Origin: Hyphomonadaceae bacterium
GTDB lineage: Bacteria > Pseudomonadota > Alphaproteobacteria > Caulobacterales > Aquidulcibacteraceae
Direction of reading: 5' to 3'
NCBI GenBank assembly: GCA_022843225.1
Contig: JALHOC010000003.1
Location: forward strand, 48,290 to 112,289
Length of the DNA stretch: 64,000 nucleotides
Shown here: positions 1 through 64,000 of the stretch, in pieces
How positions within the stretch are numbered: the stretch's first letter is position 1
Layout of the letters: every line of letters starts with the position of its first letter
The notes under the pieces: model-generated
Seen by the model: the letters and a program-made list of their open reading frames with translations, nothing else
Database searches by the model: none
Told to the model about the DNA's origin: nothing
Program-made: the position numbers and the translations under genes

Positions 1-1
1 G

Positions 2-163
2 TTCCTGTTTCTCGAAACTGATGATTTCGATGAAACGTATGCGCGCTATGTGAAGGCGAACGTTCGCTTCATCGAAGCGCCGCGCAACGAAGTCTTTGGT
101 AAGGTCGTCGTATTCGAGGATCTCTATGGCAATCGCTGGGATCTGGTCGAGCGGCGTCAGTAA
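2..163 (+). CDS. VOC/glyoxalase family protein, 3' end (truncated by window edge)
   Basis: Frame 2 reads [53 protein letters not shown]; F-x-D-x-x-G-N-x-W-x-L is the VOC C-terminal motif. Confidence 0.8.
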
Positions 164-891
164 TCGATACGCATCAGATATAGACCATCGGCCGGCGCAA
201 CAGGACCGCAACGCGCGCGATCCTTCGCCGCGAGCGCTGCGCCAACGTCATCGGCGGTCATCTTGCCTAGGCCAACCTCGACCAACGTTCCGAGCATTGA
301 ACGCACCTGACGATGCAGAAAGCTGCGCGCCTCGAACCAGAACAAAATTTCGCCTCCATCACGCAACACGTCGGCGCGATCGAGCGTCTTGAGCGGCGAT
401 TTCGCCTGGCAATGCGCATCGCGGAAGGTGGTGAAGTCATGATGGCCGATGAGCCGCGCCGCCCCCGCCGCCATCGCCTCGACATCGAGCGCGCGTGACA
501 CACGCCACGCCTTGCCGCGCTCCAGCGCCAACGGAGCGCGGCGATTGATGACCCGATAGAGATAGACGCGACGTAGGGCATCAAAGCGCGCGTGAAATTC
601 AGGCACGACCGCGCTTGCCTCCAACACGGAGATCGGATGCGGTCGGAGGTGCGCGTTCAAGCCATCCGCCAGCCGCTGCGGCTCGAACAGCTTCTCGATG
701 TCGACATGTGCGACCTGCCCGCGCGCATGCACGCCCGCATCGGTGCGCCCCGCCCCCATCACATCGGCGCGCACGCCGGTGAGTTTCTCGACCGCGTCTT
801 CAAGCGCGCCTTGAACGCTCGCGTGCTCCGGCAAACGCTGCCAGCCCTGAAACGGGCCGCCGTCATATTCGATCGTGAGCTTAAAGCGCAT
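157..891 (-). CDS. truA: tRNA pseudouridine(38-40) synthase
   Basis: [29 protein letters not shown] (catalytic Asp), FLHRQVRSM; ATG at 891 overlaps the upstream stop. Confidence 0.97.
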
Positions 892-1460
892 TACCCGCGC
901 CGATACTCCAGCATCGTGCACGCGCGCGCATCGCCCGCGCCGGGCGCGCCGCCACTCACACCGAGCACTTTGAGCGCCGCATCGCTTGGAGCGGCGGGCT
1001 CCCATACGACGAGATACGCTGTCGCGCCCGCTCCACAGAGGCCTTGGCCGCTTTGCGGTTTGGTTTCGTTCGACACGCGATAGACCAGCACTTGCGGCTC
1101 TTCGACCGGCAAGTTCAGGAGCGCGCGCAGCGTTTGTCCTTGCACCTGCGTGGCGGGGGAAACCACGCTCGTCACCTGCGCTTCGACGATAACGCCATTG
1201 GCGCCGCGCAAGCTCAGCACTTCCTGCGCATCGGCGCCGGATTGGCTTGCATCGGGCAACCGCAGCGACGTCGACACCGTGAGATCGCCGGTGGTTGCGC
1301 GCGAGGAATCGCTCGCGGCCGCAAACGCGCGCGACGGCTCGGATTCCGGCGCTGGCGCATCGAGTTGCGCAGACGCGTTCTCAGCTTCCGTCGACGCGTT
1401 TTGCTGGCCGCACGCCGCCAAGCCCACAAGGAGCGCGGCTAAGAGCGATCTGAGTTTCAT
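891..1460 (-). CDS. Hypothetical lipoprotein
   Basis: Signal peptide with lipobox LAAC; translationally coupled to truA. Confidence 0.8.
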
Positions 1461-1503
1461 AACACTTCCTTTGCTTCACGCTTACCGCCTTAAGCCGGAC
1501 GCA

Positions 1504-2430
1504 TCAAACGCAAGCCCACCCCAAACGTTGCCCGGCGGACACAGGTTGGCCCCGGAGAAACGCCTCCGCGACCATCGGCCCCCGCCCCTCTCGCTGTACA
1601 ATGAGCAAGCGCACCGCGCCCTGGCCGCAGGCGATCAGAAGCTCGTCGTCGAGCGCTTCGCCAGGCGCGCCGTCGCCCTGTCCTAGGCGCGACATCAGCA
1701 CCTTGATGCGGGCGCCGTTGAGCTCAAACCAGGCGCCGGGGTGAGGTGAAAGGCCTCGGATTGCGCAATCGACCTCGCGCGCCGGTCGCGTCCAATCGAT
1801 GCGCGTTTCCGCCGACGTAATCTTGTGCGCGTAAGTGACGCCACTTTCGCTTTGAGGCGTCTCTATTGCCTCGCCTCGCTCAACGCTCTTCAGCGCATCC
1901 ACGAGAAGCCCAGCGCCAAGCACCGCCAATCGATCATGCAAAGTCGATGAAGTGTCGTCGAAGTCGATGGGGGTTTCCGCGCTCCCGAGAACCGGGCCAG
2001 TATCGAGCCCTTCCTCCATGCGCATAACCTGGACGCCGGTGACATGATCGCCCGCCATGATCGCGCGTTGGATGGGCGCGGCGCCGCGCCAACGCGGCAG
2101 AAGCGAGCCATGGAGATTGAACGCGCCAAGGCGCGGCGCATCGAGGATCGCTTTCGGCAGAATGAGCCCGTACGCGACGACAATCGCCGCGTCGAGATCA
2201 AGCGCCGCGAACGCCGCCTGCTCATCGGTCTTCTTGAGGCTCTTCGGCGTGCGCAACGGCAAGCCGTGCGCAACGGCGAACGCGTGCACTAGCGTCATGC
2301 GCTCTTGCTTGCCACGCCCGGCCGGTCTGGGCGGTTGCGAATAGACGCAGGCGATCTCGTGCCCCGCCTCGATCAGGGCTTCCAACGCCGGCAACGCGAA
2401 GGCCGGCGAGCCCATGAAGGCGAGGCGCAT
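1504..2430 (-). CDS. fmt: Methionyl-tRNA formyltransferase
   Basis: [37 protein letters not shown]. Confidence 0.97.
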
Positions 2431-2440
2431 CGGGGCGTGT

Positions 2441-3133
2441 TTAGTGCAAGCCCGTCTCGCGTTGCATGCCGGTCAAGAAGCCGCGCAGCGCATCGGCGAG
2501 TTCGCACGCGGCGGCGTGCGCTTCGGCGCGATCGGCTTCCGGCAACGCATCGAGCAATTCACGGCACACGTCCGCGTGCTCAAGATCGGCGACTTCGTGC
2601 ACCTCGAAGAATTTAAGCGTGGCGGGCTGGCCCGCATCATAGCGCTCGACGAGGCCCTTGATCTTGGTCTTGGCGACTGCAGGCAATTGGCTTTCGTAAG
2701 CATAAAGCGCGCCCAAGCCCGACGCATATGAGTGCCGCGCGAGACGGCGGAAGGTCTCGACCAGGCGCGTCGTTTCCGGATTGAGGCGCACCGCGCGCAC
2801 ATCGTCCTCGTCGGCGCCCATGCCAGCGGCGAAGCCAAGCCACAGGCGCGCGTGATCGTCCTTGCCCGCGCCAATACCTTCTTCCTCGGCGAGGTTCTCG
2901 GCGAGCAGCTTGCGGCCCTTCGCATCGGGGCAATTGGCGTGCACCGCGCTCACCGCGCGCGGGAAGGCTTCAACGTGATGGAAGTATTGCTTGGCGTAAG
3001 CCTTGAGCGCATCGCGCGTCAGCCGGCCCTCTTCCCAAGCCTGATAGAAGGGGTGCGTCAGCATCGCGCGCTCAGCTACGGCCGCGTCGATCGCCGCTGA
3101 CGTGCAAACAAAACCACCAAAAGCTTCGCTCAT
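2441..3133 (-). CDS. CADD/CT610-like heme-oxygenase-like dimetal oxidase (TenA/PqqC superfamily), candidate pABA synthase
   Basis: [29 protein letters not shown]....K, H..AD..H match the CADD pattern. Confidence 0.85.
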
Positions 3134-3222
3134 CGTTATCCCCTACCGGAAGGCAGCGCCTCACCGCGCCGCCGAATTCGCCCCGAACATAGCGTCTTCT
3201 CGCGCCCGCGAAAGGGGGGCGC

Positions 3223-4056
3223 CTAGTGCGCGGCCAGCACCGGCACGCCGGTGGCCCGGAGCACGCGGGCCGTAGCCCCGCCCAGGATCAGCTGCGACAG
3301 GCCCCGCCGCCCCAGCGCCCCCATCACAATCAGGTCGCTGCGGTGAGTGTCGGCGGCGTCGAGGATGGCCGCCGCCGCGCTGGCGTCAGGGGTGTCATGG
3401 CCTAGCACGTCAACACTCTTGGCGTGCCGGCGCAGATACTCAGCGATGTCGAGGCCAGGGGCCGAAACGATCGAGGGCATGGCTTCGCGCATCCGCCCTT
3501 GGAGCACCGCCACGCTCTCGGCGACCTCGATCAACGGCATGGCGGCATGCAAGGCGCGCGTGGCTTCGCGGCTGCCGTTCCATGCCACCAAAATGCGCGT
3601 AAACGCCGCTTCGTGACGCCCATGGCGCGGCACGATCAAAGTCGGGCGGCCGCAGTTGACCGCCGCCTCCTCCGCCGACGACCAGTTCTGATCGTCGCTT
3701 GACTCGTCGGTCTGCTCAACGACGACAAGATCGTGGAAGCGGCCATAGAGGCTGATCAGTTCGTTGGAGCGCCCTTCCGCCGCAACGAAAGCGCCGTGAA
3801 CGCCGCGCTTCAGAATCGCCGCCTCGAACCGCGCCCTCATCGCCGCCGAAGCGGCGTCGGCATCGGCTTGGACCTTGGCGATGATATCGGCGCCGCCCGC
3901 TGGCGCGCCTGTCAAAAGCTTGAGGATGGCGAGGTTCTGCTCGGCAAACAGCCCGGTCAGATAAGCGCGCGACCGCGCCGCCAGCGCGATCGCCGCATCA
4001 ATGTGGGGCGACCACTCCTCGTAGGATTTCAAATGGACCAGTATGTCGCGGTACAT
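3223..4056 (-). CDS. Universal stress protein (tandem USP domains)
   Basis: YRDILVHL, GRPTLIVP, ILVAWNGSREATRAL, DLIVMGALG..GGATARVL..GVPVL. Confidence 0.92.
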   Translation of the reverse strand: MYRDILVHLKSYEEWSPHIDAAIALAARSRAYLTGLFAEQNLAILKLLTGAPAGGADIIAKVQADADAASAAMRARFEAAILKRGVHGAFVAAEGRSNELISLYGRFHDLVVVEQTDESSDDQNWSSAEEAAVNCGRPTLIVPRHGRHEAAFTRILVAWNGSREATRALHAAMPLIEVAESVAVLQGRMREAMPSIVSAPGLDIAEYLRRHAKSVDVLGHDTPDASAAAAILDAADTHRSDLIVMGALGRRGLSQLILGGATARVLRATGVPVLAAH

Positions 4057-4133
4057 CGGGCGTCTCCCATGAATTCGCCGCGATCATGCCGCCTGCGCTG
4101 GGAAACACGAATGCGATCGATCAATTCCTGGGA

Positions 4134-4655
4134 TTAAGCCAGCGCGGCTTCCTTGCGCGCCTTCTTTAGCTTGCGCAGGGCGTTCTCGCGCTTCAGCCGC
4201 GAGAGATGGTCGATGAATAGCACGCCTTCCAGATGGTCCATCTCGTGCTGGATGCAGACCGCGAACAGGCCCTCGGCGTCCTCTTCGATCTCTGCGCCAT
4301 GATAGTTCAGATAGCGCAGTTTCACGCGCGCGGGCCGCTCTATCTCGTCATAGATTTCCGGAACCGAGAGACAGCCCTCCTCGTAAGGCGCGGTCTCCTC
4401 GGAAGCCCAGAGGATTTCGGGGTTCACGAAATAGCGCGGGGCCTTGTCCTCGCCGTCGCGAGAAATATCCATCACGATGATCCGCAGCGGCTCGCCGATC
4501 TGGATGGCCGCGAGCCCAATGCCGGGTGCCGCGTACATCGTCTCCAGCATGTCATCCATGAGCGCGCGGTGCGCATCCGTCACCCCGCCCTCGACGGGCT
4601 TGGATTTCTGCTTCAGACGGATGTCCGGCGCGGTCAGGATATCGCGGATAGCCAT
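4134..4655 (-). CDS. def: Peptide deformylase
   Basis: [22 protein letters not shown]. Confidence 0.98.
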
Positions 4656-4704
4656 ACGCTTTCAGGTATTGAGCGGCGGGGCGAGCGTCAAGGAACAGGG
4701 GTGG

Positions 4705-5217
4705 ATGGCAGCCATGAACGCACGGATTTTGTTCAAGCTTTCCGGCGGCGCGGCGCTGATGGGCGGGCTCATGCGGATGGTGTCGGCCACGCCCTTGCCG
4801 CTCGCCGCCGCCGAGCAAGAGGCGCTATGGACAACCACCGACGTCTTCCTCAGCCTCGGCTTGATCGGGATTTACCTCGCCCGAGCGGAGAAACTTGGGC
4901 TGCTGGGGCTCGCGGGTTTTGCACTCTCGATGGCCGCGCTCTCCTTCATCGGTGGGCCGGACGCGGACGTTTTTGGTTTCTCCACCTATGAGCAAGGCGC
5001 CGCAGCGTTGGCGATTTCGCTTGTCGGCCTTTCCCTCGCCTGGCTGCGCGCAGGCGAGCGCCCTTGGGGGCCGCCGCTTTTGTGGTTTGGGTCCGTGATC
5101 GCCGCCGGAGTGCTCGGCATGTTGCCCGCGCCCCTGCCCGAGTACGGCTTCGCGGCGGCGGGCGCGCTGTTCGGCGCGGCGTTCGCCTGGGCGGGCATCG
5201 ACCTCATCCGCCGCTGA
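4705..5217 (+). CDS. Hypothetical integral membrane protein (about 5-6 TM)
   Basis: Hydrophobic ORF after purine-rich SD; start 4705 or 4714. Confidence 0.7.
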   Translation: MAAMNARILFKLSGGAALMGGLMRMVSATPLPLAAAEQEALWTTTDVFLSLGLIGIYLARAEKLGLLGLAGFALSMAALSFIGGPDADVFGFSTYEQGAAALAISLVGLSLAWLRAGERPWGPPLLWFGSVIAAGVLGMLPAPLPEYGFAAAGALFGAAFAWAGIDLIRR

Positions 5218-5260
5218 GCCCTTGCGGGCGGCCGCGCAAGCGGCGATATGAGCGCCGCAG

Positions 5261-5349
5261 GCAGGCGGCGGACGGTCGCCCCGCCAACCCGGTCAGATCC
5301 GGAAGGAAGCAGCCGTAACGGGTTGCGTACGGGTCGCCGTTCTGTCTGC
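5261..5349 (+). ncRNA. ffs: SRP RNA (4.5S, small bacterial type)
   Basis: CCAACCCGGTCAGATCCGGAAGGAAGCAGCCGTAACG core with GGAA tetraloop; ends GCAGGCGG/CTGTCTGC pair; lies upstream of dnaX as usual. Confidence 0.92.
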
Positions 5350-5351
5350 AC

Positions 5352-6779
5352 TCACGCTGCGGCTTGATCTTCCAGATCCAGATCGACGGCGCGCTCGGGC
5401 AGGATCAGCGTAAAGCGCGAGCCTTTGCCGAGTTCGCTCTCAACGGTGACGTCGCCGCCCATCAGCCGCGCGAAGCGGCGTGTGATCGACAGCCCCAACC
5501 CGGTGCCGCCATACGCGCGCGTGATCGATGCGTCCGCTTGCGCGAACGGTTGAAACAACCGCGTCAGCGTTTCGGCGCTGATGCCGATGCCGGTGTCGCG
5601 CACGTCAAACGCAAGGGCCGGCGCGTTGTCCCAGGTCGTCCGGCGCACATGAAAAACGATACGTCCGTTGTGCGTGAACTTCGCAGCGTTCGACGCCAGG
5701 TTCATCAAGCATTGCTTCACGCGCAACGGGTCAGCGGAAAAATGCTCGGCGCCGGGTTCTATCAGAAGATCGCACGCCGTGCCGTTTTCCGCCGCCATCG
5801 GCGTGACCGTTTCTATGACGGAGGTCGCCAATTCGCGCGCATCGATCGCCTCGGGACGCAAGACGACCTTTTCGGCTTCGACTTTCGACAAATCCAGAAC
5901 ATCGGCGATCAGTCCCAAGAGATGTATCGCCGATGAACGAACGCGTGCCGCGTGTTGGCCGCATTCCGACACATCGCCTGCTTCGACATCCTCCTGAATG
6001 ATCTCGGAATAACCGATCACGGCGTTGAGCGGCGTGCGCAATTCGTGGCTCATGTTCGCCAAGAACAGGGATTTGGCCTTGTTCGCCGCTTCCGCTGTGC
6101 GTAGCGCTTCCATGGTTTCCGCGGTACGCTCCACGACACGCCGTTCAAGTAAAAGCGCCGCGCTTTCAGCCTCCAGCCGCGCGGCGACCGTGTCAGCGAA
6201 CACCTTTGCGCCAGCACGCGCCATCACGATAGCGTTCACAAGGGTGAGCACTGCCAGCACCCCAATGCCCAGTGCGCCGCCAAAAGACGCGCCAACGACC
6301 CCCGCGCTGGCGACAAGCGCGATCGCCATTGGCGGCAGCGTGTAAAAGATCATCGTCTTGGTCATGACGTGCTGACTTGTCATGATCACGATAGCGCCCG
6401 CAGCGAACAGCAGCGCCACCAGCGGGCCAGGATTCGGTGCAAACACCAGCGCCAGATAGGGTGCCGCGTACGCTGTCACGACCGCTACAATACGCAACAC
6501 CAACTGAGTTTGAACGCGCTTTAAGGCGTCAAGGGGCAGTTGATCGAGTTGTCCATCCACACGCCGCAACCAGTTTACCGCCCAGACATCAATCGCGACG
6601 GCCAAGGCAGCACATGCCAGACCGAATATCCCCCACCAGCCGGGCACAAGAAACAGGGTCACGAGCGGGATCATTGCCGCCGACGCGTACCGCGTCGCGC
6701 CGTGGCGTTGCCACGCAATCTCGTGAAACCGGCGGATCGCCAGCACGCGGCCCCTGGTTTCGTTCGCGACTGCGTCCAT
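5352..6779 (-). CDS. Membrane-bound sensor histidine kinase (HisKA plus HATPase_c, no receiver)
   Basis: FLANMSHELRTPLNAVIGYSE, NLASNAAKFT, DTGIG, GGTGLGL; N-terminal TM helices; ATG 6779 with SD GGGGAAGG. Confidence 0.93.
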   Translation of the reverse strand: MDAVANETRGRVLAIRRFHEIAWQRHGATRYASAAMIPLVTLFLVPGWWGIFGLACAALAVAIDVWAVNWLRRVDGQLDQLPLDALKRVQTQLVLRIVAVVTAYAAPYLALVFAPNPGPLVALLFAAGAIVIMTSQHVMTKTMIFYTLPPMAIALVASAGVVGASFGGALGIGVLAVLTLVNAIVMARAGAKVFADTVAARLEAESAALLLERRVVERTAETMEALRTAEAANKAKSLFLANMSHELRTPLNAVIGYSEIIQEDVEAGDVSECGQHAARVRSSAIHLLGLIADVLDLSKVEAEKVVLRPEAIDARELATSVIETVTPMAAENGTACDLLIEPGAEHFSADPLRVKQCLMNLASNAAKFTHNGRIVFHVRRTTWDNAPALAFDVRDTGIGISAETLTRLFQPFAQADASITRAYGGTGLGLSITRRFARLMGGDVTVESELGKGSRFTLILPERAVDLDLEDQAAA

Positions 6780-6881
6780 ATGGGCACCTTCCCCGTATGT
6801 ACCCTTTTTGCCGCACCCAACATTAATGTTCTGCTTCCAGGAACCTCGCCCAAGGCCGATCAAAGGTCTAAATGACCTTCG

Positions 6882-8624
6882 ATGAGCGATGACTCGGTCC
6901 CTGGCCTGTTTGCCGACGCACCTGCTGGAGGCGGCTACCTGGTGCTTGCCCGCAAGTACCGGCCAAGGACGTTTGCTGACCTGATCGGTCAGGAAGCCAT
7001 GGTGCGCACGATCGCCAACTCTTTCGCGCTCAATCGGATCGCACACGCAACTATGCTGACCGGGGTCCGTGGGGTAGGCAAGACAACCACCGCGCGGCTC
7101 TTGGCGCGGGCGCTGAACTACCGCCGCGGCGACGTCGATGCGCCAACCATCGACCTCGATCCCCCGGGCGAGCATTGCCAAGCGATCATGGAAAGCCGCC
7201 ATCCCGACGTGTTCGAGATGGATGCGGCCTCGCGCACCGGCATCAACGACATTCGCGAAATCCTGGACTCGGTCCGCTACGCGCCGGTGATGGCGCGCTA
7301 CAAGCTTTACATCATCGATGAAGTCCACATGCTCTCGACGCAGGCCTTCAATGGTCTGCTGAAAACGCTCGAAGAGCCGCCGCCGCATGTGAAGTTCATT
7401 TTCGCCACCACCGAAATTCGCAAAGTGCCGGTGACCGTGCTGTCGCGGTGCCAACGCTTTGATTTGAAGCGCATCGATAGCGAACGGCTGGCCGAGCATC
7501 TCGCGAACATTTGCGCGAAGGAAGGCGTGAAGGTCGATGCCGATGCTTTGGCCTTGATCGCACGCGCGGCGGAGGGTTCGGCGCGCGACGGGCTCTCGCT
7601 GCTGGATCAAGCGCTTGTACAAAAGCCCGGCGCCAGCGTTGGCGCCGCCGATGTGCGTGACATGCTGGGCTTGGCCGATCGCGCGCGCGTGCTCGACCTG
7701 TTCGACGCTATCGCCAAGGGCGACGCGAAGACGGCGCTCACCGAAGCACGTTCCCAATACGACAGCGGCGCCGATCCTGCGCTGATCCTGCGCGATCTGC
7801 TCGACATCGGCCACGAAACCGCGCGCGCGCAGGCGCTGGGCGCGGACGCGCGGCTGCTTGGCGGCGCGGACTGGATCGCGCGCGTGCGGGGCTTGGCGTC
7901 GAGCGTCTCCCCCGCGCAGCTCTCCCGGCTCTGGCAGATGCTGCTGAAAGCGCTCGATGAAGCTGGCAAAGCCCCGGACCCCATCGCGGCGCTGGAGATG
8001 GCCCTCGTGCGCCTGTGCGCGGCACAGAATCTGCCCCCGCCTGAGGACGCCGCGCGGTTGCTCAAAGATGGATCGCCAGCGTCCAGCCCGCAACCACACC
8101 AAGAAACCCGGCAGGATGCTGGCGGCCCCAGAGCTGAGCAGGCGCCGGTCAGCGCCCCGGATGCAGGCGCCCCTTCTTTCGGCAACTTCGAGGATGTGAT
8201 CCGCGCCGTCGCTGAGGAACGCGACATCGAATTGGAACTGGCGCTCGATCGCTTGAAGGTGACGCGCTTCTCGGCCGAGGGCGAGATCGTGTTCATCGCC
8301 AATCCCGCGCAACCGCGCGATCTCGTGCGTCGCCTGAAAGCATTCCTCGAAGAGCGCACGCCATTTGAATGGCGCATCCGCTCAACGGAAGAATCCACCG
8401 CGCCGGTGGAAAGCCTCGAAGAGCGTCGCAAACGCGAACGTGAGCGCGAAATGGAAGAGCTCAAGCGCCAGCCCTTCGTCGCCGAAGCGCTGAAGGCGTT
8501 TCCCGATGCGCAGATCACCGCCGTGCGCGCGCCTGTTGAAGACCCGCGCGGCGATGTCGTGCCGATGCCGCAAGCAGCGAAGCCTACACCGGCGCCAGGA
8601 CGCAAGAAAGAAGCGGACCGATGA
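6882..8624 (+). CDS. dnaX: DNA polymerase III subunit gamma/tau
   Basis: LARKYRP, GVRGVGKTT, DEVHMLS, TVLSRCQRF. Confidence 0.97.
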   Translation: MSDDSVPGLFADAPAGGGYLVLARKYRPRTFADLIGQEAMVRTIANSFALNRIAHATMLTGVRGVGKTTTARLLARALNYRRGDVDAPTIDLDPPGEHCQAIMESRHPDVFEMDAASRTGINDIREILDSVRYAPVMARYKLYIIDEVHMLSTQAFNGLLKTLEEPPPHVKFIFATTEIRKVPVTVLSRCQRFDLKRIDSERLAEHLANICAKEGVKVDADALALIARAAEGSARDGLSLLDQALVQKPGASVGAADVRDMLGLADRARVLDLFDAIAKGDAKTALTEARSQYDSGADPALILRDLLDIGHETARAQALGADARLLGGADWIARVRGLASSVSPAQLSRLWQMLLKALDEAGKAPDPIAALEMALVRLCAAQNLPPPEDAARLLKDGSPASSPQPHQETRQDAGGPRAEQAPVSAPDAGAPSFGNFEDVIRAVAEERDIELELALDRLKVTRFSAEGEIVFIANPAQPRDLVRRLKAFLEERTPFEWRIRSTEESTAPVESLEERRKREREREMEELKRQPFVAEALKAFPDAQITAVRAPVEDPRGDVVPMPQAAKPTPAPGRKKEADR

Positions 8625-8938
8625 AAGACATCTCCCAGATCATGCGCCAAGCGCAGCAGATGCAGGCGAAAATCACCGAGGCGCAGAAGAAACTCGAGGC
8701 CATGGTGGTCGAGGGCAGCGCGGGCGGCGGCGCGGTAAAAATCACCCTCAGCGGCAAGAACGCGCTCGTCGCCATTCAGATCGATCCCTCCGCTGCGGGC
8801 GACGCCGAAATGCTTGAGGACCTGATCAAAGCCGCCCATGACGATGCGCGCAAGAAACTCGACGATGCGCAGAACGATGAGATGAAGGGTCTAGGCGGCG
8901 GCTTAGGCATTCTGCCCGGCTTCAAGATGCCGTTTTAA
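8621..8938 (+). CDS. ybaB: YbaB/EbfC nucleoid-associated protein
   Basis: MRQAQQMQ, VEGSAGGGAV, EDLIKAA; follows dnaX. Confidence 0.95.
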   Translation: MKDISQIMRQAQQMQAKITEAQKKLEAMVVEGSAGGGAVKITLSGKNALVAIQIDPSAAGDAEMLEDLIKAAHDDARKKLDDAQNDEMKGLGGGLGILPGFKMPF

Positions 8939-8942
8939 TCAC

Positions 8943-9398
8943 ATGAACCGTTATCTCGCTCTCGCACTCCTGATTCTTCTCGTCAGCGGCGGCGGGCTAG
9001 CCATTGGCTATTTGACCGCGCCCGGCGACTGGTATGCAGCGCTGGAGAAACCATTCTTCAATCCGCCGGGCTGGGTGTTTGGCCCGGCCTGGACGACGCT
9101 CTACGTGCTTATAGCCGTCGCGGGCTGGCGCATCCTGCAAGCGCATGCGGGAAGCGTTACCATGAAGCTCTGGTGGGCGCAGCTCGCGCTCAACTTCGCT
9201 TGGTCACCAGCCTTCTTCGCGCTGCAACAGATCGGCTTGGGGCTCGTCATCATCCTCATGCTGTTAGCGACCATCCTCGCGTTCATCGCCACGGCCTGGC
9301 GACGCGACAAGCTGGCCGCATGGCTGTTCGTACCTTACGCCGCCTGGGTTGCCTTCGCGTCGACGCTGAACGGAGCGATCCTGGTTCTTAACGCATAG
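8943..9398 (+). CDS. tspO: TspO/MBR tryptophan-rich sensory protein
   Basis: WYAALEKPFFNPPGWVFGPAWT, QLALNFAWSPAFF, VPYAAWVAFA. Confidence 0.93.
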   Translation: MNRYLALALLILLVSGGGLAIGYLTAPGDWYAALEKPFFNPPGWVFGPAWTTLYVLIAVAGWRILQAHAGSVTMKLWWAQLALNFAWSPAFFALQQIGLGLVIILMLLATILAFIATAWRRDKLAAWLFVPYAAWVAFASTLNGAILVLNA

Positions 9399-10010
9399 AT
9401 GCGCTCCAAATCCGCCACCGCCGCGCCCGAGATCGAGGCGCTTATTTCGTTGCTGGCGAAAGTCCCCGGCCTGGGACCGCGCTCGGCACGGCGGGCGGCG
9501 TTGCAGCTTCTGAAGAAGAAAGACGCGCTCATGCTTCCGCTCGCGGGCGCGCTGAGTGAAGCCGCGGAGAAAGTACGCGCGTGCTCAAATTGCGGCGCGC
9601 TCGATACTCAAGACCCGTGCATGTTGTGCGCCAATCCTGAGCGTGACGACGGCCTCATCTGCGTCGTCGCAGAGGTGGGCGATGTATGGGCGCTCGAACG
9701 CGCGGGAGCGTTCAGGGGGCGCTATCATGTGCTGGGCGGCGTGCTCTCTGCCCTCGATGGCGTGCGGCCGGAAGATTTACGCATTCCCAAACTGATTGAG
9801 CGCGCCTCAGCGCCCGGCGTGCGCGAAGTGATCCTTGCGCTCGCCGCGACGGTCGATGGGCAGACCACAGCGCATTATCTGGCCGAGCGGCTCTCCTCGC
9901 TGGGCCTCACAATCAGCCGGCTCTCGCATGGCGTTCCCGTGGGCGGCGAGCTTGATCTCTTGGACGACGGCACTTTGTTCGCCGCGCTACAAAGCCGGCG
10001 TTCAACCTAG
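9399..10010 (+). CDS. recR: Recombination mediator RecR
   Basis: [12 protein letters not shown]4 zinc finger CSNC..CMLC, TOPRIM domain, [10 protein letters not shown]. Confidence 0.97.
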
Positions 10011-10279
10011 CTTGAATGCCGCTCCAGGCAGGTCGTGCGCGCGCGCGTGATGCGCGGGTCCATGGAGCCGGTTTCCCGGAAGCGCGACAGCGCGGCCTCG
10101 TACTCATCGTACGGCATGGCGCGGGTGATGTTGTCCCATGTGCAGACGCAAACTTGGCTTTCAGGCGGGCATGACGCGTCAAACCGCGTGCGCGCGTCAG
10201 CGGGATAGGGATTGGGCGCGCTCTGCCCGCACGCGGCGAGGAGCAACGCCAACGCCAGAACAGGTGTCTTCAGCCGCAT
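10007..10279 (-). CDS. Small Cys-rich lipoprotein
   Basis: [17 protein letters not shown] lipobox; four further Cys. Confidence 0.75.
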
Positions 10280-10333
10280 GTGCGTCTCCGCCCGAGTCGA
10301 ACGGCGTGAGCATAGTCGCATCAGAAGCCGTGG

Positions 10334-10636
10334 TTAAGGCGCTTCCGGCGCGGGGGGCGCGTGCTCGGCCATACATTGCGTCGCAAAGCCCTCGATTTGC
10401 TTCTGCACCGGGCTTTCGGGGCGCTGCGCGGCGGGCAAGCGCTCCAGCCCGTCCAGATCGGCGCGCGGCACATCGGCGGCGATCCGCGCCCATGAGCACG
10501 CGCATACCGCGCGCGGCGCGCCCTGGGCTTCGCACCCGCGCATGAAGTTGAGTTCGTAGGCAGGCGGGTAGCCTGCCTCGGGTTGACTACAAGACGCGCC
10601 GGCGAGCGCAAACAAAGCGACAATAAGACGTTTCAA
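10334..10636 (-). CDS. Small Cys-rich lipoprotein (paralogue of neighbour)
   Basis: TTG start overlapping the upstream stop (TTGA); lipobox-like GASC; same Cys spacing as 10007..10279. Confidence 0.75.
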   Translation of the reverse strand: MKRLIVALFALAGASCSQPEAGYPPAYELNFMRGCEAQGAPRAVCACSWARIAADVPRADLDGLERLPAAQRPESPVQKQIEGFATQCMAEHAPPAPEAP

Positions 10637-12252
10637 TTCGCGCTCTCCTCCAGCAGCCGTCGCGCAATCACCATGGCCTGGATTTCGCCGGCGCCTTCGA
10701 AAATGTTGAGGATGCGCGCATCGGCCAGCACCCGGCTGATCGGATATTCCACCGCGAAGCCATTGCCGCCATGAATTTGCAGCGCATTGTCCGCAGCGGC
10801 CCAGGCGACGCGCGCGGCCAACAATTTCGCCATGCCGGCTTCGAGATCGCAGCGTTTGCCGGAATCCTTCTGCCGCGCCGCGAAGTACGTAATTTGCCGC
10901 GACGCCATGATCTCGGCGGCGATCATCACGAGCTTGTTGGACACGCGCGGGAAATGAAAAATCTCCTGCCCGAACTGTTTGCGCTCGACGGCGTATTTCA
11001 AGCCGAGTTCCAGCGCGCTTTGCGCCACCCCAACCGCGCGCGCGGCGGTTTGGATGCGTGCGCTCTCGAACGTCGCCATTAATTGCTTGAAGCCCTGCCC
11101 TTCTACCCCGCCAAGCAGGTTGGCCGCCGGCACCTTGAAGCCGTCGAAGCCGATCTCGTACTCCTTCATGCCGCGATAGCCGATCACTTCGATCTCGCCG
11201 CCGGACATCCCCGGTGTCGGGAATGGATTGGCGTCATCGCCGCGCTGTTTCGGCGCAAGCAACATCGACAAACCATTGAAGCCGGTTGTGTTCGGATCGG
11301 TGCGCACCAGCATCGTCATCACGTCAGCGCGGGCGGCGTGGGTGATCCAGGTCTTGGCGCCGGTAACGACGTAATGATCGCCCTCTTGCACCGCGCGCGT
11401 GCGCAGCGACCCGAGATCGGAGCCGGTGTTCGGCTCGGTGAACACGGCCGTCGGCAGAATCTCGGCGCTCGCGATCTTCGGCAGCCAATAGGCTTTCTGC
11501 TCCGGCGTGCCGCCGATCAGAATGAGTTCGGCTGCGATTTCGCTACGTGTGCCGAGCGAACCCGTGCCGATCCAGGCGCGCGACAATTCCTCCGACACCA
11601 CGCACATCGCGGTCTTGCCGAGGCCCGCGCCGCCATACTCTTCCGGGATGGTCAGCCCAAACACGCCGAGCGCGCCCATCTCATTGAGCACGTCAAGCGG
11701 GATCAGCTCATCGCGGCAATGCCAGCCATGGGCATGCGGCATGATCTTATCGTCCGCGAACTTGCGGAATTGATCGCGGATCATCTCGGAGTCGGCATCG
11801 AGATTGGTGGTCTCAAAGGTCGCGCGGCCTTGAGCATCGTGCAGCAAAGCGGCGAGACGCGTCTTTTCATCCTGACTGATCGCGACCGTCACGCGCGGCG
11901 CATCGACCCCAAAATCGGCTGGGCGAATGGTCTCGACCTGCGTCATGGGCAAGCCGCCGGCGAGTTGGGCGCTATATTCTGCGACGAGCACTTTGGCCAA
12001 AAGGCTTTCGACCTCGCCCAACTTGCCTTGCGCATGGAGCGCGCGCGCCCAGTCGCGTACTTCGCGCAGGGTTTCGGCATAGGTCGCCACCCAGGCGAGG
12101 CCGTGAACGACATGCTGTTCGCGATCCATGGCGGCGCGGTCCAGGCTGGCGCCTTTCGCCACCCGCCCACGAACGGCCGCGCGCGCCGCGCGCATATAGC
12201 TTTCCGCTGCGTCAGCAACAGCTTCCAATTGACCTACGATCTCAGCACTCAT
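10633..12252 (-). CDS. mcd: Acyl-CoA dehydrogenase, probably (2S)-methylsuccinyl-CoA dehydrogenase
   Basis: ACAD motifs FTEPNTGSDL, GAKTWIT, IFEGAGEIQ; N-terminal extension with HGLAWVATY typical of Mcd; ccr and ecm nearby. Confidence 0.8.
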   Translation of the reverse strand: MSAEIVGQLEAVADAAESYMRAARAAVRGRVAKGASLDRAAMDREQHVVHGLAWVATYAETLREVRDWARALHAQGKLGEVESLLAKVLVAEYSAQLAGGLPMTQVETIRPADFGVDAPRVTVAISQDEKTRLAALLHDAQGRATFETTNLDADSEMIRDQFRKFADDKIMPHAHGWHCRDELIPLDVLNEMGALGVFGLTIPEEYGGAGLGKTAMCVVSEELSRAWIGTGSLGTRSEIAAELILIGGTPEQKAYWLPKIASAEILPTAVFTEPNTGSDLGSLRTRAVQEGDHYVVTGAKTWITHAARADVMTMLVRTDPNTTGFNGLSMLLAPKQRGDDANPFPTPGMSGGEIEVIGYRGMKEYEIGFDGFKVPAANLLGGVEGQGFKQLMATFESARIQTAARAVGVAQSALELGLKYAVERKQFGQEIFHFPRVSNKLVMIAAEIMASRQITYFAARQKDSGKRCDLEAGMAKLLAARVAWAAADNALQIHGGNGFAVEYPISRVLADARILNIFEGAGEIQAMVIARRLLEESAN

Positions 12253-12307
12253 GCGCCCCTCGTTCAGACCCGCAGCCTAACCGAGCTTTTCGCACCTGCG
12301 AAGCGCT

Positions 12308-12997
12308 TCACACTACCGCACCAAAAATGGCCCCGATCCCCGCCGTTATGGCCATGGCGAGCGCGCCCCAGAACATCACCCGGATCGCCGCTCGGCCGGA
12401 CTTGGCGCCGCCTGTTCGCGCGCTCACGACGCCAAGCAGGCCTAGAAAGAACAACGAGGCGATCGATACGGTCCATGACAGCAGCGCCGGGGGCGAGATC
12501 AGCACCACAAGCAACGGCAGCGCCGCGCCGCTGGCAAAGGTTGCGGCCGACGTGAACGCCGCTTGCACGGGCCGCGCGCTGGTGATGTCGGAAATACCGA
12601 GTTCGTCGCGCGCATGCGCGCCAAGCGCATCCTTTGCCATGAGTTGCGCGGCGACCTGTTGGGCGAGGCCGTGATCGAGGCCGCGCGCGACATAGATCGC
12701 TGTCAGTTCTTCAAGTTCAAATTCGGGCTGTGTCGCCAATTCGGCGCGCTCGCGCGCGAGGTCGGCTTGTTCGGTGTCGGACTGCGAACTCACCGACACA
12801 TATTCGCCCGCCGCCATCGACATCGCGCCCGCCACGAGGCCTGCGATCCCAGCGGTCAGGATTTCGCCGCGCGAGGCCTGCGCCGCCGCCACCCCGACAA
12901 TCAAGCTCGCGGTGGAAACAATCCCATCGTTGGCCCCCAGCACGGCCGCGCGCAGCCAACCGATCCGGGCGACAAGGTGGCGTTCGAAATGGGGCAT
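12308..12997 (-). CDS. VIT1/CCC1 family Fe/Mn transporter
   Basis: LRAAVLGANDGIVST, AGAMSMAAGEYVSVSSQ, HARDELG. Confidence 0.95.
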   Translation of the reverse strand: MPHFERHLVARIGWLRAAVLGANDGIVSTASLIVGVAAAQASRGEILTAGIAGLVAGAMSMAAGEYVSVSSQSDTEQADLARERAELATQPEFELEELTAIYVARGLDHGLAQQVAAQLMAKDALGAHARDELGISDITSARPVQAAFTSAATFASGAALPLLVVLISPPALLSWTVSIASLFFLGLLGVVSARTGGAKSGRAAIRVMFWGALAMAITAGIGAIFGAVV

Positions 12998-13044
12998 GGG
13001 GCGATTTCCTGGCTTACTGTGGCCATGCTAGACTAAGAGCTGCA

Positions 13045-13146
13045 ATGGATAGCTTGATTGACGACGATCAGTTGGAGCCCGATCCCTTCGCCGCATTCCA
13101 AGAATGGGCCAGCGAAGACGACGACTTCGCCTACGCCGATCTTTGA
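13045..13146 (+). pseudogene. 33-aa acidic mini-ORF resembling an AbrB/PrlF-type antitoxin C-terminus
   Basis: MDSLIDDDQLEPDPFAAFQEWASEDDDFAYADL*; PFxxFxEWxSExD..AYxxL is familiar from antitoxin C-termini (recall only). Confidence 0.4.
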
Positions 13147-13155
13147 CGCGCGTGA

Positions 13156-14214
13156 CTAACTCATCCACCTCAACACCGTCGCCTCGATCGGGTTGACGAA
13201 GTCACGTCCCTCTTCGCGGCTTTTGGCCCATTCGCGCTTGAGCTTGAGATACCACTTCGCCTGAACGTCGATATCGTCGATCCAAAGCATGGAGGGAGAA
13301 TAGCGTAGGCCTGAGTTCTGCAGATCGACCATGCGGCCATCCTGATCCAAAAACTCACGCCCCGCCGGAATGAGGATCGGCTTCATCACGTCCAAGAGTG
13401 GCGCGTTCTTCCAATAGGTCACTTGGGTGATGCGCGTGGAATTTTCGTTCTCTGGCGTGAGGCAGGTCAGCGTGAACAAGCGCGAGGTTGGGTTCTCCAC
13501 CACCTCCCAGCGAAAGCCCGGCAGCATGAAGCAAATCTCGGTCGTGACCTCGCCGCCAAACAACATGCGATACGCGAGCGAATTGCCGCTCGGCGCGTGA
13601 CGCTCGATCGCCCAGCCGCGCTCGCGCGGCACGAAGCGTTTCTCCTTGAGCTTCTTGCCGGTGCTGGGCGGGCGCCACCACCATTGATTATGCACGTACG
13701 GCACGTGCGCTGGGTCCATCAGGCCGACAACCGCGTTATCCATGGTCGCCGCGAAAATGCGGTGGATGACGAATTTCGGTTCGCGGAAATCGCCCAGATC
13801 GAACATAGGCGGCGCGGGCGGTTCGTCGACGAAGCGCGGATCCGCTGACACATAGATGAGCACGATGCCGTTGGCTTCGTGCGTCGGGTAGTGGCGTACG
13901 CGAATGCGGCTCGCATCATAGGGCTGACCTTCAACCAGCGACGGAATTTGTTTGCACACGCCGTCGCCCGTGCCGAAGCGCCAGCCATGATAGGGGCACT
14001 CCACCGTCTGCACGCCCGCGTTCTCAACGACGCGCCCGGCCGACAAGGGCACGGCGCGATGCGGGCAGATGTCCCTGAGAGCAAACGCGCGGCCTTCGCC
14101 GTCACGCCCCAGCAGAACCGGCTCGCCAAGAATTTCGCGGCGAAACAGTTTTTCGGTCTTCAGCTCGGCCGACGTGGCGGCGAAGTACCAAAGGTCTTTC
14201 AGCAAATCCGTCAT
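13156..14214 (-). CDS. Rieske non-heme iron oxygenase alpha subunit
   Basis: CPHR...CPYHGW Rieske motif; DPAHVPYVH mononuclear-Fe motif; start MTDLLKDLWY. Confidence 0.93.
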   Translation of the reverse strand: MTDLLKDLWYFAATSAELKTEKLFRREILGEPVLLGRDGEGRAFALRDICPHRAVPLSAGRVVENAGVQTVECPYHGWRFGTGDGVCKQIPSLVEGQPYDASRIRVRHYPTHEANGIVLIYVSADPRFVDEPPAPPMFDLGDFREPKFVIHRIFAATMDNAVVGLMDPAHVPYVHNQWWWRPPSTGKKLKEKRFVPRERGWAIERHAPSGNSLAYRMLFGGEVTTEICFMLPGFRWEVVENPTSRLFTLTCLTPENENSTRITQVTYWKNAPLLDVMKPILIPAGREFLDQDGRMVDLQNSGLRYSPSMLWIDDIDVQAKWYLKLKREWAKSREEGRDFVNPIEATVLRWMS

Positions 14215-14269
14215 TGCGCGCCCGCTCTCAGGGAAAGTGGGAGCCGGTTTTCCGTTCGAGAGCGGGCCA

Positions 14270-14497
14270 TCATGAAGACATGTAATACAAGATCGCCGGG
14301 AGGCCGACAAAGCCCAGCGTCGCCGATGCGACGATCCCGCACAGGCAAAGCAGCGCGTAAACGCCGCGCCGCAATCGCGTTTCAGGCGGTCGCGCCCGGT
14401 TGAGCGCCCCGCCCATAAACAGGATCATGCCCAACGATCCCGCGACCACGCCCGCGAGCGCGGCGAGATAGAGCGCGAATTGGAGCAGTAAGACCAA
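14270..14497 (-). CDS. Small 2-TM membrane protein
   Basis: 75-aa hydrophobic ORF filling the gap in the minus-strand run; TTG start. Confidence 0.55.
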   Translation of the reverse strand: MVLLLQFALYLAALAGVVAGSLGMILFMGGALNRARPPETRLRRGVYALLCLCGIVASATLGFVGLPAILYYMSS

Positions 14498-14498
14498 G

Positions 14499-14942
14499 TT
14501 AGCGCGCCGCCACGGTCACGCGGAACACGTCCGTCGGCGGCTCATTGGTTTCCCAAGGCCGGCGTTGTTCCATCACGATCTCACCCTCGCCTGGCGCGGT
14601 GGCGACAAACATCGTTACCTCCCAATGATTGCCGCCGGTGAAGCCGGGCTGGCTTTGCGCGGCGCTGGTGTTGCCGCTCGCTTCGCCCGCGCGCTGCACA
14701 AACGCAGGCATTTGCGCCGGCGCCCAGATATAGCCCGCCGTCGGCACGCCAACGAGTTCAATCGCGAAACGCTGATTCACCGCGACCTCGACGCGCTGGT
14801 TGTTCTTCTCGGCGCCAATACGAACGATGACATCCTGCGGCGTCGGCGCCGGGACGGCTTGCGACACAGGCGCCTCCTCTTTCGCTTGCTGCGCTGGCGC
14901 GCACGCCGCCAACGCCAATACCGCGATCATCATGCGTATCAT
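14499..14942 (-). CDS. Chagasin-like (I42) protease inhibitor lipoprotein
   Basis: Lipobox LAAC; ELVGVPTAGYIW and QRRPWE loops. Confidence 0.82.
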   Translation of the reverse strand: MIRMMIAVLALAACAPAQQAKEEAPVSQAVPAPTPQDVIVRIGAEKNNQRVEVAVNQRFAIELVGVPTAGYIWAPAQMPAFVQRAGEASGNTSAAQSQPGFTGGNHWEVTMFVATAPGEGEIVMEQRRPWETNEPPTDVFRVTVAAR

Positions 14943-16420
14943 TGTTGCATAGCTCCCGCTTCCATCAAGCCGATATAGAACCGGATCATGCGATCGAGGT
15001 TATCGATCGTCAGCCGCTCGTTGTTGCCGTGAATGCCGTCGAGGTCTTCCTGCGCGACCAGCATCGGTTGGAAGCGATATACGTTCTCAGCAACATCCGC
15101 ATAGTGGCGCGAGTCCGTGCCCGCGATCACCAAGCCAGGCGCCACCGGCGCCTCTGGCAGGATTTCACGCGAGAGCGCCGCGATCAGCGCGTAGCTCGAC
15201 GATGTTGTGCTGGATATGCCGCTGGCCTCACGCGGCGGCTCGGCCCACTCCACCGTGACGCCCTCCAGATGCGCCACCGCCTGGCGCGCGCGGCGGAGGA
15301 TGTCCTCCGACGTGTCGCGCGGATGCAGGCGAAAATTGATCATGGCTTCCGCTTCCGCCGGCATCACGTTCGGTCGCACGCCGGCGTTCATCATTGTTGG
15401 CGCGACGGTCGTGCCCATGAGCGCCATGGCTGGCGGGCTTGACTGCAAACGTTGGCGCAACACTGGCCCAAGCAACCATTCGTTCGAGATGGCGACGCGG
15501 TTGGTGAGCGAAAGCTCGGGCGCAAGCGCGCGCATCATCGCCAAGGCCGGGCCGCCTTCGAGGCTTCGCTGGATTGGCATGGCGTGAATACGATCCACCG
15601 CCTCGGCCAACAGCGACACCGCCGTTTCGGGCGGCGGCATCGACGAATGCCCGGGCTGCGCGACAGCGCGCACGCGAAGGGTCGCACCGCCCTTTTCCGC
15701 AATCCCGATCATCGAAGCGGGACCGCCGGTGAGCGGATGCCGCTCTAGCGCCGCCATGCCCTCATCGATGACAAACCACGCGCGCACGCCGCGCTCGGCG
15801 AGCAAGGCGGCGATACGCACCGCCCCTTCGCCGCCGCCAATCTCTTCGTCATGGCCGAACGCAAACATGATCGTGCGTGTCGGGCGCCGCCCTTGCACAG
15901 CCAAGAACTCGGCGGCTTCCAACAAGCCGACCAGCGAACCTTTATCGTCGGTTGCGCCGCGCCCCCACACCGCGCCATCGCGCACCGTGCCTATGAATGG
16001 ATCGGTCCGCCAATCAGCGCGCGTCACGTCCGGCGCCGGCACGACATCCTGGTGCGCCAGCATCACGATCGGCGGTTGCGCGGGATCGCTGCCTTCCCAG
16101 GTGTAGAGCAGCGAAAGCTCGCCGACGAGTTCGCGGCGAGCGACTGCGTGAAAATTGGGATACGTCGCCAACATCCAGGCATGAAATTGCTGAAACGGCG
16201 TGCGATCATCGGTCTCCGCCACCAACGAGACGGTCCTGAAACGGATCGCCTGCGCCAAACGGTCTGCCGCTGCATTCGTATCGATCGCGTAAGCGCTGGT
16301 TTCGGGGGCGGCGATCTCGGTTGGCGGCGGAGGTGCGGTGAAGGTCGCGGTGCGGTAGCCGGCAAACCCCACCAACGTGGCCAGACCCAGCGCTATCGCC
16401 GCCACAATAAGACGCACCAT
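14939..16420 (-). CDS. M20 metallopeptidase (carboxypeptidase S/PM20D1-like), N-terminally anchored
   Basis: AHQDVVP, GRGATDDKG, GHDEE, PGHSSMP, GTDSRHY, IHGNNE. Confidence 0.92.
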   Translation of the reverse strand: MVRLIVAAIALGLATLVGFAGYRTATFTAPPPPTEIAAPETSAYAIDTNAAADRLAQAIRFRTVSLVAETDDRTPFQQFHAWMLATYPNFHAVARRELVGELSLLYTWEGSDPAQPPIVMLAHQDVVPAPDVTRADWRTDPFIGTVRDGAVWGRGATDDKGSLVGLLEAAEFLAVQGRRPTRTIMFAFGHDEEIGGGEGAVRIAALLAERGVRAWFVIDEGMAALERHPLTGGPASMIGIAEKGGATLRVRAVAQPGHSSMPPPETAVSLLAEAVDRIHAMPIQRSLEGGPALAMMRALAPELSLTNRVAISNEWLLGPVLRQRLQSSPPAMALMGTTVAPTMMNAGVRPNVMPAEAEAMINFRLHPRDTSEDILRRARQAVAHLEGVTVEWAEPPREASGISSTTSSSYALIAALSREILPEAPVAPGLVIAGTDSRHYADVAENVYRFQPMLVAQEDLDGIHGNNERLTIDNLDRMIRFYIGLMEAGAMQQ

Positions 16421-16495
16421 GATCCCTGCTCCCTCGGGCCAAGCATAGCGCCCTTGGGGTCAGACTCGTCAACCGCTCAAACCTGCTAGCGCGCC

Positions 16496-16951
16496 TCAGC
16501 CGCGCGCGACGACTTCGGCCTCGACCCGCGGCGCCTTCGGCCAAAGCACCTTGTCAATGCCGTGCAACACCCCGTTGGCGGCGATGATGTCCGGACGCAC
16601 GATCAAGGCGCCATTCACGCTAATGGCCTCGTCGCCCTTGATGACGAGTTCGCTGCCTTCAACGGACTTGCCGCGAATGCGCCGCCCCTTGAGGCGCTCG
16701 GTCAACACCTGGCCGCTCACCAGATGCACCGACACGACAGCCTTCAACAGCTCGTCATGCGACGCATTATTGAGTTTCTCTAAGGTGGCCTGCGGGAACT
16801 TCGCGAACGCCTCATCGGTTGGGGCGAACACGGTGTGCTTGGCCTCGGCCTGCAACAGGTCCGTCAGCCCGATTTGATCCACCATCGCGAGAAAGGTCGT
16901 GAACCCGCCGGCGCGGCGCGCGACTTGTATGATGGTGTGCGGAACGGACAA
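16496..16951 (-). CDS. Fasciclin (FAS1) domain protein
   Basis: TVFAPTDEAF, HLVSG, NGVLHGIDKVL; TTG start with SD AGGAG. Confidence 0.92.
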   Translation of the reverse strand: MSVPHTIIQVARRAGGFTTFLAMVDQIGLTDLLQAEAKHTVFAPTDEAFAKFPQATLEKLNNASHDELLKAVVSVHLVSGQVLTERLKGRRIRGKSVEGSELVIKGDEAISVNGALIVRPDIIAANGVLHGIDKVLWPKAPRVEAEVVARG

Positions 16952-17016
16952 CGCTTTTCTCCTGCTCCAGGCCCCGCGGCTGGAGCATGATCAGTGTTTC
17001 ATTTCCAAAGTGCGCC

Positions 17017-17057
17017 GCGACGAGCGCATCAGGCTCTAAAGCCGACGCACTCGTCGC
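17017..17057 (-). terminator. Stem-loop 3' of cold-shock gene
   Basis: GCGACGAGCGC...GCACTCGTCGC with inner GGCT/AGCC stem; weak U-tract. Confidence 0.45.
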
Positions 17058-17068
17058 TTGCGCATCGA

Positions 17069-17275
17069 TTAGGCGGCCCGAAGGTTCGTCGCGGACTCGC
17101 GGCCGCGTTGATCCTTTTCCATGTCGAACGAGATCTTTTGCCCGTCGATCAGGCCACGCATGCCCGCGCGTTCAACGGCGGAAATGTGCACGAACACATC
17201 CTTGCCGCCCGTATCCGGCGCGATGAAGCCGAAGCCCTTTTGGGTGTTGAAAAACTTAACTGTACCAGTAGCCAT
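17069..17275 (-). CDS. cspA: Cold-shock protein
   Basis: MATGTVKFFNTQKGFGFI (RNP1), DVFVHISA (RNP2). Confidence 0.97.
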   Translation of the reverse strand: MATGTVKFFNTQKGFGFIAPDTGGKDVFVHISAVERAGMRGLIDGQKISFDMEKDQRGRESATNLRAA

Positions 17276-17458
17276 GACCGTCTCCACATAGGGTCGTGTT
17301 ACCCGCCCAGGATCATCCCGGCGGGTTCGAACTCGAAGGAAACAGCTGAGAAACCGGCGCGACAGCGAGGGGATCAGTGCGTGACGCGACGAAGAACGAT
17401 GGCGGCTACATAGGGGCTCGCGCCTGGAAAGTCCAGGAATGATCACACTGCGACGTTT

Positions 17459-18247
17459 TCAGCTCAGCGCGCCCATCGCCGCGCGCGTTGCATCGTCCGC
17501 GGGAAACAGCAGTTCCAAGCGCAAATCGCGCACCGCCGCGTCTTCGTTGGTGCCGAAATGCGTGATCGCTGAAAGGAACCGCAATTCGCCCGTCGGCGTC
17601 CTGAGCGCGAGCGGCACTAAGGGCCGCCGCGGTTGCGCGGGCTTAGGCGGCGGATGGCGCCGCGCGGCTTCCTCCAAAAGCTTAAGCAAATCGGCGAACA
17701 CCGCATCGCCGCCCGCTTCCAAAGCCTCCAGCCGGATACGCCCGATCATCTCATCGAGCACTTCGCCGAAATTGACGATGAGGTCCGGCGCCAGCGGGCT
17801 TTGCGCCAACATCCGCACCATGTTCATTTCGCCGCTCTGCCCATGCAATGGCGCCAGCAACGCACGCGCGGTTTCGTTGGCGTCATGCAGTGTCCAATAA
17901 CGATCGCACAGCATGGCGGGGTTCGGCGCATGGCGCGCCATCATTTCGGACAACACGGCGCGCAAAGGCCCCAGCGCCTCAGCGTCCAGCGGCGTTGACG
18001 GATAAAGCGGCGCGAACCCCGCCGCGATCAGCAACGCATTACGTGACGCGCGCGGGATCACCATCGCGTCCGCCAATGTCAGCACCATGTCGCGGCTCGG
18101 CTTGGCGCGGTTGGTTTCCAGGAACGACAGGTGCCGGGCCGAGGCGCCCGCAGCCAACGCTAGATCGAGCTGGCTTAAGCCACGCTGTTGCCGCCACGCG
18201 CGCAGCGCATCGCCAAAACTGGACGGGGCCTCAACGAGTGAACTCAT
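17459..18247 (-). CDS. XRE-family HTH regulator with MmyB-like ligand-binding domain
   Basis: WRQQRGLSQLDLA..SARHLSFLETNRAKPSR, RNALLIAAGFAP, LRLELLFPAD. Confidence 0.92.
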   Translation of the reverse strand: MSSLVEAPSSFGDALRAWRQQRGLSQLDLALAAGASARHLSFLETNRAKPSRDMVLTLADAMVIPRASRNALLIAAGFAPLYPSTPLDAEALGPLRAVLSEMMARHAPNPAMLCDRYWTLHDANETARALLAPLHGQSGEMNMVRMLAQSPLAPDLIVNFGEVLDEMIGRIRLEALEAGGDAVFADLLKLLEEAARRHPPPKPAQPRRPLVPLALRTPTGELRFLSAITHFGTNEDAAVRDLRLELLFPADDATRAAMGALS

Positions 18248-18357
18248 GCGCCCAGCTAAAGGCGCTCTGACGCCGCTGTCCATGACCTCTGAGGGAATTG
18301 CGGCACTTACCCCGTCTCCGTCACGCTGAGCGCGTCATACCCAAAGGAGAGACCCTG

Positions 18358-18792
18358 ATGACCCCATTCTGGAGAACTTGGCTACGCGTCTGGTGCTGGG
18401 CGACGTTTGCCTTCGGCGTCGTGCTTGCCGTCGCCGTTTTCCCCGCGCTCGATGCGCCGACGCGCTGGTTCTACGATCTCGTGCACTGGCCGCTCGATGG
18501 CGCCAGCTCTTTCGGCGACAATGTGCGCTTCACCTGCGGTGTCTTGGGCGCGGTGATGATCGGCTGGGCGCTAACCATTTTCACCACCGTCGACGCCGCC
18601 GAAAAACTCGGCGCCCCGGTTTGGCGCGCGCTCACTAGCGCGATTGTCGTTTGGTACGTGATCGACAGCGCGATTTCCGTGGCCTCAGGCGCACCAGTGA
18701 ACGCTGTATCCAACACCGTGTTCCTGATCACATTCTTGGCGCCAATCATGGCAAGCGGCGTGCTGGGTGGGGCAACGACTCGGCCAGCGTAG
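18358..18792 (+). CDS. Hypothetical 4-TM membrane protein
   Basis: SD AAGGAG; hydrophobic; WYVIDSAISVASGA..NAVSN; divergent from the XRE regulator. Confidence 0.8.
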   Translation: MTPFWRTWLRVWCWATFAFGVVLAVAVFPALDAPTRWFYDLVHWPLDGASSFGDNVRFTCGVLGAVMIGWALTIFTTVDAAEKLGAPVWRALTSAIVVWYVIDSAISVASGAPVNAVSNTVFLITFLAPIMASGVLGGATTRPA

Positions 18793-18803
18793 GCCAGCGC
18801 GTC

Positions 18804-18929
18804 CCTTCTCCTGTTTAATGAGAAGGTGTCCGACGCCCGCAGATGCGGGTGTCGGACGATGAGGTTTACTGGCGGCGCCGGCGATGGGCGCCGCAATCTG
18901 GGCGCGCGGCACCCTCACCCGGCGCGCTC
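18804..18929. other. Cluster of four adjacent inverted repeats (candidate structured RNA or element scar)
   Basis: Stems 18804-18826, 18828-18857 (13 bp), 18872-18894, 18900-18929. Confidence 0.5.
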
Positions 18930-18979
18930 AAGCGTCTTTAAGGTGTTCCCTTGTACCTCTTCAAAAGCTAGTAAGACAT

Positions 18980-19435
18980 ATGGCTTCGCTTCGGCTCATA
19001 GTCGCTGCCTTGGTGTTGGCACCGTACACCGCCAGCTTCGCGCAAGACATGCCTGCCCCTGAGGCAGTCGTCGCCAGCGATCCTGAACGATCCGGAATGG
19101 TCACGTCTGAGACGGTCACGCCAGAGGCACGACTAAGGGCGCTGCTTAGACGCCACTTGATGCAGTGTTGGCGATCCCCAATCGACTTGCCAGAACCCAG
19201 TCGATTAGCGGTCACGGTCCGATTCTCTTTAAACGAAGATGGAACGTTGAGTCGTGAGCCACGTGTCGTTGCTCCGCGGCGTTCCTGGTTTCAACCGCAT
19301 GTACGCACTGCGGTAGATCGCGCCGTGGATGCTGTCAGGCAATGCTCGCCTTATCCTATGGCAACCGACCCGTTTCTTGCGGACCGATACGAGATGTGGC
19401 GCGAGGTGGAATTGTCCTTCGCACCGCCGCCCTGA
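18980..19435 (+). CDS. Secreted TolA/TonB C-terminal-domain protein
   Basis: Signal peptide; QCWRSP..VTVRFSLNEDGTL..AVDAVRQCSPY..WREVELSF. Confidence 0.75.
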   Translation: MASLRLIVAALVLAPYTASFAQDMPAPEAVVASDPERSGMVTSETVTPEARLRALLRRHLMQCWRSPIDLPEPSRLAVTVRFSLNEDGTLSREPRVVAPRRSWFQPHVRTAVDRAVDAVRQCSPYPMATDPFLADRYEMWREVELSFAPPP

Positions 19436-19623
19436 CCCGTGTAGCCCACCATCACAGCCAGTTTCTTACCTATACGATCAGAATAGCACCTCGCTCGCAG
19501 ACGCATTGAACGCGCGCTATCCCGAGCATATCGCATGCCCAAGTCGTTGATTTCCAGTACGATGCCCCGGGGATAGAATCCCACCAATCCGACCTGCTCC
19601 AAGCGGTCGTAGAGTGCGCGCGC

Positions 19624-20343
19624 ATGCACGTCTTCGACCGCACCGCCGCCGCCCGAACACCGCAGCTTTGGGCCATCGCCCGCAACGCCTTCGCGCGCCT
19701 GAGCGCCGCGTTCGGCGGCGCTGCCGCCATCGCCGCGCTCGATCCGTTGACGCGTGCGCTCCGGCGCGAACTGCTTGCCTGGCTCGCGCCGCTTGAAGCG
19801 TTGGTGCGCAAACTGATCCTGATCGAAGCCGCGAGCTTCAGCGGGGTCGCACCGCTGAATGTGCGAAAACCGCCAGCACGCGCCGCTGTCTCCACGCGGC
19901 GCGCACCAGAATGCGGCGCCCCAGAACATTGGCGCGCGCCGTTTCACATGGCCGTACCGCCTGAGACGCAGCGCACCATCCCCGAGGATCGCGCGCCACG
20001 CATCCGCGTGTTGGGCCCGCCAACATTGGTTCGCGAGATCTGGCGCGAACTGGCGTCCATCGATCCGCCAGCGGCGCCGCGGCGTGCTCCGATCGACCCA
20101 AAAGTCTCGGTTTGGCGCTTGGCGCGTCGGGTCGAAGCTGTACGCCGCGCGCTCGACGACCCGAAGTCCCTTGCACGGCGACTGGCGCGTAGGCTCGCAC
20201 GTCTGTGCGCCCATGTGCGCCGCGCGTGCGTACGCCGTATCGCGTGCGCGCTGACGCCGCGTAGCAATCCTGATTTGATTCAGCCGTTGCGCGATGCGGC
20301 GGTGATCGGCTGCAGCCTCGAAGACCGCTTCAACTCGGGTTGA
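19624..20343 (+). CDS. Arg/Ala-rich hypothetical protein
   Basis: Amphipathic helical blocks LAPLEALVRKLILIEA and RRVEAVRRALDDP; plausible coding frame. Confidence 0.6.
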   Translation: MHVFDRTAAARTPQLWAIARNAFARLSAAFGGAAAIAALDPLTRALRRELLAWLAPLEALVRKLILIEAASFSGVAPLNVRKPPARAAVSTRRAPECGAPEHWRAPFHMAVPPETQRTIPEDRAPRIRVLGPPTLVREIWRELASIDPPAAPRRAPIDPKVSVWRLARRVEAVRRALDDPKSLARRLARRLARLCAHVRRACVRRIACALTPRSNPDLIQPLRDAAVIGCSLEDRFNSG

Positions 20344-20358
20344 ACCCGGCTTTGCGAC

Positions 20359-21630
20359 CTAGCCCCGCGCCGCACTTGCCTCCAGCACGTCGTCCCACGT
20401 GCGGAGCCCGCTGCGCTGCGCGTTCACCAGCACAGCCATGTTTCCCGGCGCGTGCTTGTTATCGAGCATTTTTTCGTGGGCATCGGGGATTTTGTCCCAC
20501 GGGAACACTTCCGACATTGCCGGATCGATACGTCGATCGATCACGAGTTGGTTGGCCTGAGAAGCGTGGTACAAGTGCGCGAAGTGCGAGCCCTGCACGC
20601 GCTTCTGGCGCATCCACAGGAAGCGCGCGTCCATGGTGAGATTGAAGCCGGTGGTGCCGGCGCAGATCACCACCATCCCGCCGCGCTTGCACACCAGAAC
20701 CGACACCGGGAACGTCGCCTCACCCGGATGTTCGAACACGATATCGACATCCTTGCCGCCAGTGATTTCCCAGATGGCTTTGCCGAACTTGCGGCTTTCT
20801 TTCATGTAGTCGGCGAACTCCGGGCCGTTCACTTTCGGCAATTGGCCCCAGCACTTGAAATCGTTGCGATTGAGCACCGCCTTCGCGCCCATCGAGAGCA
20901 CGTAATCTTTTTTATCTTCGCTCGACACAACGCCAATCGCATGCGCGCCGCTCACCGCGCAAAGCTGCGTCGCGAACACGCCCAAGCCGCCGCTCGCGCC
21001 CCAAACCAGCACGTTCTGCCCAGGCCGCAACACGTTCGGCCGCCAGCCGAACAGCATGCGATACGCGGTCGCGAGCGTCAGCGTGTAACAGGCGCTCTCT
21101 TCCCAGGTGAGGTGCTTTGGGCGCGGCATGAGCTGGCGCGCCTGGACGCGGCAGAATTGCGCGAAGGAGCCGTCGGGCGTTTCGTAACCCCAGATGCGCT
21201 GGCTCGGCGAGAACATCGGGTCGCCGCCATTACATTCTTCGTCGTCGCCGTCGTCCTGATTGCAATGGATGACGACCTCGTCGCCCGGCTTCCAGCGCTT
21301 CACCTTGGCGCCCACAGCCCATACAATGCCCGACGCATCCGAGCCGGCAACGTGGAAGGGCTGCTTGTGGCCGTCGAGCGGCGAGATCGGCTCGCCAAGC
21401 GCGGCCCAAACGCCATTATAGTTCACGCCCGCCGCCATCACGAGGACGAGCACTTCGTCCTCGCCGATCGTTGGCACCGGCACCTGTTCGAGCTGCATGG
21501 CCTTGGCCGGGCGGCCATGGCGTTCCTTGCGGATCGCCCACGCCCACATCTTATCCGGCACATGGTATTGTGGTGGGATTTCCCCAACCGCGTAGATGTC
21601 TTTGACCGCTTTCAGGTTCGCCTGAGCCAT
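20359..21630 (-). CDS. ccr: Crotonyl-CoA carboxylase/reductase
   Basis: VMAAGVNYNGVWA, HVAGSDASG, WGYETPDGSFAQF, RFLWMRQKRVQGSHFA. Confidence 0.97.
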   Translation of the reverse strand: MAQANLKAVKDIYAVGEIPPQYHVPDKMWAWAIRKERHGRPAKAMQLEQVPVPTIGEDEVLVLVMAAGVNYNGVWAALGEPISPLDGHKQPFHVAGSDASGIVWAVGAKVKRWKPGDEVVIHCNQDDGDDEECNGGDPMFSPSQRIWGYETPDGSFAQFCRVQARQLMPRPKHLTWEESACYTLTLATAYRMLFGWRPNVLRPGQNVLVWGASGGLGVFATQLCAVSGAHAIGVVSSEDKKDYVLSMGAKAVLNRNDFKCWGQLPKVNGPEFADYMKESRKFGKAIWEITGGKDVDIVFEHPGEATFPVSVLVCKRGGMVVICAGTTGFNLTMDARFLWMRQKRVQGSHFAHLYHASQANQLVIDRRIDPAMSEVFPWDKIPDAHEKMLDNKHAPGNMAVLVNAQRSGLRTWDDVLEASAARG

Positions 21631-21646
21631 GGCCCCGCCCTTATGT

Positions 21647-21658
21647 TGCAGTGCACAA
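21647..21658. promoter_or_regulatory. TGCRNYGCA box upstream of ccr (PhaR-type)
   Basis: TGCAGTGCACAA, 17 nt upstream of the ccr ATG. Confidence 0.6.
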
Positions 21659-21681
21659 TGGGCCATCTTTTGAGCAAGGCG

Positions 21682-22821
21682 TCAATGGGGCGACGTTTTG
21701 ACGGCGTCCGCGAACTGGGCCTGGCTCAGAGCGGCCTCGGAGCGCGCCGCATTCGCGGTTTTCCGCGCGCGGATGGCATTGACCATCTCCAGCGCGGTTT
21801 TTTGTGGGGGTGGCAACTCGTCGGGGCAAACGCTGATCGGCGTAACGCGCTCGCCCCAGCGCACGACATGGGCGCAATAAGTGAGCCCCGCACCGAACGC
21901 CGGCATGAGAATAAGCGAACCGGGCTTCACACGCCCCTCGTCGAGTGCAGCCGCTAGCGCCACCGGCACCGTGGCCGAACTCATGTTGGCATAACGCTCG
22001 ACGGTGAGCATCACCTTCTCCATCGGGATGCCCGCGCGCGCAGCGACCGCCTCGATGATGCGCAGATTGGCTTGGTGCGGGACCACAAGGTCGATGTCCT
22101 CAACCGTCACGCCGCATTTGGCCATCGCGGCAGCGCTCGCTTGCGCCATACCGTGTACAGCACGTTTGAACACTTCTTGGCCGTCAAAATCGATTAGCGT
22201 ATTGCCGATGGTTACGTCCTGATTCACGTAGGCCGCGCCCATGCCACGAATACGAAGGGTCTGGCGCGCATCAGCGATGCAGCCGAGCTGATCGGCCAGA
22301 ACACCCTCTTCGCGATCACTCGCTTGCACAACAACGGCGCCGCACCCATCGCCGAACAGAACCGCGACGTTACGATTGTCCCAGTCGATATATTGCGCGA
22401 TGATCTCGACGCCGATGACCACCGCGTTGCGCACAACGCCAGTGCGGATCATCGCATTGGCGGTCGACAAGCCATAGAGAAAACTTGTGCATGCGGTGTT
22501 GACATCCATCGCGCCGGCGCGCTTGGCGCCAAGCGCAAATTGCACGCCGGATGCCGTGTTAGGAACCTGTTCGTCGTTGCTGCAACTGCCGAACACGATC
22601 AACTCGACATCCGCCGGATCGAGGCCGGCGCAGGCCAGAGCGCGGCGCGAGGCCAGGATCGCCAATTCCGTGCCGCTCACGTGCGAGATGCGCCGCTCGC
22701 GCATACCGGTTCGCGTGGCTATCCACTCGTCGCTGGTGTCGAGAAATGTCGAAAGGTCGGCGTTGCTCAGGATTGCTGGCGGCATCGCCGCGCCCCAGCC
22801 CGTGATGGCCGCGTATGGCAT
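21682..22821 (-). CDS. 3-oxoacyl-ACP synthase III (FabH-like) with C-terminal extension
   Basis: MPYAAITGWG, DTSDEWIATRTG, ACTSF (Cys), VLFGDGCGA, PHQAN (His), YANMS (Asn); tail WGERVTP..ELPP..TALE. Confidence 0.93.
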   Translation of the reverse strand: MPYAAITGWGAAMPPAILSNADLSTFLDTSDEWIATRTGMRERRISHVSGTELAILASRRALACAGLDPADVELIVFGSCSNDEQVPNTASGVQFALGAKRAGAMDVNTACTSFLYGLSTANAMIRTGVVRNAVVIGVEIIAQYIDWDNRNVAVLFGDGCGAVVVQASDREEGVLADQLGCIADARQTLRIRGMGAAYVNQDVTIGNTLIDFDGQEVFKRAVHGMAQASAAAMAKCGVTVEDIDLVVPHQANLRIIEAVAARAGIPMEKVMLTVERYANMSSATVPVALAAALDEGRVKPGSLILMPAFGAGLTYCAHVVRWGERVTPISVCPDELPPPQKTALEMVNAIRARKTANAARSEAALSQAQFADAVKTSPH

Positions 22822-22912
22822 TGCTTTCCCCCTTTGGCGCAGCGTCGGCGCGCCGCTTCCAAGCGTATTCGTACGACGCCCGTGGAGTCGCCGCCATAGG
22901 CGCGCGCGATGC

Positions 22913-22924
22913 TGCGGCGCAAAA
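22913..22924. promoter_or_regulatory. TGCRNYGCA box upstream of FabH-like gene
   Basis: TGCGGCGCAAAA within TGCTGCGGCGCA, a 12-mer identical to the ecm site. Confidence 0.55.
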
Positions 22925-22960
22925 GAAGGGGCACCCCGGCTGACCAGAGCGCCCCTATTT
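22921..22960 (-). terminator. Rho-independent terminator of the porin-like gene
   Basis: Minus strand GGGGCGC...GTGCCCC followed by TTCTTTT. Confidence 0.75.
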
Positions 22961-22985
22961 GAGGTACGCGGGGAAAGGAGGAAGC

Positions 22986-23723
22986 TTAGTAGACGCCGCC
23001 CGACACGGTGCCGACGCCGGAGAGGCTCGCGCCCGAACGATTGCGTTCGAACAGGGAACCTGTGCCGAAGCTCCAACGCAACCCGACTTCCCATGTGTCC
23101 ACATCGGCGACAGCAGCATCGAATTCGCTCGTGCGATAGCCGCCGGTGAAGCTGAAGGGACCACCGCCCGGCTGCCACTCCAGGTTCAGCGACGTCGAGT
23201 TGATGCCTAAGCCGTCAACATCGAGATCGCGATAGCCGGCGCCGACAGAGAACGTGTCGGTCACGAACCAGGTGGCGCCGACTCGCGACGTCGATCCGTT
23301 TTCATCGAACGTCCCGCCTTCAGCGCTCGTGAACGCGATGGCGCCATCCAGCGTCAGCCGTGACAGATAGAGTTGGCCTTCGGCGCCGAAATGGTAGGCG
23401 TCGATATTGAACGAAGCCTCTTCGACACCCACGAACCCGCCAACCAGAAAATTGTCATTGCGGTTGAAGACGTGCAGGTTCGCGACCGAATAGGTATGGT
23501 TGAAGCCACTGCTTGTATCGACGCGGCTGAAGCGAGCGTCCACCTGCGCTTCGAGTGATGACGTCATGTCGAAATTGACCGCGCCGCCAAAATTGATCGT
23601 ATTGACGCCCGAGCCCTGGTCGGCGTCGGAGTAGCTCAGATCGAGATGGCCGTCGGCCGCAGACGCCACGCCAGGGACGAGAAAGGTCAGCGCCGTCGCC
23701 GCGCCCAAAAGCAGTTTACGCAT
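22986..23723 (-). CDS. Outer-membrane beta-barrel (porin-like) protein
   Basis: Signal peptide MRKLLLGAATALTF..ASA; alternating Gly/aromatic strands; VGLRWSF near the C-terminus. Confidence 0.8.
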   Translation of the reverse strand: MRKLLLGAATALTFLVPGVASAADGHLDLSYSDADQGSGVNTINFGGAVNFDMTSSLEAQVDARFSRVDTSSGFNHTYSVANLHVFNRNDNFLVGGFVGVEEASFNIDAYHFGAEGQLYLSRLTLDGAIAFTSAEGGTFDENGSTSRVGATWFVTDTFSVGAGYRDLDVDGLGINSTSLNLEWQPGGGPFSFTGGYRTSEFDAAVADVDTWEVGLRWSFGTGSLFERNRSGASLSGVGTVSGGVY

Positions 23724-23818
23724 GTCATTCCCCCAAAAGGTTTGGAGAATCACAGCTACCTGCTTCGCAGGGGTCGTGCGCTACCCGTTTGGGTAGGGCC
23801 TGTCGTTGGGGCAGTTGC

Positions 23819-23830
23819 TGCGGCGCACAA
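23819..23830. promoter_or_regulatory. TGCRNYGCA box upstream of ecm (PhaR-type)
   Basis: TGCGGCGCACAA, 19 nt upstream of the GTG; related palindrome CCTGCTTCGCAGG at 23759-23771. Confidence 0.6.
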
Positions 23831-23849
23831 CGGCGGTTAGGGAATCACC

Positions 23850-25814
23850 GTGAGCTACCAGCACGCCCCCGACCCGCCCTGGATCTTCCGGACCTATTCT
23901 GGGCATTCGACGCCGGCTGAGTCCAATAAGCTCTACAAGACCAATCTGACCAAGGGCCAGACGGGGCTCTCAGTGGCTTTCGATCTGCCAACCCAAACGG
24001 GCTATGACAGCGACCACATCCTCGCGCGCGGCGAGGTCGGCAAGGTGGGCGTGCCGATCGGCCATTTGGGTGACATGCGCACCCTTTTCGACGGCATTCC
24101 GCTGGAACGCATGAACACGTCAATGACGATCAATGCGCCGGCGGCATGGCTCTTGGCGCTCTACGTTGCGCTGGCTGAGGAACAAGGCGCAGACCTCAAA
24201 AAGCTCACCGGCACGACGCAGAACGACATTCTGAAAGAATATCTTTCGCGCGGCACCTACATCTTTCCGCCTGCACCATCGCTGAAGCTGACTGCCGACA
24301 CTATCGCCTGGAGCTTGGACGCGATCCCGAAGTGGAACCCGATGAATGTCTGCTCCTACCATTTGCAGGAAGCGGGCGCGACGCCGGAACAGGAATTGGC
24401 TTTCGCGCTCGCGGCGGCGATCGCAGTGCTCGATGGAGTGCGCGCACGCGGCGAAGTTCCGCCCGAGCGCTTCGACTTGGTGTTCTCCCGCATTTCCTTT
24501 TTCGTGAATGCGGGGCTGCGTTTCATCACCGAAACCTGCAAGATGCGCGCGTTCACGCAGCTATGGGACGAAATCGGCGAGCAGCGCTATGGCGTGGAAG
24601 GCGACGTGCACCGCCGTTTCCGTTATGGAGTTCAGGTCAATTCCCTCGGCCTGACTGAACAACAAGCGGAGAACAACGTCTATCGCATCTTGCTCGAAAC
24701 GCTTTCCGTAACGCTGTCGAAGCATGCGCGCGCACGCGCGGTGCAGCTGCCAGCCTGGAATGAAGCCTTGGGCTTGCCGCGACCTTGGGATCAACAATGG
24801 TCGCTGCGGATGCAACAGGTGCTCGCCTACGAGACCGATCTGCTTGAGTTCGAGGACATCTTTGAAGGCTCCAAGGTGATCGAAGGCAAGACCGCCGAGC
24901 TGATCGAAGGCGCGCGCGCTGAACTCGCCGCGATCGACGGCATGGGCGGCGCGGCGGCGGCGCTTGAGCATATGAAAGCAGCTTTGGTGGACTCCAACCG
25001 CAAACGCGTTGAGGCCATCGAAGCTGGCGCTCAGAAGATCGTCGGCGTCAATTGCTTCACCGAGGCTGAACCCTCTCCGCTCGAGGCGGGCGAGAAATCC
25101 ATTCAGACCGTTGATCTCGCCGTCGAAGCCGAGCAGATCGCGCGGCTGAGGTCATGGCGCGCGCAACGTAACCGCGACGCCGCCGAACGCGCGATCACGG
25201 ATTTGCGCAGCGCCGCCCAGGAAAACCGCAATGTGATGCCGGCGTCATTGACCTGCGCGAAAGCCGGCGTCACGACCGGCGAATGGGCGCAAACATTGCG
25301 CGAGGTCTATGGCGAGTATCGCGGGCCGACAGGCGTCGCGCTGTTCATCGAAACGGGCGGCGAAGACATCGACGGCGTGAAACGTGATGTCGCCGCGCTC
25401 TCAGAGAAACTCGGCCGACAGCTCAGCTTCCTGGTCGGCAAACCGGGCTTGGACGGCCACTCCAACGGCGCCGAGCAAATCGCCGCGCGCGGGCGCGCCG
25501 TCGGCATGGAGGTGCATTACGAAGGCATTCGCCTAACGCCTGCCGAGATCGTTGCTGCTGCGAAGCACAAGAGCGCGCACGCCGTGGGCCTATCGATCCT
25601 CTCCGGCTCGCATCTCGACTTGGCTCAAGAAGTTGTACGCTTGATGCGCGCGGAGGGGCTGGAGCGTGTGCCGCTGGTGGTTGGCGGCATTATTCCGCCG
25701 GCTGACGCGCTGGCGCTCAAACAAATGGGCGTTGCCGCCGTCTACACACCGAAGGACTTCAAGATCACCGGCATTATGGGCGATATCGTGAAGCTCGTGG
25801 CGGACAGAAACTAG
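23850..25814 (+). CDS. ecm: Ethylmalonyl-CoA mutase (MeaA/Ecm), B12-dependent
   Basis: PWIFRTYSGHS, GLSVAFDLPTQTGYD, RFRYGVQVNSLGLTEQQ, B12 motif DGHSNG. Confidence 0.95.
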   Translation: MSYQHAPDPPWIFRTYSGHSTPAESNKLYKTNLTKGQTGLSVAFDLPTQTGYDSDHILARGEVGKVGVPIGHLGDMRTLFDGIPLERMNTSMTINAPAAWLLALYVALAEEQGADLKKLTGTTQNDILKEYLSRGTYIFPPAPSLKLTADTIAWSLDAIPKWNPMNVCSYHLQEAGATPEQELAFALAAAIAVLDGVRARGEVPPERFDLVFSRISFFVNAGLRFITETCKMRAFTQLWDEIGEQRYGVEGDVHRRFRYGVQVNSLGLTEQQAENNVYRILLETLSVTLSKHARARAVQLPAWNEALGLPRPWDQQWSLRMQQVLAYETDLLEFEDIFEGSKVIEGKTAELIEGARAELAAIDGMGGAAAALEHMKAALVDSNRKRVEAIEAGAQKIVGVNCFTEAEPSPLEAGEKSIQTVDLAVEAEQIARLRSWRAQRNRDAAERAITDLRSAAQENRNVMPASLTCAKAGVTTGEWAQTLREVYGEYRGPTGVALFIETGGEDIDGVKRDVAALSEKLGRQLSFLVGKPGLDGHSNGAEQIAARGRAVGMEVHYEGIRLTPAEIVAAAKHKSAHAVGLSILSGSHLDLAQEVVRLMRAEGLERVPLVVGGIIPPADALALKQMGVAAVYTPKDFKITGIMGDIVKLVADRN

Positions 25815-26464
25815 GCTTGCAGCGACTTCACAAGCCGCGTCATTGCGCTCGCGCCGACCAAAGGCGCGACAAACGGAATGAACGAACAGGCTAGGCCCAC
25901 AAAGAACACGCTCAACCCAAAGCGCGCGCGTAAGCTGCGCGCTTGCGACCAGGGCATGCGGCGCACGGCGGCGAGCGAGAAGTACTCGCGCCCCATCAAA
26001 TAGCCGTTGAGCGCCAAGAACCAGATGAGGTTCACAACCGGCACGAACAGCAACGGCAACGACAGGATGTTCAGCACCAAGGGCAGCCAGCCGATGCGAA
26101 AGCCGTTCGCGAGACCTTCCAATGGCGAAACCAACCGCCCCGCTGGCAGCGCGACGTCCTTTTCCACCTGCGCGGCGGCGACATCGAACAACACCGAGCC
26201 CACGATCATCGAGATCGTCGGCGCCAACACCACAGCGATCAGCACAATGAGCGCGCCCCCGAAGAAGTCCGCGACCGTCCAAAGGTACTGCCACCAGCCC
26301 TCCCCCTCCGGGATCATCGGCCAAAGGTAGCGGAACGCCGCCCAAGCCGCAGCGATCGTGGCGGTCAGCGCGACGCTGAAACACAGAAACGCCCAGCCGC
26401 CCAGGCGACCGCCGAACACATCCTTGAGGCCGCCCGAAATCGCAGCGAAGGGTTTTGCACGCAT
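25811..26464 (-). CDS. EI24/CysZ-like membrane protein
   Basis: FDVAAAQVE, NGYLMGREYFSLAAVR, VPVVNL. Confidence 0.85.
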   Translation of the reverse strand: MRAKPFAAISGGLKDVFGGRLGGWAFLCFSVALTATIAAAWAAFRYLWPMIPEGEGWWQYLWTVADFFGGALIVLIAVVLAPTISMIVGSVLFDVAAAQVEKDVALPAGRLVSPLEGLANGFRIGWLPLVLNILSLPLLFVPVVNLIWFLALNGYLMGREYFSLAAVRRMPWSQARSLRARFGLSVFFVGLACSFIPFVAPLVGASAMTRLVKSLQA

Positions 26465-26563
26465 GACCCACATTTAGCGCGAAAGCCGAGAATACAAAAT
26501 GCGGCGCGCTCGTCTCGCTCGCCGCGCCATGCTAGGCTGGACCGACACACAAGGAGAAGCGCG

Positions 26564-26965
26564 ATGGTCACCGGCGGATGCCATTGCGGCGCGATTCGTT
26601 ATGAGGTTCAGGGCGAAGCGCTCACGCATGCACTCTGCCATTGCGTGGATTGTCGGCGTCACGCCGGCGCGCCGATGGTGAGCTGGACGATGTATCCCGA
26701 GAGCGCACTTACGATCACAAAGGGCGCGCCCAAGATCTATGCGTCGTCACCACACGGCCGGCGTCATTTCTGCCCCGATTGCGGCACGGGCTTGTTTTAC
26801 GTCAATCAAGAGGTGCTGCCGGGGATCATCGACATCCAGAGCGCCACCTATGACGACCCTGACGCCGCTCCGGCGCCGGTTCATATCCAAACCGCCGATC
26901 GCATTCGTTGGATGGAGCGCGCGCACGAACTGCCCCAGTTCGAGCGCTACCCGCCGCAGGGCTGA
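26564..26965 (+). CDS. GFA/CENP-V family zinc protein
   Basis: GGCHCGAIRY, CHCVDCRR, FCPDCGT; SD AAGGAG. Confidence 0.93.
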   Translation: MVTGGCHCGAIRYEVQGEALTHALCHCVDCRRHAGAPMVSWTMYPESALTITKGAPKIYASSPHGRRHFCPDCGTGLFYVNQEVLPGIIDIQSATYDDPDAAPAPVHIQTADRIRWMERAHELPQFERYPPQG

Positions 26966-26968
26966 TGT

Positions 26969-27445
26969 TCAGCCTTCCAGCTCATACTGACTCTGCAGAT
27001 AATTCTGCAGGCCGACTTGCGCGATCACCGAAAGCTGCGTCTCGAGGAAATCAATGTGCTCTTCGGTGTCTTCGAGGATCTCGGTGAGCAGATCGCGGGT
27101 CACATAATCTTGCTTCTGCTCACAGAGTGCGATGGTTTCGACCAACGCCTTGTGACCGGTCTTTTCGGCGCCTAAGTCGGCTTCCAGCCGCTCTTGCACG
27201 CCCTCGCCGATCGCAAGCTTGTTGAGGCTCTGAAGGTTGGGATGACCTTCGATCATGAGGATGCGCTTCACGATCGCATCGGCGTGCTTCATCTCGCCGA
27301 TGGATTCCTCGTAGGTCTTCTTACCGAGTTTCCCGTATCCCTCGTTCTGGTACATCCGCGCATGCAGGAAGTACTGGTTGATCGAGGTCAGCTCATTGGT
27401 GAGGATGGCGTTGAGCTTCTTGATAACGTCCGCATCGCCCTTCAT
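26969..27445 (-). CDS. bfr: Bacterioferritin
   Basis: [40 protein letters not shown]. Confidence 0.98.
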
Positions 27446-27454
27446 CCGCAGCCC

Positions 27455-27649
27455 CTATTCAGCCGCGACGAGGCTCCGGGAGCGAGCCATTCCGCCGCAT
27501 GCAATACCATCGGCGATCTCTGGCAGGCAGCGCCCGCAGCAAGGATCGCACCCGTGATGGGCTAGCACCTCGTGCGGACCTTGAGCCCCCGCAGCGATGG
27601 CTTCATCCACCTCGCGCCGAGTCACACCGTTACAGTTGCACACGTACAT
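27455..27649 (-). CDS. bfd: Bacterioferritin-associated ferredoxin
   Basis: MYVCNCNG..CCGRC; upstream of bfr. Confidence 0.93.
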   Translation of the reverse strand: MYVCNCNGVTRREVDEAIAAGAQGPHEVLAHHGCDPCCGRCLPEIADGIACGGMARSRSLVAAE

Positions 27650-27680
27650 GCGGCACTTCTCTGAAAGCAAAGGCTTCTTT

Positions 27681-27742
27681 GGCGACTAAGTCGCAACAGC
27701 AAGAATGTAGCCAAGGATTTCGGCTATTGCAAGTCATTCGCA
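27681..27742. promoter_or_regulatory. Two Fur-like boxes upstream of bfd-bfr
   Basis: GGCGACTAAGTCGCA (27681-27695) and TGCAAGTCATTCGCA (27728-27742), each one mismatch from TGCGA-N5-TCGCA. Confidence 0.55.
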
Positions 27743-27820
27743 TGTGGCTGATTTGAATGCCGCTTGGGGGTCAGCCGTGCGTGGGCTAGAAGGCCCCGCC
27801 TCCAACACAGGAACCCAGGC

Positions 27821-29140
27821 ATGGCCGCAAAGGCCCCCACTGTCGGCATCGTTTCGCTCGGCTGCCCTAAAGCGCTCGTCGATAGCGAGCGCATTATCAC
27901 GCGCCTGCGCTCGGAGGGTTATCAGCTGAGCGGCTCGTATGAAGGCGCTGACCTGGTCGTCGTGAACACTTGCGGCTTCCTCGACAGCGCCAAGGCTGAA
28001 AGTCTCGACGCCATTGGCGAAGCTATCGCCGAGAATGGCAAGGTCATCGTCACCGGCTGCCTCGGCAAGGAAGAGAGCCTGATCCGCGAGACGCACCCGA
28101 AGGTGCTCGAAGTCACCGGGCCGCATCAATACGAGGCGGTGATGGGCGCGGTGCATACGCATCTGCCGCGCTTGCACGATCCGAAAGTCGATCTCGTGCC
28201 TGAGAGCGGGTTGCGGCTCACACCGCGCCACTATGCCTATCTGAAGATTTCAGAGGGCTGCAACAATCGCTGCTCGTTCTGCATCATTCCGAGCATTCGC
28301 GGCGATCTCGTCTCCCGCCCCGCCAACGCGGTGCTAAAAGAAGCCGAGCAGCTGGTGAAGTCTGGCGTGAAAGAATTGCTGGTCATCAGCCAGGACACGT
28401 CCGCTTACGGCGTCGATATGAAGTACGCCGAGAGCAAGTGGAAGGACCGCAGCGTTCGGGCCAAATTCTTCGATCTGTGCAAGGAGCTCGGCGAGTTCGG
28501 CGTGTGGACGCGGCTGCATTATGTGTACCCCTACCCGCACGTGGACGAGGTGATCGGCTTGATGGCGGAAGGCAAAATCTTGCCCTATCTCGACATCCCG
28601 TTTCAGCACGCGAGCCCGCGTCTGCTCAAGGCGATGAAGCGCCCCGCAAATCAGGACAAGATGCTCGAACGCATCGCCTCATGGCGCAAAGTCTGCCCCG
28701 ACCTCACCATCCGCTCGTCCTTCATCGTCGGCTTTCCTGGCGAAACCGAAGATGATTTCGAAACCCTGCTCGACTTCATCGAGGAAGCTGAAATCGATCG
28801 CGCTGGTTGCTTCAAATACGAAAACGTCGACGGCGCGCCCTCGCGCGATCTGGACGACCATGTCGACCAGGACGACATCGACGAACGCTACGACCGCTTC
28901 ATGGAAGTGCAGACCGAACTGGCGCACGCGCGCGGCCAAGCGATGATCGGGCGCACGATTGACGTGATCTCAGACGGCTGGGACGAGGACACTGAAGCCT
29001 ATGCCTGCCGCTCCAAAGCCGACGCGCCCGAGATCGATGGCGTGGTCAACGTCACAAGTGAAACCGAGATCGCTGAAGGCGCGATCTTCCGGGTGCGCGT
29101 CACTGCGGCGGAAGGGCATGAGCTAAAGGGCGCCCTCTAG
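27821..29140 (+). CDS. rimO: Ribosomal protein S12 methylthiotransferase
   Basis: [18 protein letters not shown], radical SAM motif [11 protein letters not shown]-terminal TRAM domain. Confidence 0.97.
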
Positions 29141-29156
29141 CCGATCGCCTCGCCCT

Positions 29157-29594
29157 TCACGGGCAGGTGGGCAATCCCCACTCGACGATGATGCCAAACA
29201 CCTTGCGGCTCGCGTTTTCGTATTGAACCGTGATCTGACGGCGCGCCATGCCTGCCGCTTCGATTGAGCGGATGATCATGTCATAGCGTGTGGCTTGCTC
29301 GCGCGTTGTGAGCGGCGTACCTGTCGGCGCGATCATCTCGACGCGGTTGGGCTGAAAATTGAAGCGCTCGGTCCGGCCCGACACTGTAAGCCATATTTGC
29401 GCGGTGTAATTGTCGATGTCCTGTACATCCCACAGCTGACGCGCCAGACATCCAGTGATAGTGGACACCGCTGGCGTTGGTGCGGGCGCGGGTATCGCGA
29501 TAGGCGGCAACTGGCGCTCTGGCGGAATGCGCGGGCCCAGTTGCGCTGCGGCGCGTCTTGATTTCGCCGCGCGAGCACGCAGGATGCCCTCCAT
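29157..29594 (-). CDS. Possible orphan ORF or gene remnant, start undefined
   Basis: Distal half is protein-like (CLARQLWDVQDIDNYTAQIWLTVSG..), but no SD and the start collides with the divergent gene. Confidence 0.3.
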   Translation of the reverse strand: MEGILRARAAKSRRAAAQLGPRIPPERQLPPIAIPAPAPTPAVSTITGCLARQLWDVQDIDNYTAQIWLTVSGRTERFNFQPNRVEMIAPTGTPLTTREQATRYDMIIRSIEAAGMARRQITVQYENASRKVFGIIVEWGLPTCP

Positions 29595-30735
29595 GAAGTA
29601 TTTGTTGCTGGTGGCTCTACTCCTTGGCGCGTGTGCGGCGGCGGAGACCGTACCGCTCGCTGCGCCCGCCTCAACGAGCGCGCCCGGCGAATGGGTGCGC
29701 ATCGATCCCCAACCGGTGCGCATCAATGGCCGCTTGTTTGAACCCACCTGCTCGCAAGCGCCCGGCGCCGATCCGGCCTATGCGTTCTGGTTCAAGCAAG
29801 GCGCAAGCGACGGCCTCGTTGTGTACTTCGATGGCGGCGGCGCGTGCTGGGACGATGTGACCTGCGCTGTGCCACGCCTGGCGACCGATCGCCGCGACGG
29901 CGAAGGGCTTTACAAAGCCGAACTCAACCCGAGCGACGAGCCTGTGCGCATGCGCGGCATTTTCGATCTTGCAAACCCGCGTAACCCGGTGCGCGACTGG
30001 AGCATCTTGTTCGTGCCCTATTGCACCGGCGATGTGCATTCGGGCTCCAATACGGCCCACTACCGCGATCCCGACACCGGTGAACCTTACACGATCCAGC
30101 ATCGCGGCTGGGACAATGTGCAAGTGATCCTCGCCTGGATGCGCGCGAACGTGCCCCAGCCGGCGCGCTTGTTGGTGACGGGATCGAGCGCGGGGGCCTA
30201 TGGCGCGGCCACGCACTACGCCGCTTTGCGCGAGATATATCCGCGCGGACGCGCGGTGTTCTTGGGCGACGCAGGCCAGGGCGTGACGACGCCGGACTTC
30301 TTCTCAAGCCGCAACACAAGTTGGAATTACCAGCTCCCGGCGTCGGTGTTTGGGCGCAACGCCCAACTCACCGCCGATGACGACATCGTCGCGCGCTTGG
30401 CCGCGCACTTCCCCCGCGACCGCTTCGCACAATACACGACGAGCTACGACGTCACGCAGCGCGCCTTCTATGCGTTGATGGGCGCGGCGCGCACCTGCGA
30501 TGCTTGGACCAACGCGATGACGCGCGATTTGGAGCGGCGTCAAAGCGCGGCGAACTTCCGCTCCTATCTGGCCCAAGGTGAAACCCACACCATCCTACGC
30601 TCGCCCTTGTTCTACGCAGAGCGATCCGGCGGCGAGCCATTCGCGGAATGGCTAAGCGCGCTGCTGAGTGAGCAAACGCCGGGCAACAAATCCTGCACTG
30701 CTTGCCTCGCCGCGCCGGAGCGCTGTTCGTTCTGA
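29593..30735 (+). CDS. Pectin acetylesterase-family lipoprotein
   Basis: Lipobox LGAC; VYFDGGGACW, VPYCTGDVHSG, VTGSSAGAYG nucleophile elbow. Confidence 0.88.
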   Translation: MKYLLLVALLLGACAAAETVPLAAPASTSAPGEWVRIDPQPVRINGRLFEPTCSQAPGADPAYAFWFKQGASDGLVVYFDGGGACWDDVTCAVPRLATDRRDGEGLYKAELNPSDEPVRMRGIFDLANPRNPVRDWSILFVPYCTGDVHSGSNTAHYRDPDTGEPYTIQHRGWDNVQVILAWMRANVPQPARLLVTGSSAGAYGAATHYAALREIYPRGRAVFLGDAGQGVTTPDFFSSRNTSWNYQLPASVFGRNAQLTADDDIVARLAAHFPRDRFAQYTTSYDVTQRAFYALMGAARTCDAWTNAMTRDLERRQSAANFRSYLAQGETHTILRSPLFYAERSGGEPFAEWLSALLSEQTPGNKSCTACLAAPERCSF

Positions 30736-31184
30736 GCGGCGCGCCGACGATCTTCGTCGATGCCGACGCCTGCCCCGTGAAGGAGGAGGTCTATAAGGTC
30801 GCGCGCCGCACCGGCTGCAAAGTGTTCGTTGTGGCGAACGCCTTCATGCGCACGCCGCCCAATGTCGAGTTCGTGGTTGTGGATTCAGGTCCCGACGCCG
30901 CCGACGATTGGATCGCCGAACGCGTAAAGCCGCGCGACATCGTCATCACCAATGACATCCCGCTCGCCGACCGCGCCTTGAAAGCCGGCGCCTCGGCGCT
31001 GGGCGCGACTGGCAAGGCGTTCACCACCGCCTCCATCGGCGCGGCCTTGGCGCAACGCGAGCTGATGGAACATCTGCGCTCCTTCGGCGAGGGACAGGGC
31101 GGGCCGAAACCGTTCTCCGCCGCCGACCGCTCGCGCTTTCTCTCAGCGCTGGATGCGGCGGTGATGAAGGCGAAGCGGCGGTGA
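30732..31184 (+). CDS. yaiI: YaiI/YqxD (UPF0178) family protein
   Basis: IFVDADACPVK, GPDAADDWIAE, VITNDIPLA; start uncertain (CTG 30732 or TTG 30702). Confidence 0.92.
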   Translation: MSGAPTIFVDADACPVKEEVYKVARRTGCKVFVVANAFMRTPPNVEFVVVDSGPDAADDWIAERVKPRDIVITNDIPLADRALKAGASALGATGKAFTTASIGAALAQRELMEHLRSFGEGQGGPKPFSAADRSRFLSALDAAVMKAKRR

Positions 31185-31311
31185 GTATGCATTTCGCCGA
31201 AACACGACATTCTACGATGATGGTCTCGCGGGTAGTGGACAAGGTCGTAACGATCTCGACCTAGGGATCGAAGCGTTGACGCAGGCGACGTTGCTGACCC
31301 AGGAAACGGGA

Positions 31312-32031
31312 ATGGATTGGGATGCCTTCTTCGCGGTTCATCGCGACCTGCCCCGGGAGGGACCGGGGCTGGCCGAGGATGTCGCCTGGGCGGGGCAACT
31401 GATCGGGATCTCGCCGCAGGGGTTTGTATGCGACGCTGGTTGCGGTCCCGGCGGCGATCTAGCGGCGCTTCGCCAACTTGTACCGCATGGCCGGATCGAT
31501 GGGTTTGAGACCGTGTCGCACTTTGTAGAAGCGGCAAGAGAGAAGTTCTCCGGCGACCCGTCTGTGCGGATTTTCGAAGCCAGCATGGAGCAGCTGAGCG
31601 GCCCCTATGATCTGATCTGGTCCGCCGGGGCGGTCTATTTTCTTGGCGTTTCGCGAGCGCTCGAAGCTTGGCGCGGCGCGTTGGCCGATAAGGGCGCGGT
31701 AGCGTTCAGTCATCCCTGTCTTTTCACGGATGCGCCGTCCGAGGCCGCGTTGGCTTTTTGGGAGGCCGAGCCCGGCAGCATCGAAACGGAGACTGCGACC
31801 CGCGCCCAGATCGCCGCCGTCGGCTGGCAGGTTCTCGCCACTCGGCCGCTCTCGGATGCCGCTTGGACAGCCTATCATGACCCGTTGCTGGCGCGCTGCG
31901 ACACACTTGCGGCGGCCGGTACAAGCGACTCTGTGGCTACCGCCGTTGCTGCCGCCCGCAAGGAAGCGTCCGACTGGCGTGCCGTGGCCGGCGAAACTGG
32001 ATATGTGCTTTATGTCGTTCGTCCCGGCTGA
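31312..32031 (+). CDS. Class I SAM-dependent methyltransferase
   Basis: FFAVHRDLPREGPG, DAGCGPG, YDLIWSAGAVY. Confidence 0.9.
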   Translation: MDWDAFFAVHRDLPREGPGLAEDVAWAGQLIGISPQGFVCDAGCGPGGDLAALRQLVPHGRIDGFETVSHFVEAAREKFSGDPSVRIFEASMEQLSGPYDLIWSAGAVYFLGVSRALEAWRGALADKGAVAFSHPCLFTDAPSEAALAFWEAEPGSIETETATRAQIAAVGWQVLATRPLSDAAWTAYHDPLLARCDTLAAAGTSDSVATAVAAARKEASDWRAVAGETGYVLYVVRPG

Positions 32032-32067
32032 GCTGCGTCGCTGTGTCATGTTTGGGCCACGAACACC

Positions 32068-34068
32068 CTACCCCAACTCAATCATCACCTCATCCGCCGC
32101 GACGCTCGCGCCGGCCGCCACATGCACCTTCGCGATCACGCCATCGCGTTCGGCGCGGATGATGTTTTGCATCTTCATCGCTTCGACCACGGCAACGCCC
32201 TCGCCTGCCTTCACCTCCTGGCCCGCTCTCACATCGATTGAAATCACCAAGCCCGGCATCGGCGACACGATCAATTTTGACGTATCCGCCTTCTGCTTTT
32301 CCGGGATTTTCTTGATCAGTTCGGCGCCGCGCGGCGTCGCCACCGTGGCGAGCGCGGTGATGCCGCGATGGCGCAAAGTGTAGCCTTCGGGCGCAGTTTT
32401 GATCTTCACCGCGAACGGCTTGCCGTCAAAGCTGCCTTCAATGATGCGCGCGCCAGGGCGCGTGAGCGTATCGAGGCGGTGCTTTTTGCCATCGATAAGG
32501 ACGTCCGCGCCCGCGTTGTCCAGAGACACCTGGGTCAGGTGATGCACCTTATCGAGGATCACCACCCAATCCTTTTGGGCGTCATCGGCGCCGCCATTGA
32601 GACGTCCGCTGGTTTGCGTCGCGCGCCGCGCCGTGAACGAGCGCGCCACCGCCGCGCAGGCGATCAGGAGCTTCTCTTGCGTCTTCGTAGGCGTGGCGCC
32701 CTGGAAGCCATCGGGGAATTTTTGCTTGATGTAAGCTGTGGTGAAATCGCCTTTGCGAAAATCGGCCTCCTCCATCACCGCGCCCAGAAAGGGAATATTG
32801 TCGGCGATGCCGTCGATCAGGAATTGATCGAGAGCGCGCGCCTGCGCGTCGATGGCCGCGATCCGCGTCGGCCCATAGGTGATGAGCTTGGCGATCATCG
32901 GATCGTAGAACATCGAGATTTCATCGCCCTCGCGTACGCCGGTTTCGTTGCGCAGCGTAATGTCGCCGGTCTTGCCCTCTGCCGGGGCGCGATAGGTGCG
33001 GAGGCGCCCAATCGAAGGCAGGAAGTTGCGGAACGGGTCTTCGGCGTAGATGCGGCTCTCGATCGCCCAGCCTTTGATCTTCAAATCCTTCTGCTTGAAC
33101 GCAAGCTTCTCGCCCGCGGCCACGCGGATCATCTGCTCAACGAGATCAAGCCCGGTGATCATTTCAGACACCGGGTGCTCGACCTGGAGCCGCGTATTCA
33201 TCTCAAGAAAGTAGAAGCTCTTATCGGCGCCCGAGGCGACGAACTCCACCGTGCCGGCGCTATCGTAATTCACAGCGCGCGCGAGCGCGACCGCCTGCTC
33301 GCCCATGGCCGCACGCGTCTTTTCATCCAAGAGCGGCGACGGCGCTTCTTCGATCACTTTCTGGTTACGGCGCTGGATTGAGCATTCCCGTTCGAACAGG
33401 TGAACCACGTTGCCATGCTTGTCGCCCATCACCTGGATTTCGATGTGGCGTGGCGCGGTGACGAACTTCTCGATGAAGATGCGGTCATCGCCGAAGGCGC
33501 CCTTGGCTTCGGCGCGCACCGCCGGGAAGCCCTCCTCCACATCCTTCTTGTTGTACGCGACGCGTATCCCCTTGCCGCCGCCGCCGGCCGAGGCCTTAAT
33601 CATGACCGGGTAACCGATCTCCTCCGCGATCTGCACGGCGTGATCGACGCCCTCAATTTCGCCGATGAAGCCCGGCACGCACGAGACGCCGGACTCCGCC
33701 GCCGTCTTCTTGCTCTCGATCTTGTCGCCCATGGCGCGGATGGCGTGCGGGTTGGGGCCGATGAAGGTGATCTTCTCAGCCGAAAGCCGATCGGCGAACT
33801 CGGCCTTCTCGGAGAGGAAGCCAAAGCCAGGGTGGATGGCCTGGGCGCCCGTCTGCTTTGCCGCATCAACGATCTTATCGATAACGAGGTAGCTCTGCGC
33901 CGCCGGCGACGGGCCGATGAACACGCCCTCGTCGGCCAGCTCGACAGCAAGGCTGTCGCGGTCGGCTTCAGAGTAAACGATGGCGGTTAGGATGCCCATC
34001 TTGCGGGCGGTGCGGATGATGCGGACGGCGACCTCGCCGCGATTGGCAATCAGGATTTTGTCGAACAT
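32068..34068 (-). CDS. pccA: Propionyl-CoA (acyl-CoA) carboxylase alpha subunit, biotin carboxylase plus BCCP
   Basis: ILIANRGEVA, HPGFGFLSE, ERECSIQRRNQK, LEMNTRLQVEH, EAMKM. Confidence 0.9.
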   Translation of the reverse strand: MFDKILIANRGEVAVRIIRTARKMGILTAIVYSEADRDSLAVELADEGVFIGPSPAAQSYLVIDKIVDAAKQTGAQAIHPGFGFLSEKAEFADRLSAEKITFIGPNPHAIRAMGDKIESKKTAAESGVSCVPGFIGEIEGVDHAVQIAEEIGYPVMIKASAGGGGKGIRVAYNKKDVEEGFPAVRAEAKGAFGDDRIFIEKFVTAPRHIEIQVMGDKHGNVVHLFERECSIQRRNQKVIEEAPSPLLDEKTRAAMGEQAVALARAVNYDSAGTVEFVASGADKSFYFLEMNTRLQVEHPVSEMITGLDLVEQMIRVAAGEKLAFKQKDLKIKGWAIESRIYAEDPFRNFLPSIGRLRTYRAPAEGKTGDITLRNETGVREGDEISMFYDPMIAKLITYGPTRIAAIDAQARALDQFLIDGIADNIPFLGAVMEEADFRKGDFTTAYIKQKFPDGFQGATPTKTQEKLLIACAAVARSFTARRATQTSGRLNGGADDAQKDWVVILDKVHHLTQVSLDNAGADVLIDGKKHRLDTLTRPGARIIEGSFDGKPFAVKIKTAPEGYTLRHRGITALATVATPRGAELIKKIPEKQKADTSKLIVSPMPGLVISIDVRAGQEVKAGEGVAVVEAMKMQNIIRAERDGVIAKVHVAAGASVAADEVMIELG

Positions 34069-34266
34069 GGGCTGAGGGTGTTAGCGACGTTTGCCGGGGC
34101 CGTCATCCATTCCGGGCGCAAAGCGACAATCAAGCACCCTCAAACGGCCAACCGCCCCAAAATGGCGCACGCGCACCGGGCGAGGGCCGCTCGCCTCGTT
34201 GGCATGGGGGTTGCAGCCCTTAGGCGTTAACGCCGCTCAACCATGGCGGCCACGGAGCAACACCCC

Positions 34267-36036
34267 ATGTACTACGAAGAAGACGAACGCGATCCGTTCG
34301 AAGCCTTCGGCGACGTCGACAGCGCAGCGGACGCTGCGTCGGACTTGGACTTCGATCCAGATTTCGACGCCGAATTGGAGCGCGCGGCGCTCGCGGCTGG
34401 ACCTGAGCACAAGGCGGGGCGCTTTGACCAATACGCGCCGGAACACGCCCCAGCGCCGGTGAAGACCGGCTTTTCCTGGGCTGGTTTCCTTGGCGGCATA
34501 GCCTCCTTGATCTGGATCGGCGGCGCCATCGGCGGGCCGTTGACCTATTACGGACTCGACTCCGTCATGAGCATGGACCCCGCCATGCAGGGCGGCTTCA
34601 TCGCCTTGGCCTTTGGCCCCGCGCTCTTGTTCTGGGTCGCGGCATCGGCCGCTGGCGAAGCCTTGAAGGCGCGCAAGCTCGCAGCCGAACTGACGATCAT
34701 CGCGCGCGACGTGCGCGCGCCGTTCGAGGCGGGCCAAGCCGACGCCCAGCGCATGGGCGCTTCGGTGCGCGGTGAATTGGAGGCGCTCACCGACGCTGTC
34801 GCCAACGCCCTCGACCGCATGGCTGAACTCGAACTCTCCGCCAAGCGCAACACCGCCATGTTCGGCGAAACCATTGAAGCTTCACACGTCAGCGCCGCGG
34901 CGCTGACCCATGCGATCAAGCGCGAGCGTGATGCGCTCGCTGAGATCAGCACGGATCTGCGCGGCCAAACCGAAACCGTCGCCCACTCGATCGGCCGCCA
35001 AGTGCGGCTGATGCGCGAAGCCTCAAAACTGGTTACCTCCGAGATGCGCGCAGCCGAGGATGCGTTGCAGGCGCACCTCGCTTCCTTCGCGGCCTCCGCC
35101 AGCATGATCGGCGAACGCACCAGCGCTTTCCATCACGCCGCCGACGAAGCGTCCGCCGCAGCCGCTTCCCTCAACGGAACGATGGCCGTGATGCTCGATG
35201 GCTTGAGCGAGGCGACCAAGCTTTCAGAGTCCGCGCGCAAGTCGAGCGAACAGGCCGTGATGGCCGCCAACGAAACAGCCGGCGCGCTGCGCGAAACCAC
35301 ACGCAGCGCCGTGTTCGAAGCCAAACGCGCGGCGCAATTGATCCGCGCTGAAACCCAAGCCATGCAGGAAAGCGCCGCCGAGACGCTGGCCAAACTGAAG
35401 GACGCCGCGAGCGCCGCGCAGGCCGCGTCGCAAAACGGTCGCGCCGCCGCCAACCGGCACGCTGCACCCAAGGTGAAGGCGACAGAGCCTGTGAACGTCC
35501 GCTCGAACGAACGCGAAGAGATGTCGGACCTGCGCGCCGCCGCCAATGCCGCCATCGCCCGCACGCGCGCCCCGACACGTACGACCGAGGAAGAGCGCCG
35601 CTCCGCATTCAAGGGCTTCGGCAGCTGGGGCAATTTCATGCCGCGCTCGCAGGCGGAGGAAGCGCCGCCTGCCGCCAATGAGGATTTCGACCTGGTAGAC
35701 TTTGACTCGAAGCGCGATCCAGATGTCGCCTTGAAGTGCGAAGCGCTTGATCTCGTGGCCGACGCGGGAGTTGACCTCGAAGATGTGCTCGCCGCCAGCG
35801 ACCTCGCACGCATCGCCCGCTTCTCGCGCGATGGCGCAGCGTCGCGTCGCCGCGCTGTGTCCGATGCCGCCCCGGGCGCTGTAACGCGCATCGCGCGCTA
35901 TGTCGGCCGCAACGAAAAGGCGCACTTGGTCGCCAACGAATTCCGCACGCGCCCTGACCTCGCCAAGAGCGAAGACAAAGCGGAAGGTTCAGACCTTGTA
36001 CGCGCTTACCTGCTGATCGACGCTGCGCTCGCCTGA
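34267..36036 (+). CDS. TipN-like polar landmark protein (acidic N-terminus, 2 TM, coiled coil)
   Basis: Architecture plus C-terminal RRAVSDAAPGAVTRIAR..RAYLLIDAA resembling TipN (recall); SD GGAG 9 nt upstream. Confidence 0.6.
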   Translation: MYYEEDERDPFEAFGDVDSAADAASDLDFDPDFDAELERAALAAGPEHKAGRFDQYAPEHAPAPVKTGFSWAGFLGGIASLIWIGGAIGGPLTYYGLDSVMSMDPAMQGGFIALAFGPALLFWVAASAAGEALKARKLAAELTIIARDVRAPFEAGQADAQRMGASVRGELEALTDAVANALDRMAELELSAKRNTAMFGETIEASHVSAAALTHAIKRERDALAEISTDLRGQTETVAHSIGRQVRLMREASKLVTSEMRAAEDALQAHLASFAASASMIGERTSAFHHAADEASAAAASLNGTMAVMLDGLSEATKLSESARKSSEQAVMAANETAGALRETTRSAVFEAKRAAQLIRAETQAMQESAAETLAKLKDAASAAQAASQNGRAAANRHAAPKVKATEPVNVRSNEREEMSDLRAAANAAIARTRAPTRTTEEERRSAFKGFGSWGNFMPRSQAEEAPPAANEDFDLVDFDSKRDPDVALKCEALDLVADAGVDLEDVLAASDLARIARFSRDGAASRRRAVSDAAPGAVTRIARYVGRNEKAHLVANEFRTRPDLAKSEDKAEGSDLVRAYLLIDAALA

Positions 36037-36617
36037 GCCGCGCTTTCCGCCGCAAACACCCCAATACGCGCGCTGCCTTCGCGGGCGGCGCGCGTCAGTG
36101 CTTGGGTGGCCGCCGACGAGGTGCGATCCGCTACAGGCGACGACGCTTCGATAATTCGCTGGGCGATGATGCGCCGTCCCGGCAGCGCGACAAGCTTCAC
36201 ATCCGCCACGAAGCGCGCTGACATATCCGTTTCGAGTATCTCGAAGTCCAAAACCTCCCAGCGGATTTCATAATCACCACGCGCCTCACCTGTACGCGTG
36301 GAGGCGTTGAAGCGTTCTTGCCGGATGAGCGTCTCGACCAACAGCGATTGCAGCGCCAAATCCGCGCGGTTCGACCATTGCGATTGCGCCACGAACGCCA
36401 ATTCATCGCCGGTTCGCCAAACCACATCCGTACCTAGAATAGCGCGCTCGCCGGTCGGCAACGCGACGCCAACCGCGCCAGTCACGCCGGGCGTTTGCGC
36501 TGCGCTCACTTCGCCCGCTTCCAGCACGTAAATGCGCGGCGGCGGCGCCGGCTCCGGCAGCAATGAAATACAAGCGCCTAGGACAAGCAACGGCAGGACT
36601 ATTGCGGCGCGCATCAT
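36006..36617 (-). CDS. ABC-type transport auxiliary lipoprotein (PqiC-like)
   Basis: Lipobox LGAC; AQSQWS, DFEI..ARFVADVKLV; last gene of the Mla-like operon. Confidence 0.85.
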   Translation of the reverse strand: MMRAAIVLPLLVLGACISLLPEPAPPPRIYVLEAGEVSAAQTPGVTGAVGVALPTGERAILGTDVVWRTGDELAFVAQSQWSNRADLALQSLLVETLIRQERFNASTRTGEARGDYEIRWEVLDFEILETDMSARFVADVKLVALPGRRIIAQRIIEASSPVADRTSSAATQALTRAAREGSARIGVFAAESAAQASAASISR

Positions 36618-37483
36618 GGCCGTAGCTCCAGTGTGGGCCGCGGCGCGCGCGGCGTGAGGACTGAGGGGTTTTCTTCCAAATTGGTCGCCACCCGGCCGAT
36701 GGCGGCGGAGGCGCGGCGAATTTCTTCAGCGGCAAGCGTGAGTTCCGGCAGCGTCTCGCCCGAAGCCACCGCTGCGGCGTCGCGGATTTCGCCCATGGCG
36801 TCATCCAGATCGGCCAGCTGCGTCTGAGTTTGACGCGCAAGCGCAGCGATGTCGTTGGCGGCGGTTGTCATGGCGCCGGCGGCCTCACCGGACCGCGCGA
36901 TCACCGATTGACGATCCGCAAGCTGGCTGGAAACCGTCTCAAGATTGTTGAGGATGCGCGACACACGCGCGATGTTCTCATCCGTGAGCAAGTCACGCAC
37001 CGACGCCATCGCCTCGGACGCCCGCATCACGATGTCCTCGCTCCGCTCGACAATGATGTCGATCTGACTACCGCGCCCCGCGATGCGCGGTCGTGGAGCG
37101 GCGAATGTCGGGCGCAATATCTGCGCGTCATCCGTGCCGGCCGAGAGTTGGATGAGCGTGACGCCTGTCAATCCGATCGGCTCAAGTTGAGCCTCGCTGT
37201 CGGCGCGCACGGGAACTTCCGATGCCACGCGTATCAGCGCGATCACGTGGCTGGTGTTTTCGGGATCAATCCGCAGTTCCTGCACTTCGCCGACCTTGAT
37301 TCCGTTGAAGCGCACCTCGCCCCCTTCTGTGAGCCCGCGCACGGGGTCGGTAAACACGACATCATACTCGATGTACCCGCGTCGATACTCGGAATTGGCG
37401 AGCCACATTGCAAACAGCATGATGAGCGCCGCGCCGATGAGGGTCGCCGCGCCGATGAGGATGTAATTGGCTTTGGTTTCCAT
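36614..37483 (-). CDS. mlaD: MlaD/MCE family protein
   Basis: METKANYILIG, VRGLTEGGEVRFNGIKVGEV, IGLTGVTLIQL. Confidence 0.92.
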   Translation of the reverse strand: METKANYILIGAATLIGAALIMLFAMWLANSEYRRGYIEYDVVFTDPVRGLTEGGEVRFNGIKVGEVQELRIDPENTSHVIALIRVASEVPVRADSEAQLEPIGLTGVTLIQLSAGTDDAQILRPTFAAPRPRIAGRGSQIDIIVERSEDIVMRASEAMASVRDLLTDENIARVSRILNNLETVSSQLADRQSVIARSGEAAGAMTTAANDIAALARQTQTQLADLDDAMGEIRDAAAVASGETLPELTLAAEEIRRASAAIGRVATNLEENPSVLTPRAPRPTLELRP

Positions 37484-37488
37484 GGGTC

Positions 37489-38241
37489 CTAACCTCCCGC
37501 CACACCGCGCCCAGCGGCCCGGCCCCGCGGCCCTGAAAAATAATCATTCACCCAGCCGGATGCGTTTGCGGTGATTGCCGGGATGGTTCCCAATGCCGCG
37601 ACCTTGCCGCCATATAAAACCGCAACCCGGTCGCAGATGGCGTGGAGCGTGTCGAGATCGTGCGTGACCAGGAACACCGTCAACCCAAGAGACTGCGCAA
37701 GCTCTCGCGTCATCTCGTCGAAATTCGCGGCCGCAATGGGATCGAGGCCTGCCGTGGGTTCATCGAGAAACAACAACTCGGGGTCGAGCGCCAACGCCCG
37801 CGCCACAGCGGCGCGCTTGCGCATACCGCCGGAAATCTGCGCCGGCTTCTTGTGATGCGCTTCCGGGCCTAATCCAGCCATAGCCAGTTTCAATGCGGCG
37901 ATCTCGCCACGCAGCGCTGGCGTGAGGCGGGTGTGTTCGCGCAACGGGGCTTCGACATTCTCCAGCACCGTGAGGTTTGAAAACAGCGCCCCGTCCTGAA
38001 ACATTACGCCCAAGCGCGGCGCGAGGCCTGTTGCGTCGAAATACGGGAACGAGATATCGCCGGCGGAAACCTCCTGCAGCCCCACGATCTCGCGCAACAA
38101 CACCGACTTGCCGCACCCCGAAGGCCCAACGACGCCCAGGATTTCGCCGCGGCGAACGTCGAGATCGAGCCCGTCGTGAACGATTTGGGCGCCGAACTGA
38201 GTGACAAGCCCGCGCACTTGTATGGCGATGTCGGCGTTCAC
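37489..38241 (-). CDS. mlaF: MlaF-type ABC ATPase
   Basis: GPSGCGKS, ISGGMRKR, LFLDEPTAGLDP; GTG start overlaps the mlaE stop. Confidence 0.93.
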   Translation of the reverse strand: MNADIAIQVRGLVTQFGAQIVHDGLDLDVRRGEILGVVGPSGCGKSVLLREIVGLQEVSAGDISFPYFDATGLAPRLGVMFQDGALFSNLTVLENVEAPLREHTRLTPALRGEIAALKLAMAGLGPEAHHKKPAQISGGMRKRAAVARALALDPELLFLDEPTAGLDPIAAANFDEMTRELAQSLGLTVFLVTHDLDTLHAICDRVAVLYGGKVAALGTIPAITANASGWVNDYFSGPRGRAAGRGVAGG

Positions 38242-39371
38242 CAATCCATCTCCAAGAACCAGAGCGCAAAGACAGCGTCGAGCAATATGATCATGAAGAT
38301 GGACTGCACGACCGATGTCGTAACCCGCGCACCGAGGGAAGCGACATCGTCCCCAACCGAAAGCCCTTGTTTGCACCCGATCACGGCAAGCGCGAGCGCG
38401 AAGGCCGGCGCCTTCGACATACCGACCCAGAAATGTTGTTCGGGTACTGCGTCCGATATGCGTTGGAAGTACATGGCCGGGCTGACTCCCAACTCCGCCC
38501 AGGTGACGAGCAGCCCACCGAACAATCCCGACGCCATCGCAGCAAAGGTGAGTATGGGGGTCATTGCCAGCATTGCGATCACGCGCGGCGCCACGAGCGC
38601 CTCCATCGGCTTGATGCCGATCACTTGCATGGCGTCGATTTCCTGACGCATTTTCATCGCGCCGATCTCGGCGGTGAAGGCGCTGTTGGTGCGCCCTGCC
38701 AGTAGTACCGCGGTGATGACGACCGCGAACTCGCGCAGCATCGAGAACGCGACCAGCTCGACCGTGAAAACCGATGCGCCAAAATCGCCCAGGATGCGCG
38801 CACCGAGATAGGCCACGACCAGGCCTATGAAAAAAGACAACAGCATCACGATTGGCAAGGCGTTGAGCCCGGCAACTTCCATGATGTGGACGACAGAAAC
38901 CCAGCGGATGCGCCCCGGATTGAGCAGAAGCCGCGCGAGCACAACTAAGGTCTCGCCCAAGAACGAAACCGTCTCGACGATCTCGCTCCAAATCTTCGCC
39001 ATCGCGCGTCCGACGATTTCGAGAAAGCCAATGAGCCCTTGCGGCCGATCTGGCACAGGCGCGGGCGTGGCCGCGGACTTTCGGGCAGCGTCGAGCAAGC
39101 GCTTGGCGGTCGCGTGATCGCCGCGCAGCGCGATGCGAGCGCTCTCGCCGCCGGGGCTCTCACGGAAGGTGCGGTCGATCAGGTACGCGCCTGCAACGTC
39201 CAAGCGTTCAAGCTGGGTCACGTCGATGACGGCGCCAGGCGTCAGTCGGTCTGCGAGTTGACGCAAATCGGCTTCCAGATGGGCGATGGTGTCCACCGTC
39301 CAATCGCCGCGTAGCGCCAGAATTGGCGCGCGCCCCCCCTCCTGGAAGTCGAAAGCGGCCTCTGCGGCCAT
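38238..39371 (-). CDS. mlaE: MlaE-type ABC permease with N-terminal STAS-like domain
   Basis: LREFAVVITAVLLAGR, FTAEIGAMKMRQEIDA, TTSVVQSI. Confidence 0.93.
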   Translation of the reverse strand: MAAEAAFDFQEGGRAPILALRGDWTVDTIAHLEADLRQLADRLTPGAVIDVTQLERLDVAGAYLIDRTFRESPGGESARIALRGDHATAKRLLDAARKSAATPAPVPDRPQGLIGFLEIVGRAMAKIWSEIVETVSFLGETLVVLARLLLNPGRIRWVSVVHIMEVAGLNALPIVMLLSFFIGLVVAYLGARILGDFGASVFTVELVAFSMLREFAVVITAVLLAGRTNSAFTAEIGAMKMRQEIDAMQVIGIKPMEALVAPRVIAMLAMTPILTFAAMASGLFGGLLVTWAELGVSPAMYFQRISDAVPEQHFWVGMSKAPAFALALAVIGCKQGLSVGDDVASLGARVTTSVVQSIFMIILLDAVFALWFLEMDW

Positions 39372-39483
39372 GTTCCCCGGGTCCTTTCGGCGTTCTGCCT
39401 CAGGTCATAAGCGCTAACAGAAAACATTAGGCAAAGAAGCCAGAGGCGCTTTCGGGGCGATCTTCGCGTTCGGCGCGAATTCG

Positions 39484-40680
39484 TTAACGACGCGGCGCGG
39501 GCTCAAGCAGCTGAAGCGCAAGCAGGCCGCCCGCCAGGGACAGTCCGGCCATAGCCCAATAGCCGGCCGCCCCGACATGATCGTATAACACCCCTGACGC
39601 CAAGGTCGACAGACCCATCAGCACGCCGGCCGAGGCCGCCGAATACAGCGTCTGCGCCATTCCGGCTGAGCTTTCCGGCGCCTCGCGGGAGAGAAGGCGC
39701 ATCGCGCCCACGTGCGCGGCGGCGAACGAGAGCGCGTGCAAGGCCTGCAAGGGCCACAGGATAAACCCGGTTGGCGCAAACCCCATAGTCAGCCAGCGCA
39801 CGACGCCGCCCGCTGCGCCGACGAGGATCAAAGCCTCGGGCGACACGCGCCTTTCGATCGGCGCGAGCGACCACAAAAACGCGACCTCGACGGCGACGCC
39901 GAACCCCCACAAGAGGCCAACCGCGCCGGCATCAATGCCTTGGCCGCGCCAAACCAAAGTCGAGAAACCATAATAGAAGCCATGCGCGCTTTGGATGAGC
40001 CCGCACGCAACTATGAGCATCACGAAACGTCGCGAGCGCAACAAACTCGGCAACGCGCCAAACCGCCCTTGCGGCGGCTGTTGGCTTGCAGACGGTGCGT
40101 CGCGTTGGAGGCCCGCCCAAGCAGATACCGCCGTAAGCGCAAGCCCGCTCACCACCCACGCCACCATGGCGTCGAGCCCGAATCTCGACACGAGCAGTCC
40201 GCCGGCAACGTTGGCGACGATGAAGGCAATCGAGCCAAATCCGCGCGCAACGCCGTAATTCAGTTTGCCTTGCGTCGTGGCCCGCAGCACCGCCGCTTCG
40301 ACAAGCGGCGTCAGCCCTTGCGTCAGTGAGAGCGCGATGAAACCGATCGCGAATAACCCCCACGTGTACCAAGATATGAGAAAGAAAGCGGAATAAGCGA
40401 CCAATGCCGCAGCCGTGATGATTTGGATTGGCCTCCGCCGGTCCGCGAAGGTCTCTGCCCAGAGCGCGATCGCGGGGCCGGTCAGCACACGCGCGAACTG
40501 CGCCAGCGACAGCAGCACGCCGATCGCGGCGCCATCAAGCCCGCGCTCAACCTCAAGCCAGCGCGGCAGGAACACCATGATAACGCCGGTCGTGCCGAAG
40601 AGGCAGGAGATCACCAGCGTCACCCGCGCAGCGCGCGACGCGAGAACGGGTTCGTGAGTTTCAGTCAAGGGCTTGTCCAA
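39484..40680 (-). CDS. MFS transporter (HcaT-like); start uncertain
   Basis: About 12 TM; NYGVARGFGS, HGFYYGFSTL, LHALSFAAAH. Confidence 0.88.
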   Translation of the reverse strand: MDKPLTETHEPVLASRAARVTLVISCLFGTTGVIMVFLPRWLEVERGLDGAAIGVLLSLAQFARVLTGPAIALWAETFADRRRPIQIITAAALVAYSAFFLISWYTWGLFAIGFIALSLTQGLTPLVEAAVLRATTQGKLNYGVARGFGSIAFIVANVAGGLLVSRFGLDAMVAWVVSGLALTAVSAWAGLQRDAPSASQQPPQGRFGALPSLLRSRRFVMLIVACGLIQSAHGFYYGFSTLVWRGQGIDAGAVGLLWGFGVAVEVAFLWSLAPIERRVSPEALILVGAAGGVVRWLTMGFAPTGFILWPLQALHALSFAAAHVGAMRLLSREAPESSAGMAQTLYSAASAGVLMGLSTLASGVLYDHVGAAGYWAMAGLSLAGGLLALQLLEPAPRR

Positions 40681-40765
40681 GGGTCCGAGCGAGTAACATC
40701 GTTCTAGGCCCATGTAGAGGGGCGCCGGCCTTGCTCCGACGCGTCCGCGCCCGTAAGCGAAGCCT

Positions 40766-41734
40766 ATGTCCACGCGCCGCGACCTCTATCCCGCCATCGA
40801 ACCGAGCCAAAGCGAACTACTCCAGGTTTCGAAGCTTCACACGATCTATGTCGAGCAATGCGGCAATCTGCTGAAAGGACGCCCGGCCATCGCGCTGCAT
40901 GGCGGCCCTGGCGGCGGACTTTCACCAGACATGCGCCGGTTCTTCGATCCCGCGCGCTACCGGATCGTGCTGATGGATCAACGCGGCTGCGGCCGCTCAA
41001 CACCCCATGCCGAGACGCGCGAGAACACGACGTGGGATTTGGTGGCCGACATTGAGCGCGTGCGCGAGCGCTACGGCATCGAGAAATGGGTCGTGTTCGG
41101 CGGCTCTTGGGGATCGACGCTTGCCTTGGCGTACGCCGCCAAGCACCCCGAACGCGTGGCCGGACTCGTGCTGCGTGGCGTCTTTCTGCTCAGAAAATCC
41201 GAGATCGATTGGTTCTACCAAGCAGGCGCGAGCAACATCTTTCCAGACGCCTTCGCGCGCTACATTTCCGTCATCCCCGCCGAGGAACGTGGGGACCTCC
41301 TGCATGCCTTTCATCGCCGCCTAACATCGGGTGATCGCGACGAGCGCTTGCGCGCGGCGCGCGCCTGGGCGCGCTGGGAGGGTGAGACAATTTCCATAGC
41401 AGGCCCCAGCGCCCTGCCCGCACGCTTCAACGAAGATCGTTTCGTCGAGGCTTTCGCCTGCATCGAGAACCACTATTTCGTGAACAAGGGGTTCTTCGAG
41501 CACGATGGTTGGCTGTTGGACCAGACGCCGCATCTGCGTCACATACCGGCGCGCATCGCGCATGGCCGCTACGACATGTGTACGCCGCTGGCGTCCGCGT
41601 GGGCGCTGAAGCAAAAATGGCCTGAGGCGGAACTGGAGATTATCCCAGACGCCGGCCACTCCAGCCTGGAGCCTGGCATCGTGGATGCACTCGTCCGCGC
41701 TACGGATTGGATGTTGGCGCGCGGCGCCTGGTAG
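40766..41734 (+). CDS. pip: Proline iminopeptidase
   Basis: LHGGPGGG, DQRGCGRSTP, GGSWGST, GRYDMCTP, AGHS. Confidence 0.96.
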   Translation: MSTRRDLYPAIEPSQSELLQVSKLHTIYVEQCGNLLKGRPAIALHGGPGGGLSPDMRRFFDPARYRIVLMDQRGCGRSTPHAETRENTTWDLVADIERVRERYGIEKWVVFGGSWGSTLALAYAAKHPERVAGLVLRGVFLLRKSEIDWFYQAGASNIFPDAFARYISVIPAEERGDLLHAFHRRLTSGDRDERLRAARAWARWEGETISIAGPSALPARFNEDRFVEAFACIENHYFVNKGFFEHDGWLLDQTPHLRHIPARIAHGRYDMCTPLASAWALKQKWPEAELEIIPDAGHSSLEPGIVDALVRATDWMLARGAW

Positions 41735-41738
41735 CCCC

Positions 41739-42824
41739 TCAAGCCAGGTCGCGCCGCCAAACCTCGACGCCGACCGCAAACGCGCGCGCAACGCCTCCCT
41801 CCCGAACAATGCGGACTTTGTTGACAGCGCGCCCCATCTCGATCGGCGCCCAACTTGCCCCGCCATCGCGCGTCTCGAAACCTGTCGTCGACCCGCCGAC
41901 CCATCCCCAATGCTCGTCCACGAAACCGACGCCAAATTCGCGAACCCGCGCATCGTCCACCAGCGGCAACTCACGCCAACTCGCGCCGCCATCTGTCGTC
42001 TTTATCACGACACGCTGACTAGCGCCCTCGGCATAGTTCTGCACCGTAGCGTAACCCACGCGACGCGTCGGGAAGTTCATTTTCCAACAATTCTCGAAGG
42101 GGCGAGTCGAGCGATATGCTTCCGTCCAGGTTTCGCCGCCATCGCGCGTTCGCAAGATCATGGCATTAGCCTGGCTCATGTCGTCCGAACTCGCGGCGCA
42201 CACCAAGCCGTTCGAGACGTCGAAGAATTTCACATCTAGGATCATCCCGGCGTGAGCGCCGAGATCGATCGTACGCCAATTTTCACCGCCATCCAAAGAC
42301 CGCAGCATCGCCGCCGGCCCGCCCACGCGACCGGCTGCATGAACGATTGCGGTGTTTCGCAACTCGCCCTGGAATATGCGCTGTTGCGGCAACACGTCGA
42401 TGCCGCAGATACCTTTCACGACGCCGATGCCATCCGCTTCGATCGGCGTCCACGTAACGCCGCCATCGCGCGTGCGATAGAGCGGCCGCGTGTCGGAGAC
42501 GTTGGGGTAATAATCCGTACCGACATTGCCCAGGAAGCCATTCTCGGCATCCATAAAGCCGAGCGCGCGAACAAACGTTCCCGGCTGCTCCCAAATCTTT
42601 TCCCAGGTTTGACCGCCGTCACGCGTGCGATAGAGCTTTCCCGCCCCATTGCCGTACCAACCGATATCCGGGGTCACAAAGTGGATATCGTCTTGCTTTC
42701 CAGGATACGGCTCGGTGGCGAGCTTAGTCCACGGACCCGCATCGTGCGCAGTCACTGATGTGTTGGTCGCGCACGCAGCTAAAACAGTGGCCGCGCCGAG
42801 CGCGAAATCACGACGATGCAGCAT
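41739..42824 (-). CDS. Tat-exported YCF48/BNR (Asp-box) beta-propeller lipoprotein
   Basis: RRDFAL Tat motif, LAAC; six (S/T)xDGGxxW repeats. Confidence 0.85.
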   Translation of the reverse strand: MLHRRDFALGAATVLAACATNTSVTAHDAGPWTKLATEPYPGKQDDIHFVTPDIGWYGNGAGKLYRTRDGGQTWEKIWEQPGTFVRALGFMDAENGFLGNVGTDYYPNVSDTRPLYRTRDGGVTWTPIEADGIGVVKGICGIDVLPQQRIFQGELRNTAIVHAAGRVGGPAAMLRSLDGGENWRTIDLGAHAGMILDVKFFDVSNGLVCAASSDDMSQANAMILRTRDGGETWTEAYRSTRPFENCWKMNFPTRRVGYATVQNYAEGASQRVVIKTTDGGASWRELPLVDDARVREFGVGFVDEHWGWVGGSTTGFETRDGGASWAPIEMGRAVNKVRIVREGGVARAFAVGVEVWRRDLA

Positions 42825-42915
42825 GAACAACCCCTGACTATACGACCATGGTCGCACGCGACAGCGGGGGACGAAAGGTCGTCTGTCGATGAAATTCGCG
42901 CGTGCGTCGCGTCTG

Positions 42916-44058
42916 CTACCATAGAATCCCGCGCGTGCCGTGTTGATCGCGATGCAGATCAATCGATAGCACGATCGCGAACCCCACCATGATCGTCAGC
43001 ATCGCGGTGCCGCCAAAGGAAATCATCGGCAACGGAATGCCGACGACCGGCACAAGCCCGATCACCATCGCCGTGTTGATGAACACGTAGCACGCCAAGG
43101 TGGCTGCGACGCCGGCGGCCGCGAGTTTGCCGAATAGAGATCGCGCGCGCAGCGCCACTTGCACCGCTAGCGCCATCAACGCCGTGAACAAGCCAAGCAC
43201 CAACGCGCCGCCGAGCAAGCCAAACTCCTCGACGATCATCGTGAAAATGAAGTCGGTATGCTTCTCGGGCAGAAAGTCGAGTTGACTTTGGGTGCCCTGC
43301 AAATAGCCCCGGCCAAACAAGCCAGCAGAGCCAATCGCGATCTTGGATTGAAGCACGTGATAACCCGCGCCAAGCGGGTCATCCGCAAGTCCGAGGAACA
43401 CGTTGACGCGGTCACGCTGATAGCCGTGCAGCACATAATTATAGGCGAAGAACGCGCCGGCAGCGCCCAGTACAACCCCGCCGCCAACGATCCACCAAGA
43501 CAAGCCGGCAAGAAACATCACCGCAATGCCGGCGAACACAATCAGCAATGCCGTGCCCAGATCAGGCTGGTGCATGATCAACGCCACCGGCGCAATAATC
43601 ATTAAGAAAGGCGGAAGGATCGACAACAACGCGCCAGTGCGGCGCGGGTCGAGCTGGTGATAGTACCGCGCCAGCGCCAGCACGATGCCGATTTTCATGA
43701 ACTCAGAGGGCTGTAGCGACACAGGACCGAGCGCAAGCCAGCGCGTGGCGCCCATACGCGTCTCACCCGCCACCTCAACGAGGATCAGCAGAAGCAACGC
43801 GCCGGCATACAAAGGGTACGCGATTGCGAGCCAAAACCGCGGGTCCAGGATCGTCGCCGCGATCAGAACCATCATCATGACGACAGCAAAGCGAATGCCA
43901 TGCGTCAACGGCATATCCGTCCAGGCGCCGGACGATACCGAGAAGTGCATCAACACGCCGATCAGCGCGAGCGCGACCATCACGGTGATGATGCCCCAAT
44001 TGAGCCGCGATACGCGTTCCGCAAGCGTATTCGGGTTGGAACCAGCAGCGAGCGTCAT
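42916..44058 (-). CDS. rodA: Rod shape-determining protein RodA
   Basis: GATRW, LQPSEFMK, HQPDLGTA, LPEKHTDFIF, ISFGGT. Confidence 0.97.
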   Translation of the reverse strand: MTLAAGSNPNTLAERVSRLNWGIITVMVALALIGVLMHFSVSSGAWTDMPLTHGIRFAVVMMMVLIAATILDPRFWLAIAYPLYAGALLLLILVEVAGETRMGATRWLALGPVSLQPSEFMKIGIVLALARYYHQLDPRRTGALLSILPPFLMIIAPVALIMHQPDLGTALLIVFAGIAVMFLAGLSWWIVGGGVVLGAAGAFFAYNYVLHGYQRDRVNVFLGLADDPLGAGYHVLQSKIAIGSAGLFGRGYLQGTQSQLDFLPEKHTDFIFTMIVEEFGLLGGALVLGLFTALMALAVQVALRARSLFGKLAAAGVAATLACYVFINTAMVIGLVPVVGIPLPMISFGGTAMLTIMVGFAIVLSIDLHRDQHGTRGILW

Positions 44059-46046
44059 GCCCGGCTCCTCGTAGTGGATTCAAGACTCGCCAAACGCGCC
44101 GGGGCGCGCCGCGCCGGATCGCGCAGCAGCGTCTCACGCATGATGGCGCGCGCAATCGGCCCCGCGACAGCCGAACCTGCGCCACCATGTTCAACCACAA
44201 CCGCGCAGGCGTAACGCGGCTCGTGCCAGGGGCCGAAACAGCAGAAAAGCGCGTTGTCACGGAACCGCCACTCGATCGTGGAGAAGTGGCGGCCACGATT
44301 GGCGCCTAGCGCGCGCACTTGCGCGGTGCCGGTTTTGCCCGCGATCTGCACGGGCGCCCACGCGCGATTCTCCGGCGTCAACGGCACCGCGACGCCCGTT
44401 TCCGGGTGACGCACGAGTTCCAGATTGCCCGCGCGCATGCCCGTGCCTCCCGGCTCGTTACACACGCCGAACATGCCGTCGCGCACGCGCGCCAGATGTT
44501 CCGATGCAATGCCGCTCATGTGCACAGGCTGCGGCGGGTCCGTCACTCCCGGCGCCTCGCGCACCAGCCGCGGCGCCACCGCATGGCCGTTATTGCCTAG
44601 GCGCGCCGACATCACCGCAAGCTGCAACGGCGTCACACCCATCGCGCCCTGCCCGATGCCGTAATTGAGCGTTAGTCCTCCCGTCCAGCCCTCATTGCGG
44701 TTTTCGCGCCACCAGGTCGGATCGGGTATCAGGCCGTCGCGAACATTCGGCACGCCGAGATCAAAGTGTTCGCCCAAGCCAAACTGACGCGCGACAGCCG
44801 CAATGCGCTCCGGCCCCGCACGCAGCGCGGCTTGATAAAAGTACACGTCGCACGAATGCTTGATGGCGTCGTGCAAGTTCATGCGGCCATGCCCGCCCGC
44901 GCGCCAGCAGTGGAAAGTGCGGCCGCCGAAGAAGTAACCGCCGGAACAGCTCACCGCCCAGGTGTCTTCAACACCCGCTTGCTTGGCGGCGATGCCGACA
45001 ATCATTTTGAACGTGGAGCCTGGCGCGTACACCCCGGTCACGCCCTTGTTGAACAGCGGCTTTTTTTCGTCCTCGTTCAAGACACGAAAGGGCTCGCGCG
45101 CGATGCCATTGACGAAGAGATTGGGATCGAACCCGGGCGCGGACGCCATCACCAGCAAGTCGCCGGTGTAGATGTCCATCACCACGGCCGCGCCGGATTG
45201 ATCGGCGCCGAAATTCTCCATCGCCACTCGCTGCAATTCGTGATCGATCGTGAGCACAACGCCCGATCCGCGCACCGGCGGGCGGCGCTCGTTCTCGTCT
45301 TCCCCCTGCTCGACGCCGCGCGCATTGACCACCACTTTGCGCCAACCGGCCTCGCCATGCAGCGTCTGCTCCAGGCCGGCTTCTAGCCCGGCCTTGCCGA
45401 CCCGCACCATCGGATTGCGCAGATACATCGCCCGGCTCTCGCCTTGCGCGGGGTCTTCCAGCGCGCGCTCGACGTCGCGCTGCGTCGGCTTCTGCACGTA
45501 GCCGATCGGATGCGCGTACACCGTGCGATAGGGATAGGCGCGCACATCCGCCGCATGAGCGACGATGCCGGTGAGTTCAGGCAGACGCACATTGATGCGG
45601 TTGAACTCGTCCCATGTCAGCCCCTCTTGCAGCGGCTGCGGCTCATAGCGCGAGCCACCGCGCACGCGGATGACCGCGCGCCGCGCCCACTCCGCGCTCA
45701 ATCCTAGAATCTGGCCGACGCGCCCGACCACCTCTTCAAGGTCTTCGACATCTTGTTGCACGACAGCGACCTGATAGTCGCGACTGGTTTGGGCGAGCAC
45801 GGTGCCGAAGCGGTCGTAGATGATACCGCGCGGGGGTGCGATAATGCGCGTGTCGAAGCGGTTGTCGTCGGCGGCGGCCGAGTATTCGCGACTGAACAGG
45901 TTAGTCGCCTGCAACTGCCCCATCCGCACTAGGATCGCGCCCATCACGCCGGCGCCGACAAACGACATCAGCGCGGCGCGACGATTGAAGATCGCGCTGA
46001 CATCGCGCTTGGGCATCGTAGAGCCTACGCGCTTGGGTCGACTCAT
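44055..46046 (-). CDS. mrdA: Penicillin-binding protein 2
   Basis: PPRGIIYDR, PGSTFK (SxxK), SCD, AGKTGTAQ. Confidence 0.96.
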   Translation of the reverse strand: MSRPKRVGSTMPKRDVSAIFNRRAALMSFVGAGVMGAILVRMGQLQATNLFSREYSAAADDNRFDTRIIAPPRGIIYDRFGTVLAQTSRDYQVAVVQQDVEDLEEVVGRVGQILGLSAEWARRAVIRVRGGSRYEPQPLQEGLTWDEFNRINVRLPELTGIVAHAADVRAYPYRTVYAHPIGYVQKPTQRDVERALEDPAQGESRAMYLRNPMVRVGKAGLEAGLEQTLHGEAGWRKVVVNARGVEQGEDENERRPPVRGSGVVLTIDHELQRVAMENFGADQSGAAVVMDIYTGDLLVMASAPGFDPNLFVNGIAREPFRVLNEDEKKPLFNKGVTGVYAPGSTFKMIVGIAAKQAGVEDTWAVSCSGGYFFGGRTFHCWRAGGHGRMNLHDAIKHSCDVYFYQAALRAGPERIAAVARQFGLGEHFDLGVPNVRDGLIPDPTWWRENRNEGWTGGLTLNYGIGQGAMGVTPLQLAVMSARLGNNGHAVAPRLVREAPGVTDPPQPVHMSGIASEHLARVRDGMFGVCNEPGGTGMRAGNLELVRHPETGVAVPLTPENRAWAPVQIAGKTGTAQVRALGANRGRHFSTIEWRFRDNALFCCFGPWHEPRYACAVVVEHGGAGSAVAGPIARAIMRETLLRDPARRAPARLASLESTTRSRA

Positions 46047-46564
46047 TTTTTGAACCCCGGCTGCGGCCGCATCGACGGCGCCGAACTCATATAGAGAGGC
46101 CGCACGAGCGGAAACAGCAGCGCTGTAATGAGCGCTGCTTCGGCATACGGCGTCACCGACACGTTGGCCCCCAAACCCATCGGCGCGACTACGGCCGCCA
46201 CGCCTATGGTGATGACTGCTGTCACAATGAAACCGCCCCACAGCGAAACGAGATTTGGTGAGGACATGATCACGGCTGCGACGCGCCCGATTAGATAGGC
46301 CGACAGATAAAGCGCAACGAATAGGCCGTAGGGCCCGCCCGCCAGTTGATCGTGCATGAGACCCAGAGCGCTGAGCGTCACGGGCGCGCGCCAGCCTGTT
46401 TCATCCTCCGCCGCCCAGCCATAGGCAGCCCACAACGCCGCAAGCGGCATCGGCGGTTGCGCGAACAATGGCCCTAGCGGCAAGGCAGGCAAGATCACGC
46501 TCGCCACCGCAAGCGCGAGCCCCCAGGCGCGCAACACGCTGCGGCTTGGCGCGCGCGCGATCAT
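46043..46564 (-). CDS. mreD: Rod shape-determining protein MreD
   Basis: Hydrophobic, DQLAGGPYG; lies between mreC and mrdA. Confidence 0.85.
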   Translation of the reverse strand: MIARAPSRSVLRAWGLALAVASVILPALPLGPLFAQPPMPLAALWAAYGWAAEDETGWRAPVTLSALGLMHDQLAGGPYGLFVALYLSAYLIGRVAAVIMSSPNLVSLWGGFIVTAVITIGVAAVVAPMGLGANVSVTPYAEAALITALLFPLVRPLYMSSAPSMRPQPGFKK

Positions 46565-47691
46565 CGCTGTGGCGGCGCCGCCGGCGAGGGCGACGGTTCC
46601 GGAACGGGCGCGGCCGGTGGCGTTGCTTCGATCGTAGCGGGCGGCGTCTCGACAGCCGCCTGCGGCGTTTCGCGACGCGGCCGCGGCGTTTGCGGCGCAG
46701 GGGCCAGCGTGCTCGGCGCCGTCGGCGGCGGCGCCATCGTGTCACGTCCGATTGAGGTCACCGACGACGCCGTGTTGAGCGGCGGGCCGGTGTCCGCGAC
46801 CGGTTCGTTCTCTGGCGGCGTGACGCCCACGAACGGAATTAACCGCACGAAATCGATCGGCCGTTGCGCGGCCGCCAGCGCCACCTGCCAGCTGCCGTCA
46901 CGCTCGCCGCGCGCCACGCCGACAGGAATGCCACGCGGGAACAAGCCGCCATCGCCGGAGGTGATTACGCGCTCGCCTTCGCGCAAATTCTCCGCGCCGA
47001 CGACAAAATCGAGCCGCGGCGCCTGCATTTGAAACGGATGCGTGATCAGGTCCGGCCGACGCGTCGCCTGCCCCGCCAGCACCGCGCGCACGCGCGACGC
47101 CTCGCCCATCACCGGAATGCGCGAGTTGTAATCGTCAAGCATTAGAACACGTGACGAGCGGCGGCCCACCGAGACGACACGGCCCACAAGGCCATTCTCG
47201 TTCACCGCGATATAGCCGACGCGGACGCCGTGGTCTGCGCCCGCATTGGCCACCAAGGTGCGCGTAAACGGCCCGCCAGAATCCAACACCAATTGCGCGG
47301 CGATGGCGTCTTCGAGATCGGCGCCTTCGCCGAATGCATCAACCGGCATCCGCAGCAGCGCTTCGTAGCGCGCATTACGTTCCGCCAGCCGCTCCGCGAG
47401 ATCACGCCACGCCTGCAAGTCGCGGTTCTCGCGCTCGAGCTCCTGGACGCGCGCGCTTGCGCCCCACATGCCGGCGATACGGTCAAGAAAGCCTTGGCTT
47501 GCTCGCGCCGGGCCTGTTGCGACACGTCCACCGGCTGCGGCGGCGTCATCGCCGGCTTGCATCGCCACGCCGCCCGCACGTATCCCGATCAGCACGACCG
47601 CACCAATAAGCAGGGCAACGCCGAGGATGATCCCCGGCGCGAAGCGGCGACCTGAACCGGCGCGCCGTACACTGCTTCTGCGTCTGGCCAC
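46561..47691 (-). CDS. mreC: Rod shape-determining protein MreC
   Basis: TM plus coiled coil, GLVGRVV, VITSGDGGLFPRGIPVG; Pro-rich tail. Confidence 0.93.
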   Translation of the reverse strand: MARRRSSVRRAGSGRRFAPGIILGVALLIGAVVLIGIRAGGVAMQAGDDAAAAGGRVATGPARASQGFLDRIAGMWGASARVQELERENRDLQAWRDLAERLAERNARYEALLRMPVDAFGEGADLEDAIAAQLVLDSGGPFTRTLVANAGADHGVRVGYIAVNENGLVGRVVSVGRRSSRVLMLDDYNSRIPVMGEASRVRAVLAGQATRRPDLITHPFQMQAPRLDFVVGAENLREGERVITSGDGGLFPRGIPVGVARGERDGSWQVALAAAQRPIDFVRLIPFVGVTPPENEPVADTGPPLNTASSVTSIGRDTMAPPPTAPSTLAPAPQTPRPRRETPQAAVETPPATIEATPPAAPVPEPSPSPAAPPQR

Positions 47692-47721
47692 TTCGTCGCC
47701 TTTATCTTGAGCGGCGCGCGG

Positions 47722-48795
<1,074 letters not shown>

Positions 48796-49125
48796 TTAGC
48801 CGAATCAACCCGATCATCCGGGCTTAGCGCGCCAAGCCTTAACCAAAACCTGTGTCACCGGCGTGTTGGGCGATTGGGGCGTGTGCACGTGCTGTTTCAT
48901 TTTGGAAACGCACGGTCCAAGCCGCCGACCGCCCCCAGTCGCCGACGACCCAGGACTTGCCGTGATGTTACGACCGATGCAAGGGGCGCGCCGCAGGCGT
49001 CACACGGCGGTCGCAATTCATCCACAGCCGCATCGCACGCACTTGTGAGGCTGCGTTTGGCTTGCCCTCCAAGTGGCGGCGCCCGATGATGGTACCAGCG
49101 ACGGCGAATACGGGCGGGGAATGGC

Positions 49126-50664
49126 TTGATCGCAAAGGCTTTAAGGTTTCTAGCGGCGGCGTTTCTGCTGGCGCTGACAAGCACGGCGGCGGCGCAAACC
49201 AGCGTCGATGACGCCGAGCGCGGCATTGTGCGCGTCGTCGTGATCCTTGAAACCACCGAGGGACGGATGCTTTACGGCTCCGGGTCCGGCTTCGTTGTGG
49301 CGCCCAACCTCATCGTTACCGCGGCGCATGTGGTCGCACCCGCGCGGCAGCGAGCCGAATACGGCGTCGCGATTGTGCCGCCACAGGGCGACGGACTGAT
49401 ACCCGCACGCATCATCCGGTTTTCTCCGTTGTCGGAACTCGCGCTGCTTGAGTTCCGAGGCCCCGACATGCCGGCGTTAACAATTTCGACGGTCGAGCCC
49501 CACGCTGGCGATGGCGTCATCGCGCTGGGCTATCCCGACGTGGACTATCAAGGCGCAACCGGCGCCGATCTGTTGCGGCCTACGCCGGCGTCGCGCACCT
49601 CCGGGCAAATCTCATCGCTTCGCGACCGCGCCCCAACCGGCGACCCGATCCCGACCATCAACCATCAGGCGGTGATTTCTTCGGGCTCCTCGGGGGGACC
49701 GCTCCTGGACGAGTGCGGCCGGGTCATTGGCGTGAACTCCTGGCATGTGTCGGGCGCGGACACGCGCGAGACGCGCGGGGTCTCGACCCGGGCGTCACAA
49801 CTTCTGCAATTCCTTGATGAGGCCGGCGTCTCCCCTACCCTCAGCGATGAGCGCTGCCTCTCCTTCGCCGAACGCATCGAGGCCGAGCGCGCGGCCACCG
49901 TGCAAGCGCTGCAAACCCAGAATGAGGACCTCGCCTCGAAGCTTGAAACCGCCGACCGGCTGACGCGCATCGCCGTCGTGATCCTGATCGGCGGCACTTT
50001 GGCGTTGTTTGTCGCGGTCTGCGTACTTGGCGCGATCGTGCTGTCACAACGGCGGCGTCAGAATGGGCACGCCGCGCCGCACGCGCCGGCTCAGCCGCAT
50101 CACCAGACCCATGTCGCGCCCGAGCACGCCCCGCGTCGACGCCTCGGCGTCATCGCAATTGTCGGCGGCGCGGCCTTGGCGGCGATCTTCATCGTTGGTG
50201 CGGCGATGCTGTTGCTACGCCCAGCACAACAGGTTGTCGCTGAACAACAAGACACTCCGCGCTTCGCTGGCGCCATTAGCTGCACGCTCGACCGCGAAGC
50301 CAGCGTTGGTTCTCAGGGCGTGTCCGACATGAGCTTCTCAGCGTCCGGCGCGTTGTGCGTCAACGAGCGCACCTTGTACGCGCGCCGCGACGACGGCCGC
50401 TTCCAGCGCGCGATCGTATTGGGCGAAGCGCGCGCACTCGACGTGCTGACGATTGATCCTTCAAGCGGCGAGTTCAAGCGCGAGCGCTATCCGCTGTCGG
50501 ACGACGACTTCGCCGCCGCAAACCAAGCGGTGGCGGAATCCGGCGCCGGGCGCGGCTGCGAGGGCAGCGGCGAGGCGGTGGCGCGGCGCAACCAAACCTT
50601 GATGGACTTCGCCCAAGGCACGCCGTCCCAGCGGCTCATCTGGCGCTGCGAAGCGCGCAACTAG
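49126..50664 (+). CDS. Trypsin-like (S1) serine protease domain plus coiled coil, TM segments and C-terminal domain
   Basis: GSGSGF, TAAHV, ELALL, GSSGGPL; signal peptide; TTG start. Confidence 0.88.
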   Translation: MIAKALRFLAAAFLLALTSTAAAQTSVDDAERGIVRVVVILETTEGRMLYGSGSGFVVAPNLIVTAAHVVAPARQRAEYGVAIVPPQGDGLIPARIIRFSPLSELALLEFRGPDMPALTISTVEPHAGDGVIALGYPDVDYQGATGADLLRPTPASRTSGQISSLRDRAPTGDPIPTINHQAVISSGSSGGPLLDECGRVIGVNSWHVSGADTRETRGVSTRASQLLQFLDEAGVSPTLSDERCLSFAERIEAERAATVQALQTQNEDLASKLETADRLTRIAVVILIGGTLALFVAVCVLGAIVLSQRRRQNGHAAPHAPAQPHHQTHVAPEHAPRRRLGVIAIVGGAALAAIFIVGAAMLLLRPAQQVVAEQQDTPRFAGAISCTLDREASVGSQGVSDMSFSASGALCVNERTLYARRDDGRFQRAIVLGEARALDVLTIDPSSGEFKRERYPLSDDDFAAANQAVAESGAGRGCEGSGEAVARRNQTLMDFAQGTPSQRLIWRCEARN

Positions 50665-51125
50665 CGTGCGAGTTCGGCCTTGAGCCGTTGCTCGATCGCC
50701 TCGATCCGCGCGCCATTGGCGCCGAGATCGGATAGGCCGACGCGCGAGCGCGAATACACCGCCACGACGCTCCGCTCAGCTGACGCAGGATGGATGAGCA
50801 CATCGACATCGTCGCGAAACCGCATCAGCGGCGTCACCGCGACGTAGCGCGCGCGGATCGCGCCGGAGGCTTCGTTCTGGACCTCGGCATTGGGCTCGAT
50901 GCGCAAGAGTGCTGCGGCAACCACCGAGGCGGACGCATCCATCTCAATCGCCGGCCGCATCGATTGCGCCGCCGGGCACAAAGCCTCGGTGCACGCCAAC
51001 GCGCGATTCGATGTCGAACCGGGCGCAATGGCGTCGAACGATAGCCACGGGCCCTCAGGCCTTGGCGCTGAAACGCACGCGCCAAGAGACAGCGCCGCTA
51101 AGGTCGCAAGGATCGAACGCGCCAT
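50661..51125 (-). CDS. DUF1499-type lipoprotein
   Basis: LGAC; TPLMRFRDDVDV, YSRSRVGLSDLGANGARI. Confidence 0.88.
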   Translation of the reverse strand: MARSILATLAALSLGACVSAPRPEGPWLSFDAIAPGSTSNRALACTEALCPAAQSMRPAIEMDASASVVAAALLRIEPNAEVQNEASGAIRARYVAVTPLMRFRDDVDVLIHPASAERSVVAVYSRSRVGLSDLGANGARIEAIEQRLKAELAR

Positions 51126-52432
51126 CAATTTGGCGCCGGTGTATCGGGATACGCCACGCGCCAAACGATGTCGCCAACGTCGTCAGCGACGAGCAACGCG
51201 CCCGTCCGATCCGTGGCGATGCCGACCGGGCGGCCAAGCGCCTCACCGCGCTCATTGAGGAAGCCGGTTAGGAAATCCTGTACCTCACCGTTCGGAACAC
51301 CGCCTTCAAAGGGCACGAACACGACCTTGTATCCGACCCGCTCGCGGCGGTTCCAGGAGCCGTGCTGACCGACAAATACCCCGTTCCAATAGCCCTCGGG
51401 GAATACGTCGGCGCGATAGAAGTGCAAGCCGAGCGAGGCCGTATGCGCACCGAGCGCGTAGTCAGGCACGAGCGCTGCGGCGACCAGATCCGGTCGTTGC
51501 GGCTGCACGCGGTCATCCACATTCGCGCCGAAATACGAATAGGGCCAACCATAGAAACCGCCATCGCGGACGCTGGTCATGTAGTCCGGCACTAGATTAT
51601 CGCCCAGCATGTCGCGCTCGTTCACAGCCGTCCACAACGCATTGGTGTCCGGCGCCCAATCCATGCCGACGGGATTGCGTAAGCCTGTCGCGAACACGCG
51701 CGCGCCGGAGCCATCCGGATTGAACTCCCAGATCGCAGCGCGGCCCTCCTCCGCCTCAATGCCATAATCGGCTATGTTGGAGGCCGACCCCACCGCAACG
51801 TAGAGTTTCGAGCCATCGGCATTGGCGATCAGGTTGCGCGTCCAGTGGCCGTTGTCGCCCGCGCGATACGGCAGTTCGAGGATGCGTTCGCCCGCGCCGG
51901 TCACGCGTACCGCGCCCGCCGTGTAAGGAAAGCGCAGCACCGCATCCGTGTTAGCGACGTAGAGGTAATCTCCCACAAGCGCCATGCCGATCGGTTGATT
52001 CAAATTCTCCGCGAACACGTGGCGCTCGTCCACGTCGCCATCGCCATCGGCGTCGCGCAATAGGGTGATGCGGTTCGCGTTGTCGGCCAGCGCGCCGGCG
52101 CGGCGTTGCACGGCGTTGCGGATCCAATCCATCACGCCACCGCCCTCGGAGGCTTCCGAGGAAGTTTCAGCCACAAGCACATCGCCATTCGGCAAGAGGT
52201 AGAGCCAGCGCGGATGCGCCATGCCCTCGGCGTAGCGTGTGACAACAAAGCCGGCGGGTGCGATGGGCCCGGAGCCCTCCGCCCAGCCGACAGCGCGCGC
52301 CGCATTGACCACAGGCATGCCGCCGCTCTCTGGTGCGGGTAATTCAGGATTGGCGCCGTAGCCGGTATCGACGGGCGGAGCGCCGCCACACGCAGCAAGC
52401 GCCAAAGCCAACAGGAGTACGATCCTTCTCAT
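51125..52432 (-). CDS. Sorbosone dehydrogenase family (PQQ-type propeller) lipoprotein
   Basis: HPRWLYLLPNGDVLVAE, HWTRN, GLRNPVG, VNERD, FYGWPY, GRPVG. Confidence 0.92.
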   Translation of the reverse strand: MRRIVLLLALALAACGGAPPVDTGYGANPELPAPESGGMPVVNAARAVGWAEGSGPIAPAGFVVTRYAEGMAHPRWLYLLPNGDVLVAETSSEASEGGGVMDWIRNAVQRRAGALADNANRITLLRDADGDGDVDERHVFAENLNQPIGMALVGDYLYVANTDAVLRFPYTAGAVRVTGAGERILELPYRAGDNGHWTRNLIANADGSKLYVAVGSASNIADYGIEAEEGRAAIWEFNPDGSGARVFATGLRNPVGMDWAPDTNALWTAVNERDMLGDNLVPDYMTSVRDGGFYGWPYSYFGANVDDRVQPQRPDLVAAALVPDYALGAHTASLGLHFYRADVFPEGYWNGVFVGQHGSWNRRERVGYKVVFVPFEGGVPNGEVQDFLTGFLNERGEALGRPVGIATDRTGALLVADDVGDIVWRVAYPDTPAPN

Positions 52433-52469
52433 GCGTTCAATGTACGACGGAAGGGGCCGCGCTGCACGC

Positions 52470-53228
52470 TTATTCGCGACTTTCCCCATTTTGCCCCTGC
52501 GCTCTCAGCCAGGGACGAATGACGACAACCGCGAGGAACCAAATTGCTATGGCGATAACGCCCGCAACAGCAGCTGACCCAAGCCGGCCCTCGAGCGCAT
52601 CCATGATACCGTCGCCCGCGAAGGCGACGATCGCCGTCTTCGGCAACACGCCAAGCGCAAGCCCGCCTATGAATTGCCAAAAGTCCACCCGCGCCGCGCC
52701 AAACGCCATGTTGACGACAATGAATGGCGCCGTCGGCACAAAACGCACAATCAGGCTCGCGAGGAAACCGTTCTTGCCCATGAAGCGGGTGAAACGCCCG
52801 CCGGTCGCACCGCCAAACCGTTTCCGCGTTTGCGCGCTCGATAGCCGACCCGTGAAATAGGTCGCCATTCCCGAGACAATCGTGGCGATCCAGGCAAACC
52901 AGAATCCCTCTTCCGGCCCGAAGGCGATCACACATGCGCCGATCAGAACGATCTGTGGCGCGCCAACATAGGCGGTGAGCGTGAACACCAGGATCGCCAT
53001 CGGCAACCCAAGGTGTGTGCGCCGCGCCTCGCCGAGTGTTGCATCGATAAAGGCCTCGATTTCTTCGCCGTAATAGAGCCGCCCAACCACCAGAATAACC
53101 GCGACGACCACGACCATGGCCACGGACACGCCCACCGCGCGCCAGGCGCGGGCGTCCATGTTGTTGACGAAGTCCGATATCTTGGCGGAAAGCCCCGGCT
53201 TCGACGGTTCAGGCTGGGCGTCGTTCAT
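52470..53228 (-). CDS. TVP38/TMEM64 (DedA/VTT) membrane protein
   Basis: VRFVPTAPF..N..G motif, GVLPKT. Confidence 0.88.
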   Translation of the reverse strand: MNDAQPEPSKPGLSAKISDFVNNMDARAWRAVGVSVAMVVVVAVILVVGRLYYGEEIEAFIDATLGEARRTHLGLPMAILVFTLTAYVGAPQIVLIGACVIAFGPEEGFWFAWIATIVSGMATYFTGRLSSAQTRKRFGGATGGRFTRFMGKNGFLASLIVRFVPTAPFIVVNMAFGAARVDFWQFIGGLALGVLPKTAIVAFAGDGIMDALEGRLGSAAVAGVIAIAIWFLAVVVIRPWLRAQGQNGESRE

Positions 53229-53276
53229 TCAGCCCGCCCTGTGGCGCGCCAGCGCGCGCGGGTCAAGCCGCCAGGA

Positions 53277-53711
53277 TCAGGCGCTCTGCGGACGCTGACC
53301 TAACAAAGCGCCAAGGCCAAACGCGTTCCGCGCCGCCGAGCGGCGCTTGCTTTTGGCGGGCTTGGCCTGGGGGATTTCCATGTCGTTCATCCGGGGCTTG
53401 AGCCCCCGGATCAAGTCCTCCTCGACCCGGCGGCGATCAACCTCATCACGGATCGGCCCCAGCACATAGCGCTCGGTGGCGCCGTAATACCAGAAGGCGC
53501 GCGGCCATTTCTCATGGCCCAACATGCGACCGCGGAGATCGTGCGCCTTACCCACATAGAGCGGTTCCAGGCAAAACACCCAGCGACGGCGAACAAAAAC
53601 ATAAATTCCGCCCACGCCGGCCTCGGGCATGTCACGCTTGGTCAGAACGCACTTGAAACGATAGCGCCGGCCGCTCTCGCCGCGCCAGGAGTGCGATCCA
53701 AACAAGAACAT
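53277..53711 (-). CDS. Stand-alone GIY-YIG nuclease family protein
   Basis: GGIYVF..LYVGKAHDLRGRMLGH..RRVEEDLIRGLKPRMN; SD GGAG; ATG 53711. Confidence 0.8.
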   Translation of the reverse strand: MFLFGSHSWRGESGRRYRFKCVLTKRDMPEAGVGGIYVFVRRRWVFCLEPLYVGKAHDLRGRMLGHEKWPRAFWYYGATERYVLGPIRDEVDRRRVEEDLIRGLKPRMNDMEIPQAKPAKSKRRSAARNAFGLGALLGQRPQSA

Positions 53712-53757
53712 GATTTTCTCTCCGGTCGATGGGGTGGCGGACCCTCGGATTGGAATC

Positions 53758-53773
53758 GTAAATGCGCCGTTAA
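53758..53773. promoter_or_regulatory. Candidate CtrA box
   Basis: Minus strand TTAA-CGGCGCA-TTTAC, one mismatch from TTAA-N7-TTAAC. Confidence 0.45.
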
Positions 53774-53813
53774 GATGTTGCACCGAAAGCGAGGCGAGGC
53801 GATCCTCCGAGTC

Positions 53814-54752
53814 ATGCCGCTCAGCACTCTCCCCTCGCTCTCTATGCATGACCGCGTTGCCGACCCCACTGCGTTCGCTCAGGCGATTGGCGACAGCTAT
53901 GCGCGTTTCGGCTTCGCCATCGTGCGCGATCACGGGCTGGACGCCGCCTTGATCGCGCGTGCGCTCGACGCTGCGAAAGCGTTCTTCGCGCTGCCGGACG
54001 AGGCCAAACGCCGCTATCATGTCGCGGGCGGCGGCGGGCAACGCGGCTACGTGCCCTTCGGAATCGAAGCGGCCAAAGGCGCCGACAAGGTTGACCTCAA
54101 GGAGTTTTGGCACGTCGGGCGCGAACTGCCGCCGGGCCATCGCTACCGCGCCGCAATGCCGGATAATCTCTGGCCAGACGAAATACCGACCTTTCAAGCC
54201 GACGTGTACGCCCTCTATGCCGCGCTCGATGCGTTAGGCGTCCAACTCTTGGACTCGATCGCCCGCTATCTCGGCATCAGGCCGGATTTCTTTATCGACG
54301 CCGTACGTGACGGCAATTCAGTACTGCGGCTTTTGCACTACCCGCCCATGCCGCCCAACCCGGCCGGCATGCGCGCGGAAGCGCACGAGGACATCAACGC
54401 CATCACATTGCTTCTGGGCGCCGAAGAAGCCGGCCTGCAATTGCTGACGCGCGAGGGCGAATGGATCGATGTAGCGCCGCCGGAAGGCGCGCTGGTCGTC
54501 AATATGGGCGACATGTTGCAACGCTTGACCAACCATGTCCTGCCCTCGACCAGCCATCGTGTACGCAACCCGAGCGCCGATCGCGCGCACCTGCCGCGCT
54601 ATTCGATCCCCTTCTTCTTGCACTTCGCGCCGGATTTTATGATCGAAACGCTGCCCTCCTGCATCACGCCGGATAATCTGAACCGTTACCCCGCGCCTAT
54701 CACGGCGCAGGACTTTCTGCTCGAACGCTTGCGTGAGATCAGGCTGACTTAA
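53814..54752 (+). CDS. Isopenicillin N synthase-like 2OG-Fe(II) oxygenase
   Basis: GFAIVRDHG, AHEDINAITLL (HxD), SHRV, RYSIPFFLH (RxS). Confidence 0.93.
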   Translation: MPLSTLPSLSMHDRVADPTAFAQAIGDSYARFGFAIVRDHGLDAALIARALDAAKAFFALPDEAKRRYHVAGGGGQRGYVPFGIEAAKGADKVDLKEFWHVGRELPPGHRYRAAMPDNLWPDEIPTFQADVYALYAALDALGVQLLDSIARYLGIRPDFFIDAVRDGNSVLRLLHYPPMPPNPAGMRAEAHEDINAITLLLGAEEAGLQLLTREGEWIDVAPPEGALVVNMGDMLQRLTNHVLPSTSHRVRNPSADRAHLPRYSIPFFLHFAPDFMIETLPSCITPDNLNRYPAPITAQDFLLERLREIRLT

Positions 54753-55282
54753 CCAGCGAAACCGCCAGCATCGAGGAACGCCTGCTCCTCCGGCGTGGTC
54801 GCGCGCCCGAGCGCCGCATTGCGATGCGGGAAACGGCCAAAGCGGGCGATGATGTCGCGATGGACGCGCGCGTACTTGGCGTATTCGGCGTCGCCCGTCG
54901 CCTCCATCAGCGCAACGCACCGCGCCTGTGCCGCCAAATCCTCGGCATGCTCAAACGGCAGATAGAAGAAAATGCGCAGCGGCAAATCAATGGCGCGATG
55001 ATGCCCGGCCTTCAGCGCGCGATCCGCGATCGCAAGAGCCAACGGGTCGGTCGCGAAAGCATGGGCGGAGCCGCGATAAACATTGCGAGGAATTTGGTCG
55101 AGCAGAAGGATCAAAGCGAGCGCGCCCTCAGCGCTCTCCTCCCACGCACTTAGATCGCCGCGCGCGGCGGCGTGATGCGCGGCTTCAAACGCGCTACACC
55201 GCGCGTCGATGGCGGAATCCTTCTTGAACCAGGCGTCGGGGCCGACGGCGGACCAGAAGCTCAGAACATCGTGCGGGCTCAT
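54749..55282 (-). CDS. DUF924 family protein
   Basis: VLSFW..WF, LILLLDQIPRN, FFYLPFEHAE, FGRFPHRN. Confidence 0.93.
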   Translation of the reverse strand: MSPHDVLSFWSAVGPDAWFKKDSAIDARCSAFEAAHHAAARGDLSAWEESAEGALALILLLDQIPRNVYRGSAHAFATDPLALAIADRALKAGHHRAIDLPLRIFFYLPFEHAEDLAAQARCVALMEATGDAEYAKYARVHRDIIARFGRFPHRNAALGRATTPEEQAFLDAGGFAG

Positions 55283-55340
55283 TTGCGAACCCTGCGCGCG
55301 ATGGCTATGACGCGCAAGCTCCGCGAACAAAGAGACCCCC

Positions 55341-56528
55341 ATGACTCGCATTGGCACGCCGCTTTCGCCCTCCGCGCTCAAGGTGATGTTCCTCGGCGGC
55401 GGGGAGTTGGGCAAGGAAGTCGTCATCGAACTCCAGCGCCTCGGCGTGGAAACGATCGTGGTCGATCGCTACGCCAATGCGCCTGCGCAGCACGTCGCCC
55501 ACCGCGCGCACGTGATCGACATGACCGATGCCAAGGCGTTACGCGCGCTCGTGGAGCAAGAACGTCCACACCTCATCGTGCCAGAGATCGAAGCCATCGC
55601 CACCGACGAACTCGTGCGTATTGAAGCCGACGGCCTGGCGCGCGTGATCCCCACCGCCAATGCCGCCCACATTACTATGAATCGCGAGCGTATCCGCCGT
55701 CTTGCGGCGGAAGATTTGAAAATGCCGACCTCACCATATGCGTTCGCCTCCTCACTCGAGGAAATGCACGCGGCGATCGATCGCATCGGCTTTCCCTGCT
55801 TCGTGAAGCCGGTGATGTCCTCCTCCGGCAAAGGCCAGAGCCGGCTCAAGTCCGACGCCGATGTCGCATCCGCTTGGGAGTACGCGCTGAACGCGGGTCG
55901 CGTGAAGCAACCGCGCGTCATCGTGGAGGGCCAAATTCACTTCGACTTCGAGATCACGTTACTCACCGTGCGCGCTAAGAGCGGAACGCATTTCTGCGAA
56001 CCCATCGGTCACGTGCAGATCGATGGCGACTACGTCGAAAGCTGGCAACCGCAAGCGATGAGCGCGCAGGCCCGCAGGCTCGCACAGGACATCGCGGGCA
56101 AAGTGACGGAAGCGCTTGGCGGCCACGGCATTTTTGGCGTCGAGCTGTTCGTGAAGGGCGACGAGGTTTGGTTCTCGGAAGTCAGCCCGCGCCCCCACGA
56201 CACCGGCCTTGTGACGCTCGTCTCCCAGGAGCAGAGCGAGTTTGCGTTGCATGCGCGCGCGATCCTCGGCTTGCCCGTGGACACAAACCTGCGTGCGCCG
56301 GGCGCGAGCGCGGTGATCTATGGCGGCATGGACGCGCACGATATCGCGTTTGACGGCGTCACCGAGGCGCTAGCGGTTCCCTGCACCGAACTGCGCCTAT
56401 TCGGCAAGCCCGAGAGCTTCATCAAGCGCCGCATGGGCGTGGCGCTGGCGCGCGGCGCTGATACCGACGAAGCGCGCGCACGGGCCAAACAAGCGGCGGC
56501 GCTGGTCAAGCCCGTCACCTGCAGCTAG
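55341..56528 (+). CDS. purT: Formate-dependent GAR transformylase
   Basis: [51 protein letters not shown]. Confidence 0.96.
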
Positions 56529-56550
56529 CGTGCGCGCAACGAGAGCGCAG

Positions 56551-57507
56551 ATGACCACGCCACAATCACCACTCCAATCTGGCTACGGCATGCGCACCGA
56601 AGCGCGCGAGGCGCTCGGCGAACGTGATCTCACCGGCAAGGTCGCCATCGTTACGGGCGGTTATTCCGGGCTTGGGCTGGAGACGACCAAAGCGCTCGCG
56701 GGCGCCGGCGCTATCGTGATCGTGCCGGCGCGCAGCGCCGAGAAAGCGCAAAAGGCGATCGTCGGCATCGCCAATGTCGAACAAGCCACGCTCGACCTCA
56801 CCGATCCCGCCAGCATAGACGCCTTCGCCAGCGGGTTTCTCTCCCGTACCAAGAAACTCGATATACTGATCAACAACGCCGCCATCATGGCTGCGCCCCT
56901 GGCGCGTGATGCGCGCGGCTACGAAGCGCAATTCGCCACCAATCATCTTGGCCATTTCCAGCTTACAGCGCGGCTGTGGCCAGCGCTCAAAGGCGGCGCG
57001 CGCGTGGTGAGCTTGTCCTCTGTAGCGCACCGGCGCTCCGGCGTTGATCTCGACGATCCCAATTTCGAGCACACGCCGTACGACAGATGGGTGGCCTATG
57101 GCCGCGCCAAGTCAGCCAATGCGCTGTTCGCCCTCGGGCTCGATAGGCGCAGTGCAGCCCATGGCGTGCGCGCCTTTTCCGTGCATCCGGGCGGCATCAT
57201 GACCAACCTCCAACGCTTCATGCCCGAGGAAGAAAAGCGCGCCATGGGCTGGATCGACGAGCACGGCAATACTCATCCCATGTTCAAGACGCCCTCCCAA
57301 GGCGCGGCTACTAGCATCTGGTGCGCGACCCACGCGCAGCTCGACGGCATGGGCGGGGTGTATTGCGAGGACTGCGACATTGCCCAGCCCGTGGCCGCCG
57401 ATGACGAGGGCTTCACCGGCGTGCGCCCCTGGGCGACCGATCCCGCTATTGCAGAGGGCTTGTGGGCGCTGAGCGAAGAAATGACCGGCGTGCGCTTCGC
57501 ACTTTAA
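56551..57507 (+). CDS. SDR oxidoreductase (retinol dehydrogenase/WWOX-like)
   Basis: TGGYSGLG, LINNAA, TNHLGHF, YGRAK, SVHPG, QGAAT. Confidence 0.93.
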   Translation: MTTPQSPLQSGYGMRTEAREALGERDLTGKVAIVTGGYSGLGLETTKALAGAGAIVIVPARSAEKAQKAIVGIANVEQATLDLTDPASIDAFASGFLSRTKKLDILINNAAIMAAPLARDARGYEAQFATNHLGHFQLTARLWPALKGGARVVSLSSVAHRRSGVDLDDPNFEHTPYDRWVAYGRAKSANALFALGLDRRSAAHGVRAFSVHPGGIMTNLQRFMPEEEKRAMGWIDEHGNTHPMFKTPSQGAATSIWCATHAQLDGMGGVYCEDCDIAQPVAADDEGFTGVRPWATDPAIAEGLWALSEEMTGVRFAL

Positions 57508-57541
57508 CGACGGAACCAACCGCCAGCGCCGTTCAACACCC

Positions 57542-58525
57542 ATGAACCGTCGATCCTTCCTGGCCGCCAGCGCCGCTACGTGCGTTGCGCTTCCCGCACA
57601 CGCGCAGACGAACCCGATGGCTGCGGCGGCCGCCTATTCCGCACAGCGACGCGGCGTTTCGCTGCTGGTTATGCAGCGCGGGCGGGTTGTGTTCGAAGAT
57701 TATCCCAACGAGGGCGGGCCGGATCGCGGCTGGGAGCTGGCGAGCGGAACCAAAAGCTTCTGCGGCGTGATAGCCGCCGCCGCCGTCCAAGATCAGTTGC
57801 TCGATCTCGACGAACCCTGCGCGGACACGCTGCGCGAATGGCGCGGCGACAACCGCCGCCGCATCAGCATCCGCCACCTGCTCTCGCTGACCAGCGGCAT
57901 CGACGGCGGGCGTATTGGCCGCCCGCCAACATATGCGGACGCTGTCGCCATGCCCGCCACCGCCAACCCCGGCGAGCGCTTCGCCTACGGCCCGGCGCCG
58001 TTCCAGATTTTCGGCGAGATCATGCGGCGCAAAACCAATGGCGATCCACTGGAATATTTGCGGCGCCGCATTCTCGACCCACTCGAAATCCGCCCGACGC
58101 AATGGCGGCGCGGCGGCGACGGCAATCCGCTGATGCCCCAGGGCGCCCAATTCACGGCGCGTGACTGGGCGCGCTTCGGCGAGTTCGTTGTGCGCGGAGG
58201 CGACGGGCGACTCGATGCGAGGGCGCTGCGCGCGTGCTTCGAGTCGAGCCGCGCCAATCCCGGCTACGGGCTCACCTGGTGGCTATTGCGCGATGGGCTG
58301 ATCCCGCCGGGTCCTCGCTCGGGCGTCGACGTCAGCGCCGAACTCGAAGCGCGCTTCGGCCCGGTCAGTATGGCCGCCGGCGCCGGCGACCAGCGGCTCT
58401 ATTTGGTTCCCGAACTCGGCCTCGTTATCGCGCGCCAGGCCAGCGGCATTCTCCGCGCCACGAGGGGCCGCGATCGCGGTCCGCGCTGGTCGGACGCGGA
58501 CTTCTTGCGCCTCGTACTGGCTTAA
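57542..58525 (+). CDS. Tat-exported serine hydrolase (beta-lactamase class C-like)
   Basis: RRSFL Tat signal; SGTK (SxxK), RHLLSLTSG, GYGLTWW. Confidence 0.88.
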   Translation: MNRRSFLAASAATCVALPAHAQTNPMAAAAAYSAQRRGVSLLVMQRGRVVFEDYPNEGGPDRGWELASGTKSFCGVIAAAAVQDQLLDLDEPCADTLREWRGDNRRRISIRHLLSLTSGIDGGRIGRPPTYADAVAMPATANPGERFAYGPAPFQIFGEIMRRKTNGDPLEYLRRRILDPLEIRPTQWRRGGDGNPLMPQGAQFTARDWARFGEFVVRGGDGRLDARALRACFESSRANPGYGLTWWLLRDGLIPPGPRSGVDVSAELEARFGPVSMAAGAGDQRLYLVPELGLVIARQASGILRATRGRDRGPRWSDADFLRLVLA

Positions 58526-59460
58526 CGAAGAGCGGAATCGAAGGAATAGCGCCAATTGCCTTCGTAATCGCGCGTCCAGATAGAAATGTAACGCCCTGGC
58601 GTGCGCGTTCCATCGGGCGCGACATACACCGAGTTTCCCCAAGTCCAGCCCATGTCGCCGCGCGCGGACACACGCGCGGTCTCCGGCGCCCATTCCAACC
58701 GAGCGCCTTGCGGCCAATTTTGATAGCGCGCGGCGACTCCCGCGCGGCCAGAGATCACCTCGCTCGACGTCACCATCAGCACGTCTTGCGCCGCATATCG
58801 ATTGAACGCCGCCGCGACTCCGTCAGCCACCGACATCGCCGCGAAGGCACGGTCGGCGTCCATCAACTCGGAGACGGCGGCCGCCGCTAGCTCTTCTTCC
58901 GTGCGGGACCCGGCGATCTCCGACAACCGCCCTGAGAGACGGCCCGCTGCATCTCCTGCAGCCACGCACGCGCGCGTCAAGCTCGTCGAGCGCCCAGCGA
59001 GCGCCACTTCGACATAAGCCTGCTCCCCAGCAATACACGGCTCGTCGCCGCCACCCAGCGAGCCCGCAACGCCCATCGCCGCGCGCACGAGCGTTGCGAT
59101 CTCAGTGCGTTGCGCCTCGGTAGGCGTCGTCACACGCGGCGCGTCCCCACCCCAGAGCCACCATCCCGTGGAGGGATGCCCTGTGAAGCGACGCACAGCC
59201 AACACGCCTTGTTGCCCACGCAATTCATAGCGGATCACGCGCGCAACGCCGCCGCGATAGGGCGCGATTGTCGCCCGAACCGCTAGATCGATGCCCTCCG
59301 CCGCCAAAGCGGCGCGCCCGCCGGTCGTCGGCGTCACGTCCGCCGACAACATAGCCTGCGCCCATTGTGGGGCGCGCAGCGACAAATTCTGCGCCGCCGC
59401 CGGCATGCTGATAAGAAGCACAACGCCACATAGAACAGCCGCGCGAAGATATGTGTTCAT
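58522..59460 (-). CDS. Secreted protein with C-terminal NTF2-like (DUF4440) domain
   Basis: Signal peptide; LMDADRAFAA, VSARGDMGWTWG, GRYISIWTR..GNWR. Confidence 0.8.
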   Translation of the reverse strand: MNTYLRAAVLCGVVLLISMPAAAQNLSLRAPQWAQAMLSADVTPTTGGRAALAAEGIDLAVRATIAPYRGGVARVIRYELRGQQGVLAVRRFTGHPSTGWWLWGGDAPRVTTPTEAQRTEIATLVRAAMGVAGSLGGGDEPCIAGEQAYVEVALAGRSTSLTRACVAAGDAAGRLSGRLSEIAGSRTEEELAAAAVSELMDADRAFAAMSVADGVAAAFNRYAAQDVLMVTSSEVISGRAGVAARYQNWPQGARLEWAPETARVSARGDMGWTWGNSVYVAPDGTRTPGRYISIWTRDYEGNWRYSFDSALR

Positions 59461-59563
59461 CCCGCCCCCGAAGGTCCGCTGGTTCTCAGTATATCCGTTT
59501 TACGACAAACGCCACGCGCCTCGCCAGCGGCAAGACGGCATTTTCACAGCGTTGAGGTTAAGA

Positions 59564-60064
59564 TCAGGGCTGCGGCATTTCTATAACCGGCTGACCATCG
59601 CGCAACACCCATCGCGCCGTCCCCGCCACGCGATCGACTTCGTCCTGCAGATCGCGCACGACGCGCGGCATTCCCACGCTGGAGCCGGCATAGTCCACCA
59701 CCGCTTTACGCCGTCCATCGCGTTCAAAGATGAGCGTGAAGGTAGGGTGGTCAGTCACCTCGCCGCGATACTCGCTCCGCAGGTTTTCAAAACCCGCCGC
59801 ATCGAAGCGTTCAACCAGACGCGCGACTTCCTCTGGTGCAATCGTCGCGGTTTGGGCCCCACGCACATTGACGAATTGGCGCCCTTCATAGCTCACAGCG
59901 CCGTCGCCTGAGATCGAAACCGTATACGCGGGGCAGTGCCCGTAGCAGACGGTCCGCGTGAGGCTGATGCGCACATTGTTCTCCTGGGCTGGCGCTTCAA
60001 TCGGCGCGCACGCGACAAAGACAAAGGCGCAAAGCGCCGTTAGAACGAAACGTATCATCATCAC
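59564..60064 (-). CDS. DUF6438-type lipoprotein
   Basis: VAC lipobox; LTRTVCYGHCPAYTVSI..G.V.YEG, TDHPT. Confidence 0.8.
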   Translation of the reverse strand: MMMIRFVLTALCAFVFVACAPIEAPAQENNVRISLTRTVCYGHCPAYTVSISGDGAVSYEGRQFVNVRGAQTATIAPEEVARLVERFDAAGFENLRSEYRGEVTDHPTFTLIFERDGRRKAVVDYAGSSVGMPRVVRDLQDEVDRVAGTARWVLRDGQPVIEMPQP

Positions 60065-60759
60065 GTAGCCTTTCGCGCCAGCTTTTCGCGCGCCGCCACC
60101 CAGGTCGCGTCGCGGCGCTGAACGAGGTATCCAGGGTAACGCGCCTCCATCGCCTCGCCCAGTTCGGCGGCGATCGCGAACGCTGATGTCTTGTCATCCA
60201 TGCGCCCAACCGAAAGCCGGCGTAACATTTGCCCACGTCGGCGCGGATCGATGGCGTTCTGCGCTTCCGACACCAACAAGCGCCGACACTTCACAAGAAA
60301 CGCCAACGCCTCTTCGTCCGGCTCAGCGCCGGCGGCGTCCAGCCGCTCGACCTGCCCACAGGCGAAGACAACCGCATCTAGGATGGGCGGGCGAAACCCT
60401 TGGAACGCGGCCTCTTTGTGTTGGCCGTGCTCGTCAGGCGCTTCGTTGGGAAAAAACAGCCTGCCGCGATCGGCGGCCGAAGAGAGCTTCTGCCCTGCTT
60501 CGAGCGCCAGCCGGCGAAACTCGTCAGCCGCATAGATCGCGCCGCGTCCGCGCGCCAACGCAGCCCCCTGCGAGACAAGATCGATGGCTTCGTGAACCCA
60601 GGCCAGCACCTCGGAATCCATCTGCGCCTTGAGGCTTTCAAACTGCATCGCCGTCTGCCGGCGCACAACCAGCCAGTTCAGGATGAGAGAGACAAGCGCG
60701 AGCGCAGCCGAAAGCGCCGCGACCCATTCGTTCACACCCCAATTCGCCAACCAATTCAT
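60061..60759 (-). CDS. Hypothetical protein with N-terminal TM anchor
   Basis: TM helix, then ADRGRLFFPN..K..AFQGFRPPILD; SD GGAG; overlaps the next gene. Confidence 0.75.
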   Translation of the reverse strand: MNWLANWGVNEWVAALSAALALVSLILNWLVVRRQTAMQFESLKAQMDSEVLAWVHEAIDLVSQGAALARGRGAIYAADEFRRLALEAGQKLSSAADRGRLFFPNEAPDEHGQHKEAAFQGFRPPILDAVVFACGQVERLDAAGAEPDEEALAFLVKCRRLLVSEAQNAIDPRRRGQMLRRLSVGRMDDKTSAFAIAAELGEAMEARYPGYLVQRRDATWVAAREKLARKAT

Positions 60760-60901
60760 GCCCATCTCCGACCTTGGCCTCGCTGTAGCACGGCCCCAGA
60801 GACGCCAAAAAGCGCAACCCGCAGGCAATTTCACGAAATTGTGCGCGCGCATGCAACGGCGACGGGTTAAGGTGCGGGCCAAAACGATAAGGAGCCAGCC
60901 C

Positions 60902-61831
60902 ATGGTTTCGAAGCTCAGTCTCGCCGGAGCAGCCGTCCTATTGGTTACGCTTGGCGCATCGCCGCTGGCCATGGCCGCCGGGAGCGGCGGATCGATGGGC
61001 GGCGGCGCGCCGAGCGGGAGTTCGCAACGCGAAGACCCGGCGCAGGCTTATCAAGCCGGCGTCACAGCTTTGAATGCACGCGAATACCGCGACGCAATTC
61101 GCCACTTCCGCGCCGCGCGGCGCGCATTGCCGAATGACGGGACTGTCAACTACGCGCTTGGCCTCGCCTACGTGGGCGCCGATGAAACCGAGGAAGCACG
61201 CAGCGCCTTCGAACGTGCGGCGCGCGCTGAGAATGCACCCGCTGGCGCGCGCCTCCAACTCGGTCTGGTTCACCTTCAGCTCGGACAGCGCGATGATGCT
61301 GTTGCGCAGCAGGCGGAACTCGCGCGTCTGATCGCGGCATGTGACGAAGCATGCGGCGCGGCGAAGCGTGGGCAATTGCAAACCGCGTACGATCAACTGA
61401 CGCAAGCGCTCAGCGCGCCGGCCGCGGCCGCCGCCGATCCTGCTACAACAGGGTGGAACTTTCCCAACGTCGAAGAAGGTCGAACCGCCTATGCGGCGGC
61501 CGTGGGCTTGATCAATCAGGAGCGTTTCCCCGAAGCGCTTGAGGCGTTGCAACGCGCCGAAACGGCCGTCGGCCCTCATCCAGACATTCTCAATTATATG
61601 GGCTTCGCCAGCCGCAAGCTCGGCCGCTACGAAGCCGCCCTCGGTTATTACGAACAGGCGCTGCAGCTTGCGCCCAATCACCTCGGCGCCATCGAATATC
61701 TGGGCGAATTGTACGTCCAAATGGGCGATCTTCATCGCGCGCGCTCGCAACTCGCGCAGCTGGATGGCCTGTGCGCGTATGGCTGCGAACAGCGCGAGGA
61801 ACTGGCGCGGTGGATCGACAGCGCGCGTTAA
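60902..61831 (+). CDS. Secreted tetratricopeptide repeat protein
   Basis: Signal peptide; NYALGLAY, NYMGFASRKLG, EYLGELY; SD AAGGAG. Confidence 0.9.
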   Translation: MVSKLSLAGAAVLLVTLGASPLAMAAGSGGSMGGGAPSGSSQREDPAQAYQAGVTALNAREYRDAIRHFRAARRALPNDGTVNYALGLAYVGADETEEARSAFERAARAENAPAGARLQLGLVHLQLGQRDDAVAQQAELARLIAACDEACGAAKRGQLQTAYDQLTQALSAPAAAAADPATTGWNFPNVEEGRTAYAAAVGLINQERFPEALEALQRAETAVGPHPDILNYMGFASRKLGRYEAALGYYEQALQLAPNHLGAIEYLGELYVQMGDLHRARSQLAQLDGLCAYGCEQREELARWIDSAR

Positions 61832-62730
61832 AGCTGGCGGCTGTCGCGCTCGCCTGCACAACGCTCGCGGCGGCGGCTCAGCCAAGCCAAATCTTGCGTC
61901 AACAAGGTTGGACTGTGCAAGGGGAAACGCTGGCTTTCGATCTGACGCACGCGCCCAGCGAGTGCTTGGCGCGAACATCGCCAGAGATCGAAGCGGGCCG
62001 CGCTTTGTTTCGCAGCCCCGCGCTTCTCGGCGGGCCTGCTGCGCGACTGGGTCTTTCGTGCGACGCGTGCCACAGCAATGGGCGCGCCAATGCGCGCTTC
62101 TTTTTGCCGGAACTCACCAATCGCGCCGGCGCCGCTGATGTCACGTCGGAATGGTCCAGTCGCGTGCGCGGCGATGGCGTAACGAACCCCGTCCCTATCC
62201 CCGACCTTGCGGGCGTAGGGGCGAAGGCCGGTTTCGGCGCCGCGCGCAATCCGTCTCTCTCCCATTTTGTTCGCGGCGTCATTGAAGAAGAATTCCAAGG
62301 CGCGCCTCCACCCGATGAAGCTTTGGCCAGCGTGATCGCGTATCTCAACGCGCTTGATGCAAGCGCGTGCGCTCCCGATCCTGCACCCATCAGCTTGACC
62401 CTTACCGCCAACGATGTGCGCCGCGCTATAGACGCGGCTCGAGGTGCTGAACCCGCCACCGCTTCATTGCTGGTGTTATCCGCACAGGATGCGATCGGGC
62501 GCATCGTGGAGCGCCTTCCGGCGCAACGCTTCGCGACATCGCGCAATGCTCTGGAAGGCTTGGCGCGCGAACTTGGCGGTTGGCGCTCAAGCGGTGATGT
62601 TCGGGTCGCTTTGCTGACAGGACACGATGGCTGGCGAGCGCGCTTCGACGCAGCGATTGCGCGCATTTCACGGCGCGAACGCCACACTTATTTCGATGCC
62701 GAAACCCTAAGACGCCACCTCAGTCACTAA
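61810..62730 (+). CDS. Secreted mono-heme c protein (CcP/MauG-like N-terminal region)
   Basis: GRALFRSP..SCDACH (CxxCH), IPDL; GTG 61810 with SD GAGGA; signal peptide. Confidence 0.75.
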   Translation: MDRQRALKLAAVALACTTLAAAAQPSQILRQQGWTVQGETLAFDLTHAPSECLARTSPEIEAGRALFRSPALLGGPAARLGLSCDACHSNGRANARFFLPELTNRAGAADVTSEWSSRVRGDGVTNPVPIPDLAGVGAKAGFGAARNPSLSHFVRGVIEEEFQGAPPPDEALASVIAYLNALDASACAPDPAPISLTLTANDVRRAIDAARGAEPATASLLVLSAQDAIGRIVERLPAQRFATSRNALEGLARELGGWRSSGDVRVALLTGHDGWRARFDAAIARISRRERHTYFDAETLRRHLSH

Positions 62731-63633
62731 AGACCGCGCCTGCGCAACTCTGCTCTCTACATCGACGGACTCAAGGCGCGACCAATCGCGCATTTGGTTG
62801 GCGATCCAGGTAAACTGGCGTTTGGCGTAGCGGCGCGTATCGCGTTTGCCGATCTCGGCGGCGTCCGCGAGGCTGATCTCGCCGCGCAGGTGCGCCATCA
62901 AGGCGGGCGCGCCGTGCGCTTTCAACGCCGGCAATTCCGTATCAAGATTGCGCGCCGCGAAAGCTCGCACCTCATCGAGCGCGCCGGCGGCGAGCATGGC
63001 GTCAAAGCGCGTATTGATCGCGGCATAGAGCGCTTCACGCGGCGGCGCCAATGTAAGGCCAATCCAATCCGCCTGCGCAAGCGGCGGTTTGGTGTCGGCC
63101 TGAAAGGCGCTGATGCTCTCGCCCGTTGTTTGCCACACCTCCAACGCACGTAAGATTCGCGGCGCATCGTTGGGCATGATGCGCATGGCGGTTTGCGGAT
63201 CGACGCGCGCGAGGTCCGCATGCAGCGCGGGTGCGCCTTCCTTCGTGGCGCGCTCCCGCAGCGCCACGCGCGTCTCGTCGCTGGCGGCCGGGATGTCAGC
63301 GAGTCCTTGCGTGAGCGCGCGGAAATAGAGCCCCGTGCCGCCAACCAGGATAGGCACAGCCCCACGCGCTCGAATCGCGGCGATCGCCGCGAGCGCATCT
63401 TCAAGCCAACGCCCCACCGAATAGAGTTCAGCGGCGTCGATATGGCCGTAGAGATGATGTGCAACCCGCGCCTCTTCCTCCGACGTCGGGCGCGCGGTGA
63501 GAATACGGAAGTCTCGATAAACCTGCATTGAGTCGGCGTTAACGATCTCCCCGCCGAGATCCTCGGCGAGCCGCAACGCGAGGGCGGATTTGCCGCTCGC
63601 GGTCGGCCCCATGATCAGAAGCGCGCGCATCAT
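62707..63633 (-). CDS. miaA: tRNA dimethylallyltransferase
   Basis: GPTASGKS, NADSMQVY, VGGTGLY, TRRYAKRQFTW. Confidence 0.97.
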   Translation of the reverse strand: MMRALLIMGPTASGKSALALRLAEDLGGEIVNADSMQVYRDFRILTARPTSEEEARVAHHLYGHIDAAELYSVGRWLEDALAAIAAIRARGAVPILVGGTGLYFRALTQGLADIPAASDETRVALRERATKEGAPALHADLARVDPQTAMRIMPNDAPRILRALEVWQTTGESISAFQADTKPPLAQADWIGLTLAPPREALYAAINTRFDAMLAAGALDEVRAFAARNLDTELPALKAHGAPALMAHLRGEISLADAAEIGKRDTRRYAKRQFTWIANQMRDWSRLESVDVESRVAQARSLVTEVAS

Positions 63634-63680
63634 GCGTGTTGGAGGTAGCGCAAAGGCTGCGGCTCCCCTAGAGGGAACGC

Positions 63681-64000
63681 GTGGAACACGCCCTCGTCTT
63701 TGTCGCCTCCCCAGACAACAAGCCCGCCTATCGCGAAGCCCTGATGATGCTGGGGCGCGTGGCTTTGGCGCGCAAATTGCCGCCGCCCGAGGTGCTTTCG
63801 GGCTGGGAGAGCGCGCAATGGATTTATAAGCGCGTTGACGATGAATTGCGCGCGGACGCGGCGGCGGCCGTTGAGGGGCTTCCGGTGGATTGGGCGCTGG
63901 TTCCCGTTCAAGGTCGGCGAAAGCGCCTCCTCGTCGCCGACATGGATTCGACCGTCATCAACGTCGAATGCCTCGACGAATTGGCCGATTTCGCGGGCAT
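63681..64000 (+). CDS. serB: Phosphoserine phosphatase, 5' part (truncated; not in the ORF track)
   Basis: GTG 63681 frame reads ..RRKRLLVADMDSTVINVECLDELADFAG (HAD motif I); divergent from miaA as is typical. Confidence 0.93.
   Translation, partial: MEHALVFVASPDNKPAYREALMMLGRVALARKLPPPEVLSGWESAQWIYKRVDDELRADAAAAVEGLPVDWALVPVQGRRKRLLVADMDSTVINVECLDELADFAG

Follow-up and report, generated by a model that had tools for sequence, protein, structure and literature searches.

The window analysed here, a stretch of 64,000 nucleotides from a soil Caulobacterales bacterium, contains a minus-strand gene for a haem-oxygenase-like protein directly upstream of fmt. This raises two questions: whether the protein is a CADD-type enzyme that makes 4-aminobenzoate (pABA) from its own residues, as the original prediction proposed, and what its position beside fmt means. 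We consider it very likely that the gene (2441-3133, minus strand; an intact ORF of 230 aa) encodes a functional CADD/PabS-family self-sacrificing 4-aminobenzoate synthase, that this enzyme is the organism's only pABA route, and that it lies within the ancestral def-fmt operon, probably co-transcribed with fmt. Its catalysis, co-transcription and metal preference are properties that we infer.

Family, fold and catalytic residues

We compared the protein with NCBIfam and observed a match to the CADD model TIGR04305 at 251.6 bits (cut-off 200), with the next model, PqqC TIGR02111, at 49.4 bits (cut-off 240). Pfam placed it at superfamily level only, through Haem_oxygenas_2 and TENA/THI-4/PQQC (PF03070, 78 bits). 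Among solved structures, HMMER ranked CT610 (1rcw) first, with an E-value of 4.5e-42 and 38% identity over 202 aligned residues. Further PDB sequence matches were the CtCADD entries deposited under the name 4-aminobenzoate synthase, such as 8va9, and a second 4-aminobenzoate synthase, 9pj4 (E 1.3e-39; its numbering is the published NePabS numbering plus 21, PMC11965152), and PqqC came next at about 1e-10. An AlphaFold2 model, computed from a six-sequence alignment (mean pLDDT 91.7, pTM 0.88), was nearest to the PDB folds 1rcw, 8vag and 8va9, with TM scores of 0.86-0.94, an RMSD of 1.5 Å and 36-37% identity. The folds of PqqC, UndA, BesC and TenA trailed CtCADD, at 13-21% identity to the model. 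By family score and nearest solved structure, the protein thus clusters with CADD and not with PqqC or TenA, as had been predicted.

In CtCADD, the cleavage of Tyr27 and the role of Lys152 are established (PMC9522330), and the functional residues of NePabS are Tyr25, Lys159, Tyr41, Tyr45 and Trp99 (PMC11965152). The HMMER alignment pairs the sacrificial tyrosine with Y30 (CT610 Y27, NePabS Y25) and the amine-donor lysine with K157 (CT610 K152, NePabS K159), so that both residues align to both solved enzymes, CT610 and NE1434. The dimetal ligands E84, H94, E147, H179, D183 and H186 correspond to CT610 E81, H88, E142, H174, D178 and H181, and the relay aromatics Y46 and Y50 to Y43 and Y47 (Y41 and Y45 in NePabS). 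W98 is the equivalent of NePabS W99, Y146 that of CADD Y141, and F175 replaces CT610 Y170. Every CT610 equivalence that had originally been proposed is correct, the F175 substitution included. All 13 functional positions were invariant in 109 clade homologues, a set drawn from related loci that includes some genomes fetched twice.

We weighed the alternative that the protein is PqqC, a PQQ synthase, or a TenA-type thiaminase, and give it next to no credence. JGI names dozens of homologues with 80-90% identity "pyrroloquinoline-quinone synthase", PF03070 is matched, and PqqC is the second-best fold match. However, PF03070 is a superfamily-level model that does not separate PqqC, TenA and CADD, and the PqqC and TenA structures reach 13-21% identity with an RMSD of at least 2.6 Å, compared to 36-37% and 1.5 Å for CtCADD. 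PqqC lacks dimetal ligands, and the protein has them. A PqqC identity was rejected on the TIGR02111 score, far below its cut-off, on the fold ranking and on the absence of any PqqE match in the genome. A TenA identity was rejected because no TenA model in NCBIfam matches and the TenA structures show 13-19% identity at an RMSD of 3-5 Å. NCBI names homologues of 80-85% identity "CADD family putative folate metabolism protein", and the JGI name on the CADD homologues looks like a misannotation, a widespread one, which the present assignment corrects.

The public gene call for the protein (P0002) has 207 aa and starts at M24 (2441-3064). We favour the 230-aa start because the ATG at 3133 is preceded, at a distance of 5 nt, by a Shine-Dalgarno-like AGGGGA (3139-3144, minus strand), and because homologues of 230-231 aa align with the protein from residue 1. 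As read from the sequence, the public call is probably too short.

The pABA branch in the genome and in relatives

We searched the assembly (117 contigs, 2.86 Mb, 99.5% estimated completeness), which holds a single CADD gene, for the canonical pABA enzymes. The sole chorismate-utilising enzyme in the genome is TrpE (TIGR00564, 557 bits, above cut-off), and every PabB model stayed below its cut-off. Of its two class-IV aminotransferases, one is IlvE (NF005726, 488 bits) and the other a D-amino-acid transaminase (NF005209, 389 bits); PabC models reach 87-101 bits, where their cut-offs are 177-308. Both hidden candidates were rejected, PabB on the ground that the only chorismate-binding ORF is TrpE, and PabC on the ground that both aminotransferases pass the cut-offs of their own models and fall far under those of PabC. 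FolP (308 bits), FolK and FolC were found. The pABA-consuming folate enzymes are kept and the canonical pABA branch is gone, a signature also seen in Chlamydia and Nitrosomonas (PMC4161248). This gene content agrees with the predicted use of a non-canonical route, and because PabB and PabC are absent, CADD would be the organism's only source of pABA. No folate genes adjoin folP in this genome; its downstream co-directional neighbour, of 268 aa, resembles by eye a ThiD-type pyrimidine kinase.

Such a route would be expected to run as follows. The haem-oxygenase-like dimetal protein would activate O2, and the oxidising hole would be passed along Y146, W98, Y50 and Y46. The side chain of the protein's own Tyr30 would be cleaved and then aminated by the epsilon-amine of its own Lys157. 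One pABA would be released per polypeptide, feeding FolP as the sole supply of the organism. The in-vitro yields published for CADD/PabS enzymes fall below stoichiometry, and proposals of an activator or of a second function have been made (PMC11965152).

To compare CADD with PabB among relatives, we sampled 301 genomes across the order and scored TIGR00553 in 30 relatives with CADD and 22 without. CADD was above cut-off in 30 of the 301 genomes, 28 of them in the family of the window and spanning five genera. A second, PabB-like gene was missing from 28 of the 30 CADD carriers, which showed a TrpE-like match only, and was present in 21 of the 22 genomes lacking CADD (naive Fisher p=2.7e-11, a statistic that ignores phylogeny). 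An Fmt+TruA tree of 41 genomes (quick search, partly resolved) requires, by its starred branches, that the state changed independently at least four times. Across independent pairs, the change in PabB followed that in CADD in the same direction in none, took the opposite direction in about three and was nil in about one. Since four independent pairs do not allow a sign test to reach p<0.05, the anticorrelation is consistent in direction and not formally significant under phylogenetic control.

The two routes are not strictly exclusive, because two genomes (G249 and G279) have both genes. The CADD of G249 is divergent, with 54% identity, and is located elsewhere. G279 keeps CADD in the def-fmt site beside its PabB-like genes and may be an intermediate in the replacement of CADD by PabB. 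The PabB-like genes above the TIGR00553 cut-off encode 622 and 639 aa in G279 and 622 and 800 aa in G104, and may be fusions. CADD and PabB have been exchanged repeatedly within one genus, and we found no prior description of this.

A different reading of these data makes the protein a dimetal oxidase of the CADD family with another or an additional role, the organism taking its pABA or folate from the surroundings. One genome, G059, has neither CADD nor PabB, so scavenging of pABA or folate is possible in the group, and the authors of the NePabS study themselves raise alternate functions and missing activators (PMC11965152). We nevertheless regard this reading as improbable: none of the 109 homologues departs from the sacrificial Tyr and Lys, the six ligands or the relay residues, FolK, FolP and FolC are retained and need pABA, and the reciprocal CADD/PabB pattern with repeated switches is what functional replacement would be expected to produce. 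A pABA synthase therefore remains the reading that we prefer.

Gene order around def and fmt

The gene is part of a co-directional run on the minus strand, def-usp-CADD-fmt-lipoprotein-truA. The run comprises def (4134-4655; peptide deformylase, 173 aa; TIGR00079, 164.6 bits), a universal stress protein gene (3223-4056; 277 aa; Pfam Usp, E 1e-11), the CADD gene, fmt (1504-2430; methionyl-tRNA formyltransferase, 308 aa; TIGR00460, 265.2 bits, cut-off 201.5; Pfam Formyl_trans_N and Formyl_trans_C), a putative lipoprotein gene (891-1460; 189 aa; N-terminal lipoprotein-type signal ...LVGLAAC) and truA (157-891; tRNA pseudouridine(38-40) synthase; TIGR00071, 183.5 bits), all on the minus strand. 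From def to truA, the intergenic gaps are 77, 89, 10, 43 and -1 bp. The CADD-fmt spacer is exactly 10 bp long (2431-2440, minus strand), as the CADD stop codon has its last base at 2441 and fmt begins at 2430. The originally reported spacing is exact and the def-fmt-truA setting is confirmed; the usp gene is an addition to them. The putative lipoprotein has only weak NCBIfam matches and no Pfam family, and its place between fmt and truA is kept throughout the clade. Its stop codon shares one base with the likely truA start, the ATG at 891; the listed truA ORF extends to 1005, and the TIGR00071 match begins at residue 40 of this long ORF.

A spacer of 10 bp leaves no room for a terminator or promoter, and from this spacing the CADD gene is probably on the same transcript as fmt. 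A terminator scan gave nothing at the CADD-fmt junction and terminator-like matches at chance level elsewhere. A sigma-70 promoter scan, which says little for a GC-rich alphaproteobacterium, detected none. Scanning positions 1-5400 of the window with Rfam, we found, ahead of the CADD gene, neither a folate riboswitch nor any other RNA element; the only hits were two sub-threshold sRNA matches inside usp and the bacterial small SRP RNA (ffs; 5256-5353, plus strand; RF00169, 59.3 bits, E 1.4e-11). Together, these scans weakly suggest that no riboswitch, promoter or terminator signal parts the CADD gene from its neighbours. The SRP RNA is upstream of dnaX (6882-8624), and a 986-aa ORF (5352-8312, minus strand) overlaps dnaX in antisense over more than 1.4 kb, its upstream part being probably spurious.

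The arrangement of the family is def>CADD>fmt>lipoprotein>truA. No Usp homologue lies between def and CADD in about 60 related loci examined, and for this reason the usp gene looks, from these sequences, as if it had entered the operon recently. Scanning species-representative genomes gave 80 loci, of which 58 come from MAGs of the clade, mostly named Terricaulis, Vitreimonas, Hyphomonadaceae or Caulobacteraceae, and 22 from Sphingomonadales. The names Terricaulis, Vitreimonas and Hyphomonadaceae among relatives agree with placing the organism in Caulobacterales. In the clade, 52 of the 58 loci have def immediately upstream of CADD, and fmt is found downstream within the fetched locus in 48 of 58. 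The CADD-fmt gap is at most 224 bp in 22 of these 48, and in roughly 16-24 loci a single opposite-strand gene lies between the two. This intervening gene encodes a BrkB/YihY-family membrane protein (PF03631; about 320-390 aa, for example at L060:4705-5706 on the minus strand). A few genomes have inserts of 12-14 kb between CADD and fmt. In two genomes of the same genus, G079 (L009+L037) and G194 (L014+L038), these are extra genes; this island sits exactly at the CADD-fmt junction and includes an 861-aa protein and a Usp-like gene.

Congeners that have no CADD at the site retain the flanking genes: def directly adjoins fmt in G134, G179 and G249, and the order in the CADD-free G104 and G254 is def, BrkB-like gene, fmt. 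The difference in CADD is a clean presence or absence at one site within an otherwise universal def-fmt pair. In the 22 Sphingomonadales loci, CADD is 65-70% identical and follows mgtE and a DUF1489 gene. Among the carriers are MAGs of Sphingomicrobium and two isolates, Sphingomonas sediminicola DSM 18106 and S. daechungensis JCM 17887, whose homologues are 66-68% identical. Near these genes we found no def, fmt or folate genes, the neighbours being MgtE, DUF1489 and DUF2807. A DUF1489 gene of about 131-133 aa consistently precedes CADD in Sphingomicrobium and Sphingomonas (L109-L132), often after mgtE. Two CADD-positive genomes from other families of the order also have CADD unlinked to def and fmt. 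Since def and fmt are not near the Sphingomonadales CADD, the link to fmt is specific to one lineage: the synteny across relatives holds in the Terricaulis/Vitreimonas clade and is not seen in the other families or in Sphingomonadales.

This distribution bears on the meaning of the gene order. We lean towards the view that def-CADD-fmt is inherited history, in which the gene landed once between def and fmt in a Terricaulis/Vitreimonas ancestor, stayed there, and serves as a pABA synthase with no special link to formyl-Met metabolism. The linkage is restricted to one clade, with the 22 Sphingomonadales and two other-family genomes unlinked, the CADD-fmt junction is often broken by the BrkB/YihY-like gene or the 12-14 kb inserts, and in Chlamydia the gene is part of a folate operon (PMC4161248). 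Against this, def remains directly upstream in 52 of the 58 loci, the arrangement persists over at least five genera despite turnover of neighbouring genes, and Fmt is folate-dependent, which provides a loose functional rationale. Such a rationale would have the order be adaptive, with folate capacity tracking translation initiation. If true, one transcript would fix the ratio of pABA supply, at one per polypeptide, to the enzymes that start and stop formyl-Met, which draw on 10-formyl-THF, and folate capacity would follow initiation capacity without a dedicated regulator. We judge adaptive placement to be unlikely, and inheritance without special coupling to be the more likely explanation. 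A transcript shared with def and fmt would give steady housekeeping expression, which would suit an enzyme consumed stoichiometrically.

The CADD family, its self-sacrificial chemistry, the replacement of PabABC and its occurrence in a free-living proteobacterium are published (PMC4161248, PMC9522330, PMC11965152), and the novelty first claimed for this locus was to that extent overstated. The context itself is another matter: text searches of the literature found no mention of CADD with fmt or def, and PMC4161248 contains neither 'fmt' nor 'formyltransferase'. The conserved def-CADD-fmt arrangement therefore appears to be undescribed, as had been claimed, and lineage-specific. No new enzyme, pathway or mechanism is revealed; the analysis adds useful details on a known family. 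Among these is a clade of free-living, chorismate-competent alphaproteobacteria whose self-sacrificing and PabB routes have been swapped several times, including inside a single genus and at one unchanging chromosomal position. The clade offers a clean natural setting in which to ask under what conditions cells favour a stoichiometric "suicide" enzyme over catalysis by a pathway, and the two Sphingomonas isolates named above are cultured carriers.

The metal-selectivity pair and comparison with known enzymes

CADD Y141 and Y170 correspond to NePabS F148 and F177; in NePabS, the F148Y variant is cambialistic and F177Y shifts the preference from Fe/Fe to Mn/Fe (PMC11965152). The pair in the window protein, Tyr146/Phe175, is neither the Tyr/Tyr of CtCADD (Mn/Fe) nor the Phe/Phe of NePabS (Fe/Fe). 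As this is the pair of NePabS F148Y, the cofactor is predicted to be Fe/Fe or cambialistic and not the strict Mn/Fe of CtCADD.

To assess how common this pair is, we scanned 1.84 billion cluster representatives (50% clustering) with HMMER, which returned 1906 relatives at E≤1e-3, of which 137 reached E≤1e-30. From the 150 nearest representatives we retained the 96 that were full-length with Tyr30, Lys157 and the six ligands. In this sample, which is biased towards the query, the Y/F pair of the window protein was the commonest (63/96), followed by the Y/Y pair of CADD (23/96), with the F/F pair of NePabS seen once (1/96). The Y/F pair is common, and in the literature consulted the only form of it that has been studied is an engineered variant; we found no prior description of its natural prevalence. 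The Tyr/Phe aromatic pair is therefore a candidate natural metal-selectivity class. The related and stronger idea, that Tyr146/Phe175 marks a natural cambialistic Fe/Fe-Mn/Fe subtype, we hold with the same low expectation as an adaptive gene order.

Finally, we set the window protein against the known systems. PqqC and the haem-oxygenase-like dimetal oxidases UndA, BesC, FlcD and HrmI share the seven-helix haem-oxygenase-like fold (TM 0.7-0.84) at 15-21% identity, and they act on free substrates instead of their own residues. CtCADD (CT610 of Chlamydia trachomatis; 1RCW, 8VA9, 8VAG) has the same TIGR04305 family, fold, Tyr and Lys and six ligands, together with equivalents of Y46/Y50 (Y43/Y47) and Y146 (Y141), and both host genomes are without PabB and PabC. 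CtCADD uses Mn/Fe and has Y170 nearest the metals, whereas the window protein has Phe175 at that position and an insertion of three residues ahead of the His94 ligand. The Chlamydia gene lies in a folB-folKP-folA-folC2 operon (PMC4161248), in contrast to the window gene between def and fmt, and the window host, unlike Chlamydia, is a free-living soil/water bacterium with an intact chorismate/Trp pathway. For NePabS (NE1434 of Nitrosomonas europaea, Fe/Fe), the window protein has equivalents of Tyr25, Lys159, Tyr41, Tyr45 and Trp99. It shares with NePabS the Phe at the F177 position and a free-living proteobacterial host without pabABC, but it does not have the 9-residue loop insertion that NePabS carries after the first long helix. 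With Tyr146 in place of NePabS F148, the window protein has by nature the pair that was engineered into the cambialistic F148Y.

Follow-up and report, generated by a model that had tools for sequence, protein, structure and literature searches.

In Rhodobacter (Cereibacter) sphaeroides, PhaR is reported to repress the ethylmalonyl-CoA (EMC) pathway, and PHB, which lifts that repression, to act as a signal for acetyl-CoA assimilation (Shimizu, Teramoto, and Inui 2022, Appl Environ Microbiol 88:e00507-22, as cited in PMC12983893). The same source credits PhaR with control of acetyl-CoA flux in M. extorquens AM1 (Korotkova et al. 2002). For P. denitrificans and R. sphaeroides, a TGC-rich PhaR box has been described (Maehara et al., cited in PMC10888616); TGC...GCA inverted repeats of the type found here lie at the phaP and phaR promoters of those species, where PHB titrates the repressor. 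In B. diazoefficiens USDA110 the PhaR box is TGCRNYGCASMA (Nishihata et al. 2018, PMC6201568). This 12-mer is the consensus of footprinted sites, and the Bradyrhizobium motif that the initial annotation cited is therefore real; EMC genes are unmentioned in the main text of that paper.

The locus considered here lies in a window of 64,000 nucleotides, the whole stretch of DNA that was analysed, and belongs to a Terricaulis-like Caulobacterales MAG of 2.86 Mb. It shares with R. sphaeroides the regulator family, the target pathway and, as predicted, a matching logic; in common with M. extorquens, PhaR would be tied to the split of acetyl-CoA among PHB, the EMC pathway, and the TCA cycle. What differs from R. 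sphaeroides is that the evidence here comes from the sequence of an uncultured genome, that candidate operators can be located, at ccr (over the -10) and at ecm, and that hbd, and possibly a FabH2-like KAS III gene, are added to the set. A PhaR-EMC circuit, already known from Rhodobacter, is not new in kind. It seems likely (we would put the probability at about 0.8) that boxes 1 and 3 described below, and probably box 2, are operators for the PhaR encoded on contig C10.

The ccr-ecm locus and its three boxes

The initial annotation placed ccr, a KAS III gene, and ecm in one PhaR-type regulon. We find this reading supported for ccr and ecm, whose boxes are conserved; the KAS III gene is its least secure part. 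The features concerned are as follows.

20359-21630, minus strand: ccr, crotonyl-CoA carboxylase/reductase (647 bits with the TIGR01751 equivalog, cut-off 379)
21641-21661, no strand assigned: box 1 (21 nt), candidate PhaR-type operator for ccr, with its core, TGCAGTGCA, at 21647-21655
21655-21660, minus strand: putative -10 hexamer for ccr (CATTGT), which box 1 overlaps
21680-21685, minus strand: putative -35 hexamer for ccr (TTGACG), overlapping the KAS III stop codon
21682-22821, minus strand: KAS III, FabH2-like beta-ketoacyl-ACP synthase III (NF006829, 359 bits)
22907-22927, no strand assigned: box 2, candidate PhaR operator, core TGCGGCGCA at 22913-22921
22917-22956, minus strand: terminator-like hairpin downstream of the OMP gene, with a T-tract that enters box 2
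22986-23723, minus strand: OMP, small protein resembling an outer-membrane beta-barrel and carrying a signal peptide (ATG at 23723 read from the sequence)
23760-23770, no strand assigned: CTGCTTCGCAG, palindromic CTGC-N3-GCAG match, unsupported as an operator here
23813-23833, no strand assigned: box 3, candidate PhaR-type operator for ecm, with its core, TGCGGCGCA, at 23819-23827
23850-25814, plus strand: ecm-type B12-dependent acyl-CoA mutase with mutase N- and C-terminal domains, ethylmalonyl-CoA mutase candidate

The ccr/ecm pair is thus present as a Ccr equivalog and a divergently linked candidate B12 mutase; the latter scores 444 bits with TIGR00641 and 101 bits with TIGR00640, below the methylmalonyl-CoA mutase equivalog cut-off. 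An N-terminal alignment with relatives from residue 1 backs the ccr start at 21630 and rules out the longest-ORF start at 21666, which would put box 1 inside the gene. With this correction and the OMP start at 23723, the three gaps measure 51 bp (21631-21681), 164 bp (22822-22985), and 126 bp (23724-23849), a total of 341 bp against the earlier figure of about 340 bp.

When the sequence was re-read, TGCAGTGCACAA at 21647-21658, TGCGGCGCAAAA at 22913-22924, and TGCGGCGCACAA at 23819-23830 were found where the initial annotation had placed them, and boxes 2 and 3 do share TGCTGCGGCGCA (22910-22921 and 23816-23827). Their similarity ends at this 12-mer, which rules out box 2 as a duplicate of box 3. 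All three boxes contain the TGC-N3-GCA inverted-repeat core (as the 9-mer match), and all three match the published TGCRNYGCASMA on one or both strands; for box 2 this is the minus strand only. On the ccr strand, box 1 reads CCATTGTGCACTGCAACATAA; box 3 stands 20-31 nt ahead of the GTG start of ecm.

By chance about 0.05 sites would be expected in 341 bp, versus the three seen, in keeping with the earlier estimate of well under one. Enrichment of the core 9-mer was rejected as evidence: the window holds 12 TGCRNYGCA sites where shuffles give 15.6 +/- 4.1, and the motif's 391 sites genome-wide occur at equal rates in intergenic (0.143/kb) and coding DNA (0.136/kb). The gaps at this locus nevertheless form the genome's sole run of three consecutive gaps occupied by TGCRNYGCA sites, and when the 42 intergenic sites were placed at random, a run of this kind turned up in 173 of 20000 trials (p≈0.009). 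We take the three boxes to be real and most likely PhaR binding sites. CTGCTTCGCAG fared differently. It does lie at 23760-23770, but its proposed role as a Rhodobacter-type PhaR site was not borne out: the local matrix gives it a negative score, which leaves it unsupported, and sites of the CTGC-N3-GCAG type number 50 in the genome. In this respect the locus departs from P. denitrificans and R. sphaeroides, since only boxes of the TGCRNYGCA type are supported here.

PhaR, its candidate targets, and the KAS III box

The initial annotation would have counted the absence of phaR against its proposal. The gene is present:

contig C10, 11768-12406: phaR (PF07879, 108.6 bits; TIGR01848 equivalog, 160 bits against a cut-off of 109)

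Two matrices were used to rank sites across the genome. The first was built only from the phasin-promoter boxes of relatives, with the present genome (G000) left out; it ranks phaP first, ccr second (box 1, 27.8 bits), hbd third, and phaZ fifth, and its top five matches are all intergenic. The phasin promoter holds a perfect palindrome, TGTTGCAgTGCAACA, and a box lies at the same place upstream of phaP in 29 of 30 relatives. The second matrix combined the phaP, hbd, and phaZ boxes of relatives and included no EMC genes; it places ccr third (25.5 bits), KAS III 10th (17.7 bits), and ecm 22nd (13.7 bits, compared with 9.5 bits for box 3 under the phasin-only matrix). At 13.7 bits or above, it finds 12 intergenic matches in 293 kb versus 10 coding matches in 2571 kb. 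The phaZ box, of the GGTTGCTGCGCCGCAGCAGAA type, is positionally conserved at about -29. As in B. diazoefficiens, then, the canonical targets phaP and phaZ carry a box with the same core consensus, and the difference is one of length: with both matrices the local motif is a long palindrome, wwATGyTGCRnYGCArCATww.

A genome-wide scan had been expected to recover the motif at phaP and at phaR. It did so at phaP, and also at phaZ and hbd, but not at phaR, where the strong autoregulatory box sought in this genus proved to be a degenerate, genus-conserved TTGTCTTGCATTGCGGCGAAG of 5 bits; strong boxes do stand upstream of phaR in three genomes of other families. No box was found upstream of phaC. 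Boxes at gltD and at amtB/ubiH are conserved in only part of the genus; these, like the sites at typA and C23:7902, are among the weaker regulon candidates.

In M. extorquens and Methylobacterium, ccr is controlled by CcrR, a TetR-type regulator. A CcrR-like protein, or the MmyB-like HTH protein encoded at 17459-18247, 3.4 kb from ccr, might bind the boxes instead of PhaR, their likeness to PhaR sites being coincidental, and the lack of a strong box at the phaR promoter in this genus would fit such a scheme. We consider it very improbable. The annotated flanking genes (the MmyB-like HTH gene, a sulfate-transporter-family gene, bacterioferritin, RimO, and three without any family match) include no TetR family match, and the box is missing from the sampled ccr loci of Methylobacterium, Methylorubrum, and Methylocystis, where CcrR acts; a direct ccr operator for PhaR is therefore probably unused in that lineage. 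In addition, the same motif is the genome's top match at the phasin promoter, is kept there in relatives, recurs at phaZ and hbd, and fits the consensus of footprinted PhaR sites (PMC6201568). We infer that PhaR is the protein bound to the boxes.

The case is less clear for box 2, which sits 92 bp upstream of the start of the KAS III gene. The best solved relatives of this enzyme are 4wzu and 4x9k, annotated as 'synthase 3 protein 2' (E 1e-110). Among the sampled relatives, only the present genome and G021 have KAS III at the ccr/ecm locus, and it occurs in none of 80 further ccr loci. The OMP has no NCBIfam match, only a sub-threshold YfaZ match, and relatives lack it at their ccr/ecm loci. 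Because the KAS III-OMP insertion is essentially unique to the present genome, footprinting of the KAS III box by conservation is impossible. Box 2 also begins in the T-tract of the OMP terminator-like hairpin, whose stem has 13 pairs (9 of them G-C) and is followed by TCTTTTGCGC. Because it has no orthologous promoter and overlaps this terminator tail, the site upstream of KAS III is the least secure of the three.

One may ask whether function is confined to the ccr box, perhaps together with the ecm box, with box 2 a chance match or terminator tail and KAS III outside the regulon. The phasin-only matrix gives box 2 a score of 10.3 bits, among the lowest of the genome's 42 matches of at least 10 bits, and intergenic matches of 10-15 bits are only about twice as frequent as expected by chance; its AAAA flank is the T-tract of the hairpin; the insertion is found at no other ccr locus; and in G021, the sole other case of fabH at a ccr/ecm locus among the sampled relatives, no box precedes the gene. 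Against this, box 2 reaches 17.7 bits once phaZ boxes are included in the matrix, a score reached by just two coding matches in 2571 kb, and it belongs to the genome's only three-gap run. We regard the exclusion of KAS III as doubtful, if far from negligible, and lean toward the view that box 2, too, is a functional PhaR site.

Box placement and conservation at ccr and ecm

Non-conservation in orthologous promoters would have spoken against the proposal; the ccr and ecm sites are conserved. A ccr box of at least 15 bits lies upstream in 22 of 27 relatives. The ecm box is weak in the present genome, but within 260 nt upstream of ecm a box reaches at least 9.5 bits in 24 of 27 relatives and at least 15 bits in 20, a count that includes a few in which only the box shared with ccr is that strong. 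The relatives are not independent samples, and part of this conservation is therefore shared descent. The divergent pairing of ccr and ecm is found in most relatives, the two being adjacent in several genomes of the same genus, and in 58 of 80 loci ecm is found on the upstream side of ccr, no more than 3 kb away. More broadly, a ccr box of at least 15 bits occurs at 52 of 79 diverse alphaproteobacterial loci across Caulobacterales, Hyphomicrobiales, Sneathiella, Parvibaculum, and Rhizomicrobium, versus 1 of 237 control windows inside ccr. We consider it very likely that the ccr box is a functional PhaR site, and likely that the ecm box is one as well.

Within the genus, box 1 is conserved in position and sequence, and so is a putative promoter around it. 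The layout ATTGACG-N16-19-CATTGT/GCRNYGCARCA-N13-20-ATG is kept in 14 genomes despite diverging spacers, CATTGT appearing in 13 of the 14 ccr promoters and CTTTGT in the other. These hexamers, which derive from conservation only (a simple sigma-70 scan of 21500-24000 found no promoter), are probably promoter elements.

This placement bears on the sign of the regulation. Activation of ccr and ecm by bound PhaR, as proposed for some B. diazoefficiens targets, would be in line with the PhaR boxes reported at positively regulated genes (PMC6201568, PMC10888616) and with the ccr box 130-240 nt upstream of the start in several relatives outside the genus, a compatible position. In the genus itself, though, the box overlaps the presumed -10 and start site, the classical geometry of a repressor, and the R. 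sphaeroides data, as described in PMC12983893, point to negative regulation. We judge activation highly unlikely and suspect that PhaR represses ccr and ecm.

PHB as a proposed signal for acetate assimilation

We suggest the following mechanism. The ccr palindrome of 15-21 nt (TTGTGCACTGCAACA, coding strand) would start within the -10 of the putative sigma-70-type promoter and span the site where transcription is predicted to begin, about 7 nt past CATTGT, so that RNA polymerase would be shut out while PhaR is bound. If it behaves like the characterised members of its family, PhaR would leave the DNA for nascent PHB granules while 3-hydroxybutyryl-CoA is being polymerised, and its departure would free all five genes, phaP, phaZ, hbd, ccr, and ecm, at once. 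PHB status would thereby govern the entry of C4-CoA to the EMC pathway, with PHB itself as the presumptive signal for PhaR control of the boxes.

For the present genome this amounts to ordinary regulation by a known regulator. A larger scheme can be sketched, tentatively and as an unlikely one as it stands, in which the PhaR box is the operator of a broad alphaproteobacterial circuit: PHB-granule status would gate ccr, ecm, and (S)-3-hydroxybutyryl-CoA dehydrogenase, in this Terricaulis-like lineage the circuit would extend to nitrogen-assimilation promoters (amtB/ubiH, gltD) and to a FabH2-like fatty-acid primer enzyme, and PHB would be a global carbon/nitrogen signal, more than a store.

With candidate PhaR operators both at the putative ccr core promoter and a short way upstream of ecm, the locus offers a concrete and testable molecular basis for PHB acting as a signal besides being a store. 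The proposal predicts that engineering EMC-pathway flux, or PHB-free production strains, would require removal of phaR or of the operators. The PhaR-EMC circuit appears to be widespread, with the box recurring at about two thirds of the 79 ccr loci sampled from alphaproteobacteria, and this recurrence suggests that the phenotype known from R. sphaeroides, poor growth of phaC mutants on acetate that is relieved by removing phaR too, reflects a general design. This soil bacterium probably turns on its acetate-assimilation (ethylmalonyl-CoA) genes only while it is synthesising PHB.

Three boxes between ccr and ecm

The initial annotation proposed a regulon under PhaR, the PHB-sensing repressor, from a box recurring in three consecutive gaps over ccr, KAS III and ecm. 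That observation is confirmed, each quoted sequence lying where it had been placed, and sequence comparison supports reading the boxes as PhaR operators, strongly for ccr, well for ecm and moderately for KAS III. The window corresponds to C3:48290-112289 of a genome of 2.86 Mb (63% GC, 117 contigs). Its Ccr is 92% identical to those of the closest public ccr loci, whose records carry the labels uncultured Terricaulis sp. or Hyphomonadaceae MAG.

Features of the region (window positions, or contig C10 of the same genome)
17459-18247, minus: MmyB-like HTH regulator (PF17765 ligand-binding domain plus XRE-type HTH), 3.4 kb from ccr
20359-21630, minus: ccr (TIGR01751, 647 bits)
21641-21661: ccr box
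21655-21660: putative ccr -10 (acaatg in the window)
21680-21685: putative ccr -35 (cgtcaa in the window), overlapping the KAS III stop codon
21682-22821, minus: FabH2-like KAS III (NF006829, 359 bits; best solved relatives 4wzu/4x9k)
22907-22927: KAS III box
22986-23723, minus: OMP, a beta-barrel-like protein with signal peptide and no family
23813-23833: ecm box
23850-25814, plus: ecm-type B12 mutase
C10:11768-12406: phaR (PF07879, 108.6 bits; TIGR01848, 160 bits against a cut-off of 109)

The core pattern TGCRNYGCA, which is its own reverse complement, is by itself no proof, since it is not rare and is as dense between genes as within them: it occurs 391 times in the genome, at 0.143 per kb in intergenic and 0.136 per kb in coding DNA (gene calls made for this analysis; 2840 genes, 293 kb intergenic), and 12 times in the window, where shuffled sequence would give 15.6. 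Clustering of the three boxes, unlike the core pattern, does carry weight. The gaps sum to 341 bp, in agreement with the earlier figure of about 340 bp, and some 0.05 sites would be expected there where three are present. This is the only run of three consecutive occupied gaps in the genome, and such a run arises in 173 of 20,000 trials when the genome's 42 intergenic sites are placed at random. The Rhodobacter-type match noted earlier at 23760-23770, CTGCTTCGCAG, fails to fit the local matrix.

The PhaR-type motif across the genome

For PhaR of B. diazoefficiens, Nishihata et al. (PMC6201568) obtained the consensus TGCRNYGCASMA from the phaP1 and phaP4 regions protected in DNase I footprinting, aligned with six further promoters that the protein binds; the Bradyrhizobium motif cited in the initial annotation matches it. 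The genome does contain phaR, with a thiolase gene divergent from it, and also encodes one phasin, PhaC and PhaZ. The phasin promoter holds a perfect palindrome, TGTTGCAgTGCAACA, in a context (TTATGTTGCACTGCAACAAAAG) nearly identical to the ccr box (CTTATGTTGCAGTGCACAATGG), and the phaZ promoter holds GATTGCTGCGTTGCAGCAAGAAG, similar to the ecm box (AGTTGCTGCGGCGCACAACGG) and the KAS III box (CGATGCTGCGGCGCAAAAGAAG).

Of 30 relatives, 29 have a TGCRNYGCA box at one constant distance upstream of the phasin gene (consensus gCATGkTGCRnTGCArCAAAA). A symmetrised 21-nt matrix was made from the relatives' phasin boxes alone, excluding the genome under study, and scanned over that whole genome.

Best five matches to the phasin-only matrix, all intergenic
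1: phaP, 32.4 bits
2: ccr box, 27.8 bits
3: upstream of hbd, 3-hydroxybutyryl-CoA dehydrogenase (NF005715, 511 bits), 27.2 bits
4: C23:7902, 23.5 bits
5: phaZ, 21.5 bits

The KAS III and ecm boxes score just 10.3 and 9.5 bits, with a matrix that under-scores the G+C-flanked variant, since within the genus phaZ boxes keep a constant position, about -29 relative to the start, and yet many of them (GGTTGCTGCGCCGCAGCAGAA) reach just ~10.6 bits. A second matrix drew on the phaP, hbd and phaZ boxes of relatives, leaving out any sequence from this genome and all ethylmalonyl-CoA pathway (EMC) genes; it ranks ccr 3rd (25.5 bits), KAS III 10th (17.7 bits) and ecm 22nd (13.7 bits), so that three of the genome's 22 best sites fall inside 2.2 kb. 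It finds 12 intergenic matches in 293 kb against 10 coding matches in 2571 kb at 13.7 bits or more, and 8 against 2 at 17.7 bits or more.

Of the canonical targets at which the motif had been expected, phaP stands at the top of the ranking, and phaR has only a degenerate box, though one conserved in the genus. No strong box was found upstream of phaR in the Terricaulis-like genus (loci L093-L118), and none in the upstream region of phaC. Essentially all genus members keep TTGTCTTGCATTGCGGCGAAG upstream of phaR (here C10:~11689-11709, in the phaA-phaR divergent gap), which may serve as a promoter element or as a weak, half-degenerate operator for autoregulation. In several same-genus genomes (G003, G009, G011, G016, G017, G019, G020) phaR lies 15-30 kb from ccr on the same contig, a loose linkage of the regulator to EMC targets.

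Upstream of hbd, which itself follows etfBA, 39 bp separate the gene from its box (C2:60075-60095, 27-28 bits); this box reaches at least 15 bits in 25 of 30 relatives, including every same-genus genome retrieved (loci L202-L231), and hbd is likely to be a core member of the PhaR regulon. The C23:7902-7922 box (~24 bits, fourth-best in the genome) sits between two convergently called genes, and directly downstream of it there may be a short hydrophobic ORF of ~55 aa on the minus strand, missed by the gene calls. Other intergenic boxes, at 15-20 bits, occur at C12:50000 (the amtB/ubiH divergent gap, where between about a third and half of the genus members keep the box at -105), C55:9005 (upstream of gltD, in just 5 of 30) and C8:31517 (upstream of typA); taken together, these sites hint that PHB status may be tied to nitrogen assimilation.

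Conservation and the KAS III-OMP insertion

Among the ccr loci of 27 relatives, 21 of the same genus, a box of at least 15 bits is conserved at 22 ccr promoters and 20 ecm upstream regions (24 at 9.5 bits or more), counts that overstate independence because relatives share ancestry; orthologous ccr and ecm promoters keep the sites, a point on which the initial annotation had staked its proposal. Selection on the ccr box is argued by the divergence of flanking spacers while the box stays. Fourteen genus members share the order ATTGACG, 16-19 non-conserved nt, CATTGT joined to GCRNYGCARCA, 13-20 nt and ATG. The two hexamers look like -35 and -10 elements, and the box would begin within the putative -10 and span the expected start site. 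Other members of the genus form a second group, with the box fused to the putative -35 instead (TTGACGCAGTGCAGCA or TTGCGCAGTGCAACA). When 300 nt upstream of wider alphaproteobacterial public ccr loci were searched, 52 of 79 had a box of at least 15 bits, against 1 of 237 control windows taken inside ccr; the loci searched include those of Caulobacter, Hyphomonas, Ponticaulis, Aquidulcibacter, Sneathiella, Parvibaculum, Rhizomicrobium and many Hyphomicrobiales. Unlike most other Alphaproteobacteria sampled, Methylobacterium, Methylorubrum and Methylocystis have no PhaR-type box within those 300 nt (L170, L175, L176, L178, L182, L185, L186, L199).

Most relatives have ccr and ecm side by side and divergently oriented (gap 180-220 bp in five same-genus genomes), each with its own proximal box; in the wider set, 58 of 80 loci place ecm no more than 3 kb from ccr. 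The KAS III and OMP genes (21682-23723) are a 2.2-kb insertion between these ancestrally adjacent genes, absent from 26 of the 27 relatives and from 80 further ccr loci; it leaves the ccr core promoter intact. The only other ccr locus examined with a fabH is that of relative G021, where the gene is oriented towards ecm with no box in front, and OMP is found at no other, so no footprint comparison is possible for the KAS III box. That box begins in the T-tract of a terminator-like hairpin at the end of the OMP gene, and TTGCGC-N17-CTATGG is a possible promoter overlapping it.

A probable link between PHB status and the ethylmalonyl-CoA pathway

Repression through promoter occlusion seems the most likely mechanism at ccr and ecm. 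PhaR bound at the ccr box would cover the putative -10 and start site. At ecm, 20-31 nt separate the box from the start codon, which the box abuts in some relatives, suggesting a transcript that is leaderless or has a very short leader. In other bacteria, PhaR is a repressor titrated by nascent PHB. If such titration applies here, abundant 3-hydroxybutyryl-CoA would bring about the joint release of phaP, phaZ, hbd, ccr and ecm.

PMC12983893, citing Shimizu et al. 2022, sets out exactly such a scheme in R. sphaeroides; it also brings up an earlier suggestion that PhaR partitions acetyl-CoA in M. extorquens. The concept of PhaR control over the EMC is therefore already published for another alphaproteobacterium. 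We found no report of PhaR operators at ccr or ecm in the literature searched. What is added here is a mapped, putative operator architecture, together with evidence that the link between ccr/ecm and PhaR is widespread.

Follow-up and report, generated by a model that had tools for sequence, protein, structure and literature searches.

The presence of a gene for a KAS III enzyme (beta-ketoacyl-ACP synthase III) between ccr and ecm raises the question of whether it encodes a component of the ethylmalonyl-CoA (EMC) pathway or an enzyme with a task of its own. The initial annotation, made from the sequence, saw in it a possible entry or branch enzyme and proposed that the protein either primes the pathway in place of PhaA or uses ethylmalonyl- or butyryl-CoA for unusual lipids. 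The features of the window (the whole 64-kb stretch of DNA that was analysed) on which the question turns are the following:

21682..22821, minus strand: KAS III gene, a FabH2-type beta-ketoacyl-ACP synthase III (Pfam, NCBIfam and PDB matches; AF2 model)
20359..21630, minus strand: ccr, crotonyl-CoA carboxylase/reductase (TIGR01751, 647 bits; cut-off 379)
22927..22956, minus strand: GC-rich hairpin and T-run, terminator of the OMP-like gene (read from the sequence)
22986..23723, minus strand: OMP-like protein of 245 aa with a signal peptide and a C-terminal aromatic residue (read from the sequence)
23850..25814, plus strand: ecm/meaA-type B12-dependent acyl-CoA mutase (Pfam MM_CoA_mutase and B12-binding domains)

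Identity of the KAS III Gene

The KAS III reading frame runs on the minus strand from an ATG at 22821 to a stop at 21682 and encodes 379 aa, with a catalytic core (residues 1-322) and a C-terminal extension of 57 aa (residues 323-379); a longer reading of 498 aa from a GTG overlaps the upstream OMP-like gene and is an artefact. Both the curated cut-offs (328.2 bits for TIGR00747, cut-off 292.1; 358.7 bits for NF006829, cut-off 249) and the presence of the two Pfam domains ACP_syn_III (PF08545) and ACP_syn_III_C (PF08541) place the protein within KAS III/FabH. The intact Cys-His-Asn triad and the motif ANMS in place of the usual GNTS, both pointed out in the initial annotation, are confirmed by the family alignment: Cys111, His249 and Asn279 (own numbering), equivalent to C112, H244 and N274 of E. 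coli FabH, are invariant across 110 aligned sequences, and the catalytic Asn stands in the context YANMSSATVP. ACP docking in E. coli FabH reportedly involves R36, R151, K214 and R249; the three arginines are invariant in the family alignment, and position 214 is K or R in every FabH2-type group.

The nearest solved relative is FabH2 of V. cholerae (3-oxoacyl-ACP synthase 3 protein 2; PDB 4WZU, 4X0O, 4X9K, 4X9O, 5KP2 and 5V0P), with 47% identity over 346 residues aligned gap-free (residues 3-348 against 5-350 of 4WZU in HMMER) and a score of 371 bits, where the top-scoring ordinary FabH reaches 246 bits. The two proteins have in common the triad, an extension starting with WGER(V/I)TP, and a small aliphatic residue in place of Phe87; moreover, each accompanies a housekeeping FabH as a second copy. 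The tail motif WGERVTP..ELPP..TALE aligns with the C-terminal fragment of the V. cholerae protein; the initial annotation was correct in likening it to the tail of Vibrio/Shewanella second-copy FabH proteins. In the AF2 model (overall pLDDT 93.4, about 92-97 in the tail up to residue 360) the extension packs on the core, WGERxTP being followed by a predicted helix that runs to about residue 367, beyond which confidence drops; Foldseek superposes the model on 4WZU with a TM-score of 0.97 and an rmsd of 1.3 Å over 356 columns, tail included. The differences between the two proteins concern the motif at the catalytic Asn (GNTS in Vibrio, GNMS in the soil subfamily and ANMS here), position 210 (Phe in Vibrio, Trp in most soil members and Ile here), some 30 extra C-terminal residues in the protein of the window, and the genomic context, which at the Vibrio loci consists of thioredoxin 2 and MFS genes and here of ccr/ecm with a PhaR-type box.

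A housekeeping FabH, such as that of E. coli or the genome's own copy, shares with the window's KAS III the fold, the triad and the arginines that dock ACP, and both score above the TIGR00747 cut-off. The window's KAS III, at 41% identity to the genome's own housekeeping FabH, differs in having no fab neighbours, a 57-aa tail, Val for Phe87 and a position in a different clade, whose stem is long; in the gene tree the FabH2-type sequences indeed form a clade (support 99) apart from housekeeping FabH. The residue at position 87 is Phe in 18 of the 18 housekeeping sequences, whereas every FabH2-type sequence has Val, Ile, Cys or Ala there (24 of the 30 marine members have Ile); the replacement of this pocket-closing residue by Val is predicted from the alignment to enlarge the primer pocket. 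The housekeeping gene itself, whose existence the initial annotation had asked to be confirmed, lies in a plsX-fabH-ihfA locus on contig C9 (fabH 380 bits), so that the KAS III of the window is not the sole FabH of this genome; a third KAS III is of the PRK07515 type. Searches by tblastn with E. coli PlsX, FabD, FabG and AcpP located plsX together with fabH on C9, fabD on C34 and fabG-acpP on C50, and placed none of these genes within the 64-kb window, in keeping with the earlier remark that acp, plsX and fabD are missing nearby. The gene is a genuine second KAS III copy, distinct from the housekeeping one and of the same type as V. cholerae FabH2.

Genomic Context and Distribution

The KAS III gene lies upstream of ccr on the same strand, at the distance of 51 bp given in the initial annotation, with the start of ccr at ATG 21630. 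On its other side, the OMP-like gene, whose product has no Pfam or NCBIfam match, is parted from the KAS III promoter region by the hairpin at 22927..22956; it is found between KAS III and ecm in this genome only, being absent there in the related genomes G013, G059 and UBA2389. The mutase gene, which scores under the methylmalonyl-CoA mutase equivalog cut-off, is read as ethylmalonyl-CoA mutase because of its pairing with ccr, from which it diverges throughout the genus. The annotated neighbours include an M20 peptidase, an MmyB-like regulator, the mutase, RimO, and acyl-CoA dehydrogenase and carboxylase genes; no PKS or ACP is among them, and the supply of polyketide extender units, known from PKS clusters that combine ccr with a KAS III, was rejected as a role for this locus. 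The katA-ccr operon of M. extorquens was likewise dropped as a precedent for a ketoacyl synthase next to ccr, katA reportedly encoding a catalase.

The linkage to ccr turned out not to be conserved: among about 100 orthologue loci it was seen at 5, which come from soil bacteria of a single genus (this genome, G013, G059, UBA2389 and, in inverted arrangement, G069), the remaining 95 or so being unlinked. Among 81 genomes of the family ccr is present in 72 and the FabH2 type in 14, at least 58 genomes having ccr without FabH2; in five FabH2-bearing genomes of other lineages, ccr was found above cut-off in none. Neither the co-occurrence with ccr nor the ccr/ecm synteny that would mark a core gene of the EMC pathway is thus observed, and the proposal that KAS III is a component of this pathway did not survive these counts: the protein stands beside the pathway, as an accessory enzyme, and does not provide a new way into it.

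Within the genus the FabH2 gene is found in at least six contexts. Between ccr and ecm it occurs in two orientations, which fall on separate branches of the gene tree, and the gap between the two genes is itself variable: it measures 160 bp in G054 and about 860 bp in G040, and in G028 other DNA takes up 2.5 kb of it. ORF clustering of 80 loci, in which the large clusters are frames overlapping KAS III itself, revealed no conserved neighbour of the family beyond narrow clades; the neighbours elsewhere (GNAT, MFS, thioredoxin 2, TetR with acyl-CoA dehydrogenases) are mutually unrelated and therefore offer no independent clue to the physiological substrate. As for taxonomic spread, the tailed FabH2 family occurs in Caulobacterales, Gemmatimonadota, Acidobacteriota, Steroidobacteraceae, Vibrio, Idiomarina and others.

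The Operator-Like Box

A short palindromic box recurs at the locus:

22910..22924, minus strand: operator-like box TTTTGCGCCGCAGCA, ahead of KAS III, 86-100 nt upstream of its ATG
21644..21658, minus strand: operator-like box TTGTGCACTGCAACA, in the 51 bp between KAS III and ccr, 14 nt upstream of the latter's ATG
23816..23830, minus strand: operator-like box TTGTGCGCCGCAGCA, in the divergent OMP-like/ecm intergenic region
25556..25570, minus strand: fourth copy, within the 3' part of ecm

The shared box described in the initial annotation is real. Exact matches to the pattern TTKTGC-N3-GCARCA number four in the whole 2.86-Mb genome and fall without exception inside the 4 kb between 21644 and 25570, a count that is partly circular because the degenerate pattern was derived from the same four sites; the copies at 22910 and 23816 are identical at 14 of 15 positions. 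In seven relatives, furthermore, ccr and ecm are likewise preceded by the box, which is kept across the genus, the ccr-upstream copy being present with or without a KAS III gene.

Apart from these four copies, a position-weight matrix (PWM) ranks highest in the genome a perfect palindrome that precedes a phasin gene (PF09361) and a site lying 39 bp ahead of a 3-hydroxyacyl-CoA dehydrogenase gene, which makes the box point to a PhaR-type operator; as in a PhaR-type regulon, a palindrome with a TGC-N3-GCA core lies in the promoter region and is common to the phasin gene. PhaR, whose gene is present in the genome, would be the protein that binds the box. The box ahead of KAS III suggests that this gene is probably co-expressed with ccr, ecm, the phasin gene and the 3-hydroxyacyl-CoA dehydrogenase gene; co-transcription with ccr is only putative, since ccr retains a separate box 14 nt ahead of its start codon. 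Membership of KAS III in such a regulon is suggested by the box for the ccr/ecm-linked orthologues and is not supported by those outside the ccr/ecm locus, none of which has a box upstream, so that the gene may owe its regulatory link simply to where it lies.

Possible Function of the KAS III

We consider it probable that the protein is an accessory FabH2-type enzyme, using primers of C4 or longer, that was captured at the ccr/ecm locus, rather than a core enzyme of the EMC pathway. It would most likely condense acyl-CoA longer than acetyl-CoA (about C4-C8) with malonyl-ACP and thereby supply type II fatty-acid synthesis with CoA-bound acyl chains of short or medium length. The gene would have moved into the divergent control region of ccr and ecm within a single Caulobacterales genus (Terricaulis-like), in a small subclade of it, and its co-expression with these genes would occur during active C4-CoA and PHB metabolism. 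A plausible local role would be the use, as fatty-acid primers, of butyryl-CoA or other C4+ CoA esters accumulating around Ccr. Primer chain length, PhaR as the protein on the box, co-expression and the salvage of butyryl-CoA are what we infer; the use of butyryl-CoA or another C4+ primer is, in particular, plausible. V. cholerae FabH2, crystallised (according to the PDB titles) both with acetyl-CoA and with octanoyl-CoA, reportedly prefers medium-chain primers.

A functional analogue is provided by PA3286 of P. aeruginosa and FabH2 of P. putida, octanoyl-CoA:malonyl-ACP KAS III enzymes that shunt beta-oxidation intermediates into fatty-acid synthesis (PMC10869286). The action proposed here is the same, namely that of a non-essential accessory KAS III joining short- or medium-chain acyl-CoA with malonyl-ACP (PMC10869286). 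These enzymes, whose P. putida member shows about 25% identity to E. coli FabH (PMC10869286), belong to a different KAS III family despite the shared name, and were rejected as the family of the window's protein.

The alternative that deserves most attention, if a good deal less probable than capture, is that the gene is a neutral passenger with a generic FabH2 role, incidentally placed between ccr and ecm because the divergent intergenic region tolerates insertions, the box having no selected effect on KAS III. The variable ccr/ecm gap, to which the OMP-like insertion of this genome may be added, the many contexts of FabH2 in the genus, the missing box at unlinked orthologues and the frequency of ccr without FabH2 in the family all agree with this explanation. 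Against it speak the occupation of the same intergenic region in two orientations from separate branches of the gene tree, the retention of a separate box copy ahead of KAS III after the OMP-like insertion, and a set of substitutions in the linked genes. The latter are found in a clade (support 100) formed by the sequence of this genome and those of G013, G059 and UBA2389, on a long stem branch of 0.17: Trp210 is replaced by Ile, Val or Ala, Gly278 beside the catalytic Asn by Ala in three of the four members (hence ANMS), Ala282 by Ser and Ala161 by Gly. These four positions are at least 90% conserved in the other 52 soil-clade sequences, and two of the four clade-specific changes adjoin the active site; position 210 corresponds to Leu205 of E. 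coli FabH, which we take to be a primer-pocket residue.

The same substitutions could be read as signs of a deeper change of function. It is rather unlikely that capture was followed by a remodelling of the KAS III for a dedicated CoA ester of the EMC pathway or PHB cycle, for instance for the salvage into fatty acids of butyryl-CoA arising as a side-product of Ccr, or for an ethylmalonyl thioester, with PhaR switching the enzyme on together with ccr, ecm and the phasin. Unlikely, too, in our opinion, is a neofunctionalisation, in which the captured enzyme would have shifted to an EMC intermediate, with butyryl-CoA as primer or an ethylmalonyl extender, and would now make an ethyl-branched or otherwise specialised lipid; the loss of Trp210 from the presumed primer pocket, the three accompanying replacements and the long stem branch are compatible with such a shift, which on the other side rests on four sequences, has nearby neither an ACP nor a reductase or transferase gene as partner for making a specialised lipid, and must accommodate the G069 copy, also located between ccr and ecm, in which Trp and Gly are kept.

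NphT7 of Streptomyces sp. CL190 is an acetoacetyl-CoA synthase with the KAS III fold and the Cys-His-Asn triad, which uses malonyl-CoA and substitutes for a thiolase. An NphT7-like reaction that condenses acetyl-CoA and malonyl-CoA, irreversibly priming the EMC pathway in place of PhaA, is hardly credible here: the KAS III fold and the adjacency to ccr speak for it, but by comparison with the description of NphT7 the window's protein keeps the ACP-docking residues of E. coli FabH, its nearest relatives are FabH2 enzymes from organisms without ccr, most of its relatives have the EMC pathway without the KAS III gene, none of its 24 NCBIfam matches is named acetoacetyl-CoA synthase, and the genome possesses a canonical phaA-phaB locus next to phaR (phaA 457 bits; phaB 365 bits, above cut-off) as well as six further thiolases above cut-off elsewhere, seven thiolases in all, which renders the bypass unnecessary.

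The FabH2-type enzyme was already known, and what is new here is its capture by the ccr/ecm control region in one genus; the picture of the EMC pathway itself is unchanged. Should the remodelling for a dedicated CoA ester prove true, this KAS III would represent a case in which a central carbon pathway has recruited a fatty-acid primer enzyme recently and in a traceable way. The locus is one of the few informative contexts for the tailed FabH2-type family and suggests the testable idea that C4+ acyl-CoA of PHB and EMC metabolism primes fatty-acid synthesis, for which the linked and unlinked orthologues occurring in one genus constitute natural comparison pairs.

The KAS III gene and its surroundings

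The KAS III gene, of FabH2 type, runs on the minus strand from its ATG at 22821 to its stop at 21682 (379 aa), with a ribosome-binding site, GGGGGAAAG, 6 nt upstream of the start; the 498-aa ORF with a GTG start in the mechanical ORF list is an over-extension reaching into the upstream gene. The protein carries both KAS III Pfam domains and exceeds the curated cut-offs of TIGR00747 (328 vs 292 bits) and NF006829 (359 vs 249 bits). As the initial annotation had observed, the gene lies 51 bp from ccr on the same strand and has no plsX, fabD or acpP near it; none of these, nor fabG, is found within the window. The relevant features are the following:

10633-12252, minus strand: acyl-CoA dehydrogenase with an N-terminal extension of ~150 aa, fitting methylsuccinyl-CoA dehydrogenase
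20359-21630, minus strand: ccr, crotonyl-CoA carboxylase/reductase (TIGR01751, 647 bits), downstream of the KAS III gene
22956-22927: strong hairpin terminator 3' of the OMP-like gene, upstream of the KAS III gene
22986-23723, minus strand: OMP-like gene, encoding a 245-aa signal-peptide protein with an aromatic last residue and no Pfam or NCBIfam match
23850-25814: ecm/meaA-type B12-dependent acyl-CoA mutase, divergent from the KAS III gene
32068-34068, minus strand: biotin carboxylase/BCCP fusion, fitting a propionyl-CoA carboxylase alpha subunit (PccA-like)

Given the methylsuccinyl-CoA dehydrogenase-like and PccA-like genes, the region is a loose ethylmalonyl-CoA (EMC) neighbourhood, not a tight operon. 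An MmyB-like regulator with a divergent 164-aa ORF (17459-18792) is common to the congeneric genome G013 only; the ~1.5 kb that separate this pair from ccr (18884-20350) hold long ORFs without family match and are missing from G013.

The genome (2.86 Mb, 99.5% complete) contains three KAS III genes, the other two being:

contig C9: housekeeping fabH, 323 aa, GNTS motif, between plsX and ihfA
contig C10, 27161-28315 (locus L003, 1186-2340): KAS III of PRK07515 type, 617 bits, 384 aa, unrelated to the fab locus

The separate housekeeping plsX-fabH, for which a check had been suggested, makes the window gene a second copy; its product is 41% identical to the housekeeping FabH.

Family, fold and conserved residues

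The best solved relative of the window protein is FabH2 of Vibrio cholerae (vcFabH2; 4WZU and others), which scores 371 bits where the best ordinary FabH reaches 246 bits; residues 3-348 align to it without gaps, including WGER(V/I)TP and the beginning of the tail helix. The AlphaFold2 model, built from a 24-sequence family alignment, has a mean pLDDT of 93.4, with the C-terminal tail placed confidently to about residue 360, and its top Foldseek match is again vcFabH2 (TMt 0.97, rmsd 1.3 A, 356 columns, 47% identity). In a maximum-likelihood tree of 110 sequences the tailed proteins form one clade apart from housekeeping FabH (support 99, stem 0.99), with hosts among Caulobacterales, Gemmatimonadota, Vicinamibacterales, Steroidobacteraceae, Spongiibacteraceae, Idiomarinaceae, Vibrio and others. 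The tail had thus been rightly likened to that of FabH2 proteins of Vibrio and Shewanella, the alignment to vcFabH2 including its start and the Shewanella FabH2 being a protein of 354 aa (PMC4793157). The window gene is a further member of a known enzyme type, in a context that is locally derived and potentially informative.

The Cys-His-Asn triad is intact, as first described, C112, H244 and N274 (E. coli FabH numbering) being invariant; R36, R151 and R249 are likewise invariant and position 214 is Lys or Arg. These four (R36, R151, K214, R249) reportedly dock ACP, and their retention argues for malonyl-ACP as the probable extender. Phe87, which reportedly shuts the primer pocket of ordinary FabH from the other subunit, is Phe in 18/18 housekeeping sequences. 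The window protein and every genus member have Val instead, and 24 of the 30 marine members, Vibrio included, have Ile; this replacement is consistent with an enzyme taking primers larger than acetyl. PDB titles list octanoyl-CoA complexes of vcFabH2, and a preference of this enzyme for octanoyl-CoA has reportedly been found.

Linkage to ccr and ecm

The order ecm, KAS III gene, ccr, with the latter two on one strand, recurs at only one of 80 loci (one genome per species) besides our own, in Hyphomonadaceae UBA2389 (84% identical). Among 80 genomes of the same family, a FabH2-type gene is present in 12/14 others of the same genus and in 1/66 outside it. Of these 13 carriers, G013 and G059 repeat the arrangement; in G069 the gene again lies between ccr and ecm, though directed towards ecm, and the other 10 have it away from both. 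Synteny with ccr is accordingly not conserved, linkage being seen at 5 of about 100 orthologue loci, inverted G069 included. At least six distinct contexts occur within the genus, the commonest between a DUF4332/phospholipase-C-like gene and a GNAT gene. The four same-orientation linked copies form a clade (support 100) and the G069 copy pairs with the unlinked copy of G054 (support 92); the gene tree and the two orientations therefore imply either two entries into the gap between ccr and ecm, or a single entry followed by inversion and repeated loss. The association is beyond pure chance but limited to one genus.

The gap itself looks like a recurrent insertion site. It measures 160 bp in G054 and ~860 bp in G040 (L122, contig C4, 4575-5433), and in G028 (L123, contig C1, 7744-10220) it holds 2.5 kb of unrelated DNA; in our genome alone, the OMP-like gene forms an insertion that separates the KAS III gene from ecm.

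In Zhongshania, Spongiibacter and Neomelitea (Spongiibacteraceae; L049, L051, L056, L059, L066) the FabH2-type gene lies beside a TetR regulator, two acyl-CoA dehydrogenases, an amine-oxidase-like flavoprotein and a cyclopropane-fatty-acid-synthase-like methyltransferase, the sole lipid-related context found for the family.

Relation to the ethylmalonyl-CoA pathway

The gene ccr is present in 72/81 family genomes, including both genus members devoid of FabH2, and no ccr above cut-off was found in five FabH2-bearing genomes of other lineages (Vibrio, Idiomarina, Zhongshania, Gemmatimonas and a Steroidobacteraceae MAG); the FabH2-type enzyme is therefore no component of the EMC pathway. It had been proposed that the enzyme, in the manner of NphT7, replaces PhaA at the entry of the pathway; this is unlikely, because the genome has a standard locus of phaA (457 bits), phaB (365 bits, over cut-off) and phaR, together with six further thiolases, because the ACP-docking residues are kept, and because the nearest relatives of the enzyme occur in organisms without ccr while most relatives run ccr without a FabH2 gene. 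The reading of the gene as "wired into" the EMC cluster is supported in part: placement and box hold for this genome, but the linkage is confined to one genus and the gene does not co-occur with ccr across genomes; what stands is a second-copy FabH2-type KAS III with a box at ccr/ecm and, on present evidence, no new EMC entry or branch enzyme.

The operator-like box

The shared box beside the KAS III gene is indeed present and common to ccr and ecm. The 15-nt TTKTGC-N3-GCARCA has four matches genome-wide, all within 21644-25570, against two for the reversed pattern, a count that is partly circular since the pattern was drawn from these four sites. Insertion of the OMP-like gene divided the gap, and a box copy remains on either side (14/15 identical); the fourth copy (25556-25570, minus strand) lies in the 3' portion of the ecm ORF and has no apparent role. 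Boxes of the same kind occur 15-50 nt upstream of ccr and ecm in G054, G040, G028, G013, G059, G069 and the UBA2389 locus (L037), whether the KAS III gene is present or absent; the box is therefore a property of ccr and ecm.

A whole-genome scan with a PWM from 15 ccr/ecm-type sites gave its highest scores to the four window sites and, mixed in among these, to two others. One, TGTTGCAGTGCAACA, is a perfect palindrome and precedes a phasin gene (PF09361); the second lies 39 bp ahead of a gene for 3-hydroxyacyl-CoA dehydrogenase. The sites of this putative PhaR-type regulon are:

window, 21644-25570
contig C31, 11162-11176
contig C2, 60078-60092

The genome encodes phaR, divergent from phaA-phaB, and the TGC-N3-GCA core matches that of PhaR operators in Rhodobacter and Paracoccus; the box is thus a putative PhaR-type operator, and PhaR control of EMC entry genes, if true, would be notable by itself. 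With the same PWM, a strong site (at least 19.6) precedes the KAS III gene in ccr/ecm-linked loci only. G069 has a weaker one (11.5) between ccr and its KAS III gene, while for orthologues in other contexts the scores resemble those of control regions. The regulatory wiring thus follows from relocation and is no family trait.

A probable role

The window enzyme is most likely an accessory enzyme that condenses acyl-CoA with malonyl-ACP and whose primer pocket is widened. In the linked clade (our copy and those of G013, G059 and UBA2389) it would be expressed from the ccr/ecm region under presumed PhaR control. C4 CoA esters would be plentiful while PHB and EMC metabolism runs, butyryl-CoA being reportedly a side product of Ccr itself, and butyryl-CoA or longer CoA esters could then be useful as primers of fatty-acid synthesis.

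Of the ANMS motif, Met for Thr (GNMS) is the usual state in the soil subfamily, and Ala for Gly occurs in 3/4 members of the linked clade. Four positions (own numbering) that show conservation of at least 90% across 52 other sequences of the soil clade are altered in this one:

Trp210 to Ile, Ile, Val or Ala (Phe in Vibrio)
Gly278 to Ala in 3/4 members, adjoining the catalytic Asn
Ala282 to Ser
Ala161 to Gly

Position 210 corresponds to Leu205 of E. coli FabH, reportedly a primer-pocket residue. The G069 copy retains the ancestral residues, and the four linked sequences hint that specificity may have shifted after capture at ccr/ecm.
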